Positions 1 through 64,000 of a stretch of 64,000 bases of DNA are shown piece after piece; the first letter of the stretch is position 1, and each line of letters starts with the position of its first letter. The notes under the pieces were generated by a model that was not told where the DNA came from, did no database searches, and worked only from the letters and a program-made list of their open reading frames with translations. The stretch is from an uncultured Acidobacteriaceae bacterium (GTDB taxonomy: Bacteria > Acidobacteriota > Terriglobia > Terriglobales > Acidobacteriaceae), in contig CAVZUP010000142.1 of NCBI GenBank assembly GCA_963778255.1, positions 73,938 to 137,937 on the forward strand. Reading direction: 5' to 3'. A program made the translations under genes and the position numbers.

Positions 1-44
1 GGCGCTCGTGACCGTGGACCAGCCCGGGAACTGCCAGTAGCGCC

Positions 45-299
45 TTATTGGTCTTCCAACAATTTGTCCAAGGTGGGCTTGTGCCTCTCCGGCTTGGTCT
101 TCTTCGCCGGAACCAGGCGCGACGGCCTCGGGCTGCCCACACGCTCGCGGGCCATTTCGCGGACTATCTTGGCAGCGGAAAACACCTTTTTCTTGCGCTT
201 GCGTGGCATGGCTATGATCCACGCATCTTCGCACATTCCATCCGCAAAAGTGCAATAATCTGAGGTTGGCGTGTGTGGTGTCATATAAGTTCGAACCAT
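45..299 (-). CDS. small basic hypothetical protein (start uncertain; internal Met at 209 gives MPRKRKKK...)
   Basis: 84-aa ORF in track. C-terminal half is Lys/Arg-rich. Divergent from 356..655. No family recognised. Confidence 0.3.
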   Translation of the reverse strand: MVRTYMTPHTPTSDYCTFADGMCEDAWIIAMPRKRKKKVFSAAKIVREMARERVGSPRPSRLVPAKKTKPERHKPTLDKLLEDQ

Positions 300-355
300 T
301 AATCCATGCGTCCCAAGGGTTCTTGGGATACGCCACAGCTCCGAGGGCCTAATTT

Positions 356-655
356 ATGGATGAGCGGGAATTTTTCGACGAAAAGCAAGACAAGAAACCG
401 GCAAATCTTAGTTGTCCGCATTGCCATCAGTCGGCGGAGTATGAGATCCAATGGCTGGTGCGTATGAAAAAGAAGAGCCTACCGCCGCGGGCGGACGATC
501 GCGACCGCGCAAAGTTCGCCAAGGCGCAGTCCTACATGCTGCGCCGCGACGACATGATGATGTGCAAGAACGTCCGCTGCCGCAAACGCTTTGAGATTAC
601 CAGCGTCCAGAGCGTAGCGTTCTTGCAGGACGGTCTTCCCGACGGTGGCCGTTAA
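356..655 (+). CDS. hypothetical zinc-ribbon-like protein
   Basis: 99-aa ORF with two Cys pairs (CPHC and CKNVRC) about 50 residues apart. Confidence 0.5.
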   Translation: MDEREFFDEKQDKKPANLSCPHCHQSAEYEIQWLVRMKKKSLPPRADDRDRAKFAKAQSYMLRRDDMMMCKNVRCRKRFEITSVQSVAFLQDGLPDGGR

Positions 656-697
656 GCGCATAGCAACGTCCACCGTGATCGCCGAACTTGCCGGTCC

Positions 698-750
698 GTA
701 GCGCCGGCGTCTCGCCGGCTGTCACGTGGGCGTCCCGCCCACGCCGCGAG
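698..750. repeat. twin GC-hairpin REP-like element (GCCGGCG-tct-CGCCGGC and GTGGGCG-tcc-CGCCCAC)
   Basis: Two 7-bp perfect stems with 3-nt loops read directly. A copy about 85% identical lies at 33285..33338. Confidence 0.7.
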
Positions 751-849
751 GAAAGTGAAAGTCCGCGCGCCCCCCATCCCTTGCCCCATCCATTCGTTTA
801 TACTAATGAGTTTCGCCTGTGCCACTTGCCGCTGCAAGGGAGTTAAGCC

Positions 850-1620
850 GTGAAGATCTTGGTTTGCATGAAGCAGGTTCCGCAGAAAGACGCCCCGCTG
901 AAGCTGAATGAAGCGGGAACGTGGATTCGCGAAGATGTCTCCTACGAAGTGAACGAGCCCGACGCCTTTGCCCTGGAAGAGGCGTTGCGGCAGAAGGAAA
1001 AGCACACCGGCGAAGTGGTGGTCGTTACCGCGGGCCCGGCGCGCGCGTCGCAGGTGCTGCGCGAGGCGCTGGCCAAAGGCGCGGACCGTGCCATCCATCT
1101 CGAGGACGATGCCTTTGTCGGCCTCGATGCCTACAACACCGCGCGAGCGATAGCGGCGGCAATAAAAGACGAGAAATTCGACCTGATCTTCACCGGCCTC
1201 CAGTCCGACGATTACGGCTATGCGCAGACCGGCGTAATCCTCGCCCAGATTCTAGGATTGCCACACGCCACCATCATTATGCAGATTGAAAAAACGGATG
1301 CTGGCATCCGCGTGAAGAGGGAACTGGAAGCAGGCTTCTTCCAGTTTGTCGACATGCCGTTGCCGGCCGTGCTGACCATCCAGTCGGGAATCAACAAACT
1401 CCGCTATGCCACACTAATCGGCATCAAGCAGGCCAAGAACAAGCCGCTGCGCAAGGTGACACTAGCGGAAGTGCAGCCGTCGATGGGCGGGAATTTGCAG
1501 AAGATCGAAAAGCTGTACGTGCCGCAAAAATCGAAGAACACCGAATTCCTCGAAGGTCCCCCAGCTGAAGTGGCCAAAAAGCTGGTGGAAAAGTTGAAAA
1601 ACGAAATGCGAGTCATTTGA
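850..1620 (+). CDS. etfB: electron transfer flavoprotein beta subunit
   Basis: MKILVCMKQVP... N-terminus and overall EtfB-like sequence. GTG start. Immediately followed by etfA. Confidence 0.9.
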   Translation: MKILVCMKQVPQKDAPLKLNEAGTWIREDVSYEVNEPDAFALEEALRQKEKHTGEVVVVTAGPARASQVLREALAKGADRAIHLEDDAFVGLDAYNTARAIAAAIKDEKFDLIFTGLQSDDYGYAQTGVILAQILGLPHATIIMQIEKTDAGIRVKRELEAGFFQFVDMPLPAVLTIQSGINKLRYATLIGIKQAKNKPLRKVTLAEVQPSMGGNLQKIEKLYVPQKSKNTEFLEGPPAEVAKKLVEKLKNEMRVI

Positions 1621-1630
1621 GAACTCATTT

Positions 1631-2620
1631 ATGGCTGACACTATTCTGGTAGTCATCGAACAGCGCGAAGGAAAACTGAACCGCGTCTCCTGGGAAACCA
1701 TTGCCGCCGGGCAGGCGATTGCAGCGCAAACCGGATGCACCCTGGAAGCCGGCGTGGTCGGCTCAGGCGTAGCTGCGATCGCAAACGAAGTCGCGGCGAA
1801 GAAGCTGGCCAAGGTCTACGACATCGAGTCGGCCAAACTCGAACCCTACACGCCCGACGCATTTGCGCACGCATTGCAGCAGTTTCTGTGGAAGCATCCG
1901 GCAAAGCTGGTATTGATGCCGCATACCTACCAGGTGCGCGATTTCGTGCCCAAGCTGGCGACGGCCTTGCAGACCACAGCCATCAGCGACGTGATCGGCG
2001 TCAGGCATGAAAACGGCAAACTGCTATTCACAAGGCAAATGTTCCAGGGAAAATTCGTAGCCGATGTAAGTTTCGCCGGCTCGGGTCCCTGCTTCGTGAC
2101 CTTCCAAAACGGCTCCTTCCGCGCCGACAAAGTCGAAGCAGGAGCGGCCGCAGCGCCAGTCGAGACGGTCAATGTCGATATTCCCGATGGCGTCATCCGC
2201 AACCACCCCCAGGAAGTCTTCAAGGAAGCCAAACAAGCCGTCGATCTGACTCAGGCCGAAATCATTGTCTCGGTGGGCCGCGGCATCAAAGAGCAGAAGA
2301 ACATCGACCTGGCCAGGCAGCTCGCGGATGCGCTAGGCGGCGATCTCGCCGCGTCCCGTCCGATCTGCGACAACGGATGGCTCCCCATGGACCGCCAGGT
2401 AGGATCGTCGGGTCAAACCGTTGCCCCGAAACTCTATCTGGCGCTCGGAATCTCAGGCGCAATCCAGCACATCGTAGGGATGAAAGGCTCGCGCAGCATC
2501 GTGGCCATCAACAAAGACTCCGAAGCCCCGATTTTTGAGATCGCGGATTATGCCATCGTAGGAAACTTGTTCGACATCGTGCCGCCGCTGATTGAGGAAG
2601 TGAAGAAGGCGAAAGGGTAA
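1631..2620 (+). CDS. etfA: electron transfer flavoprotein alpha subunit
   Basis: 329 aa. C-terminal FAD-binding region ([20 protein letters not shown]) is typical of EtfA. Confidence 0.9.
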
Positions 2621-2654
2621 GGTTTCAAAGTTTCAGGGTCGCAAGGTTTCAAGG
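2621..2654. repeat. GTTTCAAGG-type short tandem units
   Basis: ggtttcaaagtttcagggtcgcaaggtttcaagg directly after the etfA stop. Same unit family as 5018..5036, 16841..16985 and 24443..24681. Confidence 0.6.
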
Positions 2655-2779
2655 AAAGTGCACGGATTTACAAGTAGCGCAAGAACCAAAATGTCTGCGT
2701 GATAAAGTCAAGCCCCGCCGGGACGACCCGATCCCGTCTCCCGAAGGAACCCGCCCCAAGTTGTTCATCTGAAGAAAGC

Positions 2780-3691
2780 TTACTCGCCCGTGGTAAACCC
2801 GCCAACCTGCGCCACGGTCAGCCGCAGATACTTGTAGGGGTTTACCGGCACGTCGTTGATGCGGACTTCGTAGTGGAGGTGCGGCCCGGTAGAGCGTCCG
2901 CTCTGGCCGACGTAGCCGATGGTGTCGCCGCGGTGAACGTATTGTCCGGCGGTGACGGCGAAGCTGGAAAGATGCCCGTAGCGGGTGGAGATGCCATGCC
3001 CGTGGTCAACCATGATGGCGCGTCCGTACCCGCCCTCAAAGTCGGCAAAAGTAACCAGGCCGTCGGCAGGAGCGATCACGGGCGACCCGACGCTGGCCGA
3101 AATATCGACACCGGAGTGGAACGCGCCTTCTCCGTTGAATGGATCAATGCGCTCGCCAAATGAGCCTGTGACCTGGCCTTCGACCGGCCAGAGGTTTGGA
3201 GCCGAATTGGCGCGCAGCCAATCCGCCGTGGTCGAGTTCTTGGTGAGCCCGAGCGAGATGCCCACGCTAGCCGCTCCGCTCAGGGCCGTGTGTTTCAACG
3301 CGTAAAGCTGGTCGAGCGAAGAGTGGACTTGCGCTTCCTGAATCTGCTCGGTCGAGGCCGCAACCATCGCCGGATCGGACTTGAGCCCGTAAAGTGCCGA
3401 TACCTCGCTGGCCAGCGAGCCCAGCGAAGCCACCTGAATGTCTCGTTCCTTGGCCACCAACTCCAGCCGCGAATAGTTGTCCTTGAGCTGGGCATGTTCG
3501 GTGCGGAGCTGGTTGTAGTGCTCCACTTTCGCCAGCATGCGCGTATAAGAGCTGGCAATGCCCGTCAGGCTGAGCAGCCCGATCGCCAGCCCCGCCAGCA
3601 GAACGTACAAATATTGCACGGGAATCGAGATCTTACGAAGCTGTCCTGCTTCGTCGCGTGCTACGAAAAAGATGTAGAAACGTTTACGCAA
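2780..3691 (-). CDS. M23 family (LytM-type) metallopeptidase with N-terminal membrane anchor and coiled-coil
   Basis: HSGVDISA...GSPVIAPADG...GHLSS...GPHLHYEV motifs of peptidase M23. Confidence 0.85.
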   Translation of the reverse strand: MRKRFYIFFVARDEAGQLRKISIPVQYLYVLLAGLAIGLLSLTGIASSYTRMLAKVEHYNQLRTEHAQLKDNYSRLELVAKERDIQVASLGSLASEVSALYGLKSDPAMVAASTEQIQEAQVHSSLDQLYALKHTALSGAASVGISLGLTKNSTTADWLRANSAPNLWPVEGQVTGSFGERIDPFNGEGAFHSGVDISASVGSPVIAPADGLVTFADFEGGYGRAIMVDHGHGISTRYGHLSSFAVTAGQYVHRGDTIGYVGQSGRSTGPHLHYEVRINDVPVNPYKYLRLTVAQVGGFTTGE

Positions 3692-4064
3692 TATCCTACT
3701 TCCGCTACGCGAATTTTTGTTCGGAATCCTGCCGGAGCGAGAACTGTCACGCTCAGGCTCGGAATCCTGATTCCACCAGCCGCATTAGGAGCAGGCTGGC
3801 ACTTTCCAATACCACGGAACCAGGCAGGCCTAACCAGTCTTGGCTGCAACTGATTCACGTTGCAGTACTTGGTTCGGCAAAGTCTTTGTGAACGGCGAAT
3901 TAAAAGGTAACAAACCTGGTTCCCCCTGTCAACCTCGGTACGTCCCTTTGTGCGGTTACCAAGGCAGCGTAATTGGAGCTGCCCACCCGGCCAGATTACT
4001 CTGGTAAGCCTTCACCCAGCCGCCGGCAGGAGGGCCGCAGCAGGACCGCCGAAGCAGCGTTATA

Positions 4065-5030
4065 GTGGTCAAAATGGTGTTAAGCGAGAAGAAGCTCATC
4101 CAGCAGATCCGCCGCCGGGCCCGCGGAGGCCCGTCGGTGTTGACCGGCATCGGCGATGACTGCGCCGTGCTGCGCGTTCCTCCGGGACACGAGCTGCTGG
4201 TGACCACCGATTTCTCCATCGAGAACGTGCACTTTCGCCGTGACTGGCACCCTCCGGAATGGATAGGCCGTCGCTGCCTGACTCGCGGGCTGAGCGACAT
4301 CGCGGCAATGGGTGGCGAGCCTTGCGCGGCATTTCTATCCTTGGCCGTTGCCTGCGGCGTCCCGCAAAAGTGGGTGGACCGCTTCCTGAAGGGCCTGCTC
4401 GATCTCGCGGACGAATTCCATGTCCCGCTGGCCGGTGGCGACACAGCGCAGTCGCCCGCAGGCATTCAGGCGGATATCGTAGTCGTTGGCTCGGTGCCCA
4501 AGGGGAAGGCCGTTTTGCGGTCAGGCGCGCAGCCGGGCGAGCATGTCTATGTCACCGGCGAGTTGGGACGCTCCGCCGCCACGTTCTCGCATCTGAAGTC
4601 GGCGAGCGCCGAGCACTCCAGGCAATCCCGCACTCGAGGCGAGCCCCAAGCGCGGCTAGCCGTCGGCCAGATCCTGCGACGGCGCGGACTGGCTTCGGCG
4701 ATGATCGACGTGAGCGACGGCCTCTCCACCGATCTTGAACACATCTGCCAGGAGAGCCATGTGGGCGCGGAAATTGAAGCCGAATCGATTCCCAGAGCGC
4801 AGTTCGGCAAGAGTCTGGTCGCGCTGGATTTTGCCTTGCACGGCGGCGATGACTACGAACTCCTGTTCACCTCCGCCGCGAAAATCCCCAAAGAGATAGC
4901 CGGAGTTCGCATAACGCGCATAGGGCGAATCAAACGTTCCGCAGGCATGAGGCTGATCGGCCCCGACGGCAAAGCCAGGCCGCTCGCGGCGAGAGGCTGG
5001 GAACACTTCAAAGGCAATTTGAAACCTTGA
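4065..5030 (+). CDS. thiL: thiamine-monophosphate kinase
   Basis: GIGDDCAVL, TTDFSIENVHF and AIR-synthase-like fold motifs. Start could be 4065, 4074 or 4077. Confidence 0.85.
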   Translation: MVKMVLSEKKLIQQIRRRARGGPSVLTGIGDDCAVLRVPPGHELLVTTDFSIENVHFRRDWHPPEWIGRRCLTRGLSDIAAMGGEPCAAFLSLAVACGVPQKWVDRFLKGLLDLADEFHVPLAGGDTAQSPAGIQADIVVVGSVPKGKAVLRSGAQPGEHVYVTGELGRSAATFSHLKSASAEHSRQSRTRGEPQARLAVGQILRRRGLASAMIDVSDGLSTDLEHICQESHVGAEIEAESIPRAQFGKSLVALDFALHGGDDYELLFTSAAKIPKEIAGVRITRIGRIKRSAGMRLIGPDGKARPLAARGWEHFKGNLKP

Positions 5031-5095
5031 AACCTGCTTCCTCCTGTGACTTTCGTTACCTGCCCGTGGTCACCTCCAGGGACTAAAGTAGGCGA

Positions 5096-5668
5096 ATGAG
5101 AAAAGCTTTTTTCCTCCTGGCGTTCAGTGTCGCGATCTTGCTTCCAGCTCTTGGCCAGACTGCGCCGGCCGACCGCGGGGTAGACAACGAGTTTGTGCAG
5201 CAGCAGTTTGGCGATCAGTTCACGATGCTGCCCGGCGTGGCCGCGGCCTTCGGTGATCTGGATGGTGACGGTGTGGAAGACGTCATCATCGCCGCGCGCT
5301 GCAAGAATCCCATGCTTGATCAGGCCGAGCACAATTACACGGTGATCGACCCCTACTACGAATTCTTCGGCTATGGCGACCCCAAGGTGACGACCACGTT
5401 CAGCGAAGGCGATCCCACGCGGCGCGGCCTGGTGGTGCTCATCATTCACGGCGCGGGCAAGGACGGCTGGCGTTCGGCAGCTCCGAAAGCTAAATACGTC
5501 ATTGTGAATCTGCCTTATAAAACCGTTTCCATCAGAAAAATGCATCTGAAAAAGAAAAACATCGAAGCCGTATACGTGGAAGAATCAGGCGAAACGGGAG
5601 AGAGCTCGGCCCTGTTCTTCGACGGCAAGAAATTCCGCTACGTCCCCATGGGCGGAGACATGCAGTAG
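5096..5668 (+). CDS. secreted hypothetical protein (signal peptide; one FG-GAP-like DLDGDGVEDV segment)
   Basis: N-terminal MRKAFFLLAFSVAILLPALGQ signal-like sequence. No family recognised. Confidence 0.55.
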   Translation: MRKAFFLLAFSVAILLPALGQTAPADRGVDNEFVQQQFGDQFTMLPGVAAAFGDLDGDGVEDVIIAARCKNPMLDQAEHNYTVIDPYYEFFGYGDPKVTTTFSEGDPTRRGLVVLIIHGAGKDGWRSAAPKAKYVIVNLPYKTVSIRKMHLKKKNIEAVYVEESGETGESSALFFDGKKFRYVPMGGDMQ

Positions 5669-5724
5669 AGATCGGCTCTCAGCTGTCAGCCATCAGTCCC
5701 CAACCCCAACCCACCGTGTGACCC

Positions 5725-5752
5725 GTGTGGCGCGGACACTCCTGTCCGCGGC
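5725..5752. repeat. GC hairpin plus CCACAC tail (reverse orientation): GTGTGG-CGCGGACA-ctcc-TGTCCGCG
   Basis: 8-bp stem read directly. Same architecture at 34071..34096 and 46021..46046. Confidence 0.65.
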
Positions 5753-5850
5753 TTTTGACTTCGTTTCTTGACCTCGATCTTCCCAGAAAACAATCCAAGA
5801 CACCACAAAGCTATTCATTCCCGCGCCAGTTTCCGCTACGATCTCAACCG

Positions 5851-7328
5851 ATGAGCTCCGCGCGCAAACCGTCCTCGCTGCTGGACACCAGAGTCATCTA
5901 CTGCGGCGACAACCTCGACCAGCTCGCCAAGCTCCCGGACCGCTGCGTCGACCTGATCTACATCGACCCGCCCTTCAATTCCAACCGCAACTATGAAGTC
6001 TTCTGGGGAGAGACCAAGGAGAAGCGCTCGTTCGACGATCGCCACGCGTCCACCCAGGCCTACATCGAATTCATGCGCCCGCGCTGCGAGCAACTCGCCC
6101 GCGTCCTCAAAGGCACGGGCAGCTTTTACTATCACTGCGACTGGCACGCCAGTCACTACGTCAAGGTGATGCTCGACCAGCTCTTCGGCGAGATGAACTT
6201 CCAAAACGAGATCGTCTGGAAGCGGACGAGCAGCCACAGTGACGCGCGTCGCCGTTTCGGCGATCAAACGGACGCCATTTTCTTCTACGGGATCGGTCGC
6301 GACTACACCTTCAACCGACAGCACGTCGAGTATTCCGAGGCCTACATCAAGTCGCACTACAGCAACGTCGATCCAGACGGGCGAAGATTCACCACGCGCG
6401 ACCTCCGCAGCCCATCACCACGCCCAAACCTCACGTACGACTACAAAGGCTACAAGCCTCATCCCAACGGTTGGTCGATCTCGCGGGAACTCATGGCCCA
6501 GTGGGATCAAGAGGGCAAGCTGTACTTCCCGCAATCAAAGGACGGCCGCATCCGCGTGAAGCGATACCTCGACGAAATGCCCGGCACGCTCGTCGGCAAC
6601 GTGTGGGACGACATCGAACCGGTCAATTCCCAAGCGGCAGAGCGCCTAGGCTATCCGACACAAAAGCCCCTTGCACTTCTGGACCGGATCATCAGAGCTT
6701 CGTCCAACGAAAACGACATCGTGCTCGACGCCTTCTGCGGGTGCGGGACTGCGCTCGTCGCTGCTCAGAACCTCGGCCGCCAGTGGATCGGAATCGATCA
6801 GTCCCCCACAGCCTGCGCGTCATGGCGAAGCGCCTCCGCAAAGACTGCAAATTTCCCGAAGACGAGAAGCTCTGGGAAATCGGGCGCGGATTCATCGTCC
6901 GCGATCTCCCGTGGACCGTCGAGAAGCTCCGCAAAATTCCACCGTTCGAATTCGAGAACTGGGCTGTCATCGCTCTCGGCGGGATCCCAAACAAAGCCCA
7001 GGTCGGAGACATGGGCATCGACGGACGCATCTATCCGCTCTCGTCGATCCCGCAGAAAAGCGGCAAAGCGGCCGGCGAGCTCGACTTCATGGACGTCTGG
7101 TATCCCCTGCAGGTGAAGCAGAAGGACAAAGCAGGCCGCCCCGATATCGACATGTTCGAAGCCGTCATGATGCGCGAGAACCGCACCAAAGGCTTCTTCA
7201 TCTCGTTCGACTTCACCAGCGACGCGCTGCACGAGATCGGGGCATTCTTCAAGCGCGAGCACAAAGTGATCGTCCCGCTAACCGTGCAAGAGATCCTAGA
7301 CGAGAGCATCGCCCAAAAGCTGGCGTGA
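5851..7328 (+). pseudogene. beta-class N4/N6 DNA methyltransferase fused to Mrr-cat-like PD-(D/E)xK domain, interrupted by a 1-nt frameshift near 6816
   Basis: Frame 1: IYIDPPFNSN (DPPF motif) ... DAFCGCGTALVAA ... GIDQSPTAC, then nonsense. Frame 3 continues RVMAKRL... with GDMGIDGRIY and YPLQVKQK nuclease-like motifs through to the stop at 7328. Confidence 0.6.
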
Positions 7329-7440
7329 TCCGGGAGCGCCCCACCTCTGACCCCTGACCCGTTTCATCACAAACCCACCCCAAGAAATCTCAATAAATCT
7401 GTTGACTTAAGCCCAGTCGTGCGCAACCATGAACGTCTAA

Positions 7441-7497
7441 TTGGGGCAGTTACGAGGCACGTCCGTCAATAGAAGACGGACCTCGCAGCTGCCCCAA
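7441..7497. other. 57-nt imperfect hairpin (9+4+7 bp stems)
   Basis: ttggggcag/ctgccccaa, cgag/ctcg and gtccgtc/gacggac pairings read directly. Lies in a 380-nt AT-richer ORF-poor spacer. Confidence 0.5.
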
Positions 7498-7621
7498 GGC
7501 CATCTTCAGCGCTCTTTGACAAGTTAACTCCTTATTCCCGAGTACTTTCCATGTAAGTCTTTATTATGGAATACTTTGCAGATGCTTATCGCTAAACCGC
7601 TAATTCTAATGGACCTAGCGA

Positions 7622-7649
7622 GGGGGTGGGGGGGGTAGGGGGGGTGGGG
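7622..7649 (+). other. G-quadruplex-forming tract G5-T-G8-TA-G7-T-G4
   Basis: Four G runs of at least 4 with 1-2-nt loops, 60 nt upstream of the ACT-domain gene. Confidence 0.6.
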
Positions 7650-7709
7650 TACGTCGCCCAGCTCTCCATCGGCAGTTTCGCAGACTGATGTAGTAATCTC
7701 CTCTCTGAA

Positions 7710-8111
7710 TTGCCTCACCACTTAAAATGCCGCGTTCTTGCGGAGCGGCTGGCGGTGTGTCAGCTTGCCTCCGACGCCGCCATCCCGGCCTGGGCGCTGG
7801 AGTGTAGATTCTTTTGCGTGGTGCGCACCTGCGATGAGCTTTCCATTGTGTGCTCTGAGGATGTCTGTTCGGAGGATCGAATTCCGGATGGGGCGCGCGA
7901 GCGCGGATGGGTGGCGCTAAAGCTCGAAGGTCCGTTCCCGTTTTCGATGACCGGCGTGCTCGCGTCGTTCCTGCAACCGCTGGCGATGGCGCAGATTCCG
8001 ATTTTTGCGATTTCCACGTTTGATACAGATTATGTGCTGATCAAGCACGAGAGCTTCGCGGCTGCGGTCGCTGCGCTGGGCTCGGCGGGGCACGAACTGG
8101 CTGTGGATTAG
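7710..8111 (+). CDS. ACT-domain (ACT_7-like) protein
   Basis: LAVCQL...WVALKLEGPFPFSMTGVLASFLQPLAMAQIPIFAISTFDTDYVLIK pattern, typical of small ACT_7 proteins. TTG start is uncertain. Confidence 0.6.
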   Translation: MPHHLKCRVLAERLAVCQLASDAAIPAWALECRFFCVVRTCDELSIVCSEDVCSEDRIPDGARERGWVALKLEGPFPFSMTGVLASFLQPLAMAQIPIFAISTFDTDYVLIKHESFAAAVAALGSAGHELAVD

Positions 8112-8221
8112 CGTAGGTGACCCGTGGCTTGGCTGGGTTGCCACTCAACCCCGTTTTTCCGCCGAACGCTGCGGTCGATTGGGCATCGCGCCGGTTGCTG
8201 TGGTGAAATAGAAGCATCGCG

Positions 8222-9241
8222 ATGACAACCAAGTCGGCGGCATGGCGCCGCAAGTTCAAGGCAATCGAGCGGGACGCTCATGGATTGTGGCAGATCCTTA
8301 AGGCTCTGGTATCTACGGATCATCCTCTGCTGGCGCATCTGATCCCGATCCGGCGCTGCAATCTGGCCTGCACTTACTGTAACGAGTTCGACAATTTTTC
8401 GAAGCCTGTGCCGACCGACGAGATGTTGCGGCGAGTGGATCGGCTGGGCGATCTGGGTACGTCCGTGATCACCATCAGCGGCGGCGAGCCGCTGCTGCAT
8501 CCGCAACTGGACGACATCATTCACCACATGCGGAGACGCCGGATCGTTTCGGGGTTGATCACCAACGGTTATCTGCTGACTGCCGACCGCATCCAGCGGC
8601 TGAACCGCTCGGGCCTGGAGTGGCTGCAGATTTCGATCGATAACGTCAATCCCGACGATGTTTCGAAGAAGAGCCTGAAAGTGCTCGATCGCAAGCTGCA
8701 ACTGCTGGCCGAGCACGCGGAATTTCACGTGAATATCAATTCCGTTGTGGGCGGAGGCGTCAGCCATCCCCAGGACGCGCTCACTATCGGCCGGCGCGCC
8801 ATGGAACTCGGGTTCAGTTCAACCGTGGGCATCATTCACGACGGCTCGGGACAGGTGCAGCCGTTGAACGACGAAGAACGGCGCGTGTATCACGAGATGC
8901 AGGGACTGGAAAAACGCAGCTTCACGCGCGTGCATGCATTCCAGGACAACATTGCGCTAGGCCGTCCGAATCAGTGGCGCTGCCGCGCTGGTGGCCGCTA
9001 CCTCTATATCTGCGAGGATGGACTGGTGCATTACTGCTCGCAGCAGCGCGGCTATCCCGGCATTCCGCTGGAGAAATATACGATTGCCGATTTGCGTCGC
9101 GAGTTTCATACCGAAAAGGCGTGCGCTCCGCACTGCACGGTATCGTGCGTGCATCAGGTGTCGGTCCTCGATGCCTGGCGCGCACCGCAATGGCCAGCGC
9201 CCGCATCGAAGCCGGCCAGCGGCCTGGTGCACATCGAGTAA
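8222..9241 (+). CDS. radical SAM protein with Cys-rich C-terminal (twitch/SPASM-like) region
   Basis: [10 protein letters not shown] (CxxxCxxC), GGEPLL, and C-terminal [19 protein letters not shown]...CAPHCTVSC. Confidence 0.8.
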
Positions 9242-9265
9242 CTCTCAACCATCAGCAAAAAATCT

Positions 9266-9368
9266 TTCACCGCCGAGAGCGCAGAGTGCGCGGAGAAAAA
9301 ACGTTCGCGAAAAGCAAAGGAAACAAAAGCCCATCTTTCTCTGCGATCTCGGCGTCCTCTGCGGTAAG
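9266..9368. repeat. inverted copies of a GCAGAG-periodic element between convergent genes
   Basis: The 9268..9298 arm and the reverse complement of 9336..9368 match at about 75% of positions by eye. Confidence 0.55.
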
Positions 9369-9403
9369 AGGTTCTTGACGTTGCTGACAGCTGAGAGCTG
9401 CTT

Positions 9404-12211
9404 CTAGAACGTCGTGGCTACCGTGAAGCGGAAGGTCTTTCGCGGCTCCCTGAGCGTGTAGTTGGATCCCAGAGTTGAGAGCGTGGTCCCGTACGTATAC
9501 GCGCCAGCCGCGGTGTTTGGGAACATGCTGGTCGTGATGGGGACAGGCGGCGATGCGCTGGTATCGAGGCGCATGGCGTTGTAGGCATAGTAAATGCGGA
9601 AGGGCGCATTGACGACCGGAAGCATGGTCTGCAATTCGATTCCGGTGGACATGCGTACCACCCAGTTGGTGCCAGGAACCGGTCTGAGGTCCTGCGGAAT
9701 GCCGCTAATGGTCTGCCCGCCAGAACAAGCGTAACCCGTCTGCGGGCCCAGGACCGGACAGCCGAACTTGGTGCTAATCAGGTTCTCATACTGCGTCGGG
9801 TTGGTCTGCAACTGCGAAGTGCGCAGGATGGGATCGGTGCCCATGTCAACAAAGGGCGCAATCGCTACCGGACCAGCGATGGTGATGCGGTATTCAAGGT
9901 TGCCGTGCAGACTGAGGTCGCCGCCGGGCGTCACCAGTTGCTGGTACGGAACCGGAATATTCCAGCAGTTGCTGACGCATTGTCCGGACTGGTTGGTACC
10001 GACCGCAAAGGCCGGATTGGCGGGGACAAACGTTCCGTCGCGGTTCCTGAGCGGAACGCTCTGGGCGCTGGGCAGGTAGGCGATGGGTGAAACGGTGCGA
10101 ATGTCGAAGCCGCGCAGATCGTTTTCGCCGCCGAGGTAGGCGCGTTCGAATGGCGGCGCAACGATTCCGCTATATCCCGTGATAAACGAACCCTGGATGT
10201 TGTAGCCGAAGGCGTTGCGGCGTTTCTGCATAGGAAAAAACTGTTTGTACTGAATGATCGGCCGGATGGTGTGCACGGTGCCGCCGAGCCCGGCGAACTC
10301 GCCGCCGATGAATAGGCTCTTGCCTTTGTGGGGCGCGTAGTAGGAATCCAGCGTGTTCATGGTGAAGCTGGGGGTGATCTTGCTGGTGATGATGCCGTCG
10401 AGCGCGTTGGGACCGGTGATCCCGCGGAAGTTAAGATTCTCGAACAACAGTTTGGATGCGCTGCTGACGGCAACCAGCGAGGAGCGGTCGAAGGAGTAGC
10501 TGATGCCAAAGCGCTTGAAGGACCTTCGCAGCGGATAGCTCAAGCTCAGGGTCGCGCCAGTGCTGGACTGCGAATAATTCTGCAGGTTCTGGAGGTAGGC
10601 CGAGGGCAGGTTCAGATTCTGTCCGGTTGCTATGGCGTACTGCCGAGCCTGGTCATAGTTGGTCTTCCGCGTGTAGACGTTGAAGCCGGCCTGGATGGGG
10701 CGGTCGAATAGATAGGGTTCAGTGAATCCGAAGACCAGGTCGCGCTGGCGGCTGCCGAGGCTGGCCTGCACGGAGAGCGTCTCGCCCAAGCCCAGGAAGT
10801 TGTTGGTGCTGTAATTGAGGCCCACGAAGGCTCCAGCCAGACCGCTGACGCCACCTTGCAGTCCGATGCTGTTCTTGCCCTTTTCCTTGACCTTGAGCGA
10901 GAGATCGACGGTGCCATTCTTTTCGTCGAGGTGGCGTTCGGTGGTGTTGGGATCGTCCGGTTTGAGCTGTTCGAAATAGCCGAGCTGGTTCAGACGGAGC
11001 AGGCTGAGTTCCCAGTAATGCGAGTTGTAGATCTGGCCTTCTTCCAGCGCAATTTCGCGGCGGATAACTTTGTCGCGCGTGGTGGTGTTGCCCTGGAACT
11101 CGATGCGGCGCACGTAGAACTGCTTGCCTTCGTCCACGTCGACGACCAGATCCACGGTCTTTTTGTCGTCGTCAAACTTGGTGTCGGGGACGGAAGTGAA
11201 GTTGATGTAACCGGCCTCGCCATAGGCTTTGCGCAGGTTCTCGAGGCCCTTGGCGACCTTTTCGCGGCTGAAGATTTCGCCGTCCTTCATGGGGAAAAGG
11301 TTGCGCAGAGCGGCCGTGTTGGGGATGGCTTTGTTGTTCTTGAAAGTAATGGTGCCGAGGTGGTAGCGCGCGCCCTCCTCGATGGGCATGGTGATATCGA
11401 CGGATTTGCCCAAGCCGGGCTGGACCCAGGGAAGGTGGAAGCCGGTGTGTCCGGTGTCGTGAATCTCGGCTTTGGGATCGTCGACCAGCACCTTGAAGTA
11501 GCCGCGGTTCTGGAATTCGGCGCGTACGCGCTCCGTGTCTTCCTCGAGTTTGGTGGCGTCGTAAGTCTTGGAGAACAGGTCTTCGAGGAAGATGGAGTGC
11601 GGGATGCCGATGGGTTTGAGATTCTTCATGGCCGCGCGCAGGGTGCGGTCGTTGATGTGCTTGTTGCCCCGGAAGCGGATGCGTCCGACCTTGACCTTGG
11701 GGCCTTCCTTGATGACAAAAGTGACGCTGATGGCAGCCGGCGGAATGGGACGGATTTCGGTGCGGATGGTAGCGAACTGTCGTCCGTGCTCGGAGAGCAG
11801 TTCCTTCAGGACAACTTCGGCCTTCTTGATTTTTGTGGGATCGTACTGGTTTTCGACCGAGAGTCCGACCTTGCGGTCCTTGAAGCGGTCAAGCACGTCG
11901 CTGGTGGTCACCGCATTCAGCCCGAGGTAGTTGATCTCGCGGATCGTCGGCCGTTCTTTGAGGTAAATGTGCAGGATCCAGCCCTTGGGGTTCTGTTCGC
12001 GCTCAAAACGGATGTCCTCAAAATAGCCGGAGTTCCAGAGGGCGTTGAAGTCGCGTTCGATGGCGGCGGGGTCGTAGATGTCGCCGACTTTGCTGAAAAT
12101 GCGAGCCTTCACCGTGTCGGCGGGAATGCGGCGGTTGCCGTGGATGGTGATGCCGACAATGAGATCCTGCTGGCCCACTACGGGCGCAGCCAGAAGCACG
12201 AGCGCCAACAA
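9404..12211 (-). CDS. bamA: outer membrane protein assembly factor BamA (POTRA repeats plus Omp85 barrel)
   Basis: 935 aa with repeated POTRA-like segments and a C-terminal beta-barrel ending ...RFTVATTF. TTG start gives a very short n-region (see findings). Confidence 0.9.
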   Translation of the reverse strand: MLALVLLAAPVVGQQDLIVGITIHGNRRIPADTVKARIFSKVGDIYDPAAIERDFNALWNSGYFEDIRFEREQNPKGWILHIYLKERPTIREINYLGLNAVTTSDVLDRFKDRKVGLSVENQYDPTKIKKAEVVLKELLSEHGRQFATIRTEIRPIPPAAISVTFVIKEGPKVKVGRIRFRGNKHINDRTLRAAMKNLKPIGIPHSIFLEDLFSKTYDATKLEEDTERVRAEFQNRGYFKVLVDDPKAEIHDTGHTGFHLPWVQPGLGKSVDITMPIEEGARYHLGTITFKNNKAIPNTAALRNLFPMKDGEIFSREKVAKGLENLRKAYGEAGYINFTSVPDTKFDDDKKTVDLVVDVDEGKQFYVRRIEFQGNTTTRDKVIRREIALEEGQIYNSHYWELSLLRLNQLGYFEQLKPDDPNTTERHLDEKNGTVDLSLKVKEKGKNSIGLQGGVSGLAGAFVGLNYSTNNFLGLGETLSVQASLGSRQRDLVFGFTEPYLFDRPIQAGFNVYTRKTNYDQARQYAIATGQNLNLPSAYLQNLQNYSQSSTGATLSLSYPLRRSFKRFGISYSFDRSSLVAVSSASKLLFENLNFRGITGPNALDGIITSKITPSFTMNTLDSYYAPHKGKSLFIGGEFAGLGGTVHTIRPIIQYKQFFPMQKRRNAFGYNIQGSFITGYSGIVAPPFERAYLGGENDLRGFDIRTVSPIAYLPSAQSVPLRNRDGTFVPANPAFAVGTNQSGQCVSNCWNIPVPYQQLVTPGGDLSLHGNLEYRITIAGPVAIAPFVDMGTDPILRTSQLQTNPTQYENLISTKFGCPVLGPQTGYACSGGQTISGIPQDLRPVPGTNWVVRMSTGIELQTMLPVVNAPFRIYYAYNAMRLDTSASPPVPITTSMFPNTAAGAYTYGTTLSTLGSNYTLREPRKTFRFTVATTF

Positions 12212-12393
12212 AACCAGGAGTCGGTTCCACGTAGAGCTGTGCCGCCAAGCTCTTGTGGGGCAAGAGGATGGAGACCCAGCTGGCTCTTTTCGCGAGCCCG
12301 CGTTGCGGCCCAGTCGCGGGGCCCATGCAGGGATTACCTGATGACGGCGATGAATTGCAACTACCTCGAAGAACTAGAGTTAGGAAAACGGTA

Positions 12394-12423
12394 ATTATAC
12401 GGTAGAGAGTGAAAACCGTCCAA
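12394..12423 (-). promoter_or_regulatory. candidate sigma70-type promoter for bamA (TTGGAC-18-TATAAT)
   Basis: Minus-strand reading gives a perfect TATAAT at 12399..12394 and TTGGAC at 12423..12418. Confidence 0.3.
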
Positions 12424-12449
12424 GGCCGGAACAAATTTCTCCGCTGGAG

Positions 12450-14570
12450 TCACGCCCGAAAAGATTCCACTTCAACACAGACGGAATAGAACGTCGCCGC
12501 GTTGCCCATGTCCGTAAGTTTTTCTGAGGTTAGCACATTGATGTTGCCGCCGCCGGGACTGAATCGTGCCCAATCGAGCCGCGCCGCCACCACTCCCGGA
12601 GGTACGGAACCATTCACACGGGCCTGGAGCAGAATCTCACCGCGCTGGTTAAAGGCGCGAATGCGGTCGCCATGGCGGATGCCGCGCGCCTCGGCGTCAT
12701 CGGGATGCATCTCGAGATCCCCGATCCACGGTTCCATCTGGCGGACCGAAGGCAAGTTGGCGAATGACGTATTGAGATGATTGTCCGGCTTGCGGGCGAG
12801 AAGCTCGAGCGGAAAGCCGGCGGCTTTCGATCCAGATCCATTTCTCGATTCTTCGGGCGGAGTGAAGGCGACGACCGGATCGAGTCCCTGGCGCTTCAGC
12901 GTCTCGCTGTAGAACTCGGCTTTGCCGCTGGGGGTGGGGAAGTTGCCCTGCGCGAAGGGGAGGAAAGGTGCATTCCGGTCCGCGCTTCCATCCTTGCCAA
13001 AATTCAGGCGTATGCGATGCTCTTGTTCCAGGCGATCGCGGGTAATCCCTCTGAGCCGTGGATTCGGCGAATCCAGGGCGCAGTCGATCATGGAGTCTAC
13101 CGTTTCGCGGAAACAATCGTCTTCAAAACCCATGCGTTGGGCCAGCGCGTGGAACAGGTCGACATTGGACCGGCATTCGCCTTGCGGCTCCATCGCTTGG
13201 TTTGAGACCTGAAGGTAGTAATGTCCGTAAGCGGCCTGCAGGTCTTTGTGCTCGAAGAAAGTGGTAGCGGGAAGCACGATGTCGGCGTAGTCGGTCGTGT
13301 CGGTAAGAAACTGCTCGTGGACCACGGTAAAAAGATCGGGGCGCTTGAGCCCGCGGACGACTTCATTGTGATTGTGGCAGACCGCCGCGGGATTCGAGTT
13401 GTATACGAACAGGGCCTGGATGGGCGGCGCGGTCAGCGAGTTCAGCGCGGTCCCCAGTTGCACCATGTTCACGATGCGCGCGGGGCGACCCAGGGCTTTC
13501 TGCATCAACTCGGGCATTTCTAACGCTCCGCGATTTAATCCGAAGGAACCGCTAAGCGAGAGCTGGAGTCCGCCACCGACTTCTTTCCACGATCCGATCA
13601 AACAGGGCAGCATGGTGACCGCGCGCATCGACATGCCTCCGCGTTCGGAGCGCTGGATGCCGTAGTTGACGCGGATCACGGACGGCCGCACGGTAGCATA
13701 CTCGCGGGCGAGCTTGCGGATATCTTCAGCGGATATGCCGGTCCAGTAAGCGACTTTTTCGGGAGGATACTGCTCGGCGCGAGCTTTCAGGTCTTCGAAC
13801 CCCACGGTGTAGCGCGAGACGTAATCGGCATCGAAGAGATTTTCGCCGATGATGACGTGCATCAAGCCGAGAGCGAGAGCGGCATCGGTGCCAGGACGGA
13901 TCGGCAGGTACCAGTCGGCGCACTTCGCGGTGCGCGTACGGTATGGATCGATAACGACCAGCTTCGCGCCCTTGCGGCGAGCTTCTTCGATGAAAGGCCA
14001 GAGATGAACGTTGTTGCCGTGGATATTCGAGCCCCAGGCGATGATGTAGCGCGAATGGGAGAACTGCTCCGGTTCGGTGCCGAGCTTGATGCCAATCACG
14101 GATTTCAGGCCTTCTTCGCCGGCGCTGGAGCAGATGGTGCGCTCCAGTTGCGAAGCCCCCAGGCGGTGAAAGAAGCGGCGGTCCATGGAAGCGCCATTGA
14201 GCGCGCCTAGGGTGCCTCCGTAAGAGTACGGCAGGATGGCTTCGGGGCCGTAGTCGGTGGCGATGCGGTGCAAACGCTGCGCAATCTCGTCCAGAGCTTC
14301 GTCCCAGGTGATGCGCTCAAAAGCCTTGCTCGCGGCTGCGTCCGTGCCACGCGGGCCTTTGGGTGCCACTCGGCGCATGGGATACAGCACACGATCCGGC
14401 GAGTAGACGCGGTCGAGATACTTGGCAACTTTGGCGCACAGGAATCCACGAGTGACGGGATGTTCGGGATCGCCCTGAATCTTGGTGGCGCGGCCGTCTT
14501 CGATGGTAATCAGGACACCGCAGGCGTCAGGGCAATCGTGAGGGCAGGCGGCGTGGACGACGTGCTTCAT
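12450..14570 (-). CDS. molybdopterin (bis-MGD) oxidoreductase family catalytic subunit, cytoplasmic
   Basis: N-terminal CPHDCPDACGV Fe-S motif and MopB-like body. No Tat signal. Substrate unknown. Confidence 0.85.
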   Translation of the reverse strand: MKHVVHAACPHDCPDACGVLITIEDGRATKIQGDPEHPVTRGFLCAKVAKYLDRVYSPDRVLYPMRRVAPKGPRGTDAAASKAFERITWDEALDEIAQRLHRIATDYGPEAILPYSYGGTLGALNGASMDRRFFHRLGASQLERTICSSAGEEGLKSVIGIKLGTEPEQFSHSRYIIAWGSNIHGNNVHLWPFIEEARRKGAKLVVIDPYRTRTAKCADWYLPIRPGTDAALALGLMHVIIGENLFDADYVSRYTVGFEDLKARAEQYPPEKVAYWTGISAEDIRKLAREYATVRPSVIRVNYGIQRSERGGMSMRAVTMLPCLIGSWKEVGGGLQLSLSGSFGLNRGALEMPELMQKALGRPARIVNMVQLGTALNSLTAPPIQALFVYNSNPAAVCHNHNEVVRGLKRPDLFTVVHEQFLTDTTDYADIVLPATTFFEHKDLQAAYGHYYLQVSNQAMEPQGECRSNVDLFHALAQRMGFEDDCFRETVDSMIDCALDSPNPRLRGITRDRLEQEHRIRLNFGKDGSADRNAPFLPFAQGNFPTPSGKAEFYSETLKRQGLDPVVAFTPPEESRNGSGSKAAGFPLELLARKPDNHLNTSFANLPSVRQMEPWIGDLEMHPDDAEARGIRHGDRIRAFNQRGEILLQARVNGSVPPGVVAARLDWARFSPGGGNINVLTSEKLTDMGNAATFYSVCVEVESFRA

Positions 14571-14575
14571 AAAGG

Positions 14576-14635
14576 CAGTACCCAGTTGCCAGTGCCCAGA
14601 CTCAGGTTTTTCTGGGTACTGGCAACTGGGTACTG
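14576..14635. repeat. 25-bp near-perfect hairpin built from GGTACTGG-type units
   Basis: cagtacccagttgccagtgcccaga / tctgggtactggcaactgggtactg with an 11-nt loop and one mismatch. Confidence 0.7.
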
Positions 14636-14645
14636 GGTACTGATT

Positions 14646-15218
14646 CTACTTGAACTCCAGTACTTCTTTTTCTTTCGCCTTGCTCATCTCTTCCATCTTC
14701 TTGATTTCGTCGTCGGTGAGCTTCTGGATCTCGTCGAGCGCGCGCTTCTCGTCGTCTTCGGCAATTTTCTTGTCTTTCAGCGCCTTCTTGATGGCCTCGT
14801 TGCCGTCGCGGCGGACGTTGCGTATCGCGGTGCGGTGCTCTTCGAGAATCCGGTGGAGGTGCTTGACCATATCCTTGCGGCGTTCTTCGGTGAGCGCCGG
14901 GATGGGCACACGCACCAGCTTGCCGTCATTCATCGGATTGAGACCAAGGTCGGCGCTGCGGATGGCCTTTTCGATCGCCCCCAGTTGGGACGGATCGAAG
15001 GGCTGCACCGTGATCATCTGCGGCTCGGGCGCGTGGATCTGGGCGATCTGGTTGAGCGGCATTTGCGAGCCATAGTAGTCAACCGAGACGGTGTCGAGCA
15101 TGTGGACGTTCGCCCGCCCGGTGCGGGTGGCGGCCATTTCGCGGCGGAAGTCTTCCACCGCTTTCTCCATGCGCGTCTTTAGTGTTGCGTAGACTTCTTT
15201 CAGGGCAGGATGAGCCAT
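14646..15218 (-). CDS. frr: ribosome recycling factor
   Basis: 190 aa with a typical RRF sequence ([18 protein letters not shown]...). Confidence 0.95.
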
Positions 15219-15266
15219 CTTTCTCAGCTCCCAAACATAGCGATATTGGAACCGTGCATTATAAAC

Positions 15267-15331
15267 GCTTTTGGCTGCTCGCTCTTAGCTTTTGGCTCTT
15301 AGCTAACGGCCAAGAGCTAACAGACAAAAGC
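15267..15331. repeat. palindromic array of AGCTAAGAGCC-type units (frr/pyrH spacer)
   Basis: Imperfect palindrome centred on agct at about 15303. Confidence 0.6.
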
Positions 15332-15333
15332 CT

Positions 15334-16050
15334 CTAAGCGCTGACCAGCGAGCCGATTTTTTCTCCCAGCACGACGCGTCGGATGTTGCCGCGCTGGTTC
15401 AGGTTGAAAACGATGATGGGCAGGTTGTTGTCCTTGCACAAGGAGATGGCGGTTGAGTCCATCACCTTGAGGCCCTGCCGCAGCACATCCATGTAGGTGA
15501 GTTGCGAAAACTTCTTGGCATCGGGGACCTTCATCGGGTCGGCGTCGTAGATGCCGTCCACTTTGGTGGCTTTGAGGATGGCGTCGGCCTTGATCTCCAT
15601 GGCGCGCAGCGAGGCGGCCGTATCGGTCGAGAAGTACGGGTTGCCGGTACCGCCGGCGAAGATGACCACGCGGCCTTTTTCAAGGTGCCGCATGGCGCGG
15701 CGGCGGATGAAGGGCTCCGCTACCTGGTTCATCTCAATCGCGGTTTGCACGCGGGTGAAGACGTTTTGCTTTTCGAGCGCGTCCTGCAAGGCCAGCGAAT
15801 TGATGACGGTGGCCAGCATGCCCATGTGGTCGGCGGAAACGCGATCCATGTTCTTGGCCTGGTCGGCAACTCCGCGGAAGAAATTGCCTCCGCCGACGAC
15901 GATTGCCATCTGGATGCCGAGACTGTGCACGTCGGCAAGTTCAGCGGCGATTTCATGAATGCGAGTGGTGTCGACGCCGAAGCCCTTGTCAGCGGCCAGG
16001 GCCTCACCGGAGATTTTCAGGAGAATTCGTTTAAAGATGGGAGTCGGCAT
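15334..16050 (-). CDS. pyrH: UMP kinase
   Basis: [18 protein letters not shown]... Track ORF extends to 16122, but the extension runs across a repeat element. ATG at 16050 chosen. Confidence 0.9.
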
Positions 16051-16059
16051 GAAAAAACA

Positions 16060-16098
16060 GGTCCTTCCCCTTCGGCTGCGCTCAGCGTCAGGATGACA
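16060..16098 (+). repeat. GGTCCTTC...GCTCAG..CAGGATGACA motif (longer variant)
   Basis: Shares its core with 24563..24589 and 34482..34510, all in the same orientation. Confidence 0.55.
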
Positions 16099-16120
16099 AT
16101 CGGCTGGGGGAGTCACAATC

Positions 16121-16142
16121 AAAAGGGGCGCCGTAGCGCCCC
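16121..16142 (-). terminator. intrinsic terminator after tsf
   Basis: GGGGCGC-tacg-GCGCCCC followed by TTTT on the minus strand, 17 nt after the tsf stop. Confidence 0.55.
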
Positions 16143-16158
16143 CTCAATGATTCGATTG

Positions 16159-16839
16159 CTACTTGGCAACCGGAGCCGTCGCCTCGCCACCCTCGTCCGG
16201 CTTGGCGGCAACGAAAGCGACAGTCGCCGTCACATCGCCGACTTTGAAGCGGGCGAAGCGGCGCACGGCGATGTTCTCGCCGAGCTTGCCCACCTTGGCC
16301 GCGATCAACTGCGAGATGCTGATGGTCTGGTCCTTGATGAAGGGCTGCTCGAGGAGGCAGACCTCTTCGTAGAACTTCTCCATCATGCCGGCGACCATCT
16401 TTTCCGCGATGTTTGCAGGCTTGCCGCTCGCGATGGCCTTCGCGAGATAGATATCCTTCTCGCGGGCGTAGTCTTCCGGCGTGACGTCTTCTTTCCGGAC
16501 AAACTTCGGGTCGCTTGCTGCAATGTGCATGGCGATGTCGTGGACGAGTTCCTTGAAGTCTTCGGTTCGGGCGACGAAATCGCTCTCACAGTTGACCTCA
16601 ACCAGCACGCCAATCTTGCCGCCGGCGTGAATGTAGTAGCCCACCGAGCCTTCGCTGGTGACGCGCGCCGCTTTCTTCGCGGCCACGGATACACCCTTCT
16701 TGCGCAAAAGGACAACTGCCTGTTCCAGGTCGCCTTTGGCTTCGGTCAGGGCTTGCTTGCAGTCCATCATGGGCGCTCCGGTTTTTTCGCGGAGCTCTTT
16801 TACTTGTGCAGCGGAGATGTTTGCCATAGTAGCGCTCAT
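16159..16839 (-). CDS. tsf: elongation factor Ts (short form)
   Basis: AAQVKELREKTGAPMMDCKQAL UBA-like N-terminus. Alternative start at 16827. Confidence 0.9.
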   Translation of the reverse strand: MSATMANISAAQVKELREKTGAPMMDCKQALTEAKGDLEQAVVLLRKKGVSVAAKKAARVTSEGSVGYYIHAGGKIGVLVEVNCESDFVARTEDFKELVHDIAMHIAASDPKFVRKEDVTPEDYAREKDIYLAKAIASGKPANIAEKMVAGMMEKFYEEVCLLEQPFIKDQTISISQLIAAKVGKLGENIAVRRFARFKVGDVTATVAFVAAKPDEGGEATAPVAK

Positions 16840-16840
16840 T

Positions 16841-16985
16841 AGAATTAGAACCTCAGAATTAGAACCTCAGATTTCAAAGTTTCAAGGTTTTCAGAGTTTC
16901 AAGGAGGGTCAGTCGGGGGGCCACACCGAGGTTTAATCAAGGTTGCAACCCTTGAAACTTTGCAACCTTGAAACCTTGAAACCTG
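16841..16985. repeat. inverted arrays of GTTTCAAGG-type units (tsf/rpsB spacer)
   Basis: The left arm (16841..16904) contains tttcaaagtttcaaggttttcagagtttcaagg. The right arm (16939..16985) contains the complement, ccttgaaactttgcaaccttgaaaccttgaaacc. Confidence 0.7.
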
Positions 16986-16992
16986 CGTTTTG

Positions 16993-17919
<927 letters not shown>

Positions 17920-18084
17920 TCAACCTCCTCAGTTGGTCTGCATCCGGACACTCACAGGCCCCGGATTGCCATTCCCGTCCACCCCATCTCGGGGGAGGTG
18001 GGGGGATGAATTTAACACCTAAAATCAGTCGTACGTCGTCGGTCGGCAGTCGTTTGCGAACGACCATCGACTAACGGCCATCGA

Positions 18085-18480
<396 letters not shown>

Positions 18481-18482
18481 TT

Positions 18483-18619
18483 AAGCTTCTAGCACTTAGC
18501 TCTTAGCCATTAGCCAAAAGACCGCGTGCTTCAACCTTTCCAAAAAGTCTTCCGAAATTTCTCTATTACTGCGATCAGCCTGCTCGAAGCTAAGAGCCAA
18601 GAGCTAAGGGCCAAAGCTT
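18483..18619. repeat. inverted arrays of AGCTAAGAGCC-type units (rpsI/rplM spacer)
   Basis: 18483..18520 resembles the reverse complement of 18586..18619 (shared cttagctctt cores). Confidence 0.6.
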
Positions 18620-18620
18620 C

Positions 18621-19052
18621 CTACGCAAACACCTTGGCTTCCGGCTTCTGCGCCTCGTGCGGGTGCTTGTCGCCGCGGTAAACCTTCAGCTTCGTAAACA
18701 TCTGCTTGCCCAGCTTGTTCTTGGGAAGCATGCGCGACACGGCGTCTTCGATAATCAGCTCCGGCTTGCGGACGATGCGCTTCTTCATGTCTTCCGAGCG
18801 CAGGCCGCCGGGATACCCGGTATAGCGGTGATAGACCTTCTGATCCGCCTTCATGCCGGTGATCTTGATCTTCTCGGCATTGATGATGACCACGTGGTCG
18901 CCAGTGTCGATAAACGGCGTGTACTTGGGGCTCTCTTTGCCCATTAAAATGCGGGCCACACGCGAGGCCAAGCGTCCGAGTGCAAGTCCGCTCGCATCCA
19001 CCACAAACCACTTACGCGTAATATCCCCTTCTTTGGGGAAATAGGTTGACAT
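18621..19052 (-). CDS. rplM: 50S ribosomal protein L13
   Basis: [20 protein letters not shown]... ATG at 19052 chosen over the longer track ORF. Confidence 0.95.
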
Positions 19053-19177
19053 CGGAAATCTCCCAGAGCTTAAAAAGAACGCGATGAAGACCGCTGAGTG
19101 CCCTAAGCAAAATCTATCCACGCAGAACGCGTGCTAGGTGTTCCAGGCGGGCAGCCGCAGGACTTCCAAAGACATTT

Positions 19178-19207
19178 AGAATAGCCCAGCCCTTGGCCCC
19201 TTGTCAA
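19178..19207 (-). promoter_or_regulatory. candidate promoter of rplM-rpsI (TTGACA-18-TATTCT)
   Basis: Minus-strand TTGACA at 19207..19202 and TATTCT at 19183..19178. Confidence 0.35.
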
Positions 19208-19307
19208 CGACCTGGGCCCGCAAGTCCTGTGCCATTAGGATAATACCAGCTAAAGGCCAATTCTGATGACGTCCGAAGGGGCTAATTTTTCGGTGAATTA
19301 CGGCGCA

Positions 19308-19901
19308 TCAGCGCACCCTTCGCGGATAGCGGAAACACTCGACCACGTGGTCGTTGACCATTCCGGTGGCCTGCATGAAGGCGTAGCAGATCGTGGAGCC
19401 GACGAAGTTGAAGCCGCGCTTCTTCAGGTCCTTGCTCATGGCGTCGGATTCCGGCGTGCTGGCGGGAAGCTTCTTTCCCAGCTGCCAGGCGTTGACTTTC
19501 GGTTTGCCTCCGACAAACTGCCAGATGTAGGCGTCGAACGATCCGAACTCCTCTTGTACCGCCAAGAATGCTTTGGCGTTCCGTATGGCCGAGGCCACTT
19601 TCAGCCGGTTGCGGATAATTCCTTCATCGCGCAGCAACTGCTGCGTCTTGCGCCGGTCGTAGCGAGCGATCTTCTTCGGGTCGAAGCCGTCAAAGGCCGC
19701 GCGATAATTTTCGCGCTTTCGCAGTATCGTGTCCCAGCTAAGGCCGGCTTGCGCGCCCTCCAGAATCAGGAACTCGAACAGGACGCGGTCGTCATGTTGC
19801 GGGACGCCCCATTCGCGGTCGTGATAGAGGATTGAGAGATCGTTGCTTGCCCACGCGCAGCGAATCAGCTTCGGCCGGTTGGACGCTCCACTCATTATCA
19901 T
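19308..19901 (-). CDS. tag: DNA-3-methyladenine glycosylase I
   Basis: RCAWA...YHDREWGVP...FEFLILEGAQAGLSW motifs. 4-nt overlap with the upstream AKR gene. Confidence 0.85.
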   Translation of the reverse strand: MIMSGASNRPKLIRCAWASNDLSILYHDREWGVPQHDDRVLFEFLILEGAQAGLSWDTILRKRENYRAAFDGFDPKKIARYDRRKTQQLLRDEGIIRNRLKVASAIRNAKAFLAVQEEFGSFDAYIWQFVGGKPKVNAWQLGKKLPASTPESDAMSKDLKKRGFNFVGSTICYAFMQATGMVNDHVVECFRYPRRVR

Positions 19902-20908
19902 TGCGCATCCCGTGTTGAGTCGGGTCCAGCGAGGATTCCGTCGATCTTGCTCAACTCCTCGGCTGAAAATTTCAGGTTTTTCAGTGCGGCCACGTTGTCG
20001 TTCACTTGCGACACCTTGCTTGCGCCGACGAGCGCGCTGGTAACTCGCGGATCGCGCAGCACCCAGGCTACCGCCATTTCCGCCAGGGATTGGCCGCGCT
20101 GGGCGGCGATTTCATTCAGCGCACGGATCTTGGTGAGCTTCTCTTTGCCGATGTCCTTTTTCTTCAGGAAGAAATCGCGAGCGGCGCGCGAGTCGCTGGG
20201 AATTCCGTTCAGATAACGATCCGACAGCAACCCCTGCGCCAGCGGGCTGAAGACGATCGAGCCCACGCCTTCTTGCCCGAGCACGTCGAGCAATCCCTGC
20301 TCGGGGTCGCGCACGAACATCGAATACTTCGGCTGATGAATCAGGCAGGGCGTTCCCAGGCCGCGCAGAATCTTCACTGCTTCTGCCGTCTGCTTGGCGT
20401 TGTAGGCCGAAATGCCCGCGTAGAGCGCGCGTCCCGATCGTACCGCTGTGTCGAGCGCGCCGAGCGATTCTTCCATCGGCGTTTCTGGATCGGGCCGGTG
20501 ATGGTAGAAAATGTCGACATATTCCAGCCCCATGCGCTTCAGACTTTGATCCAGGCTGGCCAGTATATATTTGCGGGAGCCAAAATCTCCGTAGGGTCCA
20601 GGCCACATGTCCCAGCCCGCTTTGGTCGAAATGATGAGCTCGTCGCGGTAGGGAAGGAAGTCTTTCTTCAGGATCTGGCCGAAGGTTTCTTCCGCCGACC
20701 CATACGGAGGTCCGTAATTGTTGGCGAGGTCGAAATGCGTGATGCCGAGATCGAAGGCGCGGCGCAACATGGCGCGCGCGTTTTCTAAGTGATCGACGCC
20801 GCCGAAGTTGTGCCACAGTCCGAGCGAAATGGCGGGAAGCTTGATGCCGCTGCGCCCGGAGCGGCGATATTGCATGGAGTCGTAACGCTTGTCATCGGCG
20901 ACGTACAT
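19898..20908 (-). CDS. aldo/keto reductase (YghZ / Kv-beta-like)
   Basis: GITHFDLANNYGPPYGSAEE...STKAGWDMW pattern. Confidence 0.85.
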   Translation of the reverse strand: MYVADDKRYDSMQYRRSGRSGIKLPAISLGLWHNFGGVDHLENARAMLRRAFDLGITHFDLANNYGPPYGSAEETFGQILKKDFLPYRDELIISTKAGWDMWPGPYGDFGSRKYILASLDQSLKRMGLEYVDIFYHHRPDPETPMEESLGALDTAVRSGRALYAGISAYNAKQTAEAVKILRGLGTPCLIHQPKYSMFVRDPEQGLLDVLGQEGVGSIVFSPLAQGLLSDRYLNGIPSDSRAARDFFLKKKDIGKEKLTKIRALNEIAAQRGQSLAEMAVAWVLRDPRVTSALVGASKVSQVNDNVAALKNLKFSAEELSKIDGILAGPDSTRDAQ

Positions 20909-21013
20909 GGTGGGTTCTCCTTACGTCTGAAAGCGCAATCATAAACTACAATCTCCGTCATGATTGAAGGCAAGGCCTGATACGAACCTGTTTGCTCTGC
21001 GAGATCTCTCCCC

Positions 21014-22201
21014 ATGACTACGCCCGAGCTTCCGCCGCCTCCCGCATCCACTGCTCGGCTGCCGAGAGAGAATGAATTTGAGCTCTTGCGCTCGTTGTGT
21101 GGGGTGGAGCTGTCTCCGGAGCGGATTGTCCGCATCGCGAATTGGGATCCCTCGGTGCTTGACTGGGGCAATCTTCTTCGCATGGCTGAGCGGCACGGAG
21201 TTGTTCCGCTCGTGGCCCGCAACCTGATCGAACACGCTCGCGGATTGCCAGCGGAAGTCGAGCGCGCATTGCGGTCTGCGTATGAAATGAACCTGCGGCG
21301 CAGCTTGTGGTTCAGCGCCGAAGTGGCTCGGATCATGCAGCACTTCGAACGCAGGCAGTTGCAGGCAATCCCGTATAAAGGACCGGTGCTGGCGCATTTG
21401 CTTTATCGTGACTTGGGCGTGCGCAGCTTTTCGGATCTCGATTTTCTGATTTCTCCCGTGGACTTTGAGCGTGCGAAGCAGGCTCTCGCCGAAATCGGAT
21501 ACCGTCCGGCGGCGGAACTTACTTCGGCCGTTGAACGGTTGTGGCTGCGGACGGGCTATGAGCGTTCATTTGACGGTGCAGCCGGAGAGAACCTGGTCGA
21601 ACTGCAGTGGGCGTTGTTGCCGTATTTCTATGGGGTCGATCTGCGTGTGGAGGATCTGGTTGCGCGAGCCAGCCGTGCCGTCGTGGGCGAGCACGAGGCG
21701 CCTTGCCTGTCTCCGGAAGATTCGCTGTTGGTGCTATGCCTGCACGCCGCGAAGCACCTTTGGACGCGGCTGATCTGGCTCTGTGACATTGCGGAGACGC
21801 TTCAGACGCAAAACATCGACTACGCGCTACTGTTCTCCCGGGCACGCGATTTGGGGATCGCTCGCATTCTCGGCGTGAGTTTCTGGTTGGCGAAGAATGT
21901 GCTTCATGCGGAGCTCCCGAAACCCGTGGAGGAAATGGTGGCTGCCGATCCTCAAGTCGTTGTTCTCGGCAGCGAATTCGCTGGACGTCTCGCTCGCGGT
22001 GCGGCCTATGATTTCGAATCTACCGAATATTTTCGCTTGATCATGAAATTGCGTGAGCGACGGGGCGACCGCTGGCGATACCTCTGGCGTTTGGTCTGGA
22101 CGCCAAGCGCGGGGGATCTTGCGGCCGTAAGGCTGCCGGAAGCGTTGTTTCCGCTTTACAGGGTTGTTCGGATGGGCCGATTGATGGGAAAGCTTTGCTA
22201 A
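21014..22201 (+). CDS. uncharacterised nucleotidyltransferase family protein (NTP_transf_5-like)
   Basis: FSDLDFLISP...LELQWALLP...LHAAKHLWTRLIWLCDI pattern, recalled from PF14907-type proteins. Confidence 0.6.
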   Translation: MTTPELPPPPASTARLPRENEFELLRSLCGVELSPERIVRIANWDPSVLDWGNLLRMAERHGVVPLVARNLIEHARGLPAEVERALRSAYEMNLRRSLWFSAEVARIMQHFERRQLQAIPYKGPVLAHLLYRDLGVRSFSDLDFLISPVDFERAKQALAEIGYRPAAELTSAVERLWLRTGYERSFDGAAGENLVELQWALLPYFYGVDLRVEDLVARASRAVVGEHEAPCLSPEDSLLVLCLHAAKHLWTRLIWLCDIAETLQTQNIDYALLFSRARDLGIARILGVSFWLAKNVLHAELPKPVEEMVAADPQVVVLGSEFAGRLARGAAYDFESTEYFRLIMKLRERRGDRWRYLWRLVWTPSAGDLAAVRLPEALFPLYRVVRMGRLMGKLC

Positions 22202-22216
22202 GAGCGGATAGCTGGT

Positions 22217-24451
22217 TTAATGCAACTCGCCGTCGCCGGGCGCTACATCTGGAGTGTCGACTTTTCGTGCTACGGATGAGTTCCCTTGATCCGGCGCGGG
22301 CTGAAATTCGCCGGGATCTTTTGCGGCTAATGCTGTGTTCATGAACTGCATCCAGATGGGCAGCGCGGCGCGGGCTCCCGTTTCTTTCTCGCCTAGCGAT
22401 TTCTTTTCGTCGTAACCGATCCAGACGCCGCAAGTCAGGGACGGAGAGAAACCCACGAACCATGCGTCGGTGAAATCGTTGGTCGTGCCCGTTTTCCCCG
22501 CCAGCGGATACGGCATCTTGGCCGCGGCAACGGCGGTGCCGTGGAGCACGACCTCACGCAGCATCGCGGTCATGATTCGCGCGGTGCGCTCACTTACAAC
22601 GTCTTTGATGTCGGAATAATCTTCTTCCATAATGCGGCCTTCGTAGTCGGTCACCTTGGTGATGTAGCGCGGGGCGACGCGCACGCCGTCGTTCGGAAAC
22701 ACGCTGAAGGCGGAGGTCTGCTCCAGCGGCGTGATTTCCGCCGAGCCCAGCGCCACCGGAAGATAGGCGGGAATGTTCGACGTAATGCCGAAACGGTGCG
22801 CGTAGTCGATCACCGTCTTAATGCCGACTCGGTCGGCCAGCTTGAGCGCGGGAATATTTCTCGACTGGGCAAGGGCGCGCCGCAGCGTAATCGTGCCTTC
22901 AAACTTGGCATCGTAGTTGTGGGGCGAGTAAGGTCCGGAAACAGTTTGAAAGGTTATGGGCGCATCCAGAATGGTGTCGTCGGGACTGCCTCCCTGGTCG
23001 ATCACCGCGGTGTAGACGTAGGGTTTGAACGACGACCCGACCTGACGCAGGGCCTGCGTGGCGCGGTTGAACTTGGAGAGATTGAAGTCGCGTCCGCCAA
23101 TCATGGCCTTGATTTCTCCGGTCGAGTTGTCGATGGCTACGAGCGCTCCTTCGGCGCCTGAATCCTGCTCCAGGCTGACGTGGGCTTTTCCGCCGGCTTC
23201 GAGGGCCAGCACTTTGACGTAAACGATGTCACCGGCGTGGAGAATGTCGGGAAGCTTGAGTTTCGTCTTCAGCCATGCCATGTCAGACTGCGCGAGTGTG
23301 GCTGTGTGCTGGCCGAAGCGAATCTCCGCGGCGGCCGGCGAGACTTGCGTGACCAGCGCGTGCATGTAGCCGTTGACTTCGGGCTCATCATCCCAATCCG
23401 GATCCACATACTTGTCGAGCGTTTGACCCGGGGCAACTACATTCGGAAGCTTGCCGTGCCAGCCATGACGGCGTTCGTAGGCGGCCAGGCCGTCGAGGAG
23501 CGCGCGACGTGCTGACTTCTGCAGATCCATATCGAGCGACGTGTATACGCGAAGTCCGCCTTCGTGGACCTGATCGCTGCCATATTTCGCTTCAAGGTAG
23601 CGGCGGATTTCCTCGACATAGTGCGGGGCCAGCGAATTCGGATCTTTCTGCAAGTTCAGCACGATCGGCGCGCTCTTGGCATCCGCGGCCTGGGCTGCTG
23701 TGATCTTGCCATCCTCAAGCATGGCGTTGAGCACCAGGTTGCGGCGCTTGAGGGCGCGGTCCGGGTGGTTGATGGGCGAGTAATACTGCGGTGCTTTCGG
23801 AAGTCCGGCGAGCAGCGCAGCTTCTTCCAGGGTCAATTTCTTCGCGGGTTTGCTGAAATAGTATTCCGAGGCGGCCTCATAGCCGTAGGCGCCGTGGCCG
23901 AGGAAGATCTGGTTGGCGTAGAGCGTGAAAATTTGCGGCTTGGTGAAGCGGCGCTCGATCTGGATGGCGAGCAGCGACTCCTGCACCTTGCGGTAAAACG
24001 AGCGGTCGGGAGAAAGAAACAGATTGCGGGCGAGCTGCATGGTGAGCGTGGAAGCGCCTTGCACTTTTCCGCCCGACTCAATATCGCGATACGCGGCGCC
24101 GACGATGCGCCAGATGTTGATGCCGGAGTGGCGGTAGAAATCTTTGTCTTCGATCGAGACCAGCGCATTGCGAAGAACCTCAGGATAGTCGTCATAGGTG
24201 GCGATGACGCGGCGCTGGAGCGCAAACGTGCCGATGACTCTGCCTTGTCCATCGTAGAGTTCAGTCACGGAACTGGGACGGTAACGTTCCAGCTCAGCGA
24301 CTTGCGGCAGGTCGGTCGAGTAGACCAGCAGGAGTCCGGAAGCCGCGCCCACCACGGCGGAGAGCAGGACGAGCAGTCCGAAGACGACGAGTCCGACCAA
24401 TCTTCGTCCGCCTACTTCGATCGCCGGAAGATGTTCGAAGGCAGGTTTCAA
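22217..24451 (-). CDS. mrcA: class A penicillin-binding protein (PBP1A; glycosyltransferase plus transpeptidase)
   Basis: EDKDFYRHSGI, GASTLTMQLARN (GT51), SSFKP and KTGTT (transpeptidase). TTG start lies inside a repeat unit. Confidence 0.9.
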   Translation of the reverse strand: MKPAFEHLPAIEVGGRRLVGLVVFGLLVLLSAVVGAASGLLLVYSTDLPQVAELERYRPSSVTELYDGQGRVIGTFALQRRVIATYDDYPEVLRNALVSIEDKDFYRHSGINIWRIVGAAYRDIESGGKVQGASTLTMQLARNLFLSPDRSFYRKVQESLLAIQIERRFTKPQIFTLYANQIFLGHGAYGYEAASEYYFSKPAKKLTLEEAALLAGLPKAPQYYSPINHPDRALKRRNLVLNAMLEDGKITAAQAADAKSAPIVLNLQKDPNSLAPHYVEEIRRYLEAKYGSDQVHEGGLRVYTSLDMDLQKSARRALLDGLAAYERRHGWHGKLPNVVAPGQTLDKYVDPDWDDEPEVNGYMHALVTQVSPAAAEIRFGQHTATLAQSDMAWLKTKLKLPDILHAGDIVYVKVLALEAGGKAHVSLEQDSGAEGALVAIDNSTGEIKAMIGGRDFNLSKFNRATQALRQVGSSFKPYVYTAVIDQGGSPDDTILDAPITFQTVSGPYSPHNYDAKFEGTITLRRALAQSRNIPALKLADRVGIKTVIDYAHRFGITSNIPAYLPVALGSAEITPLEQTSAFSVFPNDGVRVAPRYITKVTDYEGRIMEEDYSDIKDVVSERTARIMTAMLREVVLHGTAVAAAKMPYPLAGKTGTTNDFTDAWFVGFSPSLTCGVWIGYDEKKSLGEKETGARAALPIWMQFMNTALAAKDPGEFQPAPDQGNSSVARKVDTPDVAPGDGELH

Positions 24452-24681
24452 GGTTTCAGAGTTTCAACGTTTCAATGTTAAACCAACGGCCAGGTTTCAA
24501 GGTTCTTTCGTCAAGTGGCGGAATCAGCGGAGACGTTAAGTTTTCCGATGGTGCAGGCAAGCGGGTCCTTCGCTTTGCTCAGGATGACAAAATACTTGGG
24601 CGACGCGTAGGCCTCCCAGGCAAAAAAATCGCCCGCCTAGGCGGGCGATTGAAAACTCTGAAACCTCAAAACTCTGAAGCC
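24443..24681. repeat. composite spacer with inverted GTTTCAAGG arrays at both ends
   Basis: GTTTCAAGG arrays at 24443..24506 and, inverted, at 24649..24681. They flank a GGTCCTTCGC..CAGGATGACA motif at 24563..24589. Confidence 0.65.
24621..24649 (-). terminator. intrinsic terminator after the S41 protease gene
   Basis: Perfect 20-nt palindrome tcgcccgcctaggcgggcga, followed on the minus strand by T7. Confidence 0.7.
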
Positions 24682-25908
24682 TTATCCTTTTGCGTCGCGG
24701 TGCTTCAGCACTTCAATGGCTTTGTTCAACTGATCGTCCTGCTGGCTCTTTGGCTTTACATCCTTTTTCTCTTCGGGAGCCGCGGGCTGTTCTTCGTCGG
24801 GTAATCCGACGTCTTCTTCGGCAGTGTCGGCTACCAGGATGTTTGGGGTCACAGCGGCATCCTGAATCGCTTTTCCATCCGGCGAGTAATACTTCGCGAC
24901 CGAGAGAATCAGGGCGGAATTGTCGGGCATCTCGATCAGTTTTTGCACCGAGCCGTCGCCGAAGGTTTTGTCTCCGACCACGTCGCCGCGCGCGTTTTCA
25001 AGGATGGCGGCAGCTACAACTTCGGCTGGGCCGGCCGTGCCGCGATTCACCAGCACCGCCACCGGGAGCTTGGTAATGTCTTTGGCGGGATCGGCGTTGA
25101 AGGCCTGCTTCGGATATTTCTGCCCCTGCAAATAGGTGATGGTGCCATGGTCGAGGAAAAGATTGGCGGTGGCCACGCCCTCAGACTCCGCGCCGCTGGC
25201 GGAGTTGCGCAGATCGAGAACGAGTTTCTTGGCTCCCTGCCGCTGCAGATCGCGAATCTTGCCAGCGATCTCCTGCGACTTGCCTTCGGGGAAGGCGTCC
25301 ACCTGGATGTAGCCGACGTTGTCGGCGAGCATCTTCTCGCTAACCGGCGGAATGGTCACAACGTCGCGCGTGATCACAATTTTTTGCGGCTCGGCGCGTC
25401 GTGGCCGCACTACCGCTACGGTGATGGTGGAACCGACCTCGCCGGCCATCATGCTTTTGATTTCAGCCAACGACATGTCGTGTGTGCTTTTGCCTTCGAT
25501 CGATTCGATAATATCGGTGTTTTCCACTCCGGCTTTTTCCGCCGGGCCTCCCGGAATGATCGCGACCACGGCGGCGTAGCCGAAGCGCTTGGAGACGGTG
25601 GCTCCGATGTCGGCTTTGCCGTTGCCCTTCGTCGCTTTGTAGCGCTTGTACTCGTCCGCTGAGAGGTAGCTGGAATTGGCGTCGAGCGATTCGAGCAGGC
25701 CGTGCAGCGCGCCGTCGGTAACGCCGGCGATATTCGGCTCCTCAACGTACTCGAGGCGGATGCGCGACAACACTTCGCTGTAGACCGAGAGCTGGCGATA
25801 CGCGCCGTCGTTGGAAGAAGCGCGCACGTTGACGAATCCGCCAACGATGGTGAACAGCAAAAGGGCCAGCGAGCTGGCAATGACGGTGACCTTCAACTTC
25901 GTCGACAT
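24682..25908 (-). CDS. S41 family C-terminal processing peptidase with PDZ domain
   Basis: TM anchor, PDZ-like segment, NRGTAGPAEVVAAA and ...KTFGDGSVQ motifs. ATG at 25908 chosen. Confidence 0.85.
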   Translation of the reverse strand: MSTKLKVTVIASSLALLLFTIVGGFVNVRASSNDGAYRQLSVYSEVLSRIRLEYVEEPNIAGVTDGALHGLLESLDANSSYLSADEYKRYKATKGNGKADIGATVSKRFGYAAVVAIIPGGPAEKAGVENTDIIESIEGKSTHDMSLAEIKSMMAGEVGSTITVAVVRPRRAEPQKIVITRDVVTIPPVSEKMLADNVGYIQVDAFPEGKSQEIAGKIRDLQRQGAKKLVLDLRNSASGAESEGVATANLFLDHGTITYLQGQKYPKQAFNADPAKDITKLPVAVLVNRGTAGPAEVVAAAILENARGDVVGDKTFGDGSVQKLIEMPDNSALILSVAKYYSPDGKAIQDAAVTPNILVADTAEEDVGLPDEEQPAAPEEKKDVKPKSQQDDQLNKAIEVLKHRDAKG

Positions 25909-26156
25909 AATTTGATCTTCTATTCTCGAATGCTCTTTGGAGCGGGAATTCCCGAGGAACTGCTGCCTCATTATACGGTTTGATGCATGGATCGGAAAGC
26001 AAGATTGCGGGGGCTAAGACTGGGGTAACTTGGGAACAAAGTTCGGACGCTCTAGCGGGCGTTGTTTACGGGATAGTACTCCAAGGATATCGGACGCAGC
26101 CCAATCGAATCATAGATTTGCGGTGAAGCTCGGTGAAAATGTGAGTGCGCTCGCAG

Positions 26157-26819
26157 CTACTTTTCCAGTAGAGCCACGAGTTCCTCGTGGCCTTTTTCCC
26201 TGGCGACCATGGCTGGGGTCTTGCCTTCGTCGTTGGTTAGTTTGGGATCGGCTTGGTGTTTTAGCAAGAGTTCGACCATGGGGCGATCTCCGTTGCTGGC
26301 GGCGGCGTGGACCGGAACCCAGCCTCCGTGCTGACGGGCGTTCACGGGGGCTCCGTGTGTGAGCAGAAGGCGAGCAGCTTCGAGGTTACGGGCGGAGGCG
26401 GCGGAGTGCAGGGGCATGACCTGCATAGGGTTGGCGGACACGGCGTCGGCTGCGGCTCCGCTTGCGAGCAGGAGGCGGGCGGCTTCGGGCTGTCCGAAGA
26501 AACAGGCGAAGTGCAGGGCGGTGAAGCCATCGCCTGAGACAGAGTTGACGGCGGAAGGCTCGTGGAGGCACTGCTTGAGGCGGTCGAGGTGTCCGAGGGC
26601 GGTGGCTTCGAAAATGTCGAGATTTTTCTTGCTCGCCAACAGTTCGGCCAGGTCGCGGCGGCCACGATAGAGGGAGTGCATGAGCAGGCTTACGCCGCTT
26701 GCGTCGCGGGACTCGGCAGCGGCGGGGTCTTGTTCGAGGAGGAGCCGGAGCGCTTCGGCATCGCCTGTCTGGATGAGTTCAAGGCATTTCGTGAAGCCAC
26801 GCTGGGAGCCTTCAGTCAT
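26157..26819 (-). CDS. ankyrin repeat protein
   Basis: Repeated G.T.LH.A...G....LLL..GA motifs. Confidence 0.8.
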   Translation of the reverse strand: MTEGSQRGFTKCLELIQTGDAEALRLLLEQDPAAAESRDASGVSLLMHSLYRGRRDLAELLASKKNLDIFEATALGHLDRLKQCLHEPSAVNSVSGDGFTALHFACFFGQPEAARLLLASGAAADAVSANPMQVMPLHSAASARNLEAARLLLTHGAPVNARQHGGWVPVHAAASNGDRPMVELLLKHQADPKLTNDEGKTPAMVAREKGHEELVALLEK

Positions 26820-26838
26820 ATGCGTTCCTCTTGATTAA

Positions 26839-26903
26839 TTAGCACTGCTAACGAATTATAGAATCGGCGCTTCGTTTGTCAAGAAAAATGTTAGCTATGC
26901 TAA
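26839..26903. promoter_or_regulatory. two TTAGC-N3-GCTAA palindromes (candidate MarR operator) in the divergent ankyrin/MarR spacer
   Basis: ttagcactgctaa at 26839..26851 and ttagctatgctaa at 26891..26903, with centres 52 bp apart. Confidence 0.45.
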
Positions 26904-27380
26904 GTGTTCGCAATGCTAAGCTGGTGCCGTATGCGTTCAAAAGAGTCATTCCGGTTGGAAGTAGCAGATCGGCTGCACTCGGCAGCCATCCATCTTCTGC
27001 GCCATGCTGCCAAACAGGACGTCCTTGCGCGCGTGGGTCCGGCGCGGCTGTCGGCGCTTTCTGTTCTTGTGTTTGGCGGTCCCATGGCGCTGGGACAACT
27101 GGCGGCGGCCGAGCAAGTGAAGGCTCCGACGATGAGCCGCATTGTGGCGGGATTGAAGCGTTCAGGGCTGGCCAGGATTGAGACCGACGCGAAGGATGGC
27201 CGGCGGATTCGCGTGACGGTTACGGTAAAAGGTGAACGATTGCTGCAGCAGGCTCGGGTGCGGAGGATCCGGTTTTTGGCGGAGACGCTGGGCGGGCTGC
27301 GGGACGCGGAGATGGATACCCTGCATGAGGCGGCTGAGCTGATGGAACGTGCGGTGAGGCAGGCTAGCGGAAGGAAGTGA
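26904..27380 (+). CDS. MarR family transcriptional regulator
   Basis: wHTH segment LGQLAAAEQVKAPTMSRIVAGLKRSGLARIETDAKDGRRIRVTVT. Start could be 26904, 26913 or 26931. Confidence 0.8.
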   Translation: MFAMLSWCRMRSKESFRLEVADRLHSAAIHLLRHAAKQDVLARVGPARLSALSVLVFGGPMALGQLAAAEQVKAPTMSRIVAGLKRSGLARIETDAKDGRRIRVTVTVKGERLLQQARVRRIRFLAETLGGLRDAEMDTLHEAAELMERAVRQASGRK

Positions 27381-27446
27381 ATTGTGCGCGGCCGAACTTG
27401 GCTTGGATTGGACAGACCAGCGCGTGTTACCCCTTACGCGAAGTGG

Positions 27447-27464
27447 GACGGGCGAGGACGCCCG
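27447..27464. repeat. GC hairpin ACGGGCG-agga-CGCCCGT followed by agCTCCAC
   Basis: Lies between the convergent MarR and FAH genes. Same design as 63824..63850. Confidence 0.55.
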
Positions 27465-27484
27465 TAGCTCCACGTGCCGGTTGC

Positions 27485-28300
27485 CTACGGCTGGTCGGCT
27501 ACTTGGTTGCGCAACTGGGCGATATTTTCAATCGAAACTTCGATCACGTCTCCGGTAACTACCGGTCCTACTCCTTCGGGCGTGCCGGTGGCGATCAGAT
27601 CGCCGGGTTCGAGGGTCATGATTCGCGAAATGTAACGGATGATTACGTCGAGCGGAAAGATGAAATCGCGCGTGTTGCCGGACTGGCGGACTTCTCCGTT
27701 GACGCGGGTTTCGACCTGAATGCCTGCCCATGGATCGATGGCGATGCCGTCGGCGACCACGGGCCCGACTGGGCAAAAGGTATCGAAGCCCTTGGCGCGA
27801 GCCCACTGGTCGTCTTTTTTCTGTAGATCGCGGGCGGTGAAATCGTTGACGCAGGTGTAGCCGAGGATGTAAGGGCGCACGTCTTCTCCGTCGTCTAACT
27901 GGTGGCAGCGGCGGGCGATGACAACTCCCAATTCGCCTTCGTAGTCGGTGCGTTCGGAGACCTTGGGCCGCAGAATTGTTCCTCCTGGCGGCAGCAGGGA
28001 AGAAGGCGGCTTGAAAAATAAGAGCGGCTCCTGCGGAACTTCGTGGCCGAGTTCGGCGGCGTGCGCTCGATAGTTGCGGCCGACACAGACGATCTTCGTA
28101 GGCTCAACGGGCGGCAGCAGAGATGCCTGCGCCAGCGGGATACGATCCATGCGGCGGCTGGGCAGACCTTCGACGTCGCCATCGCTGGTGTGCGGAGGCT
28201 GGAGGAGCAGACGGGTGATTTCGTCTTCGTTACTGCTATCGGCTGGCTCTACCAGACCGTAGTGGGCGGAACCGTTGAGTTGGAATCGGCAGTATTTCAT
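27485..28300 (-). CDS. fumarylacetoacetate hydrolase family protein
   Basis: GRNYRAHAAELG...YEGELGVVI...DFTARDLQ motifs. Confidence 0.85.
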   Translation of the reverse strand: MKYCRFQLNGSAHYGLVEPADSSNEDEITRLLLQPPHTSDGDVEGLPSRRMDRIPLAQASLLPPVEPTKIVCVGRNYRAHAAELGHEVPQEPLLFFKPPSSLLPPGGTILRPKVSERTDYEGELGVVIARRCHQLDDGEDVRPYILGYTCVNDFTARDLQKKDDQWARAKGFDTFCPVGPVVADGIAIDPWAGIQVETRVNGEVRQSGNTRDFIFPLDVIIRYISRIMTLEPGDLIATGTPEGVGPVVTGDVIEVSIENIAQLRNQVADQP

Positions 28301-28413
28301 CGGAGATTATTCAAACACAATTGCGCGGGGAGATGGCTAACAATTTGGAGAGTGTACTTGGCGTCGGCGAAAATCTTTACCACAGGGGACACAGAGGACT
28401 TCTTGTTTATCCG

Positions 28414-29544
28414 CTAGGGGGCGGATTCGCTGGTTGGCTCGGAGCGCTGGCTTTCGTTACCTCGGACGTCAATGGCGGAGACTGCGTAAGTGTAGGTTTT
28501 TCCGGGGACGACGGCGCTATCGCGATAGGCGGGCGATTTTACCGGGTCGGAATTTACCTTAACGGCGGCTCCGTTGGCTTCTGCGCGATAGACGTTGTAT
28601 CCGGCCAGATCGGGGTTGGTCACCGGGGCCCAGATGAGATCGATGAATGGTTTTTGCCCTTCGCCGGAGTATGCGGCTTGCAGTCCGGCGGGCACGTTGG
28701 GTGGGAAAACGTCGTGGGCGACTACGCGCACCGGCGGGGTGTCGTCTCCTTCAATTTGCACTTCGCTGTCGGGGCGTTTGAGGAAGGTCACGGCGGCGAC
28801 GCGGTAGAGGTACGTCTTCTCCCATTCGAGTCCGGTATCGGTGAAATGCACGGGGCTGGGTTCGGCTGAGGGAACGGGAACTTCGCCGGCGATGGCGTCT
28901 TTGCCGGAGCTTTCGTCGCGCCGGTAAATTCGATAACGAAGTTCGACGGCGGGAGAAGCGGCGGGTTTCTGGTTGGCGGCACTGGTCCAGGTGAGGGCGG
29001 TGCCGTCGCCAGTGAGCTTGGCGGATAGATCGCCTGGCGGAGGCAGGGTCGCGATGGCGGGCACGTGGACGCGATTTGAGAGTCCTGCGCTGCGGGCGTT
29101 GCGGTTCAAGACCTCGACGGCGTAGGTGACTTCGGCGGCGGGATCCTGCTGTTGCAGGGCCGCGGGCAGGGTGTCGGTGTAAGCCTGCCGCGTGGGATGC
29201 TGGGATTCTGATTTAGGCGCTTTGCCCCGCGAGGATTTCGGTCTCTGCGGGACAACGGAGGGCGCGGGCAGCGTGGCAGCGAGAGTCCCGCATTCGGCGA
29301 TTTCAGATTCCAGGCTGCGGCAGATAAGGGTCGGGCCGAGATAGCGCACGCTCTGGCGGTCGGTGGTGAGGGCGGGCTCGCTCCAGCTCAGGGTGACGCG
29401 ATCGCCTTTGCGGCTGGCGTGCAGGTCCGTGGGCGGCTTGGGAAGCTCGAGCGACGGCGGCAGCGGGTGGCCGACCTGGGCGCAACTGGCCAGCAGCAGG
29501 CAGAGTGCGGTAAGCGCGATGAACTTTGCGGAATGTCGCTTCAT
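28414..29544 (-). CDS. lipoprotein with fibronectin-III-like repeats
   Basis: MKRHSAKFIALTALCLLLASC lipobox. Repeated L.W..P....DLAGY.VYR-like segments. ATG at 29544 chosen. Confidence 0.6.
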   Translation of the reverse strand: MKRHSAKFIALTALCLLLASCAQVGHPLPPSLELPKPPTDLHASRKGDRVTLSWSEPALTTDRQSVRYLGPTLICRSLESEIAECGTLAATLPAPSVVPQRPKSSRGKAPKSESQHPTRQAYTDTLPAALQQQDPAAEVTYAVEVLNRNARSAGLSNRVHVPAIATLPPPGDLSAKLTGDGTALTWTSAANQKPAASPAVELRYRIYRRDESSGKDAIAGEVPVPSAEPSPVHFTDTGLEWEKTYLYRVAAVTFLKRPDSEVQIEGDDTPPVRVVAHDVFPPNVPAGLQAAYSGEGQKPFIDLIWAPVTNPDLAGYNVYRAEANGAAVKVNSDPVKSPAYRDSAVVPGKTYTYAVSAIDVRGNESQRSEPTSESAP

Positions 29545-29620
29545 GCGGAAAGGAAAGAGTAACAGAGGAAGTGTGAGCGCGGGCGAGTCACCCCGCGCCC
29601 ACATTGGTTCGGATCACAGC

Positions 29621-31048
<1,428 letters not shown>

Positions 31049-31052
31049 AAAT

Positions 31053-31132
31053 GCGTCGTTGGTCGTTGGTCGTCAGGAGAAACCGCAATCATTTCGCATT
31101 CCGCGAACGACTAGCGACTGACGACCATCGAC
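31053..31132. repeat. inverted TGGTCGT-type unit arrays (hslV/hslU spacer)
   Basis: ggtcgtcag (31068..31076) pairs perfectly with ctgacgacc (31118..31126), and the flanking units are similar. Confidence 0.6.
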
Positions 31133-31138
31133 TCTTTG

Positions 31139-31729
31139 CTACAACTCCTCGATCGTTACCCTGTCATTGGTATAGATGCACATGCGGCCGGCAATCTTCA
31201 TTGCTTCTTCGGCGATTTCTCGCGGCGAGAGCTGGGTGTGATCGGCCAGGGCCTGGGCTGCCGCCTGGGCAAACGGGCCGCCGGAGCCGATCGCCGCTAT
31301 GCCGGTATCGGGCTCGATCACGTCTCCCTGACCGCTCAGCAGGAACGTTGTCTCTTTGTCGGTAACAATCAGGAGGGCTTCGAGATGCCGCAGAAATTTA
31401 TCGGTGCGCCAGTCTTTGGCGAGTTCGACGGCGGCGCGTCCGAGGTTGCCATGATACTGGTCGAGTTTGGCCTCGAAACGGCTGAACAAAGTGAAGGCGT
31501 CGGCGGTTGAGCCGGCGAATCCGGCCAGGATTTTGTCTTGATAGAGGCGGCGAATCTTCTTGGCGCCGTGCTTGATTACGGACTCGCCTAACGTGACTTG
31601 GCCGTCTCCAGCCATGACGACTTTGTCGTCGCGGCGGACGCAGAGGACGGTGGTGGAACGGATTAAGCGGCGAGAGGAAGCTTCGGCGGCGTTCTCAGCG
31701 GCCTTGACTGCTAGTGTGTTCTTTTTCAT
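31139..31729 (-). CDS. hslV: ATP-dependent protease subunit HslV with 25-aa N-terminal extension
   Basis: [21 protein letters not shown]...[10 protein letters not shown]...GSGG. The catalytic Thr is preceded by [25 protein letters not shown]. Confidence 0.9.
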
Positions 31730-31795
31730 GAGCGCAATTCTTGATTATACAACCGTGTAGAATTTGAACATCGATTCAGCGGGAGCCATTCTCTT

Positions 31796-34447
31796 TTGTC
31801 GTTTCTGGACGAGTTAAATCCGCAACAACGCGAGGCGGTTGAGACTACCGAGGGGCCGGTGCTTATTTTGGCTGGCGCGGGCAGCGGGAAGACTCGGGTC
31901 ATCACGTTTCGGATTGCCTATCTGATCGAGAAGATGGGGGTGATGCCGGAATCGATTCTGGCGGTGACTTTCACCAACAAGGCCTCGTCGGAGATGGCCG
32001 AGCGCGTCGATAAGCTTGTGGGCGGGCTCAGCGTGGCCAAGCCGGTGATTTCCACGTTTCATTCTTTTTGCGTGCGGGTGCTGCGGCGGGATATCGAGGC
32101 TCTGCGGATTCCTTCTGCCGTGCCTGGACAACCTCCGATTGGGCTGACTAAGAATTTCGTTATCTACGACGAAAGCGATCAGCAGCAGGTGGTCAAGGGG
32201 ATCATGCGGCGGCTGGGGCTGGATGACAAGCAGCTGACGCCGCGCAACGTGCTTTCGCGGATTTCCTGGGCAAAGAATCACATGCTTAATCCGCAGGAAA
32301 TTTATTTGCAGTCGGCTGATCCGAAGACGGAGAAGATCGCGCACATTTTCGAGGAGTATCGCAAGGAACTTCTGAAAGCGAATGCCATGGATTTCGACGA
32401 TCTGTTGCTCGAAGCCATGCGGTTGCTGAAGTCGGTGGCGGCGGTGCGGGAATATTACAACCGACGGTTTCAATATTTGCTGGTGGATGAATATCAGGAT
32501 ACGAATCGTCCGCAGTATGAGTTGATGCGGTTGCTGGCGGGCGATCGGCACAACGTTTGCGCGGTGGGAGATGAGGATCAGTCGATCTACTCCTGGCGCG
32601 GGGCGGACATTCGCAACATTCTGGAGTTTGAGCGCGACTTTCCGGAAGCGAAGATTGTGCGACTGGAACAGAACTATCGTTCGACGCAGAACATTCTGGA
32701 AGCGGCGTCGGTGGTGGTGGCGAACAACGTCCGGCGCAAGGGGAAGAACCTTTGGACTTCGCGGCAGGGCGGGGCGAAGATCGGGTACTACGAAGCTCCA
32801 GACGGTGAGAACGAGGCACTGTTTGCGGCCGACACGATCAGTAAGTACGTGCGCGCTGCGGGCGAGAGTGGAGATACGGCGCGGGCCGCGGTGCTTTACC
32901 GGACCAATTCGCAATCGCGGCTGTTTGAAGAAGCGATGCGGCGCTATGGGATGAAGTATCACGTGGTGGGCGGATTTTCGTTTTACGAGCGGGCTGAGAT
33001 CAAGGACCTGATTTCGTATCTGAAGGTGATTCAGAATCCGGATGATTCGGTATCTTTGCTGCGTGTGATCAATACTCCGGTGCGCGGGATTGGGAAGACT
33101 ACGATCGAGTTGATCGAGCGGTTGGCGCTGGAGACGGGATTGTCGATGTGGGGCGCGGTCGGCGAGGCGATCACGCGACAGTTGCTTCCGGCGCGCGCTT
33201 TGGCGGCTTTGAAGAGCTTTCGCGAGCTGATCGAGGATGGGCGCGCGATGCTCGCGGGTTCGTTTGTCGAACGAGTGGAAGAAAGTAGCGCCGGCGTCCC
33301 GCCGGCAGTCGAGCGGGCGTCCCCGCCCGCGCCGCAAGCAGCGGCAACTGCCAGTGGGTCGGACACGGATTTCGATCCGGGAAACTTCAGTTTTGATTTT
33401 GGGGATGATGACGCGGTTGTCGAGGACATCGCTGCCTCCACCGATGAACTGGTTGCTGATGGACCGGCGACCGAGGCGGCTGAAGGTTTTCGCGCTCCGG
33501 GCGCGGCGGCTAACACGGCTGAGATTCTCAAGTTCCTGATTGACCGCACGGGATACATCAAACAGCTGGAAGAGGAAGACACGCCGGAAGCGTTCTCGCG
33601 GATTGAAAATCTGCGCGAACTGGTCAATGCGGCTATGGATTCGCGCGATCGCGGGGAGACGCTCGATCAGTTTCTCGACCACGCCGCACTGGTCAGCGAC
33701 GCCGATCAGTACGATGAGCACGCGCAGATCACGCTGATGACTCTGCACGCGGCGAAGGGGTTGGAGTTTCCTCTAGTGGTGCTGGCCGGGCTGGAAGAGG
33801 GGTTGTTTCCGCATTCCCGGACCATGCTGGAGCCGGATTCGATCGAGGAAGAACGGCGGCTTTGCTATGTTGGAATGACGCGAGCCATGGACACTCTGAT
33901 CTTGTCGCGTGCGGTGTATCGGCGGCGGTATGGGACGGACATGCCGGAGGCTAGTGTGCCTTCGCGGTTTTTGGAGGAAGTTCCGCCGCAGTTGGTGGAG
34001 GAGTTGGGCGGATCGCGAGCTCGACGTGGTTCGACATCTCCGGCGACTTCTTATACTGCTTCCGGCCTTTCGCGGACAAGAATGTCCGCGCCACACGAGC
34101 ATGGACCGCATTATTCCTACGAGGACGAGGACCAGAGCGCGGTCTGGAATCCGGCGAAGGTGAAGGCGAAGACGCCGACTCCGCTTAAGAACTACAACTC
34201 CATTGACAATATTGCCGAGTTTTTTGCCTCGCGGGGCAAGAAGTTTAATGTCCCGAAAATGGCGCCGGAGGAGCCTACGGGCAAGCGTGGATTTCGCCCT
34301 GGGCAGAAGGTTAAGCATCCGAAATATGGCGAAGGAACGGTCTATCAGCGCGAAGGGGATGGGGAAGACGCTAAGATTACGGTACAATTCCCTCGCTTCG
34401 GTTTGAAGAAATTGGTGGAGCGGTACGCGCAGTTGGAGAGGGCGTAG
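31796..34447 (+). CDS. pcrA: UvrD/PcrA-family ATP-dependent DNA helicase with acidic low-complexity insert and C-terminal Tudor-like domain
   Basis: AGAGSGKT, DEYQDTN, TLHAAKGLEF and the C-terminal GQKVKHPKYGEGTV motif. Confidence 0.9.
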   Translation: MSFLDELNPQQREAVETTEGPVLILAGAGSGKTRVITFRIAYLIEKMGVMPESILAVTFTNKASSEMAERVDKLVGGLSVAKPVISTFHSFCVRVLRRDIEALRIPSAVPGQPPIGLTKNFVIYDESDQQQVVKGIMRRLGLDDKQLTPRNVLSRISWAKNHMLNPQEIYLQSADPKTEKIAHIFEEYRKELLKANAMDFDDLLLEAMRLLKSVAAVREYYNRRFQYLLVDEYQDTNRPQYELMRLLAGDRHNVCAVGDEDQSIYSWRGADIRNILEFERDFPEAKIVRLEQNYRSTQNILEAASVVVANNVRRKGKNLWTSRQGGAKIGYYEAPDGENEALFAADTISKYVRAAGESGDTARAAVLYRTNSQSRLFEEAMRRYGMKYHVVGGFSFYERAEIKDLISYLKVIQNPDDSVSLLRVINTPVRGIGKTTIELIERLALETGLSMWGAVGEAITRQLLPARALAALKSFRELIEDGRAMLAGSFVERVEESSAGVPPAVERASPPAPQAAATASGSDTDFDPGNFSFDFGDDDAVVEDIAASTDELVADGPATEAAEGFRAPGAAANTAEILKFLIDRTGYIKQLEEEDTPEAFSRIENLRELVNAAMDSRDRGETLDQFLDHAALVSDADQYDEHAQITLMTLHAAKGLEFPLVVLAGLEEGLFPHSRTMLEPDSIEEERRLCYVGMTRAMDTLILSRAVYRRRYGTDMPEASVPSRFLEEVPPQLVEELGGSRARRGSTSPATSYTASGLSRTRMSAPHEHGPHYSYEDEDQSAVWNPAKVKAKTPTPLKNYNSIDNIAEFFASRGKKFNVPKMAPEEPTGKRGFRPGQKVKHPKYGEGTVYQREGDGEDAKITVQFPRFGLKKLVERYAQLERA
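33285..33338. repeat. twin GC-hairpin element copy inside the pcrA CDS (encodes SSAGVPPAVERASPPAPQ)
   Basis: About 85% identical to 698..750. Both stems are retained. Confidence 0.7.
34071..34096. repeat. CGCGGACA-agaa-TGTCCGCG-CCACAC hairpin inside the pcrA CDS (encodes SRTRMSAPHE)
   Basis: Read directly. Paralogous to 5725..5752 (reverse complement) and 46021..46046. Confidence 0.65.
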
Positions 34448-34481
34448 AGCGGAGAAGAAGTCCCGCGACTTGCCAGAATTG

Positions 34482-34510
34482 CCGGTCCCTCGCTACGCTC
34501 GGGATGAAGG
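34482..34510 (+). repeat. GGTCCCTCGCTACGCTCGGGATGAAGG motif copy
   Basis: Matches the core of 24563..24589. Confidence 0.5.
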
Positions 34511-34563
34511 CAAGTCAAGAGTTTTGAAATCACAATACGTGAAGAGAGAAGAGAAACGCACTG

Positions 34564-34725
34564 ATGGCAGACACAAAGAAGCTAACCAAAGAAGAGCGCA
34601 AGAAAACCAAACGAGCCTCCCGCAAGAAAGACAAAGCGGAAAAACCGAAGAAGCCCCGCGACTACGCGCGCGGATCGAAGAAGCGCAAGGTGAAAAAGCT
34701 AGCGCGCGGCCAGGCGAAGCGGTAG
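34564..34725 (+). CDS. 53-aa highly basic small protein (below the ORF-track cutoff)
   Basis: ATG..TAG frame translated by hand: MADTKKLTKEERKKTKRASRKKDKAEKPKKPRDYARGSKKRKVKKLARGQAKR. Purine-rich stretch upstream and a hairpin downstream. Confidence 0.4.
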   Translation: MADTKKLTKEERKKTKRASRKKDKAEKPKKPRDYARGSKKRKVKKLARGQAKR

Positions 34726-34752
34726 GCCGTTAGCTTGAGTTGTGTTCAGTTC

Positions 34753-34777
34753 CGGGCATGGGTCAGGCCCATGCCCG
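34753..34777. other. 10-bp hairpin CGGGCATGGG-tcagg-CCCATGCCCG (no U tract)
   Basis: Read directly. Lies between the small basic ORF and the permease gene. Confidence 0.5.
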
Positions 34778-34805
34778 ACTCCCGCTGTGAGGAGACAACG
34801 AACTC

Positions 34806-36392
34806 TTGTCACAATCATCCAGTGAGCCTGCGGCTGCGGTCGTCCGCACTTCCAACAGCCAAGCTTTTTGTTGCAAGTCGATCGACAAACTGATCTCGGA
34901 GTCGGAGAACCCGGAACACCGGCTCAGCAAGACGCTGGGGCCGTGGTCGCTGACGGCGCTGGGCATTGGCGCCATCATCGGTTCGGGAATTTTCGTGCTG
35001 ACGGGAACGGCGGCGGCTGGAGAATATTTCCAGGCGCCTTCCATCCTGCACGCGCAGGCGCTCGACGTGATTGTGAATGTGCTGCGCACCGGCAGCACGG
35101 CGGGAGCGCTCATGCATGGGCGTCCGCCGGCGGGGCCTTCGATTGCCATTTCGTTTTTTCTGGTGGCGATTGCCTGCAGTTTCGCCGGATTGTGCTACGC
35201 CGAACTGGCGTCGATGATCCCGATTGCGGGCAGCGCTTACACCTACTCGTACGCCACGCTCGGCGAAATCTTTGCCTGGATCATCGGCTGGGACCTGATT
35301 CTTGAGTATGTAGTCAGCAACGTCGCCGTGGCGGTAGGCTTCGCGGGTTATACGAAGGCGCAATTCGCGGCGTTCGGCATCAACTTGCCGGACAAATGGT
35401 CTGGCCCGGTGTGGGCCGGTGGGCAATGGACGGGCGCGTACTTCAATCTGCCCGGTTTCCTGATCGTTTTTATTCTCACGCTGCTGTTGGTGCGTGGAGT
35501 GAAGGAGTCGGCTGAGACCAACAACATCATGGTCGCGGTCAAGATTGGCGCGATTCTGACGTTTCTGGTGGTGGGTGGAATGCTGGTGAAGCCTGCGAAC
35601 TGGACGCCCTTCGCGCCATCTGGCTTTGCCGGGATCGTGACCGGCGGCGCGATTGTCTTCTTCACGTATATCGGATTCGATTCGGTCTCCACTGCGGCGG
35701 AGGAATCGCGCAATCCGCAAAAAGATTTGCCCTTCGGCATCATCATGTCGCTGATTGTGTGCACGCTGCTGTATGTTGGCGTGGCAGTGGTGTTGCTCGG
35801 CATGATGAAGTACACGACGTTTGTTTCCGGCGAAGCGGCCGAAGCGCCGGTTGCGTACGCGATGAAATATCTCGGCGTGCATCCGTTCTTCCGGTCGGTG
35901 ATTGTGATTGGCGCGCTGACGGGGATGATCTCTTCGCTGCTCGTGTTTCAGTACGGGCAAGCGCGCATCTGGTACGCCATGTCGCGCGACGGGCTGTTGC
36001 CCAAGCTATTTTCGGCGGTGCATCCGAAATATAAGACGCCGCACTGGTCGACGTGGATTGCCTGCTTTGCGGTTGGGATTCCCGCCGGGCTGGTGGATAT
36101 TGGGGACGCGGCCGATCTGGCTAACATTGGGACGCTGTTTGCCTTTGTGCTGGTTTCGCTGGGCGTGATTTTTCTGCGACGCAATCAGCCGGATCGCAAA
36201 CGCGCGTTCCGCGTGCCTTTTGTGCCGTGGTTCCCGCTGCTCTCGGTGCTTTTTTGCGGCGGGCTGATGTTCGGGCTGACGCTGATTACCTGGCTGCGGT
36301 TTGTGATCTGGCTGGCGCTGGGATTGGTGATTTATATCTTCTACAGCCGGCATCATAGTGAGTTTGCCAAGAAGAATCGGGTCATCGGGTGA
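34806..36392 (+). CDS. APC-superfamily amino acid permease (cationic amino acid transporter-like)
   Basis: LGPWSLTALGIGAIIGSGIFVLTG and about 12-14 hydrophobic segments. TTG start is uncertain. Confidence 0.85.
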   Translation: MSQSSSEPAAAVVRTSNSQAFCCKSIDKLISESENPEHRLSKTLGPWSLTALGIGAIIGSGIFVLTGTAAAGEYFQAPSILHAQALDVIVNVLRTGSTAGALMHGRPPAGPSIAISFFLVAIACSFAGLCYAELASMIPIAGSAYTYSYATLGEIFAWIIGWDLILEYVVSNVAVAVGFAGYTKAQFAAFGINLPDKWSGPVWAGGQWTGAYFNLPGFLIVFILTLLLVRGVKESAETNNIMVAVKIGAILTFLVVGGMLVKPANWTPFAPSGFAGIVTGGAIVFFTYIGFDSVSTAAEESRNPQKDLPFGIIMSLIVCTLLYVGVAVVLLGMMKYTTFVSGEAAEAPVAYAMKYLGVHPFFRSVIVIGALTGMISSLLVFQYGQARIWYAMSRDGLLPKLFSAVHPKYKTPHWSTWIACFAVGIPAGLVDIGDAADLANIGTLFAFVLVSLGVIFLRRNQPDRKRAFRVPFVPWFPLLSVLFCGGLMFGLTLITWLRFVIWLALGLVIYIFYSRHHSEFAKKNRVIG

Positions 36393-36436
36393 TCGGGCCA
36401 TCGGGTCATTTGAAGTCGATCCTTTAGAATCGTTGC

Positions 36437-37447
36437 ATGGCCTCGGAACCTTCCAGCTTCATCCTTTCGCTGCCGAAGGCTGAGCTTCATCTACATCTTG
36501 AGGGATCGATCGAGCCATCCACGTTGCTGGAGTTGCGGCAGCGACACGGGATGGACGGGGCTTCGCTGGCCGAAGTGGAGCAACTCTACAATTATGCGGA
36601 CTTCAAGGGGTTCCTCTCGGCGTTTAAGGATGTGACGGGGCATCTGCGCACTCCGGAAGATTACGAGTTGATCACCTACCGGCTGATGGAGCGGCTGAAG
36701 GCGCAGAACGTGCTTCATGCGGAGGTCATTGTTTCGGTCGGAGTTTGCCTCTGGCGCAAGCAGGATTTCCCGGCGATTTTCGAGGGGCTGGAGCGCGGGC
36801 GGCTGCGCGGCGAGAAGGATTTCGGTATTTCGCTGCTGTGGATCTTCGATGCCATACGCCAGTTTGGGGCGGAGAAGGCGCAGAAGGTGCTCGACCTAGC
36901 GATTCAGTTTCGCGAGCGCAATGTGATTGCCTTCGGCATTGGCGGCGATGAGCTGGCGGGGCCTCCAGAGTGGTTTGCGGAGGTTTACGCGCGGGCGGCG
37001 GAGCATGGTCTTCATCTGACGGCGCACGCGGGTGAAAGCGCCGGGCCGGAGTCGATTTGGGGCGCGCTGAATCTTAAGGCGGAGCGCATTGGGCACGGGC
37101 TCACTACCGGGCAGGATGCGGAATTGATCGAAGAGTTGGCCGAGCGCCAGGTTCCGATTGAAATCTGCGTGACCAGCAATCTGCGGACGGGGTGCTGCGC
37201 GGAACTGGCGCAACATCCGGTGCGGCGGTACTTCGACCAGGGATTGATGCTGACGCTCAACAGCGACGATCCGGCCATGTTTCGCACCTCGCTGGTCGCG
37301 GAGTATGCGCTGGCGCAAGAGACATTCGGCTTCACGAATGAACATCTGCGCGAATTGGCGCGGAATTCGTTTGAGGCGTCTTTTCTGGCGGCGGAGAAGA
37401 AGATTGAATTTCTGAATCTGTTGGATGCGGCTACTCCGCGGGCGTAA
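36437..37447 (+). CDS. add: adenosine deaminase (cytoplasmic)
   Basis: LPKAELHLHLEGSI, HAGE, ERIGHG, SDDP motifs. Confidence 0.9.
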   Translation: MASEPSSFILSLPKAELHLHLEGSIEPSTLLELRQRHGMDGASLAEVEQLYNYADFKGFLSAFKDVTGHLRTPEDYELITYRLMERLKAQNVLHAEVIVSVGVCLWRKQDFPAIFEGLERGRLRGEKDFGISLLWIFDAIRQFGAEKAQKVLDLAIQFRERNVIAFGIGGDELAGPPEWFAEVYARAAEHGLHLTAHAGESAGPESIWGALNLKAERIGHGLTTGQDAELIEELAERQVPIEICVTSNLRTGCCAELAQHPVRRYFDQGLMLTLNSDDPAMFRTSLVAEYALAQETFGFTNEHLRELARNSFEASFLAAEKKIEFLNLLDAATPRA

Positions 37448-37451
37448 GTCC

Positions 37452-37533
37452 GCTGTTCGTCGTTCGCTGCTCGCTATTCGCAGCCCGGATCCGATCAGCG
37501 AAGAGCGAACGGCGAACAGCGCTCAGCGAACAG
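37452..37533. repeat. inverted arrays of GCGAACAG-type units
   Basis: The reverse complement of ctgttcgtcgttcgct matches agcgaacggcgaacag at 15 of 16 positions. Confidence 0.6.
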
Positions 37534-37607
37534 TGATCTCCCATCACACAGCCCCGTGTCAGGCGTCACACTTTGAATGTTTTGGCGCTCGCCTATAATG
37601 TCTCCCT

Positions 37608-39158
37608 ATGAAACTCGATGAGAAAATTGCCGAACTGAAAAAACGAGACCAGATGGCGCTGGAAGGCGGCGGCGCGCAACGGCGCGAGCGCCAGCACAAA
37701 GAGGGCAAAATGTCGGCCCGCGAGCGCATTGAGTTCTTGCTCGACGAAGGCACGTTCGAGGAAACCGACAAGCTGGTTACGCACCGTTGCTACAACTTCG
37801 GCATGGAACAGCAGAAGTATTACGGCGATGGTTTCATTACCGGCTACGGGCGCGTCGAAGGACGGCTCGTCTTTGTTTTTGCGCAGGATTTCACGGTGTT
37901 TGGCGGCTCGCTCTCTGAGGCCAACGCCTTGAAGATCGTCAAGATCATGGACCTGGCGGCCAAGATGGGCGCTCCGGTGATTGGACTGAACGATTCGGGT
38001 GGGGCGCGCATTCAGGAAGGCGTGATGTCGCTGGCTGGCTATGCCGACATCTTTCTGCGCAATACGCTTTATAGCGGAGTCGTACCGCAGATCTCGGCCA
38101 TTATGGGGCCGTGCGCGGGTGGCGCTGTGTATTCGCCGGCGATTACTGACTTTATTTTGATGGTTGACCAGACTTCTTACATGTTTATTACTGGGCCTGA
38201 CGTGATTAAGACCGTCACGCACGAAGAAGTCACGAAAGATCAGTTGGGCGGCGCGCACACGCACAACGAAACTTCTGGTGTTGCGCACTTCATGTGTCGC
38301 GATGATGCCGAGTGCTTGTCGATGGTCCGCGAGTTGTTGAGCTTTGTTCCGTCGAACAACATGGAGGATCCTCCGCGGAAGGCTTGCACCGATCCGATCG
38401 ACCGGCTGGACTCGAAGCTGGACACGATCATCCCAGATCAATCGAACATGCCGTATGACATGAAGGACATTATTCACACGGTGGTGGATGATAGTTATTT
38501 TTTTGAAATTCACGAGCACTACGCAAAGAATATTGTCGTCGGATTTGCTCGGTTGAACGGCAAGTCAGTCGGGATCGTGGCGAATCAGCCGGCTATGCTT
38601 GCCGGGACGCTGGATATCAATGCTTCGGTGAAGGCCGCGCGCTTTGTACGCTTCTGCGACTGCTTCAATATTCCGCTGGTGACGTTTGAAGACGTTCCGG
38701 GATTTTTACCGGGCACGCAGCAGGAGTATGGCGGAATCATCCGCCACGGCGCGAAGTTGCTGTATGCGTTTGCGGAAGCCACGGTGCCGAAAGTGACCGT
38801 GATTACCCGCAAGGCTTACGGCGGAGCTTATTGCGTCATGGCTTCCAAGCATATCCGGACCGATGTGAACTACGCCTGGCCTAGCGCGGAGATCGCGGTG
38901 ATGGGTCCGGAGGGCGCGGTGGATATTGTCTACAAGCGCGAACTGGATGGCGCTGCGAATCGCGAAGCGGCTCGGCAACAGAAGATTGAAGAATTCCGCG
39001 AGACACTGGCCAACCCCTACGTGGCGGCTGATCGTGGATTTGTCGATGCGGTGATTCAACCGCGGGAGACGCGGAAGAAGCTGATCCAGGCGCTGGAGAT
39101 GCTGGAGACCAAGCGGGATAAGAATCCGCCCAAGAAGCATGGGAATATTCCCCTGTAG
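37608..39158 (+). CDS. acyl-CoA carboxylase carboxyltransferase (beta) subunit, PccB/MmdA family
   Basis: 516 aa with typical carboxyl_trans sequence ([21 protein letters not shown]...; GGAYCVM). Confidence 0.9.
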
Positions 39159-39295
39159 GTTGGTCGATGGTCGTTTATCGGTTGTTATTGGTCGGCGGGC
39201 TTCAAATACTGGGACTTGCCGGGACAAAGGCGGTTGCAGTGGCCTAGGTTGTGAACCTCCAAAAAAGCTCAACAGCTCAATAAAAGGCGGAACGA

Positions 39296-41095
39296 ATGAG
39301 AAGAGTGCTGCCTGGCGAGCGAGTACAACGAGCGCGGGATCATTCTCGCGTGCTGGCTTATTGTTTCGTTGTCCTAGCGTTACTGGCGCCGACCGGAGTT
39401 TGGGCGGCGGATGGTTACGACGTCACTATCGAGCACAGCGTGCCGGTAAAGATGCGGGATGGGATCGTGTTGCGTGCAGATATTTACCGTCCAAAGACGG
39501 ACGGTAAGTTCCCGGTGCTGTTGACACGCACACCCTATGACAAAACTGCGACGTTGGATTTTGGCCTGAAGGCCGCGGCCCGCGGCTATGTGCTGATCGC
39601 ACAGGATGTCCGGGGAAGATATGCCTCGCAAGGGGATTGGTATCCGTTCAAATACGAATCGCAGGACGGGTACGACACCATTGAGTGGGCGGCAGCGCTT
39701 CCGTATTCGAACGGAAAGGTTGGGATGTACGGCGGTTCCTACGTGGGCGCGACGCAGTATCTGGCTGCGATTGCCAAGCCGCCTCATCTGGCCGGAATTT
39801 GCCCCAACTATACGGCATCCAACTATCACGATGGCTGGACTTATCAGGGTGGAGCATTCGAGCAGTGGTTCAACGAGTCGTGGACGACGATACTGGCGGA
39901 AAATACCATGCGCCGCCGCGTCGAGTCAGGCAGCGACGCTATTAACTGGATACAGACGCTGCCGCTGCTGTCTTATCCTGTGCGCGAAGCACCCGGGGCT
40001 GCGGGACTGGCGCCGTATTTCTCCGACTGGCTTCTGCATCCCAACTACGACGACTATTGGAAGCAGTGGTCGATCGAAGATCACTATGCGCAGATTCAAG
40101 TTCCGGTGTTCAGCCTGGGTGCGTGGTACGACATTTTTCTTGGCGGGACGCTAAGAAATTATGTCCGTCTCAAGAACGAGGCCGAAACCGAGGCGGCGCG
40201 GCGTGGCCAGCGGCTGATGATCTACGTTGGGGGCCATGCTGGTGGATGGAACGACATGAAAGTGGGAGCCGTTGATTTTGGAGATAAGCTGCCGTTCGAT
40301 CTATATGAAGAGACGCTGCGCTGGTACGACAATCTCCTGAAGGGAATCCCGAATGGAGTGAACCAGGAGAAGCCGGTAAGAATCTTCGTCATGGGCACCA
40401 ACGAATGGCGCGAAGAAGATGACTGGCCGCTGACGCGCGCAAAGGCGACCCGGTATTACCTGCGGTCGACCAAGCCGGCGAACGGTCTTGAAGGAGGCGG
40501 CACGCTGAGTACGTCCGCTCCGGCTGAAGAGAAACCCGACCAATATGTGTACGATCCGAACGACGCGGTGCCCACGATTGGCGGACCGCTTTGCTGCGGA
40601 GCGCTGCCAACGGGGATTGGTCCAGAGGATCAGCGGCCGGCGGAGGTGCGAGGCGACGTGCTCGTATTCACTTCGCCGGCATTTACGCAGAACACCGAGG
40701 TTACGGGTCCGGTTTCGCTCGACTTGTATGTAAGCAGTTCCGCGGTGGACACAGACTTTACAGGGAAGCTGGTTGACGTGTGGCCAAACGGATTTGCTCA
40801 GAATTTAACGGAAGGAATTCTGCGCTTGCGCTACCGCAATTCGCCGGAGAAGCCGGAACTTGGAAATCCCGGGGAGATTTATCACATTGCGGTTGATCTT
40901 TGGGCGACAAGCAATGTTTTCCTGGCAGGACATAGACTGCGGCTCGAGGTTTCCAGCAGCAACTTTCCGCGATTCGATCGAAACCTGAATACGGGCGAGG
41001 AACCGGCGCGTGGAACGCACATGGCCAAAGCGACCAACGTGATTTACCACGACAAAGGCAGACCGTCGGCTCTGATTCTCCCTATTGTGCCGTAG
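39296..41095 (+). CDS. CocE/NonD family (S15 X-Pro dipeptidyl-peptidase-like) hydrolase, secreted
   Basis: MRDGIVLRADIYRP...FPVLLTRTPY...GMYGGSYVG and a C-terminal jelly-roll region. Confidence 0.85.
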   Translation: MRRVLPGERVQRARDHSRVLAYCFVVLALLAPTGVWAADGYDVTIEHSVPVKMRDGIVLRADIYRPKTDGKFPVLLTRTPYDKTATLDFGLKAAARGYVLIAQDVRGRYASQGDWYPFKYESQDGYDTIEWAAALPYSNGKVGMYGGSYVGATQYLAAIAKPPHLAGICPNYTASNYHDGWTYQGGAFEQWFNESWTTILAENTMRRRVESGSDAINWIQTLPLLSYPVREAPGAAGLAPYFSDWLLHPNYDDYWKQWSIEDHYAQIQVPVFSLGAWYDIFLGGTLRNYVRLKNEAETEAARRGQRLMIYVGGHAGGWNDMKVGAVDFGDKLPFDLYEETLRWYDNLLKGIPNGVNQEKPVRIFVMGTNEWREEDDWPLTRAKATRYYLRSTKPANGLEGGGTLSTSAPAEEKPDQYVYDPNDAVPTIGGPLCCGALPTGIGPEDQRPAEVRGDVLVFTSPAFTQNTEVTGPVSLDLYVSSSAVDTDFTGKLVDVWPNGFAQNLTEGILRLRYRNSPEKPELGNPGEIYHIAVDLWATSNVFLAGHRLRLEVSSSNFPRFDRNLNTGEEPARGTHMAKATNVIYHDKGRPSALILPIVP

Positions 41096-41146
41096 GTTGG
41101 AGCCGTCGCGGGAAGTGGGGTGATGCGGGCTTTGCTTTGGCACCAG

Positions 41147-41452
41147 CAAAAATAGAGAGTCCCGAGGTGATGTTGATCTCATTCGTCTCGGCCAGTAGCT
41201 CGCGTTAGACCCTTGCTGACCTTATTCCTACAACTCCCTTGCGGGTTTCATTGTAAGCCGATCCTTGCTTGGGCTCCGGGCTCACCGCCAACCGGATAAA
41301 CCAGTTCAACGCCTCGGGACTCTATCCTGCCTTCGACAGAGGCTCCTGTTCTCCTCGACCAGCGCTTAGCTATAGACCCTTGCTCGCCCTCCCAAACTCA
41401 CCTCGCGGTTGTCTGAGTGACTACGCTTGAGCCCCGGACGCTGCACCAACCG
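41147..41452 (-). ncRNA. candidate structured RNA: two tandem paralogous units of about 168 nt
   Basis: No ORF of 60 aa or more in any frame. Units 41185..41293 and 41353..41452 are about 65-70% identical. Minus-strand GNRA hairpins covary (ccc-GCAA-ggg versus acc-GCGA-ggt). A 14-16-bp closing stem (41152..41167 with 41312..41325) is followed by a U tract on the minus strand. Confidence 0.3.
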
Positions 41453-41619
41453 GAAAAACTTCAGAACGTGTCAAAGAACGATTATGGTTTTAACACTTCT
41501 GTTTTTTACGTCAACGAAATTCATGCGTCTGTAACTTCTTATTCATCAATGGAGTGCAGGTCGTGCACAGGCGGGTGAACCGGAAATTGTGCAGGGGGCC
41601 GTTGGCGGCTGGCAAGTGT

Positions 41620-41721
41620 CCAGTATTCATACGGTTTTACGCGGTATCAGGACGGTGGCATGCGGTTTTTGGCGGTTCCAACCGGCTGTGCAAATCGTTG
41701 TCTTAGAGGCATGAATACTGG
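41620..41721 (+). promoter_or_regulatory. 11-bp perfect inverted repeat enclosing six CGGY motifs phased at 10-11 bp
   Basis: ccagtattcat (41620..41630) and atgaatactgg (41711..41721). CGGT starts at 41632, 41642, 41653, 41663 and 41673, and CGGC at 41683. Confidence 0.35.
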
Positions 41722-41883
41722 CGATTTGCTTCTGGGGCAAGCTTGCAGGTGGTGGTGGAAGAGTTGACTTCCCGATCGAAAAAACGGCTTAACCACGGGG
41801 TACACGGAGGGGCACAGGGGAAAGCTCAGGCGTGGGAGGCTGAATCCACTACAATACGGGGTCTCAGAGCTGGAGGCGTTTTC

Positions 41884-43419
41884 ATGCGAAGGGTGCGAAT
41901 TTCCTCAATCGTTGGCTGGGTGTGCGTTCTTGCGCTGGTCGCAACAGCGGCGGGGCAGAGTGCGGAGGAGAAGACGGCTCGGTATTTTGAGTCGGTGCGG
42001 CATCAGCCGGGGCTGCTGCTGGCGTTTTTGCAGCAGATGCCTAAGGGCGGCGATCTGCATGTCCACCTGAGCGGGGCGATCTATGCGGAGAGCTTCATCG
42101 ATTGGGCGTCGGAGAACGCTCTTTGCGTGGATCGGAGCACTTCGAAGCTGATCCATGCGGCTTGCGATTCGTGCGAGCCGTATCAGAACAAGCCATCGGT
42201 GCGCTGCGCGTATCAGGATTATGTTCTTTACGAACAACTGGTGGACGCGTGGTCGATGCGCAATTGGCATCGCGAGGAGGAATCGGGGCACGACCATTTT
42301 TTTGCGACGTTTGAGAAGTTTGGTCCGGCGATGGAGAAGCATGTGGGAGATGCGTTGGCCGAGGTGGCGTCACGGGCGGCGGCCGATCACTTGCAATATG
42401 TGGAGTTGATGCACACAGCGGATGGCGGGCAGGCGGCTAGTCTGGGCTCGAAGATTGGGTGGGACGACGACTTCGTTCGATTCCGCGACAAACTGCTGGC
42501 TGGCGGAATGGCGGAGGTGGTGGCATCGGTGCGCAGGCAGCTGGACTCGGATGAAGCCCGGAAGAAAGAGGTGTTGCATTGCGGGACGGCGGCGGCTGCT
42601 GCGGGATGCGAGGTTACGCTGCACTATCTGTATCAAGTGCTGCGGGGTCTGCCGCGGGAGCAGGTGTTTGCGCAGATCCTGCTGGGATTTGAGTTGACGA
42701 AGGCTGATCCGCGATTTGTGGGGTTCAATCTGGTGATGCCGGAAGATTATTACGTCCCGATGCACGACTTTGATCTGCATATGCGGATTATTGAGGCGTT
42801 GCACAAGTTTTATCCGGCAGCGCATGTGTCGCTTCATGCGGATGAACTGTGGATGGGGTTGGTTCCTCCGGAGGGGCTGCGCTTTCATATTCGTGAATCG
42901 ATTGAACGTGCGGGTGCGGAACGGATTGGGCATGGCGTGGCCGTGATGAGCGAAGAGGATCCGATTGGGCTGCTCCGGGAGATGGCTAAGAAGAATGTGC
43001 TGGTTGAGATTTGCCTGACTTCGAACGATGTGATTCTGGGGGTGAGCGGCGACCAGCATCCCTTGCCGGTGTACATGAAATACGGCGTGCCGGTGGCGCT
43101 CGCTACCGACGATGAGGGTGTTTCGCGCAGCGATATGACGCACGAATATCTGCGAGCGGTCGAGAGCTATGGTCTGTCGTATGCTGAGCTGAAACGCATG
43201 GCGCGGGAGAGCCTGGAACACAGTTTTGTTTCGGGTGATAGTCTTTGGAGCGGCGGGGGAAGCGGTGGGCGCGAGTTGCGGCGGACGGCGGCATGCTTGG
43301 ACGAGTCTGCGGGCGGTCGCGTTTCGGGGAAATGTGAGACGTGGATGGCGGCGAATGAGCGGGCCCGGGTACAGTGGCAACTGGAGCGGGCGTTTGCCGA
43401 GTTTGAGAAGAAATTTTGA
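41884..43419 (+). CDS. secreted adenosine deaminase-family amidohydrolase (ADA-like)
   Basis: Signal peptide MRRVRISSIVGWVCVLALVATAAGQ. DLHVHLSG, SLHADE, ERIGHG and ATDDEG metal/catalytic motifs. ATG at 41884 chosen. Confidence 0.8.
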   Translation: MRRVRISSIVGWVCVLALVATAAGQSAEEKTARYFESVRHQPGLLLAFLQQMPKGGDLHVHLSGAIYAESFIDWASENALCVDRSTSKLIHAACDSCEPYQNKPSVRCAYQDYVLYEQLVDAWSMRNWHREEESGHDHFFATFEKFGPAMEKHVGDALAEVASRAAADHLQYVELMHTADGGQAASLGSKIGWDDDFVRFRDKLLAGGMAEVVASVRRQLDSDEARKKEVLHCGTAAAAAGCEVTLHYLYQVLRGLPREQVFAQILLGFELTKADPRFVGFNLVMPEDYYVPMHDFDLHMRIIEALHKFYPAAHVSLHADELWMGLVPPEGLRFHIRESIERAGAERIGHGVAVMSEEDPIGLLREMAKKNVLVEICLTSNDVILGVSGDQHPLPVYMKYGVPVALATDDEGVSRSDMTHEYLRAVESYGLSYAELKRMARESLEHSFVSGDSLWSGGGSGGRELRRTAACLDESAGGRVSGKCETWMAANERARVQWQLERAFAEFEKKF

Positions 43420-43479
43420 AGCGCTGCCGGGCCTTGCCCGGCTGGGTGGGTGTGGGTACCCACTCCCACGTGATTATCT

Positions 43480-44325
43480 ATGACGCAAGATCTTTTTACT
43501 CGCGCTGCATCCGCCGCTGCTTTTGTTTCCTCACAGACGAAACTGCGTCCGCAGATCGGCCTGGTGCTGGGCTCGGGGCTGGGATCTTTTGCCGACGATC
43601 TTGCCGATGCGGTGCGGATTCCTTATGCGCATATTCCGACGTTTCCTCGTTCGACGGCGGTGGGACATGCTGGGCAACTTGTGATTGGCAAGTCGGGCGA
43701 CGTGCCCGTTGCGGTGATGCAGGGACGGGTGCATTTGTATGAAGGGTATCCGGCCGCGGAGGTTGCGTTTCCTACGCGGGTGCTGGGTCGCGCTGGTGTT
43801 CGCGCTTTGATTCTCACTAACGCGGCCGGGGGCATTAACGTGGAGTATGGACAGGGAGCACTGGTGATCCTGCGCGATCACATTAATTTGCAGGGGCAGA
43901 ATCCGCTGACGGGCGCGAACGATGACCGGTTTGGGCCGCGGTTTCCGGACATGAGTTATACGTACGACAAGCGCTATCGAGAAATTGCGCTGGAGGAAGC
44001 TGAGAAGCTTTCGATTCCTCCCCACGAGGGCGTGTACGCTGCGCTGGCTGGGCCTAGTTATGAGACTCCGGCGGAGATTCGGTACTTGCGGGCCATTGGC
44101 GCGGATCTAGTGGGTATGTCGACCGTTCCGGAGGCGATTGCGGCTCGGCACATGGGGATGAACGTTCTGGCAATTTCGTGCGTGACTAATATGGCTGCGG
44201 GAATTCTGGACCGAGCGCTGGTGCATGAAGAAGTGCTGGAAGTGGGGCGCCGGGTGATGGGGCAGTTTATCGCTCTGCTGCGGGCGGTGTTGCCGCGGAT
44301 GGCGGGGGAGTTGGAGAAGGCGTGA
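43480..44325 (+). CDS. purine nucleoside phosphorylase (trimeric PNP/MTAP family)
   Basis: GSGLGSF...GRVHLYEGY...NAAGG...GPSYETPAE...GADLVGMSTVPE motifs. Confidence 0.9.
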   Translation: MTQDLFTRAASAAAFVSSQTKLRPQIGLVLGSGLGSFADDLADAVRIPYAHIPTFPRSTAVGHAGQLVIGKSGDVPVAVMQGRVHLYEGYPAAEVAFPTRVLGRAGVRALILTNAAGGINVEYGQGALVILRDHINLQGQNPLTGANDDRFGPRFPDMSYTYDKRYREIALEEAEKLSIPPHEGVYAALAGPSYETPAEIRYLRAIGADLVGMSTVPEAIAARHMGMNVLAISCVTNMAAGILDRALVHEEVLEVGRRVMGQFIALLRAVLPRMAGELEKA

Positions 44326-44396
44326 AACGCCAGCGCCTAAATGCGCATTTATAGCGCCGCATTACGGGTTGCAATCCGTCAATCCGCGTCGCTGCC

Positions 44397-45365
44397 TTAT
44401 TGGCCCTTGCGGGGAATGAAGACCGGTTGCGGAGGGTCTATGTTGTATGTGGCGGCGAAGCTGGCTTGGTTCAGCGCGAAGCTGGCTCGTCCGCGGGAAT
44501 CGATGTACAAGAGCGGCTGTTTTAGCGGCACGTCGCTGAAAGTCTTGACGAAGGGCATCTCAACCTCGTGACCCGCGATGGTGACCTTCAGCTTATCGCC
44601 ACGCTGATAGCCCAGCTTCAGGAAATCTTCGGCGCTGATGTTGGTGACGAGGTTGCCGAAGGGGCCGTCGAGGGCGATTACTTCCCCAGTCAAGCCCTTG
44701 TCGTTCAGCACTGCGGGCTTCAGATCGAGCCTTACCAGATCTTTCACTTGCACTTCGGGGCCGACCCGGGTCCAGTCGTCGCCGCGCGCAACGTGCGCAC
44801 CTACGGGAGAGAAAATGTCGCGGCCATGGAAGGTGGAGGAGATCTTTGCGCCTACCATCCAATCGGGGTTTTTGATTTCGCGGATGCTTTCGATGCCGTC
44901 GCGGTCCGCAACCATCGTAATCAGGCCGTTGTCGGGCAGGACGAAGAATTGTCCGCGCTTCGATTTCACGACCACGGCTTTACGGGAACTGCCTACGGTG
45001 GGATCGACTACGACCACGAAGACGGTTCCGGCTTGGAAGTAGGGCGTGGCGCCGAAGAGGAAGCGGGCTCCGTCTTGAATCGAAAAGGCGTTCACCTGGT
45101 GCGTCAGATCGACGATGCGGAGGTTGGGCGTTATTCCATACATGACTCCCTTGCAGAGGGCTACGGAGTCGTCGATCACACCGAAATCGGTCATAAAGAC
45201 GATGGTTGGCGGTTGAGCGGCGGAGGGTTGCTGCGCCAGAAGAGGGCTGGCGGCCAGCAGCAAGAGGGCGAGGCCCAAGTAGAAATGCCGGTGGAGAGCC
45301 GAGCGTTCTTGCGCGGCCGATGGGCGAGACGACCGTCGCTTAATCAATCTTGTTTTCCTTCGCAT
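44397..45365 (-). CDS. SAM hydrolase / SAM-dependent halogenase family (DUF62) protein with N-terminal signal or anchor
   Basis: VFMTDFGVIDDSVALCKGVM core. The N-terminus is a basic stretch followed by hydrophobic LGLALLLLAASPLLAQQ. Confidence 0.8.
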   Translation of the reverse strand: MRRKTRLIKRRSSRPSAAQERSALHRHFYLGLALLLLAASPLLAQQPSAAQPPTIVFMTDFGVIDDSVALCKGVMYGITPNLRIVDLTHQVNAFSIQDGARFLFGATPYFQAGTVFVVVVDPTVGSSRKAVVVKSKRGQFFVLPDNGLITMVADRDGIESIREIKNPDWMVGAKISSTFHGRDIFSPVGAHVARGDDWTRVGPEVQVKDLVRLDLKPAVLNDKGLTGEVIALDGPFGNLVTNISAEDFLKLGYQRGDKLKVTIAGHEVEMPFVKTFSDVPLKQPLLYIDSRGRASFALNQASFAATYNIDPPQPVFIPRKGQ

Positions 45366-45527
45366 AACGGTTCCTCCGAAAGACTATTAGTGTACTAGGA
45401 CGCGGCGAAAGAAAAAAAATACGATGCGTCGTCGTTGTTATGTCGGCATCTATAATCGAGGGCGGCAACGAATTGGCGAACCACAGCCATGGTCAGCCAG
45501 CAACCAATTCATGCAGGAGAGCTTGCA

Positions 45528-45926
45528 ATGTCTAACGTCATTCCTGAAAAATACGCCGATCTTTTCCAGAAGCGCGCTTTCGCCAATCTGGGCACGCTGA
45601 TGCCCGACGGGCGGCCGCAGGTCACTCCAGTGTGGTGTGACTTTGATGGGCAAAACGTGATTTTCAACTCGGCTCGCGGACGACAGAAGGACCGCAACGT
45701 GCGGCGAGACCCGCGGGTGGCGCTGGCGATCGTCGATCCCGACAATCCTTATCGCTATATGGAGATTCGCGGCACGGTGGTGGAGATTACGGAAGACGGC
45801 GCCGCGGAACACATCGACAAAATGGCGAAGAAATATTTGGGGGTCGATAAGTATCCGTATGGGCAGCCGGGAGAGGTCCGCGTGCTTTACAAGATTCGGC
45901 CGGAGCACACGACGGTGATGGGGTAA
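45528..45926 (+). CDS. PPOX-class (pyridoxamine 5'-phosphate oxidase-like, possibly F420-dependent) protein
   Basis: LGTLMPDGRPQVTPVW...RKDRNVRRDPRVAL pattern. AGGAGA RBS before the ATG at 45528. Confidence 0.8.
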   Translation: MSNVIPEKYADLFQKRAFANLGTLMPDGRPQVTPVWCDFDGQNVIFNSARGRQKDRNVRRDPRVALAIVDPDNPYRYMEIRGTVVEITEDGAAEHIDKMAKKYLGVDKYPYGQPGEVRVLYKIRPEHTTVMG

Positions 45927-46020
45927 GGGGCATCTTGATTTCGGATGATGTTCGGCATCGCTAAAAGCGATGCTTTGATGCGACTCTGGGGCTGTGTTCT
46001 TGGAAGATGACGCCAAAGGC

Positions 46021-46046
46021 CGCGGGCGGGGGCGCCCGCGCCACAC
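46021..46046. repeat. CGCGGGCG-gggg-CGCCCGCG-CCACAC hairpin
   Basis: Same design as 34071..34096, with both stem arms changed in a complementary way. Confidence 0.65.
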
Positions 46047-46177
46047 TGGAACTCCTTTCTTCGATAACCTTTTCTTCGCAGGTGAGTCCAACCCATGAGG
46101 GAACTTCGGACAGGGAGTTCCCGTATCAGAGGACTAGGGATCTAGGCATGGCTGCTTGTCTCCAGGAGGAAGGGTTC

Positions 46178-46693
46178 ATGGAAGTCGGGAAAAATAACGG
46201 TGGTGGTTTGCACACGATTGACGTGCAGGCCAATAGCATTTCGGCGCAGCAGGTGGTGAAGGCGGCGCACGAAGAACTCCTCCAGTTGATGCGGCAGCGG
46301 GCCGAGATCATGAAGCGCATTGGCACGGTGAAACAGACCATTGCCGGATTGGCGAATCTGTTCGGTGAAGAAGTGCTCGGTGACGACTTGCTGGAACTGA
46401 TCGACCGCAAGCCGAATGGGCGCCAGCCGGGGTTTACTAAAGCTTGCCGGCGGGTGCTGATGGACGTGCGGCGTCCACTGGGAGCGCGCGAGGTTTGCCT
46501 GGAATTGGAACGATATGCTCCGGCGATTCTGGCGCGGCATAAGGATCCGCTGGCCTCGGTCACGACCGTTTTGAATCGCCTGGTGGATTATGGCGAGGCC
46601 CGGAGTTTGAGCAACGATCGCGGGCGGCGGGTTTGGGAGTGGATTAGCGAGGGTGCGGCGGCGGACGCGATGGCGTCGCGGAGAACGGCTTGA
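46178..46693 (+). CDS. hypothetical protein (coiled-coil N-terminus, possible winged-helix C-terminus)
   Basis: GGAGGA RBS 8 nt before the ATG at 46178. No family recognised. Confidence 0.5.
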   Translation: MEVGKNNGGGLHTIDVQANSISAQQVVKAAHEELLQLMRQRAEIMKRIGTVKQTIAGLANLFGEEVLGDDLLELIDRKPNGRQPGFTKACRRVLMDVRRPLGAREVCLELERYAPAILARHKDPLASVTTVLNRLVDYGEARSLSNDRGRRVWEWISEGAAADAMASRRTA

Positions 46694-46822
46694 GGCCCAG
46701 CCTCTGAAATGGTGTTCTAGTTCGATGCGGCATCGCTGAAGCCCGCGCCACTCAGCGGCTAAAGCCTTCGCTGAATACATGCCCGTCATCGCAGCGGTCA
46801 ACCGCTGCGCCACACAAAATCA

Positions 46823-47536
46823 CTATGCAGGCAAGAGCTTTCCTTTTTCCAAGTGACGGGTTGCGTGCGCGTACTGGGCGGCGTGGGGATCGTGGGTTAC
46901 CATTACGATCGTCTTGTGAAAACTTTCGTTCAGCCGTTTCAAAATCTCCAGAATTTCGGTTGCTGAATTACTGTCCAGGTCGCCGGTAGGTTCGTCGGCT
47001 AGGATCAGCGTGGGGTCGCTGACGATGGCGCGTGCGATGGCTACGCGCTGCTCCTGTCCGCCGGAGAGCTGCTTGGGCAGGTGATGGACTCGATCCTCGA
47101 GTCCCACTAGCTTGAGCGCGGTCAATACGTGATCGCGGCGCTGCTGTGGGGTCATTTTGGTCAGGAGCAGGGGCAGTTCCACGTTTTCAAAGGCGGTCAA
47201 AACCGGGATCAAATTAAAAGTCTGGAACACGTAGCCTACGTGGGTGTTGCGCCACTTTGCGGACTGGCTATCGTTGAGACGGAAAATATTTTCATCCATC
47301 ACCAGCAGTTCGCCGGAGGTGGGACGATCGATGGCGGCGATCATGTTGAGCAGGGTCGTCTTGCCCGATCCGGAGGGACCCATTAACGCGAGAAACTCGC
47401 CGCCGGCGATGTCGATGGAGACGTTATCGAGCGCGGTTACCTGGAAAGCGTCGCGCTTGAAAATCTTGCTTACGCCGCGGGCCTGGACTACCTTACTGCC
47501 CACGGCTGGCTGTGTTGGCGTCGTCATTGCACTCAT
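46823..47536 (-). CDS. ABC transporter ATP-binding protein (MacB/LolD type)
   Basis: [35 protein letters not shown]. Confidence 0.9.
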
Positions 47537-48942
47537 GATTGCCCCTTGATATGAATTTTTTGGCCGTCCTGTAAATCGGAGGGCGCGGTGGTGATCACGC
47601 TTTCGCCGCCTACCAGGGAGTCGACGAGATAACCTCCCGAGCGCTGGCCCTGGACATGAACTTCGCGGCGGAGGGCTTTGCCGTTGAAGGCGAGCAGCAC
47701 AAATTTTGTCCCATCCTTATCGCGCAAGGCGGCGGTGGGCACGAAGACGTACGCCTGTTTCGTGGCAGCATTTTTGTCATCGTTTGCCTTCGCCTTGAAT
47801 TGAACGGTGGCGTTCATTTCCGGGCGCAGGTAGGAATCGGGCTGCAGAATCTGGACCTTGACCTGGACGGTCGCTTTCTGGCGATTGGCCTCGGGCGACA
47901 TTTCGGCGATCTCGCCTTTGTAGGAGCGGTCTTTGAAGGCGTCTAGGGTGACGATGCCCTCTTGCTTGGGCGATAGTTTTGCGAAGTCATCTTGCGCGAT
48001 ATCGAGCTCGACTTGAATGTCGTTGAGATCAGCTAGGGCGACTACCGATCCACGCGGGCCGCCTTCGGCGCCGCTGGCGAATTGCGCGGTGACCAATTCA
48101 CCTTTTTCCGCGGTGCGCTCGAGAATCGTGCCGGTTACGGGCGCGCGAATTATGGTGGCGTCGAGTTGCGACTTGGCGTAGGCCATTTGACCTTCGGCTT
48201 GCAGCAGGTCGCCGCGGGCACGCTCGACTTCCTCGGAGCGCGGGCCGAGTTGCATGAGCTTGAAGGCGAGCTCCAGCGAATTCATTCGCTGCTGGGAAGC
48301 TTCGTACTTGCCGGTCGCGTCGTCCAGGCTCTGCTTGGAAGCGACTCCTTGCGCGAACAGGTCGCGGGTGCGGTCGAGGTTGAGTTTGTCGTTTTCGGCC
48401 GTGGCCCGCGCTTCCTGTAGATTGTGATCCGCCTGTTGAATTTCTTCCGGGCGGGAGCCGTGTTCATTTTCCAGCAGGCGGGCTTTGGCGCTTCCTACTG
48501 CGCCTTGCGCCTGTTCGTACTGGGCGCGGAATTCCTCGTCTTCGAGGCGGACCAGAACCTGGCCTTCTTTCACCTTGTCGCCTTTTTCGACGCCGATCCA
48601 GGCGACGCGGCCGGTGACTTTTGAGTTCACGCTGATCTTGTGATGAGCGACTATGTATCCGCTGGCGGAAAGCACGGTGCTGCCTGCGATGTCGCTGCCT
48701 TCCGCGGTGGCGCGGGCGACTTCGACTTCCGGAGTGTCGGAGGCCAGGACGCGGTAGGCCAGGGCAGCGATTCCCAGCAGGACGATGACGGCGATTCCGC
48801 CGAGGATGAAGCGGCGCGACCATGCGGGCGGTTCTTCACCGCCGTGGCGCAGGGAATGATCGATGCGCAGGCTCCGCAGGTCGTCGTGTTTAGTGTCCGT
48901 GGGCATGGGTGAAGGTACGATCGCAACCTCTAGCTGGTTCAA
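47533..48942 (-). CDS. efflux periplasmic adaptor (HlyD/MFP family)
   Basis: TM anchor, lipoyl-like segment, long coiled-coil and a beta-barrel segment. 4-nt overlap with the ATPase gene. Confidence 0.85.
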
Positions 48943-48988
48943 AATCGATTATTGAACCATTGTATGAAACTTGTGTAAATTTCCGCCC

Positions 48989-50152
48989 CTAGGCTCGCAG
49001 CGAGGTCAGGATGTCCTGACGCGCGGCGTGCCAGGCGGGAGCGAATCCTCCTATCAAGCCCATGATCAGGGCAAAAGCGACCGCAGCCAGTGCGACTCCC
49101 AAGGTCAGGTGCAGGCTGAAAACCGTTTCGCTAAAGGTCAGGGAGTTGCCGATTCCGGTGCTCATGCCGTTGAACGGGAGGATCAGGACAATCCCCACGA
49201 ACGCTCCCAGAAGGGACAGCAGCAGCGACTCGATTACGAACGACGTGAGAATACTGGGACGCGAGAATCCGATGATGCGCAGGGTTGCAATCTCTTTCGA
49301 GCGATATGCCACGGCGGCGTACATGGTATTCATGGCGGCGAAACTGGAACCGATGGCCATGATGATCGCGACAAAGGTGCCGATAAATTTGATGGCTCCT
49401 CCGGAACTGGTCTGTTTTTCGTAGTACTCGGTTTCGAGCGTGCCCTCGAGTTTTAGCCGCTGATCGTCGCTGACGCGGTGTTTGAGGGCATCGGCGGCTA
49501 TCGGGTCGGTGGCCCTGAGATACGCCGAAGCATAGCCTCCCTGGCGGTCGAAATCGGCGGCGATCTGGTTCACGTCGCCCCAGATTTCGGAATCGTATGC
49601 GGTGCCGCCGGAATCGAAGACGCCGACTACCTTCCATTGTCCTTTGGCGAAGTCGAGAGTATCGCCTACGTTGGCGCCGGAGAAACGGTTGTGAATCGAG
49701 TTGCCGACTACTACTTCGCGTTGTCCGGGCGAGAACCAGCGGCCTTCGATCAACTTGGCGCTGGGACGCAGAGTGAGGCCGGCGGGCATCATGCCGCGAA
49801 CGGAAACATTCACTTCGCCGGTGCCATCCTTGCGCGGGAGGACGACAACGACCACCCACTCGCCGGAGGCTAGGGGGTCGCCCTGGGCGTCTTTGGCGAT
49901 GCCGGGCAGCGTCCTTAGCGTGGGAAAGAGATTGGCGTCGAAGCCTCCTGAGAGCTCCGCCGTCGAGCCTTTGCGCATGACGAGGACGTTGATCGGATCG
50001 CCGCTCGATTTGAAAGCCTTGTTCAGGCCCGCCAACAGCGCCATCAGGAAGACGGCAGTGGTCACGGTGAGCGCGATGCCCAGAGCCGTCATGATGGTGA
50101 GGCCCTTGCGCAGCTTTAGATTGCGAATGTTATAGCTGATCGGAATCGCCAT
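48989..50152 (-). CDS. ABC transporter permease (FtsX/MacB-type)
   Basis: N-terminal TM, large periplasmic domain and a C-terminal FtsX 3-TM module (EIATLRIIGFS). Confidence 0.85.
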   Translation of the reverse strand: MAIPISYNIRNLKLRKGLTIMTALGIALTVTTAVFLMALLAGLNKAFKSSGDPINVLVMRKGSTAELSGGFDANLFPTLRTLPGIAKDAQGDPLASGEWVVVVVLPRKDGTGEVNVSVRGMMPAGLTLRPSAKLIEGRWFSPGQREVVVGNSIHNRFSGANVGDTLDFAKGQWKVVGVFDSGGTAYDSEIWGDVNQIAADFDRQGGYASAYLRATDPIAADALKHRVSDDQRLKLEGTLETEYYEKQTSSGGAIKFIGTFVAIIMAIGSSFAAMNTMYAAVAYRSKEIATLRIIGFSRPSILTSFVIESLLLSLLGAFVGIVLILPFNGMSTGIGNSLTFSETVFSLHLTLGVALAAVAFALIMGLIGGFAPAWHAARQDILTSLRA

Positions 50153-50251
50153 GATTTTCCTTCGCTAGCCGCCTGTGGTGGAGCTCAAGGGCCTAAGGCG
50201 CTTGAGCCTAATAGGATACCCTGATGCAAAATCGTATTTGTAGGGCAGTTT

Positions 50252-51403
50252 TCAACCGATATAGCGCAAACCCTCCACGATATCCAACTTGGCCGCGTGA
50301 TAGGCGGGAATGATTGCGCTTAGCAGTCCCACCATACCGGCTACGAAGACGGCAAGCAACAGCGTGGGGAACGTCACTTTTGTTCCGGCAAAAAACATTC
50401 CCAGCCCCGGCGCATGGGTTAGACCCGAGACCAGGACGATCGCCAGGAGGCAGCCGATCACGCCACCGGTTAACGCCACTAGCACCGCTTCCGCGATATA
50501 AAGGCGCAGGATCGTTTGCCGTGTGAAGCCGAGCGTCTTCAGTACCGCTACTTCGCGGGTGCGTTCGCGGATCGACATGGCCATGGTGGTGGCCGAGACC
50601 AACAGCGTGGCGAATACCACCGCGAAACAGATGCTCAGGATAAATGCTTTTACGTTGCCGATGCTGTTGATGAAGCTAAGCTCGAACGCTTTTTCACTTT
50701 CGGTTTTGGTGGGCGCGGGAGAATTGCGGAACAGGTCGTCGACCGCAGCGGCGATCTTGGAGACGCTATCTGGCGAATCGGCGAGGATGTCAAAAGTGCC
50801 GGCCGTTCCCTTGGCCCACGAAACTGCTTCTTCCACGTATTTCTGATTGTAGTAAACGGACTCGTTAGGGTCGGGCGCGGTATAGATGCCGCGAATCGTG
50901 AGCTCAAGATCCACGGGATAAATGGTGCCCTTGAGCACGATGCGGTCGCCCAGCTTCCACCCAAATTTCTTGGCGAGCTGGTCGTCGACGATTACGCCGG
51001 CGCGGTCGCGCTGCCAGGCGAGTAGCTGATCGGCGGGGATTTTGATGTCGGTGAAAATTTTGAGAATTTCGTCCGGGTCGGTGCCGAACTGGGCGAAGAA
51101 ATTTTCTGGCTTGTCGTCCATGTATAGGCCTCCAAACCAGTTGCTGGGGGCGACGGCCACGACGCCGGGGACGGTCCGGATTTTGTCCCGGTAAAACGCG
51201 GGCATGGCTTGCGTAAGGGAGACGCGGTGGCGGGTGACCAGGCGCTGGGCGGACTCGGCGCTGCCTTTGTCGATATAGAAGGCGTGCCAGATGGTCATCA
51301 TCAGAGTCAGCAGGAGCAGGGAGAACGCGATGCTGAGCACGGTCAGCAGGCTGCGCCGCTTGTTCCGAAACGCGCTCTTCGTGACGAACCTGGTTAAAGT
51401 CAT
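50252..51403 (-). CDS. ABC transporter permease (FtsX/MacB-type), second copy
   Basis: Same architecture (EVAVLKTLGFT). ATG at 51403 chosen over the longer track ORF. Confidence 0.85.
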   Translation of the reverse strand: MTLTRFVTKSAFRNKRRSLLTVLSIAFSLLLLTLMMTIWHAFYIDKGSAESAQRLVTRHRVSLTQAMPAFYRDKIRTVPGVVAVAPSNWFGGLYMDDKPENFFAQFGTDPDEILKIFTDIKIPADQLLAWQRDRAGVIVDDQLAKKFGWKLGDRIVLKGTIYPVDLELTIRGIYTAPDPNESVYYNQKYVEEAVSWAKGTAGTFDILADSPDSVSKIAAAVDDLFRNSPAPTKTESEKAFELSFINSIGNVKAFILSICFAVVFATLLVSATTMAMSIRERTREVAVLKTLGFTRQTILRLYIAEAVLVALTGGVIGCLLAIVLVSGLTHAPGLGMFFAGTKVTFPTLLLAVFVAGMVGLLSAIIPAYHAAKLDIVEGLRYIG

Positions 51404-51831
51404 GCGACTCCGGAAGCCCGCTGGTGGATGTTGATAAGGAAACTCTCCAAGAGGGAGAGCCCGCCCCAATTGCGCTCGCTCTGAGAATAAAACAGAGGTT
51501 GCGGTATGGACAACTGGGGCCGATCTGGTGCCGTTCTCAGAATCAGACTCATGCCGGCCATCAGGAACGGCGACCACAATGCAGCGGCGAGTAAACCTCG
51601 AAGAATTATGCCTGGGGAAACTCCGATTCAGGGCCTAAGAAGCTTGAACCACTGAGGGCACAGGCGCATGGGGTACTACCGGGATGCTCGGCTTTCGCCG
51701 CTGATTTTCAGTACTTTCGTAACTCCTAGTTGGGCAATTGAAGGCGGTATTCTAGGGTTGATTCTCCCCCTGTTCTTAGCCAAATCCACTTAAAGGGTGC
51801 GGTGCGTCGTGCCTGCGCGAGGACGATTGTA

Positions 51832-54426
51832 ATGGCGACAATGTTTGGCCGATTCGAAATTCAGAGTGAACTTTCAAAATCAGAAACCGCGTTGATTTAT
51901 AAGGCGACGGACCTGAAAAGCGACCAGGTTGTGGCGCTCAAGACGCAGGATCTGGGGCCACTGGGGGACCGGGCCGGGGCGTTTGTGGAAACGCTGATAG
52001 CGGAAGGCGAGAGCACGCGCGATCTGGTCAGCCAGAACATAGTGGCGCTCTACGGCGCGGGCGAGATCGAGGGGCAGTTCTGTGCGGCGATGGAGTACAT
52101 ACAGGGCAACAGCATCGCCACCATGGTGTCGCGCAAGGAAGGCTTTTCCATCTGGGATCTGCTCGACATTACGCGCCAGATTTGCGCCGGGCTGGAACAC
52201 GCGGCGGCGAAGGGAGTGACGCACTGTTCGCTGGAGCCCGCCAAGATCATGGTGCAGTGGGACGGGATGGTCAAGATCCTGGGCTACGGCATTTCCAACA
52301 TGAGCCTCATCGAGGCGGAGTCGGGAAAAGGATTGGGCCGACTTATGCCGTATTGTTCTCCCGAACAGATTCGGGGAGAAGCGATCGACGTGCGCTCGAA
52401 CCTGTTCAGCCTGGGCACGATCCTTTACGAGATGGTGGTGGGCCGGACGGCGTTCGATGCCGCCGATCCGGTGGCGCTGGTTAGCCAAATTGAGAATGAG
52501 ATGCCCGGCAGCCCGTCGGCGGTGAATGCGAAGATTCAGCCTGCAGTGAGCGCTTTGATTATGAAAGCGCTGGCGAAGGATCCGGCGGAGCGTTATCAGA
52601 GCGCTCACGAATTATTGGATGACCTGGAAAAGTGCAAGGAAAGTGGGAAAAAAGCGGTCGGTGATAACAAGAAGACGGCCGCAACGCCGAATGTTGCCGT
52701 CAGTCGCGCGGAGCGCGCGGCCGCGGCCAGCAAATTTGTTTCCCCGGAAGCGAGCGCGGTTCGACCGATGTCTTCCACGGCATCCGCTCCGTCCTCATCC
52801 TCATCTTCGTCTTCATCTTTGTCCCAGGCTGCCTCGGGTAATCCTGTTTCCGCAGCAACTGGCGCAGCAGTGCCTTCGCGGACCAATCCGCCGGCCATCG
52901 CAGCCAAAACGACTGCGGCTGCCTCGGGCGCGGTTACCGGAGGGATCTCGACTTCCGTATCTGCTTCGGTATCTTCTTCCGTCGTGAGGACGAATTTCTC
53001 GGCGGGGCTGGCTGCGAATTCCGATGCGGACTCGAGTTCAAAGTCGGGGGCACGGCTCATCAGCGATTTTGAAATCGACGTTCCGGAGGCACCGGTGGCG
53101 CGCGGTCCGGTTCTATCGGCGGCGGCGGTGGAGCCGGAAGCGGAGCGACATTCGCCCCGGGTGGCGGTTGACCCGATGATGTCCGAGCCGGGGCAGGGAT
53201 CATGCAGCAAAAGCTTCTCCGATCTGGCAGAGATGCCTCCGCTCAAGGAGCCGATTTTTGCGCCGGCGGTTCCCGAGCCGACCGAACCGTTGCAGCAAGA
53301 GGTGAGGTTCGATTCTTCGAAGAAAACAGAAGAGAAACCCAGAATCCAGCCGCGGGAAGTTGCAGAAAAGGCGATGAAGGAAATCTCCACACTTCCGCCA
53401 CAGCTGATGCTTTATTCCATCCTTGGGGCGGTGGCAGTGATCCTGGTGGTGGCGCTCGCGATCTTTTTTCATGTGCGTTCGGAAGACGATGGCACCACGG
53501 CTGCTCCGCGACCGACGAAGGCCGCCAGCACAAGCCCGGCTTCGACCTCGACTTCGGCACCGCAGGTTGCCCAGACACAAGCGCCGCCGCCAATCGAAAA
53601 TCCGGCCCCGCAGGGCGCGGAAGCTCAGCCGAACCTGAAGCTGCGGCAAATCGAAAAGCGCAGCGCGAAGAATCAAAAGGCGCCCGCACCAGCCCCGGCG
53701 CCGGCCGTGATTTTGGGGCAGGCGGTGATCGACTCCAGTCCGCAGGGCGCCCAGTTTCAGGTCGATGGAAAAAGCGATCCGTCGTGGGTTACGCCGTTTA
53801 CTTTGGCAGAGCTGAGTCCGGGTAAGCACATCATCTCGGTAAGTAAGTCAGGCTATTCTTCCGACATACGATCGGTGGAGGTTGCTTCGGGAAGTAAATC
53901 GTCGCTCATGGTTCGTTTGGCGCCGATGAATGCTTTGCTGGTGGTGAACAGCACGCCGCCTGGCGCCGACATTACGATCGATGGCAAATCCGCGGGGCGG
54001 GTGACGCCGGCGCAGTTCGCGGTGGAAAAAGGCAGCCACACCGTGCTGTTGCGCAAGCAGGGATATCTGGATGAGACGGTCACTGCCGATCTCGGTCCGG
54101 CGCAGAATTTCCAATACGCGCCGGTGCTCAAGGCGCTCGGCAACACGGAAGACATACGGACGGTGGGCAAGCTCAATAAGCTGTTTGGACACGGCGGCGA
54201 GAGCACGGCGGGCATGGGTTCGATCGGCATACACACGCAGCCGAAGGGCGCGCAGGTATCCATCAACCAGCGCGTTCTGGATAAGAATTCTCCGGTCGAC
54301 GTCATGCTGGGACCGGGGAACTACATCGTGGATATCGCGCTGACCGGTTTCAAGCCGGTTCATAAAGTCGTTAGCGTCGAGAAAGGCGGCAAGGTTGCAA
54401 TCGACGAAATTCTTGAACGGCAATAG
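51832..54426 (+). CDS. Ser/Thr protein kinase with Ser/Ala-rich linker, one TM helix and three extracytoplasmic PEGA-like domains
   Basis: Hanks kinase motifs (VALK, HCSLEPAKIMV, YCSPEQ). TM helix LMLYSILGAVAVILVVALAIFF. Three S.P.GA.V..DG......P repeats. Start at 51802 (GTG) or 51832 (ATG). Confidence 0.85.
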   Translation: MATMFGRFEIQSELSKSETALIYKATDLKSDQVVALKTQDLGPLGDRAGAFVETLIAEGESTRDLVSQNIVALYGAGEIEGQFCAAMEYIQGNSIATMVSRKEGFSIWDLLDITRQICAGLEHAAAKGVTHCSLEPAKIMVQWDGMVKILGYGISNMSLIEAESGKGLGRLMPYCSPEQIRGEAIDVRSNLFSLGTILYEMVVGRTAFDAADPVALVSQIENEMPGSPSAVNAKIQPAVSALIMKALAKDPAERYQSAHELLDDLEKCKESGKKAVGDNKKTAATPNVAVSRAERAAAASKFVSPEASAVRPMSSTASAPSSSSSSSSSLSQAASGNPVSAATGAAVPSRTNPPAIAAKTTAAASGAVTGGISTSVSASVSSSVVRTNFSAGLAANSDADSSSKSGARLISDFEIDVPEAPVARGPVLSAAAVEPEAERHSPRVAVDPMMSEPGQGSCSKSFSDLAEMPPLKEPIFAPAVPEPTEPLQQEVRFDSSKKTEEKPRIQPREVAEKAMKEISTLPPQLMLYSILGAVAVILVVALAIFFHVRSEDDGTTAAPRPTKAASTSPASTSTSAPQVAQTQAPPPIENPAPQGAEAQPNLKLRQIEKRSAKNQKAPAPAPAPAVILGQAVIDSSPQGAQFQVDGKSDPSWVTPFTLAELSPGKHIISVSKSGYSSDIRSVEVASGSKSSLMVRLAPMNALLVVNSTPPGADITIDGKSAGRVTPAQFAVEKGSHTVLLRKQGYLDETVTADLGPAQNFQYAPVLKALGNTEDIRTVGKLNKLFGHGGESTAGMGSIGIHTQPKGAQVSINQRVLDKNSPVDVMLGPGNYIVDIALTGFKPVHKVVSVEKGGKVAIDEILERQ

Positions 54427-54614
54427 GCCGCCAGGAGCTCTCCACACGCGCTAAGGCGCGGACATTTTCAACGACTTACGGCGTGTGTGAACTCGTGCCC
54501 TTCCCGTTTGATTGACGGAGCCCATCGCCTATTCTCACTTAGAGAAGTGATGACAATCACAGTCCAGGGTTCTGGACAAGCGCAGAATGGGCGTCAGCAA
54601 AAGAGAGTGACATC

Positions 54615-55079
54615 GTGTCGTTGGAGCCTACCCCGGGCAAGTTGAGTGCCGATCTGTTAAAGGCACTCCACGGAATCAAGCCCGTTCAGCAGTTTCCCAA
54701 GGGCGGTACGTTGTTTGAGCAGGGTTCAGCGGTGACAGGCGTTTACCTTCTGGAGAGGGGTGAGGTTCGCCTGTTGCTCTCAACCGGGGTGGGTCAAAAG
54801 CAGCTGCTGGAAGTCGTTGGCCCCGGAAACGTACTCGGGCTGAGCGAGAGTATGAGCGGGGAAAGGCACCGGATTAGCGCGGAAGCGGGTGAAGATGCGA
54901 TGGCGGTCTTCATTCCGCGCACGGAATTCCTGGCATTTTTGCGGGAGCACGGCGATTTCTGCATGCAGGTGGTACAGCTGTTGAGCGAAGATTTGCACGG
55001 ACTCTATCACAAGTTCCGCAGCATCAGCGCTCATCCGGGGCGTCCGCGGCAGAGGCCTTTGGATGAACAGTTGAATTAA
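54615..55079 (+). CDS. stand-alone cyclic-nucleotide-binding domain protein (no HTH)
   Basis: LFEQGSAVTGVYLLERGEVRL...GLSE...R..SAEA pattern of Crp/Fnr-type cNMP domains. Only 154 aa. Confidence 0.75.
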   Translation: MSLEPTPGKLSADLLKALHGIKPVQQFPKGGTLFEQGSAVTGVYLLERGEVRLLLSTGVGQKQLLEVVGPGNVLGLSESMSGERHRISAEAGEDAMAVFIPRTEFLAFLREHGDFCMQVVQLLSEDLHGLYHKFRSISAHPGRPRQRPLDEQLN

Positions 55080-55113
55080 GGCGCAGGTCTCAGGAAAACC
55101 CACACCTATTTTT

Positions 55114-56847
55114 CTACTCCGCTTTGAAGTTAACTGTGATCTGGGTCTGGATTTCTACTGGCTGGCCGTCCAGATAGTAGGGCTTGTATCTCCACTGGCG
55201 GACGGCTGCCACTGCTGCTTGCGCCAGGACCGGAGCTCCACTGATCACCCTTGGATTCGTGACGAAGCCCTCTTTGTTAATGGTCGCTTCGATCTGCACT
55301 GCGCCCTGGGCGTGAAGCGAGAGCGCGGCTGACGGGTACTTTGGCTGCACGCGCTTGATCAGAAGTCCCTCGGACACACCCTGAGAAATTCTTACGGTCG
55401 CCAGCGAAGGCTTCAAGACGTTTGGCGCCGCCGACAAGAGGCCGGTCAAGGCGTTGTCGTTGGCAGAAGCAACGGCGGGCGGGTTGGAAAGCTGTGGCGC
55501 AGATTCCTCGGCGGGGACCGCCGGTTTGACTCCGGCATCATTCGACCTTACTTGCAAGGGCGCCGAATCGGGTTTTTTGGTTCCCAGGTCAGGAGTTGCA
55601 GTGGTGTTTGCGGCGATCCGAATTGCCGGGGAATTGCCGGTGCCTACGGGCGACTGGGCGAGGGGCGCCGCGGTTGGCGCCTTGACGCCTAAGTTTGCGG
55701 AGCCTGGCCCTTCGGGGGTGGCCTGCGACGGCGTCGATACTGGGGAAGGTGCAGGCGCGGACGCGTGTTGTTCCGAGTTCGGGGGCGCGCTGACAGGCTG
55801 CGGAACTGGAGTGCTGGCGGATTTAACGAACCTACCGTAACCAATGTAGCCGAGTGCGGCTAGAGCCAGGACAATGACAGCAGCGATTAGGAGCTTCTTG
55901 TTGCCAGCCGACCCTTCGGCAGCTTCTTTGCCTGCCCCATAGGACAGGACATCGCCAGCGCTGATCGAAGTGAACGTTGGAGTTGGAATTGGAATTGAGG
56001 CCGGCTTCTCCGCTGGCTCCGATTCGACGATTCGGTTCTCTTTTGCTCGGAATGCTACCGGTGAAGCCGGAGCTTCTTTGGCGGGAGCTGGAGCAGCGGC
56101 CGACGCCACGACCGATGTGAAAGCAGAAGTTGTGTTTCGCGCTGGTAAGTTCGCTGCGGGTAGTGCTGGGGAAGCGGGTTGGTGTGCTTCTGCGGATGGT
56201 TCGGCCTCGATGGTGGTCTGGGCTTGCGCTGCGGGTGCGGGAATAACCGCTGGTTTGGTTTCGATTTGTGAGGATGCGGTGGTTTCCGGAAATTCCGTCG
56301 GCATCGCTTCGGGAATCATCGCTGGCGGCGCTGTTTCAATATCCGGTATTTCGGAATGAGTGGCGGTAGCTGCGTCTCGACTGGGCGGTTGGAATGAACT
56401 GCCCGCGGAAACGGGAACCGCTCTTGAGGGCAATACTGGAGCTGCGGGGTTGGTGGCCGGGGCGTTGGCGGCATCGGAATGTTTCCGCAAAAGTCCTCGT
56501 GCCACGCGAAGCGTTCCCTTGGCCTGCTCGACGTTGATCGGCTTGGTGAGCACGAGGTTGGCGCCGATGCGGTAGGCCTTGGCTACGCCCGCTTGTCCTT
56601 CGACTAGGGCGATGGCCAGGGAAGCCTGATTGGAGCTGGAATTTCTCGCGCTCTTGAAGAGCAGAGAGGCGCTCTGTTCGTCCTGGCTGTCGACGACGAT
56701 CGCGTCGTAGCGTTGCGCCATCAACTTTTTGACCGCTGCAAAAGGTTCGTGCACGGCTTCCACGGAGAAGTCCAGTTCGCTGAAGACCTGACTAACGACA
56801 TTGGCCAGTTTTTCGTCTGGACAGAAGAGTAGAGCTTGGTAACCCAT
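55114..56847 (-). CDS. receiver (CheY-like) - TM - TonB C-terminal domain fusion protein
   Basis: N-terminus: LLFCPDE...AIVVDSQD...LVLTKP. TM helix: LLIAAVIVLALAALGYIGY. C-terminus: PKYPSAALSLHAQGAVQIEATINKEGFV...ISG.PVLAQAAVAAVRQWRYKP. Confidence 0.8.
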   Translation of the reverse strand: MGYQALLFCPDEKLANVVSQVFSELDFSVEAVHEPFAAVKKLMAQRYDAIVVDSQDEQSASLLFKSARNSSSNQASLAIALVEGQAGVAKAYRIGANLVLTKPINVEQAKGTLRVARGLLRKHSDAANAPATNPAAPVLPSRAVPVSAGSSFQPPSRDAATATHSEIPDIETAPPAMIPEAMPTEFPETTASSQIETKPAVIPAPAAQAQTTIEAEPSAEAHQPASPALPAANLPARNTTSAFTSVVASAAAPAPAKEAPASPVAFRAKENRIVESEPAEKPASIPIPTPTFTSISAGDVLSYGAGKEAAEGSAGNKKLLIAAVIVLALAALGYIGYGRFVKSASTPVPQPVSAPPNSEQHASAPAPSPVSTPSQATPEGPGSANLGVKAPTAAPLAQSPVGTGNSPAIRIAANTTATPDLGTKKPDSAPLQVRSNDAGVKPAVPAEESAPQLSNPPAVASANDNALTGLLSAAPNVLKPSLATVRISQGVSEGLLIKRVQPKYPSAALSLHAQGAVQIEATINKEGFVTNPRVISGAPVLAQAAVAAVRQWRYKPYYLDGQPVEIQTQITVNFKAE

Positions 56848-57060
56848 AATGAGGCCATCCTAGGTAATGCAGTGGGTACCAGCAAGTTACGTGGGTAATG
56901 GGACTAAGGGGCGATGGCGGTTCGCGGGATCGGCTGGACAGAAATGGCAGCGGATCGCGATCGACACATGGGCCACGGGAAAAGTCGAGTTGCTACGACT
57001 GCCCTATGCGGCTAAACAGCCATTGATCAACATCAAGATCCGAACTTTCCGCAAAGCCTG

Positions 57061-58656
57061 CTAGGGCTGCTGAACGTCGATGGTCACTACCGTCTGAAAC
57101 GGCAGGTTTTTGCCGTCGCGGACGAAGGGTCGATAGCTCCATTGCTTTACAGCTTCGCTGGCGGCGGCTGCCAAGGTAGCGTCTCCCTGAAGCAGTTGCA
57201 GGCGCGCAACCTTGCCATCCTCATCGACGAAGGTTTTGAAGACCACTGTTCCTCCCGAATGCGCGGCGGCGGGATATTTCGGTGGAACGCTGTGGGTCAG
57301 CCGTTTTTCCGCGCCCTGGGAAGAAAGAACGATCGTGGCATTGTCCCCCGGCAGTGACGCGACGGACGAAGGAGTGGCAGCGTCTTTCTTGGTGTCGCTG
57401 GGTTTGCCTACCTCCGGCTTGCCGATAGCCGGTGCAGTTGTGGCTCCGGAAGCTGGCGGTACGACGGCTGTTTCTGGGGGCGCTGCTTGCGGGGCAGGGG
57501 CGGGCGTTGTTGCCGCGCCACCTGGAGAAGTCGCGGCTGGACTTGCCGCGGAATCTGGGGTTGCCGCTGGTGCCTGGTTGGGATCCGCTGGTGCCGGCGC
57601 AGGCGCCGGGGTTGCGGGCAGTTGAGCGGAAGGCTTCGCGGGGCTTGGCGTCAGCGATGTGGGTTGGGTTAATCCGACGAGCGCCAGCACGCGATTCACC
57701 TGGGGCTGCGCGAGAGCTCGGAATCCGGGCTGATAGGTCCATACAGCATAGAAACCGCCGGCGGCGAGTGCTAAGACCAGAAGCTCCACCAGCGCACTGC
57801 TTGTTTTGTGTTTCCCTTGCTTGCGCGACGAAGACTCCGGGGCCTTCGAGGCGACTGCCGGCTCTGCTTCGGCTGACTCCGAAGCTGGTTGTAACTCTGC
57901 CTGTTCGGATTCTTCCCGTTCCGTTCTCTCCAACTCCGCGAGCACGGGATCGTCAGAAAGTTCTGGTGGGAGCGCGGGGTTTGAATCGATTGCAGCAGCG
58001 GGAGTCGAAGATGATTCCGGGAAGGAATGTGCCGACGAGGTTGCGGCCTCCGGCTGTGAGTCTGGATTCGCCGGCGTGGTTTCGATTTCAGCATCCGCCA
58101 CGGCGGAACTCATGGTCGTCGCGACGGCGGGTGCGGAGAGCGTTACGGTCACGTCATCGGTTGGAAAGGAGTCAGCGTCCATGCTTGGAGCGGACTCGGC
58201 GAAAGTGGTCCGCGGCGACGAAACGGCTGCCGCTGCGGCTGCCTGAGCGAGCACTTCGGTGGCGGCTTCCGGCTGTGCGCTGGCCGGGACTTCTTTCCTC
58301 ACACGGGCGACAGCGACGCGAATGGTGCTGCGGGCTTGGTCTTTTGACACTGGTTTGGTCAGGATTAGTTCCGCACCGAGGCGAAAAGCGGTGGGCAGAC
58401 CGGCGCGACCATCGACAATCGCGATGGGGACGGGATTGTATCCGTTCTTTCCGCGACGGCATACGTCGAAAATCAGCTTAGCTGCCGGCAGATTCTCGCA
58501 ATCGACCAACACCAGGTCGAAGTTGTGAGAATTGAGTTTTTGGGCAGCGGAGACTCCGTCCAGGGGGCGCTCGCAAGTCACTGACATTTCTTCTAAAACG
58601 CCAGTAATTGCACTAACCGCCTGGTCATCCGGCGACAACAGCAGAGCATAGGGCAT
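57061..58656 (-). CDS. receiver (CheY-like) - TM - TonB C-terminal domain fusion protein, paralog
   Basis: N-terminus: LLLSPDD...LVLVDCEN...LILTKP. TM helix: LVELLVLALAAGGFYAVW. C-terminus: PPKYPAAAHSGGTVVFKTFVDEDGKV...LAAAASEAVKQWSYRP. Confidence 0.8.
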   Translation of the reverse strand: MPYALLLSPDDQAVSAITGVLEEMSVTCERPLDGVSAAQKLNSHNFDLVLVDCENLPAAKLIFDVCRRGKNGYNPVPIAIVDGRAGLPTAFRLGAELILTKPVSKDQARSTIRVAVARVRKEVPASAQPEAATEVLAQAAAAAAVSSPRTTFAESAPSMDADSFPTDDVTVTLSAPAVATTMSSAVADAEIETTPANPDSQPEAATSSAHSFPESSSTPAAAIDSNPALPPELSDDPVLAELERTEREESEQAELQPASESAEAEPAVASKAPESSSRKQGKHKTSSALVELLVLALAAGGFYAVWTYQPGFRALAQPQVNRVLALVGLTQPTSLTPSPAKPSAQLPATPAPAPAPADPNQAPAATPDSAASPAATSPGGAATTPAPAPQAAPPETAVVPPASGATTAPAIGKPEVGKPSDTKKDAATPSSVASLPGDNATIVLSSQGAEKRLTHSVPPKYPAAAHSGGTVVFKTFVDEDGKVARLQLLQGDATLAAAASEAVKQWSYRPFVRDGKNLPFQTVVTIDVQQP

Positions 58657-58724
58657 GGCTCTCTCATGCTAGGAACCACCACCGAAAGCCGCAAGTTACG
58701 GGAGTAAGCGCGGCGGGCACCGAT

Positions 58725-60491
58725 TCATGGTAGGTTTTCGGTTTTACCCACGGCCGACTCGGGCGGAGGATAAACGATCGAGCCGCGGAAGGCTGATTTG
58801 TCGGCGGGCGCAAAATCGGGGAAAGGCAACTGGTGCTGGTCTCGCCATTGCTGGACCTGTTGCTCGGCGGCGGCGGCTTTTTCTTTGTCGAGGCCGGCAT
58901 CGCGCGAGAGATAGAGAGTCTGTGACGGGACGGCGAATCCGCTGCCGGATTTCTCGACGATTTCCATGATACGCAGCAAAAGGTCTTCGCGGATGGCTAC
59001 GAATTCCGTGCTATCGCGAGTGAGGATGTAGCTGAAGATTTCCAGCCGCAACGCGCTGGTGTCGAAATTGGCGAAGCGGATGTATGCGCTTTCGCTTTCG
59101 ATTTTCGGGTGCTCGTAGAACATGCGGCGAACTTCCGCCAGCAGGTATCGCAGTTGGTCAGCCGAGGTTTCACACCGGATCGCGAGCGCCGGGTTGAAGA
59201 GGATTTTGTCGCGGCGAGTGAAATTCTCGATGCTCATGGTGGCGAGTGCGCCATTGGGGATGGAAAGCTCGGTGCGAGCGTCGGTGCGAATACGGGTGGA
59301 GCGCAGGCTGATGTCTTCCACGGTTCCGGAGCGGTCACCGAAGCGGCAGTAGTCGCCCACGCGGATCACTTCGTCGGCCAGCACGGAAATTCCGCCGAAT
59401 AGATTTTCCAGCGTTTTCTGGGCGGCGAAGGCGATGGCTATGCCGCCGATGCCAAGGCCGGCGAGGACGGTAGTCAGGTTGAAGCCCATGATACCGAGCG
59501 TGGCCAGGATGGCGGCAACCACCACCAGGGCCGTGAGCAGTCGCTCGGCCAGCACCATCAGGGTTCCAGTGCCAATGCGGCCCCCGCTGATGGCATGCAT
59601 GCGCAAGCGCTGCATCGTAAGGCTGGTGACGCGGAGCAGAAACCAGAAGAAGCCGATGCTGATGAGAACGCCAATGGTCCGGTAGTAATAAAAACGCGGC
59701 AGCAATGGCAGGCCGAGGTAGGCGGCCATCACGCGATGGGCCAGCGCGCTGAATGACACCAACAGGGGCGCGGACATGCCTCTGTAACCGTGCAGGTTGG
59801 GACGATGCCGGAGTTTGAGCCAGAGCCGCCGCGGAATGGCGAGCAGCACAACCAGCGTCCAGCCGATCGCGAGCGCCACTGGAATGGCGGCGAAAAGCGC
59901 CAGCCATTGCCAGAGAGGCATCCCCAGAAAGACAATTCGCACCAGGCTCCGCGGGAGTTTATTTTCGACCTGGTGCGCCTCGACGTTGTCGGATAGCTCC
60001 GGGACTTTGCTGAGCGTTTCCGCGGAAAAGAGCCAGACTTTCCCTGCGTTCGGATCCGTGACGCGGACGAGGACAACGGGAACGTCCTGATCTTCGTTGG
60101 CAAAAGCTCCGATGGTTTGCTGATCGGCGGTGCCGTAATCGGGATTGCCTTCGGGACGGGTGCTGATGCGTCGCACGCTGCCGACGAAAGCGCTATCCAT
60201 GAGGACTTTCAGTTTGGCGGCGATGTCGGGGCCCTGCGACTGGCGGCGCGAGGCGCTCATTTGCAGATAATCGGCGGCGGTTTTCTCGTTTCCGTCTTGC
60301 GCGGCTTGCAGGAATCCAAGTACGGTGCCCGAAGGCGTATCGCGTCCGAGGGGATCGGCGGATGCGAGAGTTGGCGCTTGAGCCGCGGTTCCGCCCTGAA
60401 GCAAGCTGGTCACGGACTGCGCCAGAGACTGGAGCTTCAGTCCATGAAGAGAGATGGAAACAGCGAGAAGCAGTAACGCCGATTTTTTCAT
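58725..60491 (-). CDS. MscS-family mechanosensitive channel with periplasmic N-terminal domain
   Basis: LENLFGGISVLADEVIRVGDYCRF...GTVEDISLRSTRIRT core. Confidence 0.85.
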   Translation of the reverse strand: MKKSALLLLAVSISLHGLKLQSLAQSVTSLLQGGTAAQAPTLASADPLGRDTPSGTVLGFLQAAQDGNEKTAADYLQMSASRRQSQGPDIAAKLKVLMDSAFVGSVRRISTRPEGNPDYGTADQQTIGAFANEDQDVPVVLVRVTDPNAGKVWLFSAETLSKVPELSDNVEAHQVENKLPRSLVRIVFLGMPLWQWLALFAAIPVALAIGWTLVVLLAIPRRLWLKLRHRPNLHGYRGMSAPLLVSFSALAHRVMAAYLGLPLLPRFYYYRTIGVLISIGFFWFLLRVTSLTMQRLRMHAISGGRIGTGTLMVLAERLLTALVVVAAILATLGIMGFNLTTVLAGLGIGGIAIAFAAQKTLENLFGGISVLADEVIRVGDYCRFGDRSGTVEDISLRSTRIRTDARTELSIPNGALATMSIENFTRRDKILFNPALAIRCETSADQLRYLLAEVRRMFYEHPKIESESAYIRFANFDTSALRLEIFSYILTRDSTEFVAIREDLLLRIMEIVEKSGSGFAVPSQTLYLSRDAGLDKEKAAAAEQQVQQWRDQHQLPFPDFAPADKSAFRGSIVYPPPESAVGKTENLP

Positions 60492-60510
60492 CTAGATTCC
60501 AACATGGGGA

Positions 60511-60527
60511 GGGCGGGCATCCCGCCC
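60511..60527. repeat. GC hairpin GGGCGGG-cat-CCCGCCC
   Basis: Read directly, between the lpdA stop and the MscS start. Confidence 0.5.
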
Positions 60528-60539
60528 AGACCTCAACTT

Positions 60540-62000
60540 CTACCTCTTGGGGCGATAGATGTCGGTGGCCTGCCCGTAAAAGATTTCGGCCGACTCCATC
60601 ATTGTCTCCGATAACGTGGGGTGCGGGTGGATGGTCATGCCGATATCGGCCGCCAGCGCGCACATTTCGATGGCCAGCACTCCTTCGGCGATCAACTCGC
60701 CGGCGCCGGGGCCGACGATGCCTACGCCCAGCACTCGCTCCGTCTTCGGATCGATGAGAAGCTTGGTCATACCTTCGGGGCGATCGAGAGTGATGGCGCG
60801 ACCGGATGCTGCCCATGGGAACTTCGCGACCGTGATTTCGCGTCCTTGATCTTTGGCCTGCGTTTCGGTGAGTCCGGCCCACGCGATTTCCGGGTCGGTA
60901 AAGACGACGGCGGGAATCGCGTTTGGCTCGAAGGCTACCTTGTGTCCGGCGATAGCTTCCACGGCGCAGCGGCCTTCGTGCATCGCCTTGTGGGCGAGCA
61001 TCGGTTCGCCGGCTACGTCGCCTATGGCGTAGATTGTGGGGTCAGCGGTCTGGCGCTGACCGTTGATTTCGATGAATCCCTTGGGATTGACCTTTACTTG
61101 CGTTTTGTCGAGGCCGGGGATCTCGGAATTCGGGCGGCGTCCTACGGACATCAGTACGCGGTCGAAGACCTGGTCGTTTTCTTTTACGTTCGGACCGTCG
61201 AGCGTTACGCGAATACCTGTTACTTCATCCTTGAGCGACTTGACGGTGGTATTCAGCAGGATGGTGGAGAAAAGTTTTTCCAGGCGTTTGTGCAGAGGCA
61301 GCACCAGATCGCGGTCGGCTCCGGGGAGCAAGCCGGGCATCATCTCGACGCAGGTCACCTTGGTGCCGAGCGTGGCGTAGACCGATCCTAGTTCCAATCC
61401 GATGTAACCGCCGCCTATGACGAGCAGCGTTTTTGGAATGTCGGGCAGATCGAGTGCGCCAGTGGAATCCATGAGGCGCGGGCTGTCGAGTTTGAGGCTG
61501 GGCACGACGGTGGGGCGCGATCCGGTCGCGATGATGATGCGGTCGAAGGTTAGGTTCTCTTCATTATTATTGGCCCCACTGTTATTGGCGCCAGCGGTCT
61601 TGTTGCCGCCAGTCTTTGTGACTTTGAGCGTGGTGGAATTTACGAATGCGGCTTTGCCTCGCACAAACTCGACTTTGCGTTGTTTCGAGAGTTGTCCAAG
61701 TCCGCCGGTCAGCTTGTTGACGACGCTCTCTTTCCATCCGCGAAGTTTGTTGAGATCGACTTTGGGCTCGCCGAATTCGATGCCCCAGTTCTTGGCCTGC
61801 TCGGCTTCTTCGAGCAGCTTAGCCACGTGCAGCAAGGCCTTGGACGGGATGCAGCCGCGATAGAGGCAGACGCCGCCGGGATTCGCTTCGGGATCGATCA
61901 GCGTAACTTTCATGCCAAGGTCGGCAGCCAGAAATGCGGCGGCATATCCGCCGGGACCGCCGCCGATTACTGCAATACGGAGATTGGAAGAGTTCGTCAT
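60540..62000 (-). CDS. lpdA: dihydrolipoyl dehydrogenase (E3)
   Basis: [20 protein letters not shown] redox disulfide, HPHPTLSE. Confidence 0.95.
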
Positions 62001-62016
62001 GGTGTTATCGGTACCC

Positions 62017-62367
62017 TCAAATTCTAAATTCTGCTATCGACCGACTCGGAGTGTCCGGGTCAACTCGCAATCCTACCTTCGCCCCGACCGGCAACCGAGC
62101 CGTAATCCTTTCGGTCTGCGATTCGACTGATGAGAAAGCGAATAGCAGCCACTTCCTACACTCGCCCGAGAATCGCGTCCCCTCAAATTCGTAACTGTAA
62201 AAAAGAACGAACCAGCCGTTCTGTCTTGCCATGAGCAGTTCGTAGCCTTCGACTGTACCAAGTACTTGGGACCAATGAGAGGATCTTTGCCTAGTCAACC
62301 ATTGCCGAAATGACCAGAACAATTCTCCATAGCCGAGGGCGTTTCTGGTCGGGAGTGTTTCCATCAC
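62017..62367 (-). CDS. small hypothetical protein, DUF3592-like core, lower GC
   Basis: [10 protein letters not shown]......[13 protein letters not shown] pattern. Three hand-counted 60-nt lines give 48-50% GC, against about 63% for one flanking line. Confidence 0.45.
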
Positions 62368-62398
62368 TACCCCTCTGGCCCTACTGAACGCTGATCTC

Positions 62399-64000
62399 TC
62401 ATCCCTGCACCGACAGCAAAAATGGCTGCTCGAAAGCCTCGGCGATCCAGCGTAGGAAGCGTGCGGCGTCGGCTCCGTCGATCAACCGGTGATCGTACGA
62501 GAGGGAGAGCGGCAAGATCAAGCGCGGCTCAAACTTGTTGCTCACCCATTCCGGCTCCATGCGCGAACGCGACAGGCCGAGAATCGCGACTTCGGGATGG
62601 TTTACGATGGGCGAAAAGCCGGTGCCGCCGATTCCGCCGAGATTGGTGATGGTGAATGTGCCGCCTTCCATCTCTTCGGGCGTGAGCTTGCGGTCGCGCG
62701 CTTTTTTCGAGAGCTGCGTCATCTCCGCCGCCAGCTCGACTATGTTTTTCTTGTCCACGTCGCGAATGACCGGCACCAGCAGGCCGCGATCGGTGTCCAC
62801 GGCTACGCCGATGTTGATGTATTGCTTGTAGACGATTTCTTCTTTCGTCATGTCAATCGAGGCGTTGAACTGAGGGAAGACTTTGAGAGCCGAGGCGCAG
62901 ACCTTCAAGGCGATGGCGGTGACGGTCATCTTGCCGCCGGCTTCCTCCGCGCGGGGCGCAAACTTGGCGCGCAACTGTTCGAGTTCGGTGATGTCGGAGC
63001 GATCCTGCTGAGTGACGTGGGGAATCGTGTTCCAGGCTTGGCGGAGATGTTCGGCGGTTTTGCGGCGAACGCCGCGCATGGAGACGCGCTCGGTCTTCCC
63101 CCACTTGGTGAAGTCTGGGAGTTCAGGCTCGATGAAGGTTCCGCGGGGTGTTTGCGCCGCCGCGGCGGCTGCGATCAAGGCATTCTTGGCGGAGAGTTTT
63201 ACGTCATCTTCACTGATGCGTCCGCCGGGTCCGCTGCCGGTCACAGTGCGGATATTCACTCCGATTTCGCGTGCGAGACGGCGTACGTGTGGAGCTGCCG
63301 GAATGGGATCGTGATCGGTGCCGGCCACCTTGCTTAGTTGCACGGGCATGGCGAAGGCTGGCGGCGGAGCTTGCGGGTGATCCGGTGGCAATGCTTGTTC
63401 TTCGGTTTTGCCTTCGGCACGCATGGCTAGCTGGAAGGCGAGTCTTGCCGCTTGTTGGCCGGACATATGTTCCACCGGCTGGTGGCTGCGCGGAGTTTCG
63501 ACCTGAGCGACTGCGCCGCCTTCCAACGTGAAGATGACCTCGCCTACCTTGACCTTTTGACCTTCTTTGACCTTGATTTCGCGAACTACGCCGCTTACCG
63601 AGGACGGAACTTCGACTACGGCTTTGTCGGTTTCCAGTTCCATGACGGGTTGGCCTTCGGACACGCTCGCGCCCGGTGAAATCAACAGGCGCACCAGGTC
63701 GCCGGAGTCGATGTTTTCTCCCAGTTCGGGCAGCTTGAATTCGCTGGCGGTGGAGGTCGCTGGCGTTGCGAGACTTGGGGGCGCGGGCTGTGCCGATGGA
63801 GGCGCGGGCGTTGCCGCACGGCCGGACGGGCGAGACGCCCGTCCCTCCACTGCATCTGAAGAGGGCGTTGCGCCAGTTCCTGTTCCGTTCTCTACGGTGA
63901 AGATGACTTGCCCTACCCGGAGCTTGTCGCCTTCTTTTACTCGGATTTCTCCTATGATGCCGGTTATCGACGAGGGTACTTCGACGACCGCTTTGTCGGT
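62399..64000 (-). CDS. 2-oxo acid dehydrogenase E2 (dihydrolipoamide acyltransferase, probably PDH), 5'-partial at the window edge
   Basis: At least two lipoyl domains (ETDKAVVEVPS twice). Subunit-binding domain. Catalytic DHRLIDGA. The frame stays open to nt 64000 (translated by hand). Confidence 0.9.
   Translation of the reverse strand, partial: TDKAVVEVPSSITGIIGEIRVKEGDKLRVGQVIFTVENGTGTGATPSSDAVEGRASRPSGRAATPAPPSAQPAPPSLATPATSTASEFKLPELGENIDSGDLVRLLISPGASVSEGQPVMELETDKAVVEVPSSVSGVVREIKVKEGQKVKVGEVIFTLEGGAVAQVETPRSHQPVEHMSGQQAARLAFQLAMRAEGKTEEQALPPDHPQAPPPAFAMPVQLSKVAGTDHDPIPAAPHVRRLAREIGVNIRTVTGSGPGGRISEDDVKLSAKNALIAAAAAAQTPRGTFIEPELPDFTKWGKTERVSMRGVRRKTAEHLRQAWNTIPHVTQQDRSDITELEQLRAKFAPRAEEAGGKMTVTAIALKVCASALKVFPQFNASIDMTKEEIVYKQYINIGVAVDTDRGLLVPVIRDVDKKNIVELAAEMTQLSKKARDRKLTPEEMEGGTFTITNLGGIGGTGFSPIVNHPEVAILGLSRSRMEPEWVSNKFEPRLILPLSLSYDHRLIDGADAARFLRWIAEAFEQPFLLSVQG
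63824..63850. repeat. GC hairpin GGACGGGCG-aga-CGCCCGTCC plus CTCCAC inside the E2 inter-lipoyl linker (encodes VEGRASRPSG)
   Basis: 9-bp stem read directly. Design shared with 27447..27472. Confidence 0.65.

Follow-up and report, generated by a model that had tools for sequence, protein, structure and literature searches.

A stand-alone gene for a probable two-domain non-coding RNA, very abundant in soil metatranscriptomes and carried by uncultured Terriglobales

6S RNA binds the sigma-70 holoenzyme, has a central bubble (about 40 nt from the 5' end) that mimics an open promoter, and templates product RNAs of 14-20 nt. In Escherichia coli its 5' leader is processed off, and Bacillus carries two forms, 6S-1 and 6S-2. 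Ms1, an actinobacterial RNA of about 300 nt encoded by a stand-alone gene, is extremely abundant in non-growing cells and binds the RNA polymerase core. Ms1 and 6S are both named as RNA polymerase-binding RNAs in PMC11077062. In the Bacillus cereus group, two tandem 6S genes (ssrSA-ssrSB), with units of about 130-190 nt, are co-transcribed from one promoter (PMC7726162), and 6S-flavo is an example of a diverged 6S RNA that escapes the main 6S model (PMC2864571). The raiA motif is a further structured bacterial RNA (PMC10861870). In Acidobacteria, comparative genomics has provided two non-coding RNA candidates, Acido-1 and Acido-Lenti-1, both of which are in Rfam (PMC2864571).

The locus described here lies in the window, i.e. 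the whole 64-kb (64,000-nt) stretch of DNA that was analysed, in a gap between a gene for an S15/PepX (CocE-family) peptidase (39296..41095) and one for an adenosine-deaminase-family protein (41884..43419). A preliminary description of the sequence had called this gap ORF-free and had placed in it, at 41147-41460, two related units forming a candidate structured RNA. All of the elements it named were found where it had put them, and no ORF of 60 aa or more is present from 41182 to 41743. The feature is at the position claimed but is larger than claimed, as both homology and RNA coverage span roughly 41150 to 41480, and a conserved promoter and an upstream box extend the conserved feature to 41569. 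The segment 41500-41890 folds no better than its shuffles (z = -0.24). We consider it very probable that the locus is a stand-alone minus-strand gene for one non-coding RNA, about 310 nt long when mature and built of two homologous rod-like domains.

The minus strand had been proposed as the coding strand for this RNA, and folding agrees with that choice (z = -4.3 against shuffles for the minus strand, versus z = +1.0 for the plus strand). The encoded RNA occupies positions 41156..41467 (about 312 nt), and all features below are given on the minus strand. Domain 1 (D1, 126 nt, 41342..41467) is predicted by RNAalifold and pair counts to be an irregular rod; its two core strands, 41459-41425 and 41383-41348, are conserved, and its tip varies. 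The tip ends in a GNRA hairpin, ACC-GCGA-GGU (41400..41409), whose three stem pairs have all undergone compensatory change (U-A in 39 sequences and C-G in 35, for example) and whose tetraloop is GCAA, GAAA or GUAA in relatives. A conserved inter-domain linker, CUCUGUCGAAGGCAGGAU (41324..41341), contributes the 3' strand (41337-41329) of a helix termed P1. In domain 2 (D2, 168 nt, 41156..41323), the closing helix is accompanied by another one rich in compensatory changes, by a conserved core (strands 41301-41267 and 41216-41181) and by a tip that varies. Its apical hairpin, CCC-GCAA-GGG (41236..41245), has a nearly invariant GCAA loop, and its stem pairs in 96% of cells with some compensatory changes; the stems of both GNRA hairpins that had been picked out before (41245..41236 and 41409..41400) do covary across homologues. 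Similarly, the long-range stem noticed earlier corresponds to a 12-bp closing helix with two covarying pairs, formed by 41156-41167 and 41312-41323. Its 3' strand is CCUCGGGACUCU (41156..41167), its positions pair in 100% of cells, and the compensatory changes include, for instance, U-A in 47 sequences and C-G in 31.

These alignment and pair analyses were conducted on 79 sequences. The structure comprises 102 predicted pairs, for which 98.8% of cells are able to pair, versus 37-48% when the partners are slid. Compensatory changes affect 22 pairs (334 cells), a result equalled by none of 500 shuffles. The core of each domain is an almost invariant irregular duplex with invariant G-U runs and small conserved internal loops, one of which contains a palindromic CCGG in both domains.

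The two units are indeed related, as had been claimed: aligned on the minus strand, they show a mean column identity of 74%. Direct repeats join 41182-41217 to 41349-41384 (72% identical) and 41267-41301 to 41425-41459 (77% identical), and the 12-mer AGCAAGGGTCTA occurs twice, versus 0.10 occurrences expected by chance. With nhmmer profiles, which we used both for domain homology and for copy counts, the D2 profile matches D1 in all 79 aligned sequences (E = 1e-10 to 1e-13). Tandem Repeats Finder reported no repeats in the region because the units are too diverged. Sequence comparison thus provides good support for two homologous domains that would have arisen through an internal duplication.

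Upstream of D1, the promoter guessed previously (TTGACG, a 16-nt spacer and TAAAAC) has its arrangement conserved in 112 homologous loci. The -35 hexamer TTGACG (41509..41514) is kept as TTGAC(T/G) in the 112 upstream regions, the -10 hexamer TAAAAC (41487..41492; TAnAAn in homologues) retains its position and sequence class in 112 loci, and the spacer, 16 nt long in the window, measures 16-17 nt across the 112 regions. The -10 hexamer lies 7-8 nt upstream of the far edge, at 41479, of an RNA-seq shoulder. Further upstream, with its centre some 81 bp from the inferred start, is a palindrome-like box, TGTGCACGACCTGCAC (41554..41569, an exact match in the window), whose half-sites are GTGCA and TGCAC. 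The pattern TGTGNA-N5-TGCAC is found in 104 of the 120 loci among the matches listed, and the box stands 5' of the RNA gene in every aligned locus; it may be a site for a dimeric transcription factor. A simple promoter and terminator scan picked up neither the real promoter, because its -10 hexamer is without the final T, nor the terminator, because the "loop" of the latter is 144 nt long.

A 13-nt leader, CGUUCUUUGACAC (41468..41480), precedes D1. It is almost invariant (columns 2-6 and 9-12 are invariant across the 79 sequences) and pairs with the linker to form P1, whose pairs form in 99.6% of cells, with changes that are one-sided and wobble-compatible only. The leader is present in at most 1-2% of molecules: RNA depth drops about 50-fold at 41467/41468, and the small shoulder continues to 41479. 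To judge from the contigs, the leader appears to be cut off, giving a mature 5' end at 41467. At the other end, the closing helix is followed by a terminator-like U-rich tail, CUAUUUUUG (41147..41155), which is mostly missing from the mature RNA, as depth stops between 41152 and 41163. The U-run noted beforehand is located at 41147-41151 and is also kept in homologues, where the proposed terminator holds as well. Strand, transcription start and processing are all deduced from contigs.

The transcript is extremely deep in metatranscriptomes. Its summed depth over 41150-41470 amounts to 0.5-7 million in four metatranscriptomes from four studies, these values being summed k-mer depths of Logan contigs, which pool many related species and are not normalised expression values. 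The flanks in the same metatranscriptomes reach 0-48 per 667-nt bin across 20 kb, with one bin at 278. In soil and peat metatranscriptomes, the RNA is 10^4 to 10^6 times deeper than neighbouring genes in summed k-mer depth, which is not normalised expression. In addition, 14 RNA runs from ten studies contain 79-93% of the sampled 31-mers of the RNA. It is well supported that the RNA is either very stable or very strongly expressed. The 5' boundary is sharp at 41467, with Illumina adapter immediately past 41459-41468 in four runs. Coverage breaks off sharply on the high-coordinate side and fades gradually on the low-coordinate side, and adapter orientation is identical in every run with adapter junctions (X5, X6 and X17); both of these properties fit a minus-strand RNA.

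A motif scan of genomic loci covered at least 120 loci, and the RNA gene is present in 120 of 120 among the matches listed. These loci come from at least 116 different assemblies, all of them MAGs among the matches listed, and 119 of the 120 listed are labelled Acidobacteriota/Terriglobia, including Sulfotelmatobacter, Acidoferrum and 'gp1' lineages. OY970199.1 is an example of a complete genome that carries the RNA. Where a locus has the full element, the whole 335 nt are 73-97% identical, and the flanks are dissimilar.

No universal or conserved neighbouring gene was found across the loci. Neighbours are unrelated metabolic and transport genes that follow sub-clade synteny only; by eye, they seem to include genes for acyl-CoA carboxyltransferase, an RND pump, cysteine synthase, adenosine deaminase and purine nucleoside phosphorylase. 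Fau (5-formyltetrahydrofolate cyclo-ligase), the neighbour of 6S in E. coli, had no tblastn match in the window or in any of the loci. The gene downstream of the RNA gene is convergent in the window, as are the commonest conserved downstream neighbours across loci, so there is nothing to regulate in cis. A riboswitch or cis-regulatory leader, which had already been thought unlikely, is therefore rejected.

The preliminary description had suggested a novel structured RNA, to be checked by an Rfam scan, and that scan came back empty, with no described family matched. At gathering score, Rfam 15 gave no match over the whole 64-kb window (6S, Ms1 and Acido-1 included), so there is no tRNA or tmRNA in it. 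ARAGORN, run on the fetched loci only, detected no tmRNA and just scattered tRNA calls. With E up to 10 on 951, 181 and 166 nt (the region and each domain), Rfam models gave chance matches only, at 10-14 bits and to unrelated families. A literature search that included exact sequence words of the RNA found no description of it.

Ms1 is comparable to the RNA in being about 300 nt long, extremely abundant and encoded by a stand-alone gene. However, the RNA shows no sequence or model similarity to Ms1, belongs to another phylum and alone has an internal two-domain duplication. Polymerase binding would here be an analogy. We rejected the identification as Ms1 RNA, for which there was no Rfam match, as 119 of the 120 loci among the matches listed are labelled Acidobacteriota/Terriglobia and Ms1 is actinobacterial. 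Acido-1 (RF01686) and Acido-Lenti-1 (RF01687) were rejected too, with no match at any threshold used; what they share with the RNA is being acidobacterial non-coding RNA candidates.

Our explanation of the locus runs as follows. Transcription would start at about 41480 from the conserved sigma-70-type promoter. The 13-nt leader, paired with the inter-domain linker, would then be taken off to leave the mature 5' end at 41467, and the 3' end would lie at about 41152-41162, past the 12-bp closing helix and the U-run. The product would act in trans. The two near-identical core modules may be protein-binding surfaces, in which case the RNA would be an abundant ribonucleoprotein scaffold or sponge. 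By analogy, it would most likely be a global regulator of slow-growing or dormant cells comparable to 6S or Ms1, regulating RNA polymerase in their manner with two binding modules per molecule. We put this mechanism forward as a tentative possibility only, and gene identity and mechanism taken together stand at an even balance between right and wrong. The analogy draws on the extreme abundance, the rod shape, the stand-alone gene with its own sigma-70-type promoter, the apparent loss of a 5' leader, as in E. coli 6S, and the two diverged copies in some genomes, reminiscent of Bacillus 6S-1 and 6S-2. It also has precedents in the tandem 6S genes of the Bacillus cereus group (PMC7726162) and in 6S-flavo, which the main 6S model misses (PMC2864571). 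Counting against it are the lack of a conserved gene near the RNA across loci, the absence of a 6S or Ms1 model match, the shortness of D1 (just 126 nt) and the small size of the predicted internal loops. The conserved GNRA tetraloops and internal loops are just as compatible with a compact tertiary fold or an RNA-RNA assembly as with protein binding.

Such a fold is the basis of another explanation, which we regard as rather unlikely: the RNA would be a large tertiary-folded molecule working mainly as RNA (catalytic, ligand-binding or self-assembling, of the OLE, ROOL, GOLLD or raiA kind), its two domains forming an intramolecular pseudo-dimer in which the GNRA tetraloops contact the conserved internal loops. 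The core duplexes are nearly all invariant, G-U pairs and internal loops included, which exceeds what a plain helix needs, and GNRA tetraloops are kept at both tips though the stems vary. The palindromic CCGG in one conserved internal loop per domain and the lack of a conserved protein gene nearby are also in line with this explanation, and a compact particle that resists nucleases would fit the very high steady-state level. Like OLE, ROOL, GOLLD and the raiA motif, the RNA is a conserved, structured, stand-alone and lineage-restricted RNA, but it has no Rfam homology to them and is simpler, with two rods derived from internal duplication in its predicted shape and no multi-way junctions. In addition, the top pairs by APC-corrected mutual information are predicted helix pairs or clade effects, and the same analysis detected no tertiary or inter-domain covariation, including between loops and candidate receptors. 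Finally, a natural gene with domain 1 only, observed in one genome (locus L060), speaks against this explanation.

Under another hypothesis, the locus would be a diverged 6S locus, with tandem paralogues under one promoter (like ssrSAB in the Bacillus cereus group), each of which binds holoenzyme and templates product RNAs. We consider this clearly unlikely. Tandem co-transcribed 6S genes are known (PMC7726162), as are diverged 6S lineages that escape the main model, such as 6S-flavo (PMC2864571), and the RNA resembles ssrSA-ssrSB in having two paralogous units and one promoter. It also resembles 6S as an abundant, stand-alone, rod-shaped non-coding RNA with a sigma-70-type promoter and, in some genomes, two diverged copies; the gene has a promoter and a terminator-like end of its own, and the very high abundance of its stable transcript is likewise a 6S-type trait. 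D2, at 168 nt, is inside the 6S size range, and its most conserved, weakly paired region begins about 40 nt from the domain 5' end. However, D1 is short for a 6S RNA (126 nt), the halves remain joined in one mature molecule, and the covariance models for 6S (RF00013) and 6S-flavo (RF01685) are without match to the 181-nt and 166-nt domain sequences at E up to 10, so that membership of the 6S family finds no support from these models. Polymerase binding and product RNAs would, here again, be analogies. E. coli 6S did not match the profiles of either domain. A 9-mer, CGGTTGGTG, seen by eye to be common to the RNA and E. coli 6S, is too short to count. The large central bubble of 6S is not predicted either: both domains are rods in which predicted internal loops do not exceed about 5 x 6 nt, and mean pair probabilities in the centre are high. 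The short central helices never vary, and covariation thus neither supports nor refutes central pairing.

A stand-alone pair of sRNAs had also been considered, and we examined it in two forms: a base-pairing sRNA pair, or one sRNA using the conserved single-stranded linker as a seed for mRNAs. Both together are highly improbable. Tandem paralogous sRNAs exist in other bacteria (PrrF1/PrrF2, Qrr), and Pseudomonas PrrF1-PrrF2/PrrH similarly has two homologous head-to-tail units and a longer transcript over both. The 18-nt linker GUCGAAGGCAGGAU, for its part, is a conserved segment that removal of the leader would leave single-stranded. But unlike in PrrF1-PrrF2/PrrH, the units lack promoters and terminators of their own, the joint RNA dominates, and the domains are long closed rods rather than short seed-bearing sRNAs. 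A single promoter and a single terminator-like end serve both units, and coverage is unbroken over the junction: linker depth is as high as that of the domains, and contigs bridge it (for example, 41276-41370 and 41302-41376) without any real dip. We thus rejected two independent sRNA genes. Moreover, the 310 nt are almost wholly paired internally, and it is mainly the helices, not an accessible seed, that are conserved; the U-tail retained by Hfq-dependent sRNAs is for the most part missing from the RNA, and an abundance of 10^4 to 10^6 times that of mRNAs (in summed k-mer depth) is far above that of typical stoichiometric sRNA regulators.

As regards copy number, the element is single-copy in the 64-kb window, and 115 of 121 sources have exactly one D1-D2 pair. 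Two diverged copies are found in some genomes, and additional partial copies occur at a few loci (L035, L037 and L080). In the source metagenome, DNA depth is 17 for the flanks, 21-36 for most of the gene and 60 in one bin, i.e. 1 to 2 times the flanks, rising to 3.6 times in the bin with the highest conservation. The alternative of a mobile repeat bounded by terminal inverted repeats, such as a MITE, or of a cis-regulatory leader, can be dismissed: the partial copies and the 12-bp inverted repeat 41156-41167/41312-41323 (described earlier as a 15-bp terminal inverted repeat) might suggest a mobile repeat, but the repeat surrounds D2 only, leaving the other half of the conserved element outside, and shows the covariation of an RNA helix. 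The window has a single copy, DNA depth is mostly 1 to 2 times that of the flanks, the element has its own conserved promoter and no match in plasmid or viral collections, and a leader would have no cis target next to a convergent gene.

Terriglobales Acidobacteria, most of them uncultured, belong to the dominant bacteria in acidic soils and peat; among the matches listed, finds of the RNA are so far confined to uncultured Terriglobales lineages. The RNA may represent an undescribed class of bacterial RNAs, the 'twin-rod' RNAs, which would rank with the most abundant non-ribosomal transcripts of peat, wetland and forest soils and form a new particle that shares no ancestry with 6S, Ms1 or any Rfam family, a proposal for and against which we see equal chances. 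If it is true, the particle would be an assembly of RNA free of protein or, alternatively, a ribonucleoprotein with two sites by which dormant soil cells store or silence a housekeeping enzyme. For RNA biology, this is a large and strongly covarying family with an unusual internal duplication and invariant G-U runs, and a good target for structure determination and for the search for a new RNA-protein partnership. The RNA probably takes up a noticeable, unannotated share of reads in soil metatranscriptomes, which a family model would allow to be recognized. Should it be a functional analogue of 6S or Ms1, control of RNA polymerase by an RNA would have arisen independently once more. Its abundance across studies suggests that the RNA is likely to be central to the soil life of its carriers, where it may act in slow growth or dormancy.

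The 788-bp gap between an S15/PepX (CocE-family) peptidase gene (39296..41095, plus strand) and an adenosine-deaminase-family gene (41884..43419, plus strand) contains no ORF of at least 60 aa, in agreement with the preliminary description, which had also recognized two paralogous units in it. A repeat finder recovered these units, matching 41182-41217 with 41349-41384 (72% identity) and 41267-41301 with 41425-41459 (77% identity). Aligned on the minus strand, they are 74% identical and have in common the 12-mer AGCAAGGGTCTA (2 occurrences vs. 0.10 expected). The GNRA hairpins, long-range stem and U-run reported earlier are likewise present at their described positions.

The secondary structure of the corresponding RNA is strongly supported. 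For 41140-41480, the predicted folding energy of the minus strand is -136 kcal/mol, a value that none of 100 shuffles reached (z = -4.3); the plus strand does not stand out (z = +1.0). In an alignment of 79 homologous sequences (pairwise <95% identical, mean column identity 79%, ~150 invariant columns), the RNAalifold consensus consists of two closed domains with 102 pairs in total. Standard pairs are formed in 98.8% of the cells, versus 37-48% when the 3' partners are slid by 1-3 columns, and changes on both sides affect 22 pairs (334 cells), with none of 500 shuffles reaching any of five measures. For example, domain 1 begins with a pair that reads C-G in 31 sequences, G-C in 27 and U-A in 17, and at one pair of the domain-2 closing helix, 47 sequences have U-A and 31 have C-G. 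Both apical stems and the second domain-2 helix are likewise rich in compensatory changes. The pairs with the highest corrected mutual information are the same covarying helix pairs, and no inter-domain or loop-receptor covariation emerged from this measure in the alignment. On the minus strand, domain 1 (41467..41342, 126 nt) is joined by an 18-nt linker (41341..41324) to domain 2 (41323..41156, 168 nt). The core of each domain is an irregular duplex that hardly varies (in domain 1, GUUUUUCCGGUUGGUGC...UCCGGGGCUCAAGC paired with GCAAGGGUCUAUAGC...GCUGGUCGAGGAGAAC, with an equivalent core in domain 2). Four consecutive G-U/U-G pairs in it are invariant, and its small internal loops are conserved; beyond it lies a variable extension with a GNRA tetraloop at its tip. 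For 40 homologues, ensemble pair probabilities describe rods with small loops only.

Scanning one genome per species with the pattern TCCGGTTGG-N(50-80)-AGCAAGGGTCTA identified at least 120 loci in at least 116 different assemblies. All 120 loci listed belong to metagenome-assembled genomes (MAGs) and none to a cultured isolate; 119 are labelled Acidobacteriota, Terriglobia, Terriglobales or Acidobacteriaceae, including Candidatus Sulfotelmatobacter, Candidatus Acidoferrum and 'gp1' lineages. The remaining one lies on a 6.5-kb contig (DATLKM010000040.1) labelled Candidatus Binatia; this label probably reflects misbinning, not occurrence in a second phylum. When the minus strand of 41500..41130 is used as blastn query, nearly all loci align over 41482/41492 to 41148, with 73-97% identity for those holding the whole span and with unrelated flanks. 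The element is one conserved unit of ~335 nt and not a local oddity. The short unit always precedes the long one, and nhmmer profiles of both units detect exactly one pair of domains in 115 of 121 sources (window included). As the domain-2 profile matches every domain 1 (E = 1e-10 to 1e-13), the two halves represent an ancient internal duplication. The RNA constitutes a family without earlier annotation that, within the genomes sampled, appears to be limited to uncultured Terriglobales.

Several loci depart from this anatomy. In each of four MAGs, two copies lie on separate contigs (locus pairs L014/L070, L039/L054, L078/L083 and L043/L120); in the one pair compared, L078 and L083, the copies are different sequence subtypes, which suggests paralogous versions comparable to 6S-1 and 6S-2. 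Locus L060 (7123-7363, minus strand) is a natural single-domain gene, which retains upstream box, promoter, leader and domain 1 in full but has lost domain 2 in an almost precise deletion, with ...GUUGAACGGAACUCUUUAUUUUUU left in front of a CTCTTAG heptamer array. This copy could be decaying, or could indicate that domain 1 is able to work alone. In L080 (5981-6916, a long-read MAG), the gene is directly followed by a head-to-tail array (period ~212 nt) with four extra copies of the last ~70 nt of domain 2, each comprising the closing strand, the U-run and ~135 nt of downstream sequence; this may reflect local amplification or an assembly artefact. Finally, L035 has an extra domain-2-only copy (7704-7849) ~750 nt downstream of the full gene, and L037 an extra 3' fragment of ~50 nt (2825-2877) ~1.3 kb from it.

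The RNA is transcribed at an extraordinary level and is extremely abundant in soil and peat metatranscriptomes. Fourteen runs from ten studies (peat, wetland, soil) contain 79-93% of its sampled 31-mers. When contigs of four runs from four studies were mapped to the window, 4,650-8,550 short contigs per run stacked at ~41150-41470, with a summed word depth of 0.5-7 million and zero in the flanks; these are k-mer depths summed over assembled contigs of many related species, which give presence and an order of magnitude but are not normalised as expression values. Over 20 kb in 667-nt bins, the RNA bin reaches 0.8-1.7 million versus 0-48 in the others, except for one bin at 278 (46341-47007, in one wetland run), the sole other notable RNA bin in this span. 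DNA depth in the metagenome holding the window is 17 in the flanks, 21-36 over most of the gene and 60 in one bin; the metatranscriptome signal therefore reflects RNA and not copy number.

Both domains are transcribed as one RNA, with no real dip in the linker: depth there is flat at ~4.1 million in one run, the dips in the other three (up to ~2.5-fold) are limited to variable columns, and individual contigs span the junction (e.g., 41276-41370 and 41302-41376). The structured minus-strand RNA gene of the preliminary description holds, while its option of an sRNA pair gives way, given continuous depth and bridging contigs, to a single molecule. At the high-coordinate end, depth falls sharply (~50-fold from 41464-41467 to 41468-41471), Illumina adapter directly follows 41459 and 41463-41468, and a shoulder of at most 1-2% extends to 41479. 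At the low-coordinate end, depth changes gradually (41152 to 41183), and adapter is found before 41159-41164. This asymmetry, an abrupt run-off end opposite a gradual, random-primed one, is expected of a minus-strand RNA. Similarly, adapter junctions seen in three runs (X5, X6, X17) have the P5/read-1 adapter at the low end and the read-2 adapter at the high end, an orientation which, as read from the adapter sequences, indicates minus-strand RNA if the libraries were dUTP-stranded. Rare RNA contigs (within 41175-41463; depth 3-150 vs. millions) skip 65-95 nt within a domain, and others jump from a high coordinate to a lower one (e.g., 41462 to 41336 with an inserted CTTTA, which reads as a domain-1 3' end fused to a domain-1 5' start). 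Such contigs may result from chimeric assembly of the homologous domains, from template switching or from domain-number variants in other species. Two DNA contigs (runs X4 and X8) likewise skip 89-103 nt of domain 2.

The promoter candidate proposed earlier (TTGACG, 16 nt, TAAAAC) is present, and its arrangement is kept in an alignment of 112 upstream regions: TTGAC(T/G), a 16-17 nt spacer, TAnAAn, 7-8 nt, then an almost invariant CGTTCTTTGACA. With the -35 at 41514-41509 and the -10 at 41492-41487 (minus strand), the conserved spacing places the start at ~41480, where the RNA-seq shoulder ends. The resulting 13-nt leader (41480-41468, minus strand) is complementary to GUCGAAGGC, part of the linker (41337-41329); the predicted pairs occur in 99.6% of the cells, and their changes are one-sided and wobble-compatible only. 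As the leader is absent from ~99% of molecules, 5' processing probably occurs at the base of domain 1, where the putative cut site A-N/N-U-U (cut between the Ns) resembles the RNase E preference. At the 3' end, the 12-bp domain-2 closing helix is followed by a U-rich tract kept in homologues. Further upstream, a box TGTGNA-N5-TGCAC is found in 104 of the 120 loci listed, and precedes the RNA gene in every locus aligned. In the window it reads TGTGCACGACCTGCAC (41569-41554, minus strand), centred ~81 bp before the putative start. It is palindrome-like (GTGCA-N5-TGCAC), is followed by sequence that is A/T-rich by eye, and is a candidate site for control by a dimeric transcription factor. One-mismatch matches at 42399-42415 and 61289-61304 are weaker and chance-like.

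These data show a stand-alone, structured, trans-acting RNA that is highly expressed or very stable and comprises two equivalent conserved modules. The modules may serve as binding surfaces: their invariance includes G-U pairs and loop nucleotides, while tips and closing helices vary freely by compensation. Any specific mechanism is tentative at best. The one we prefer, itself doubtful, is an RNA that would accumulate in slow-growing or dormant cells and bind protein at two sites, in analogy to 6S RNA or Ms1 and their binding to RNA polymerase. Abundance, rod shape, a sigma-70-type promoter of its own, a probably processed leader and two diverged copies in some genomes (four locus pairs) speak for this model; tandem co-transcribed 6S genes occur in the Bacillus cereus group (PMC7726162), and diverged 6S RNAs such as 6S-flavo are known to escape the main model (PMC2864571). 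Against the model, neither the RNA nor its domains show model or profile similarity to 6S RNA, the predicted pairing has no large central bubble, and the two halves stay joined. No gene for 5-formyltetrahydrofolate cyclo-ligase, the ssrS neighbour in E. coli, was found in the window or the locus DNA retrieved. The main rival, which we consider unlikely, is that the RNA works via its own tertiary fold or self-assembly; its conserved GNRA tetraloops and internal loops, and the absence of any linked protein gene, suggest this reading.

Other identities were rejected. A cis-regulatory element is contradicted, as the preliminary description anticipated for a riboswitch, by the convergent downstream gene in the window and the likewise convergent commonest conserved downstream neighbours; gene neighbours differ between sub-clades. 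At gathering score, Rfam 15 matched nothing in the entire window, and it gave nothing above chance (E up to 10) for the region or each domain alone, including to Acido-1 and Acido-Lenti-1, both Rfam families (PMC2864571); a full-text literature search, exact sequence words included, found no description of the RNA. The mobile element (MITE) once offered as an option is contradicted by single-copy occurrence, stable anatomy and absence from plasmid and viral collections.

The finding is real and exceeds what the preliminary description expected, and we hold it very probable that the locus is a single two-domain non-coding RNA gene. The RNA is notable for its unexpected scale, for host organisms that dominate an important habitat and for being directly testable.
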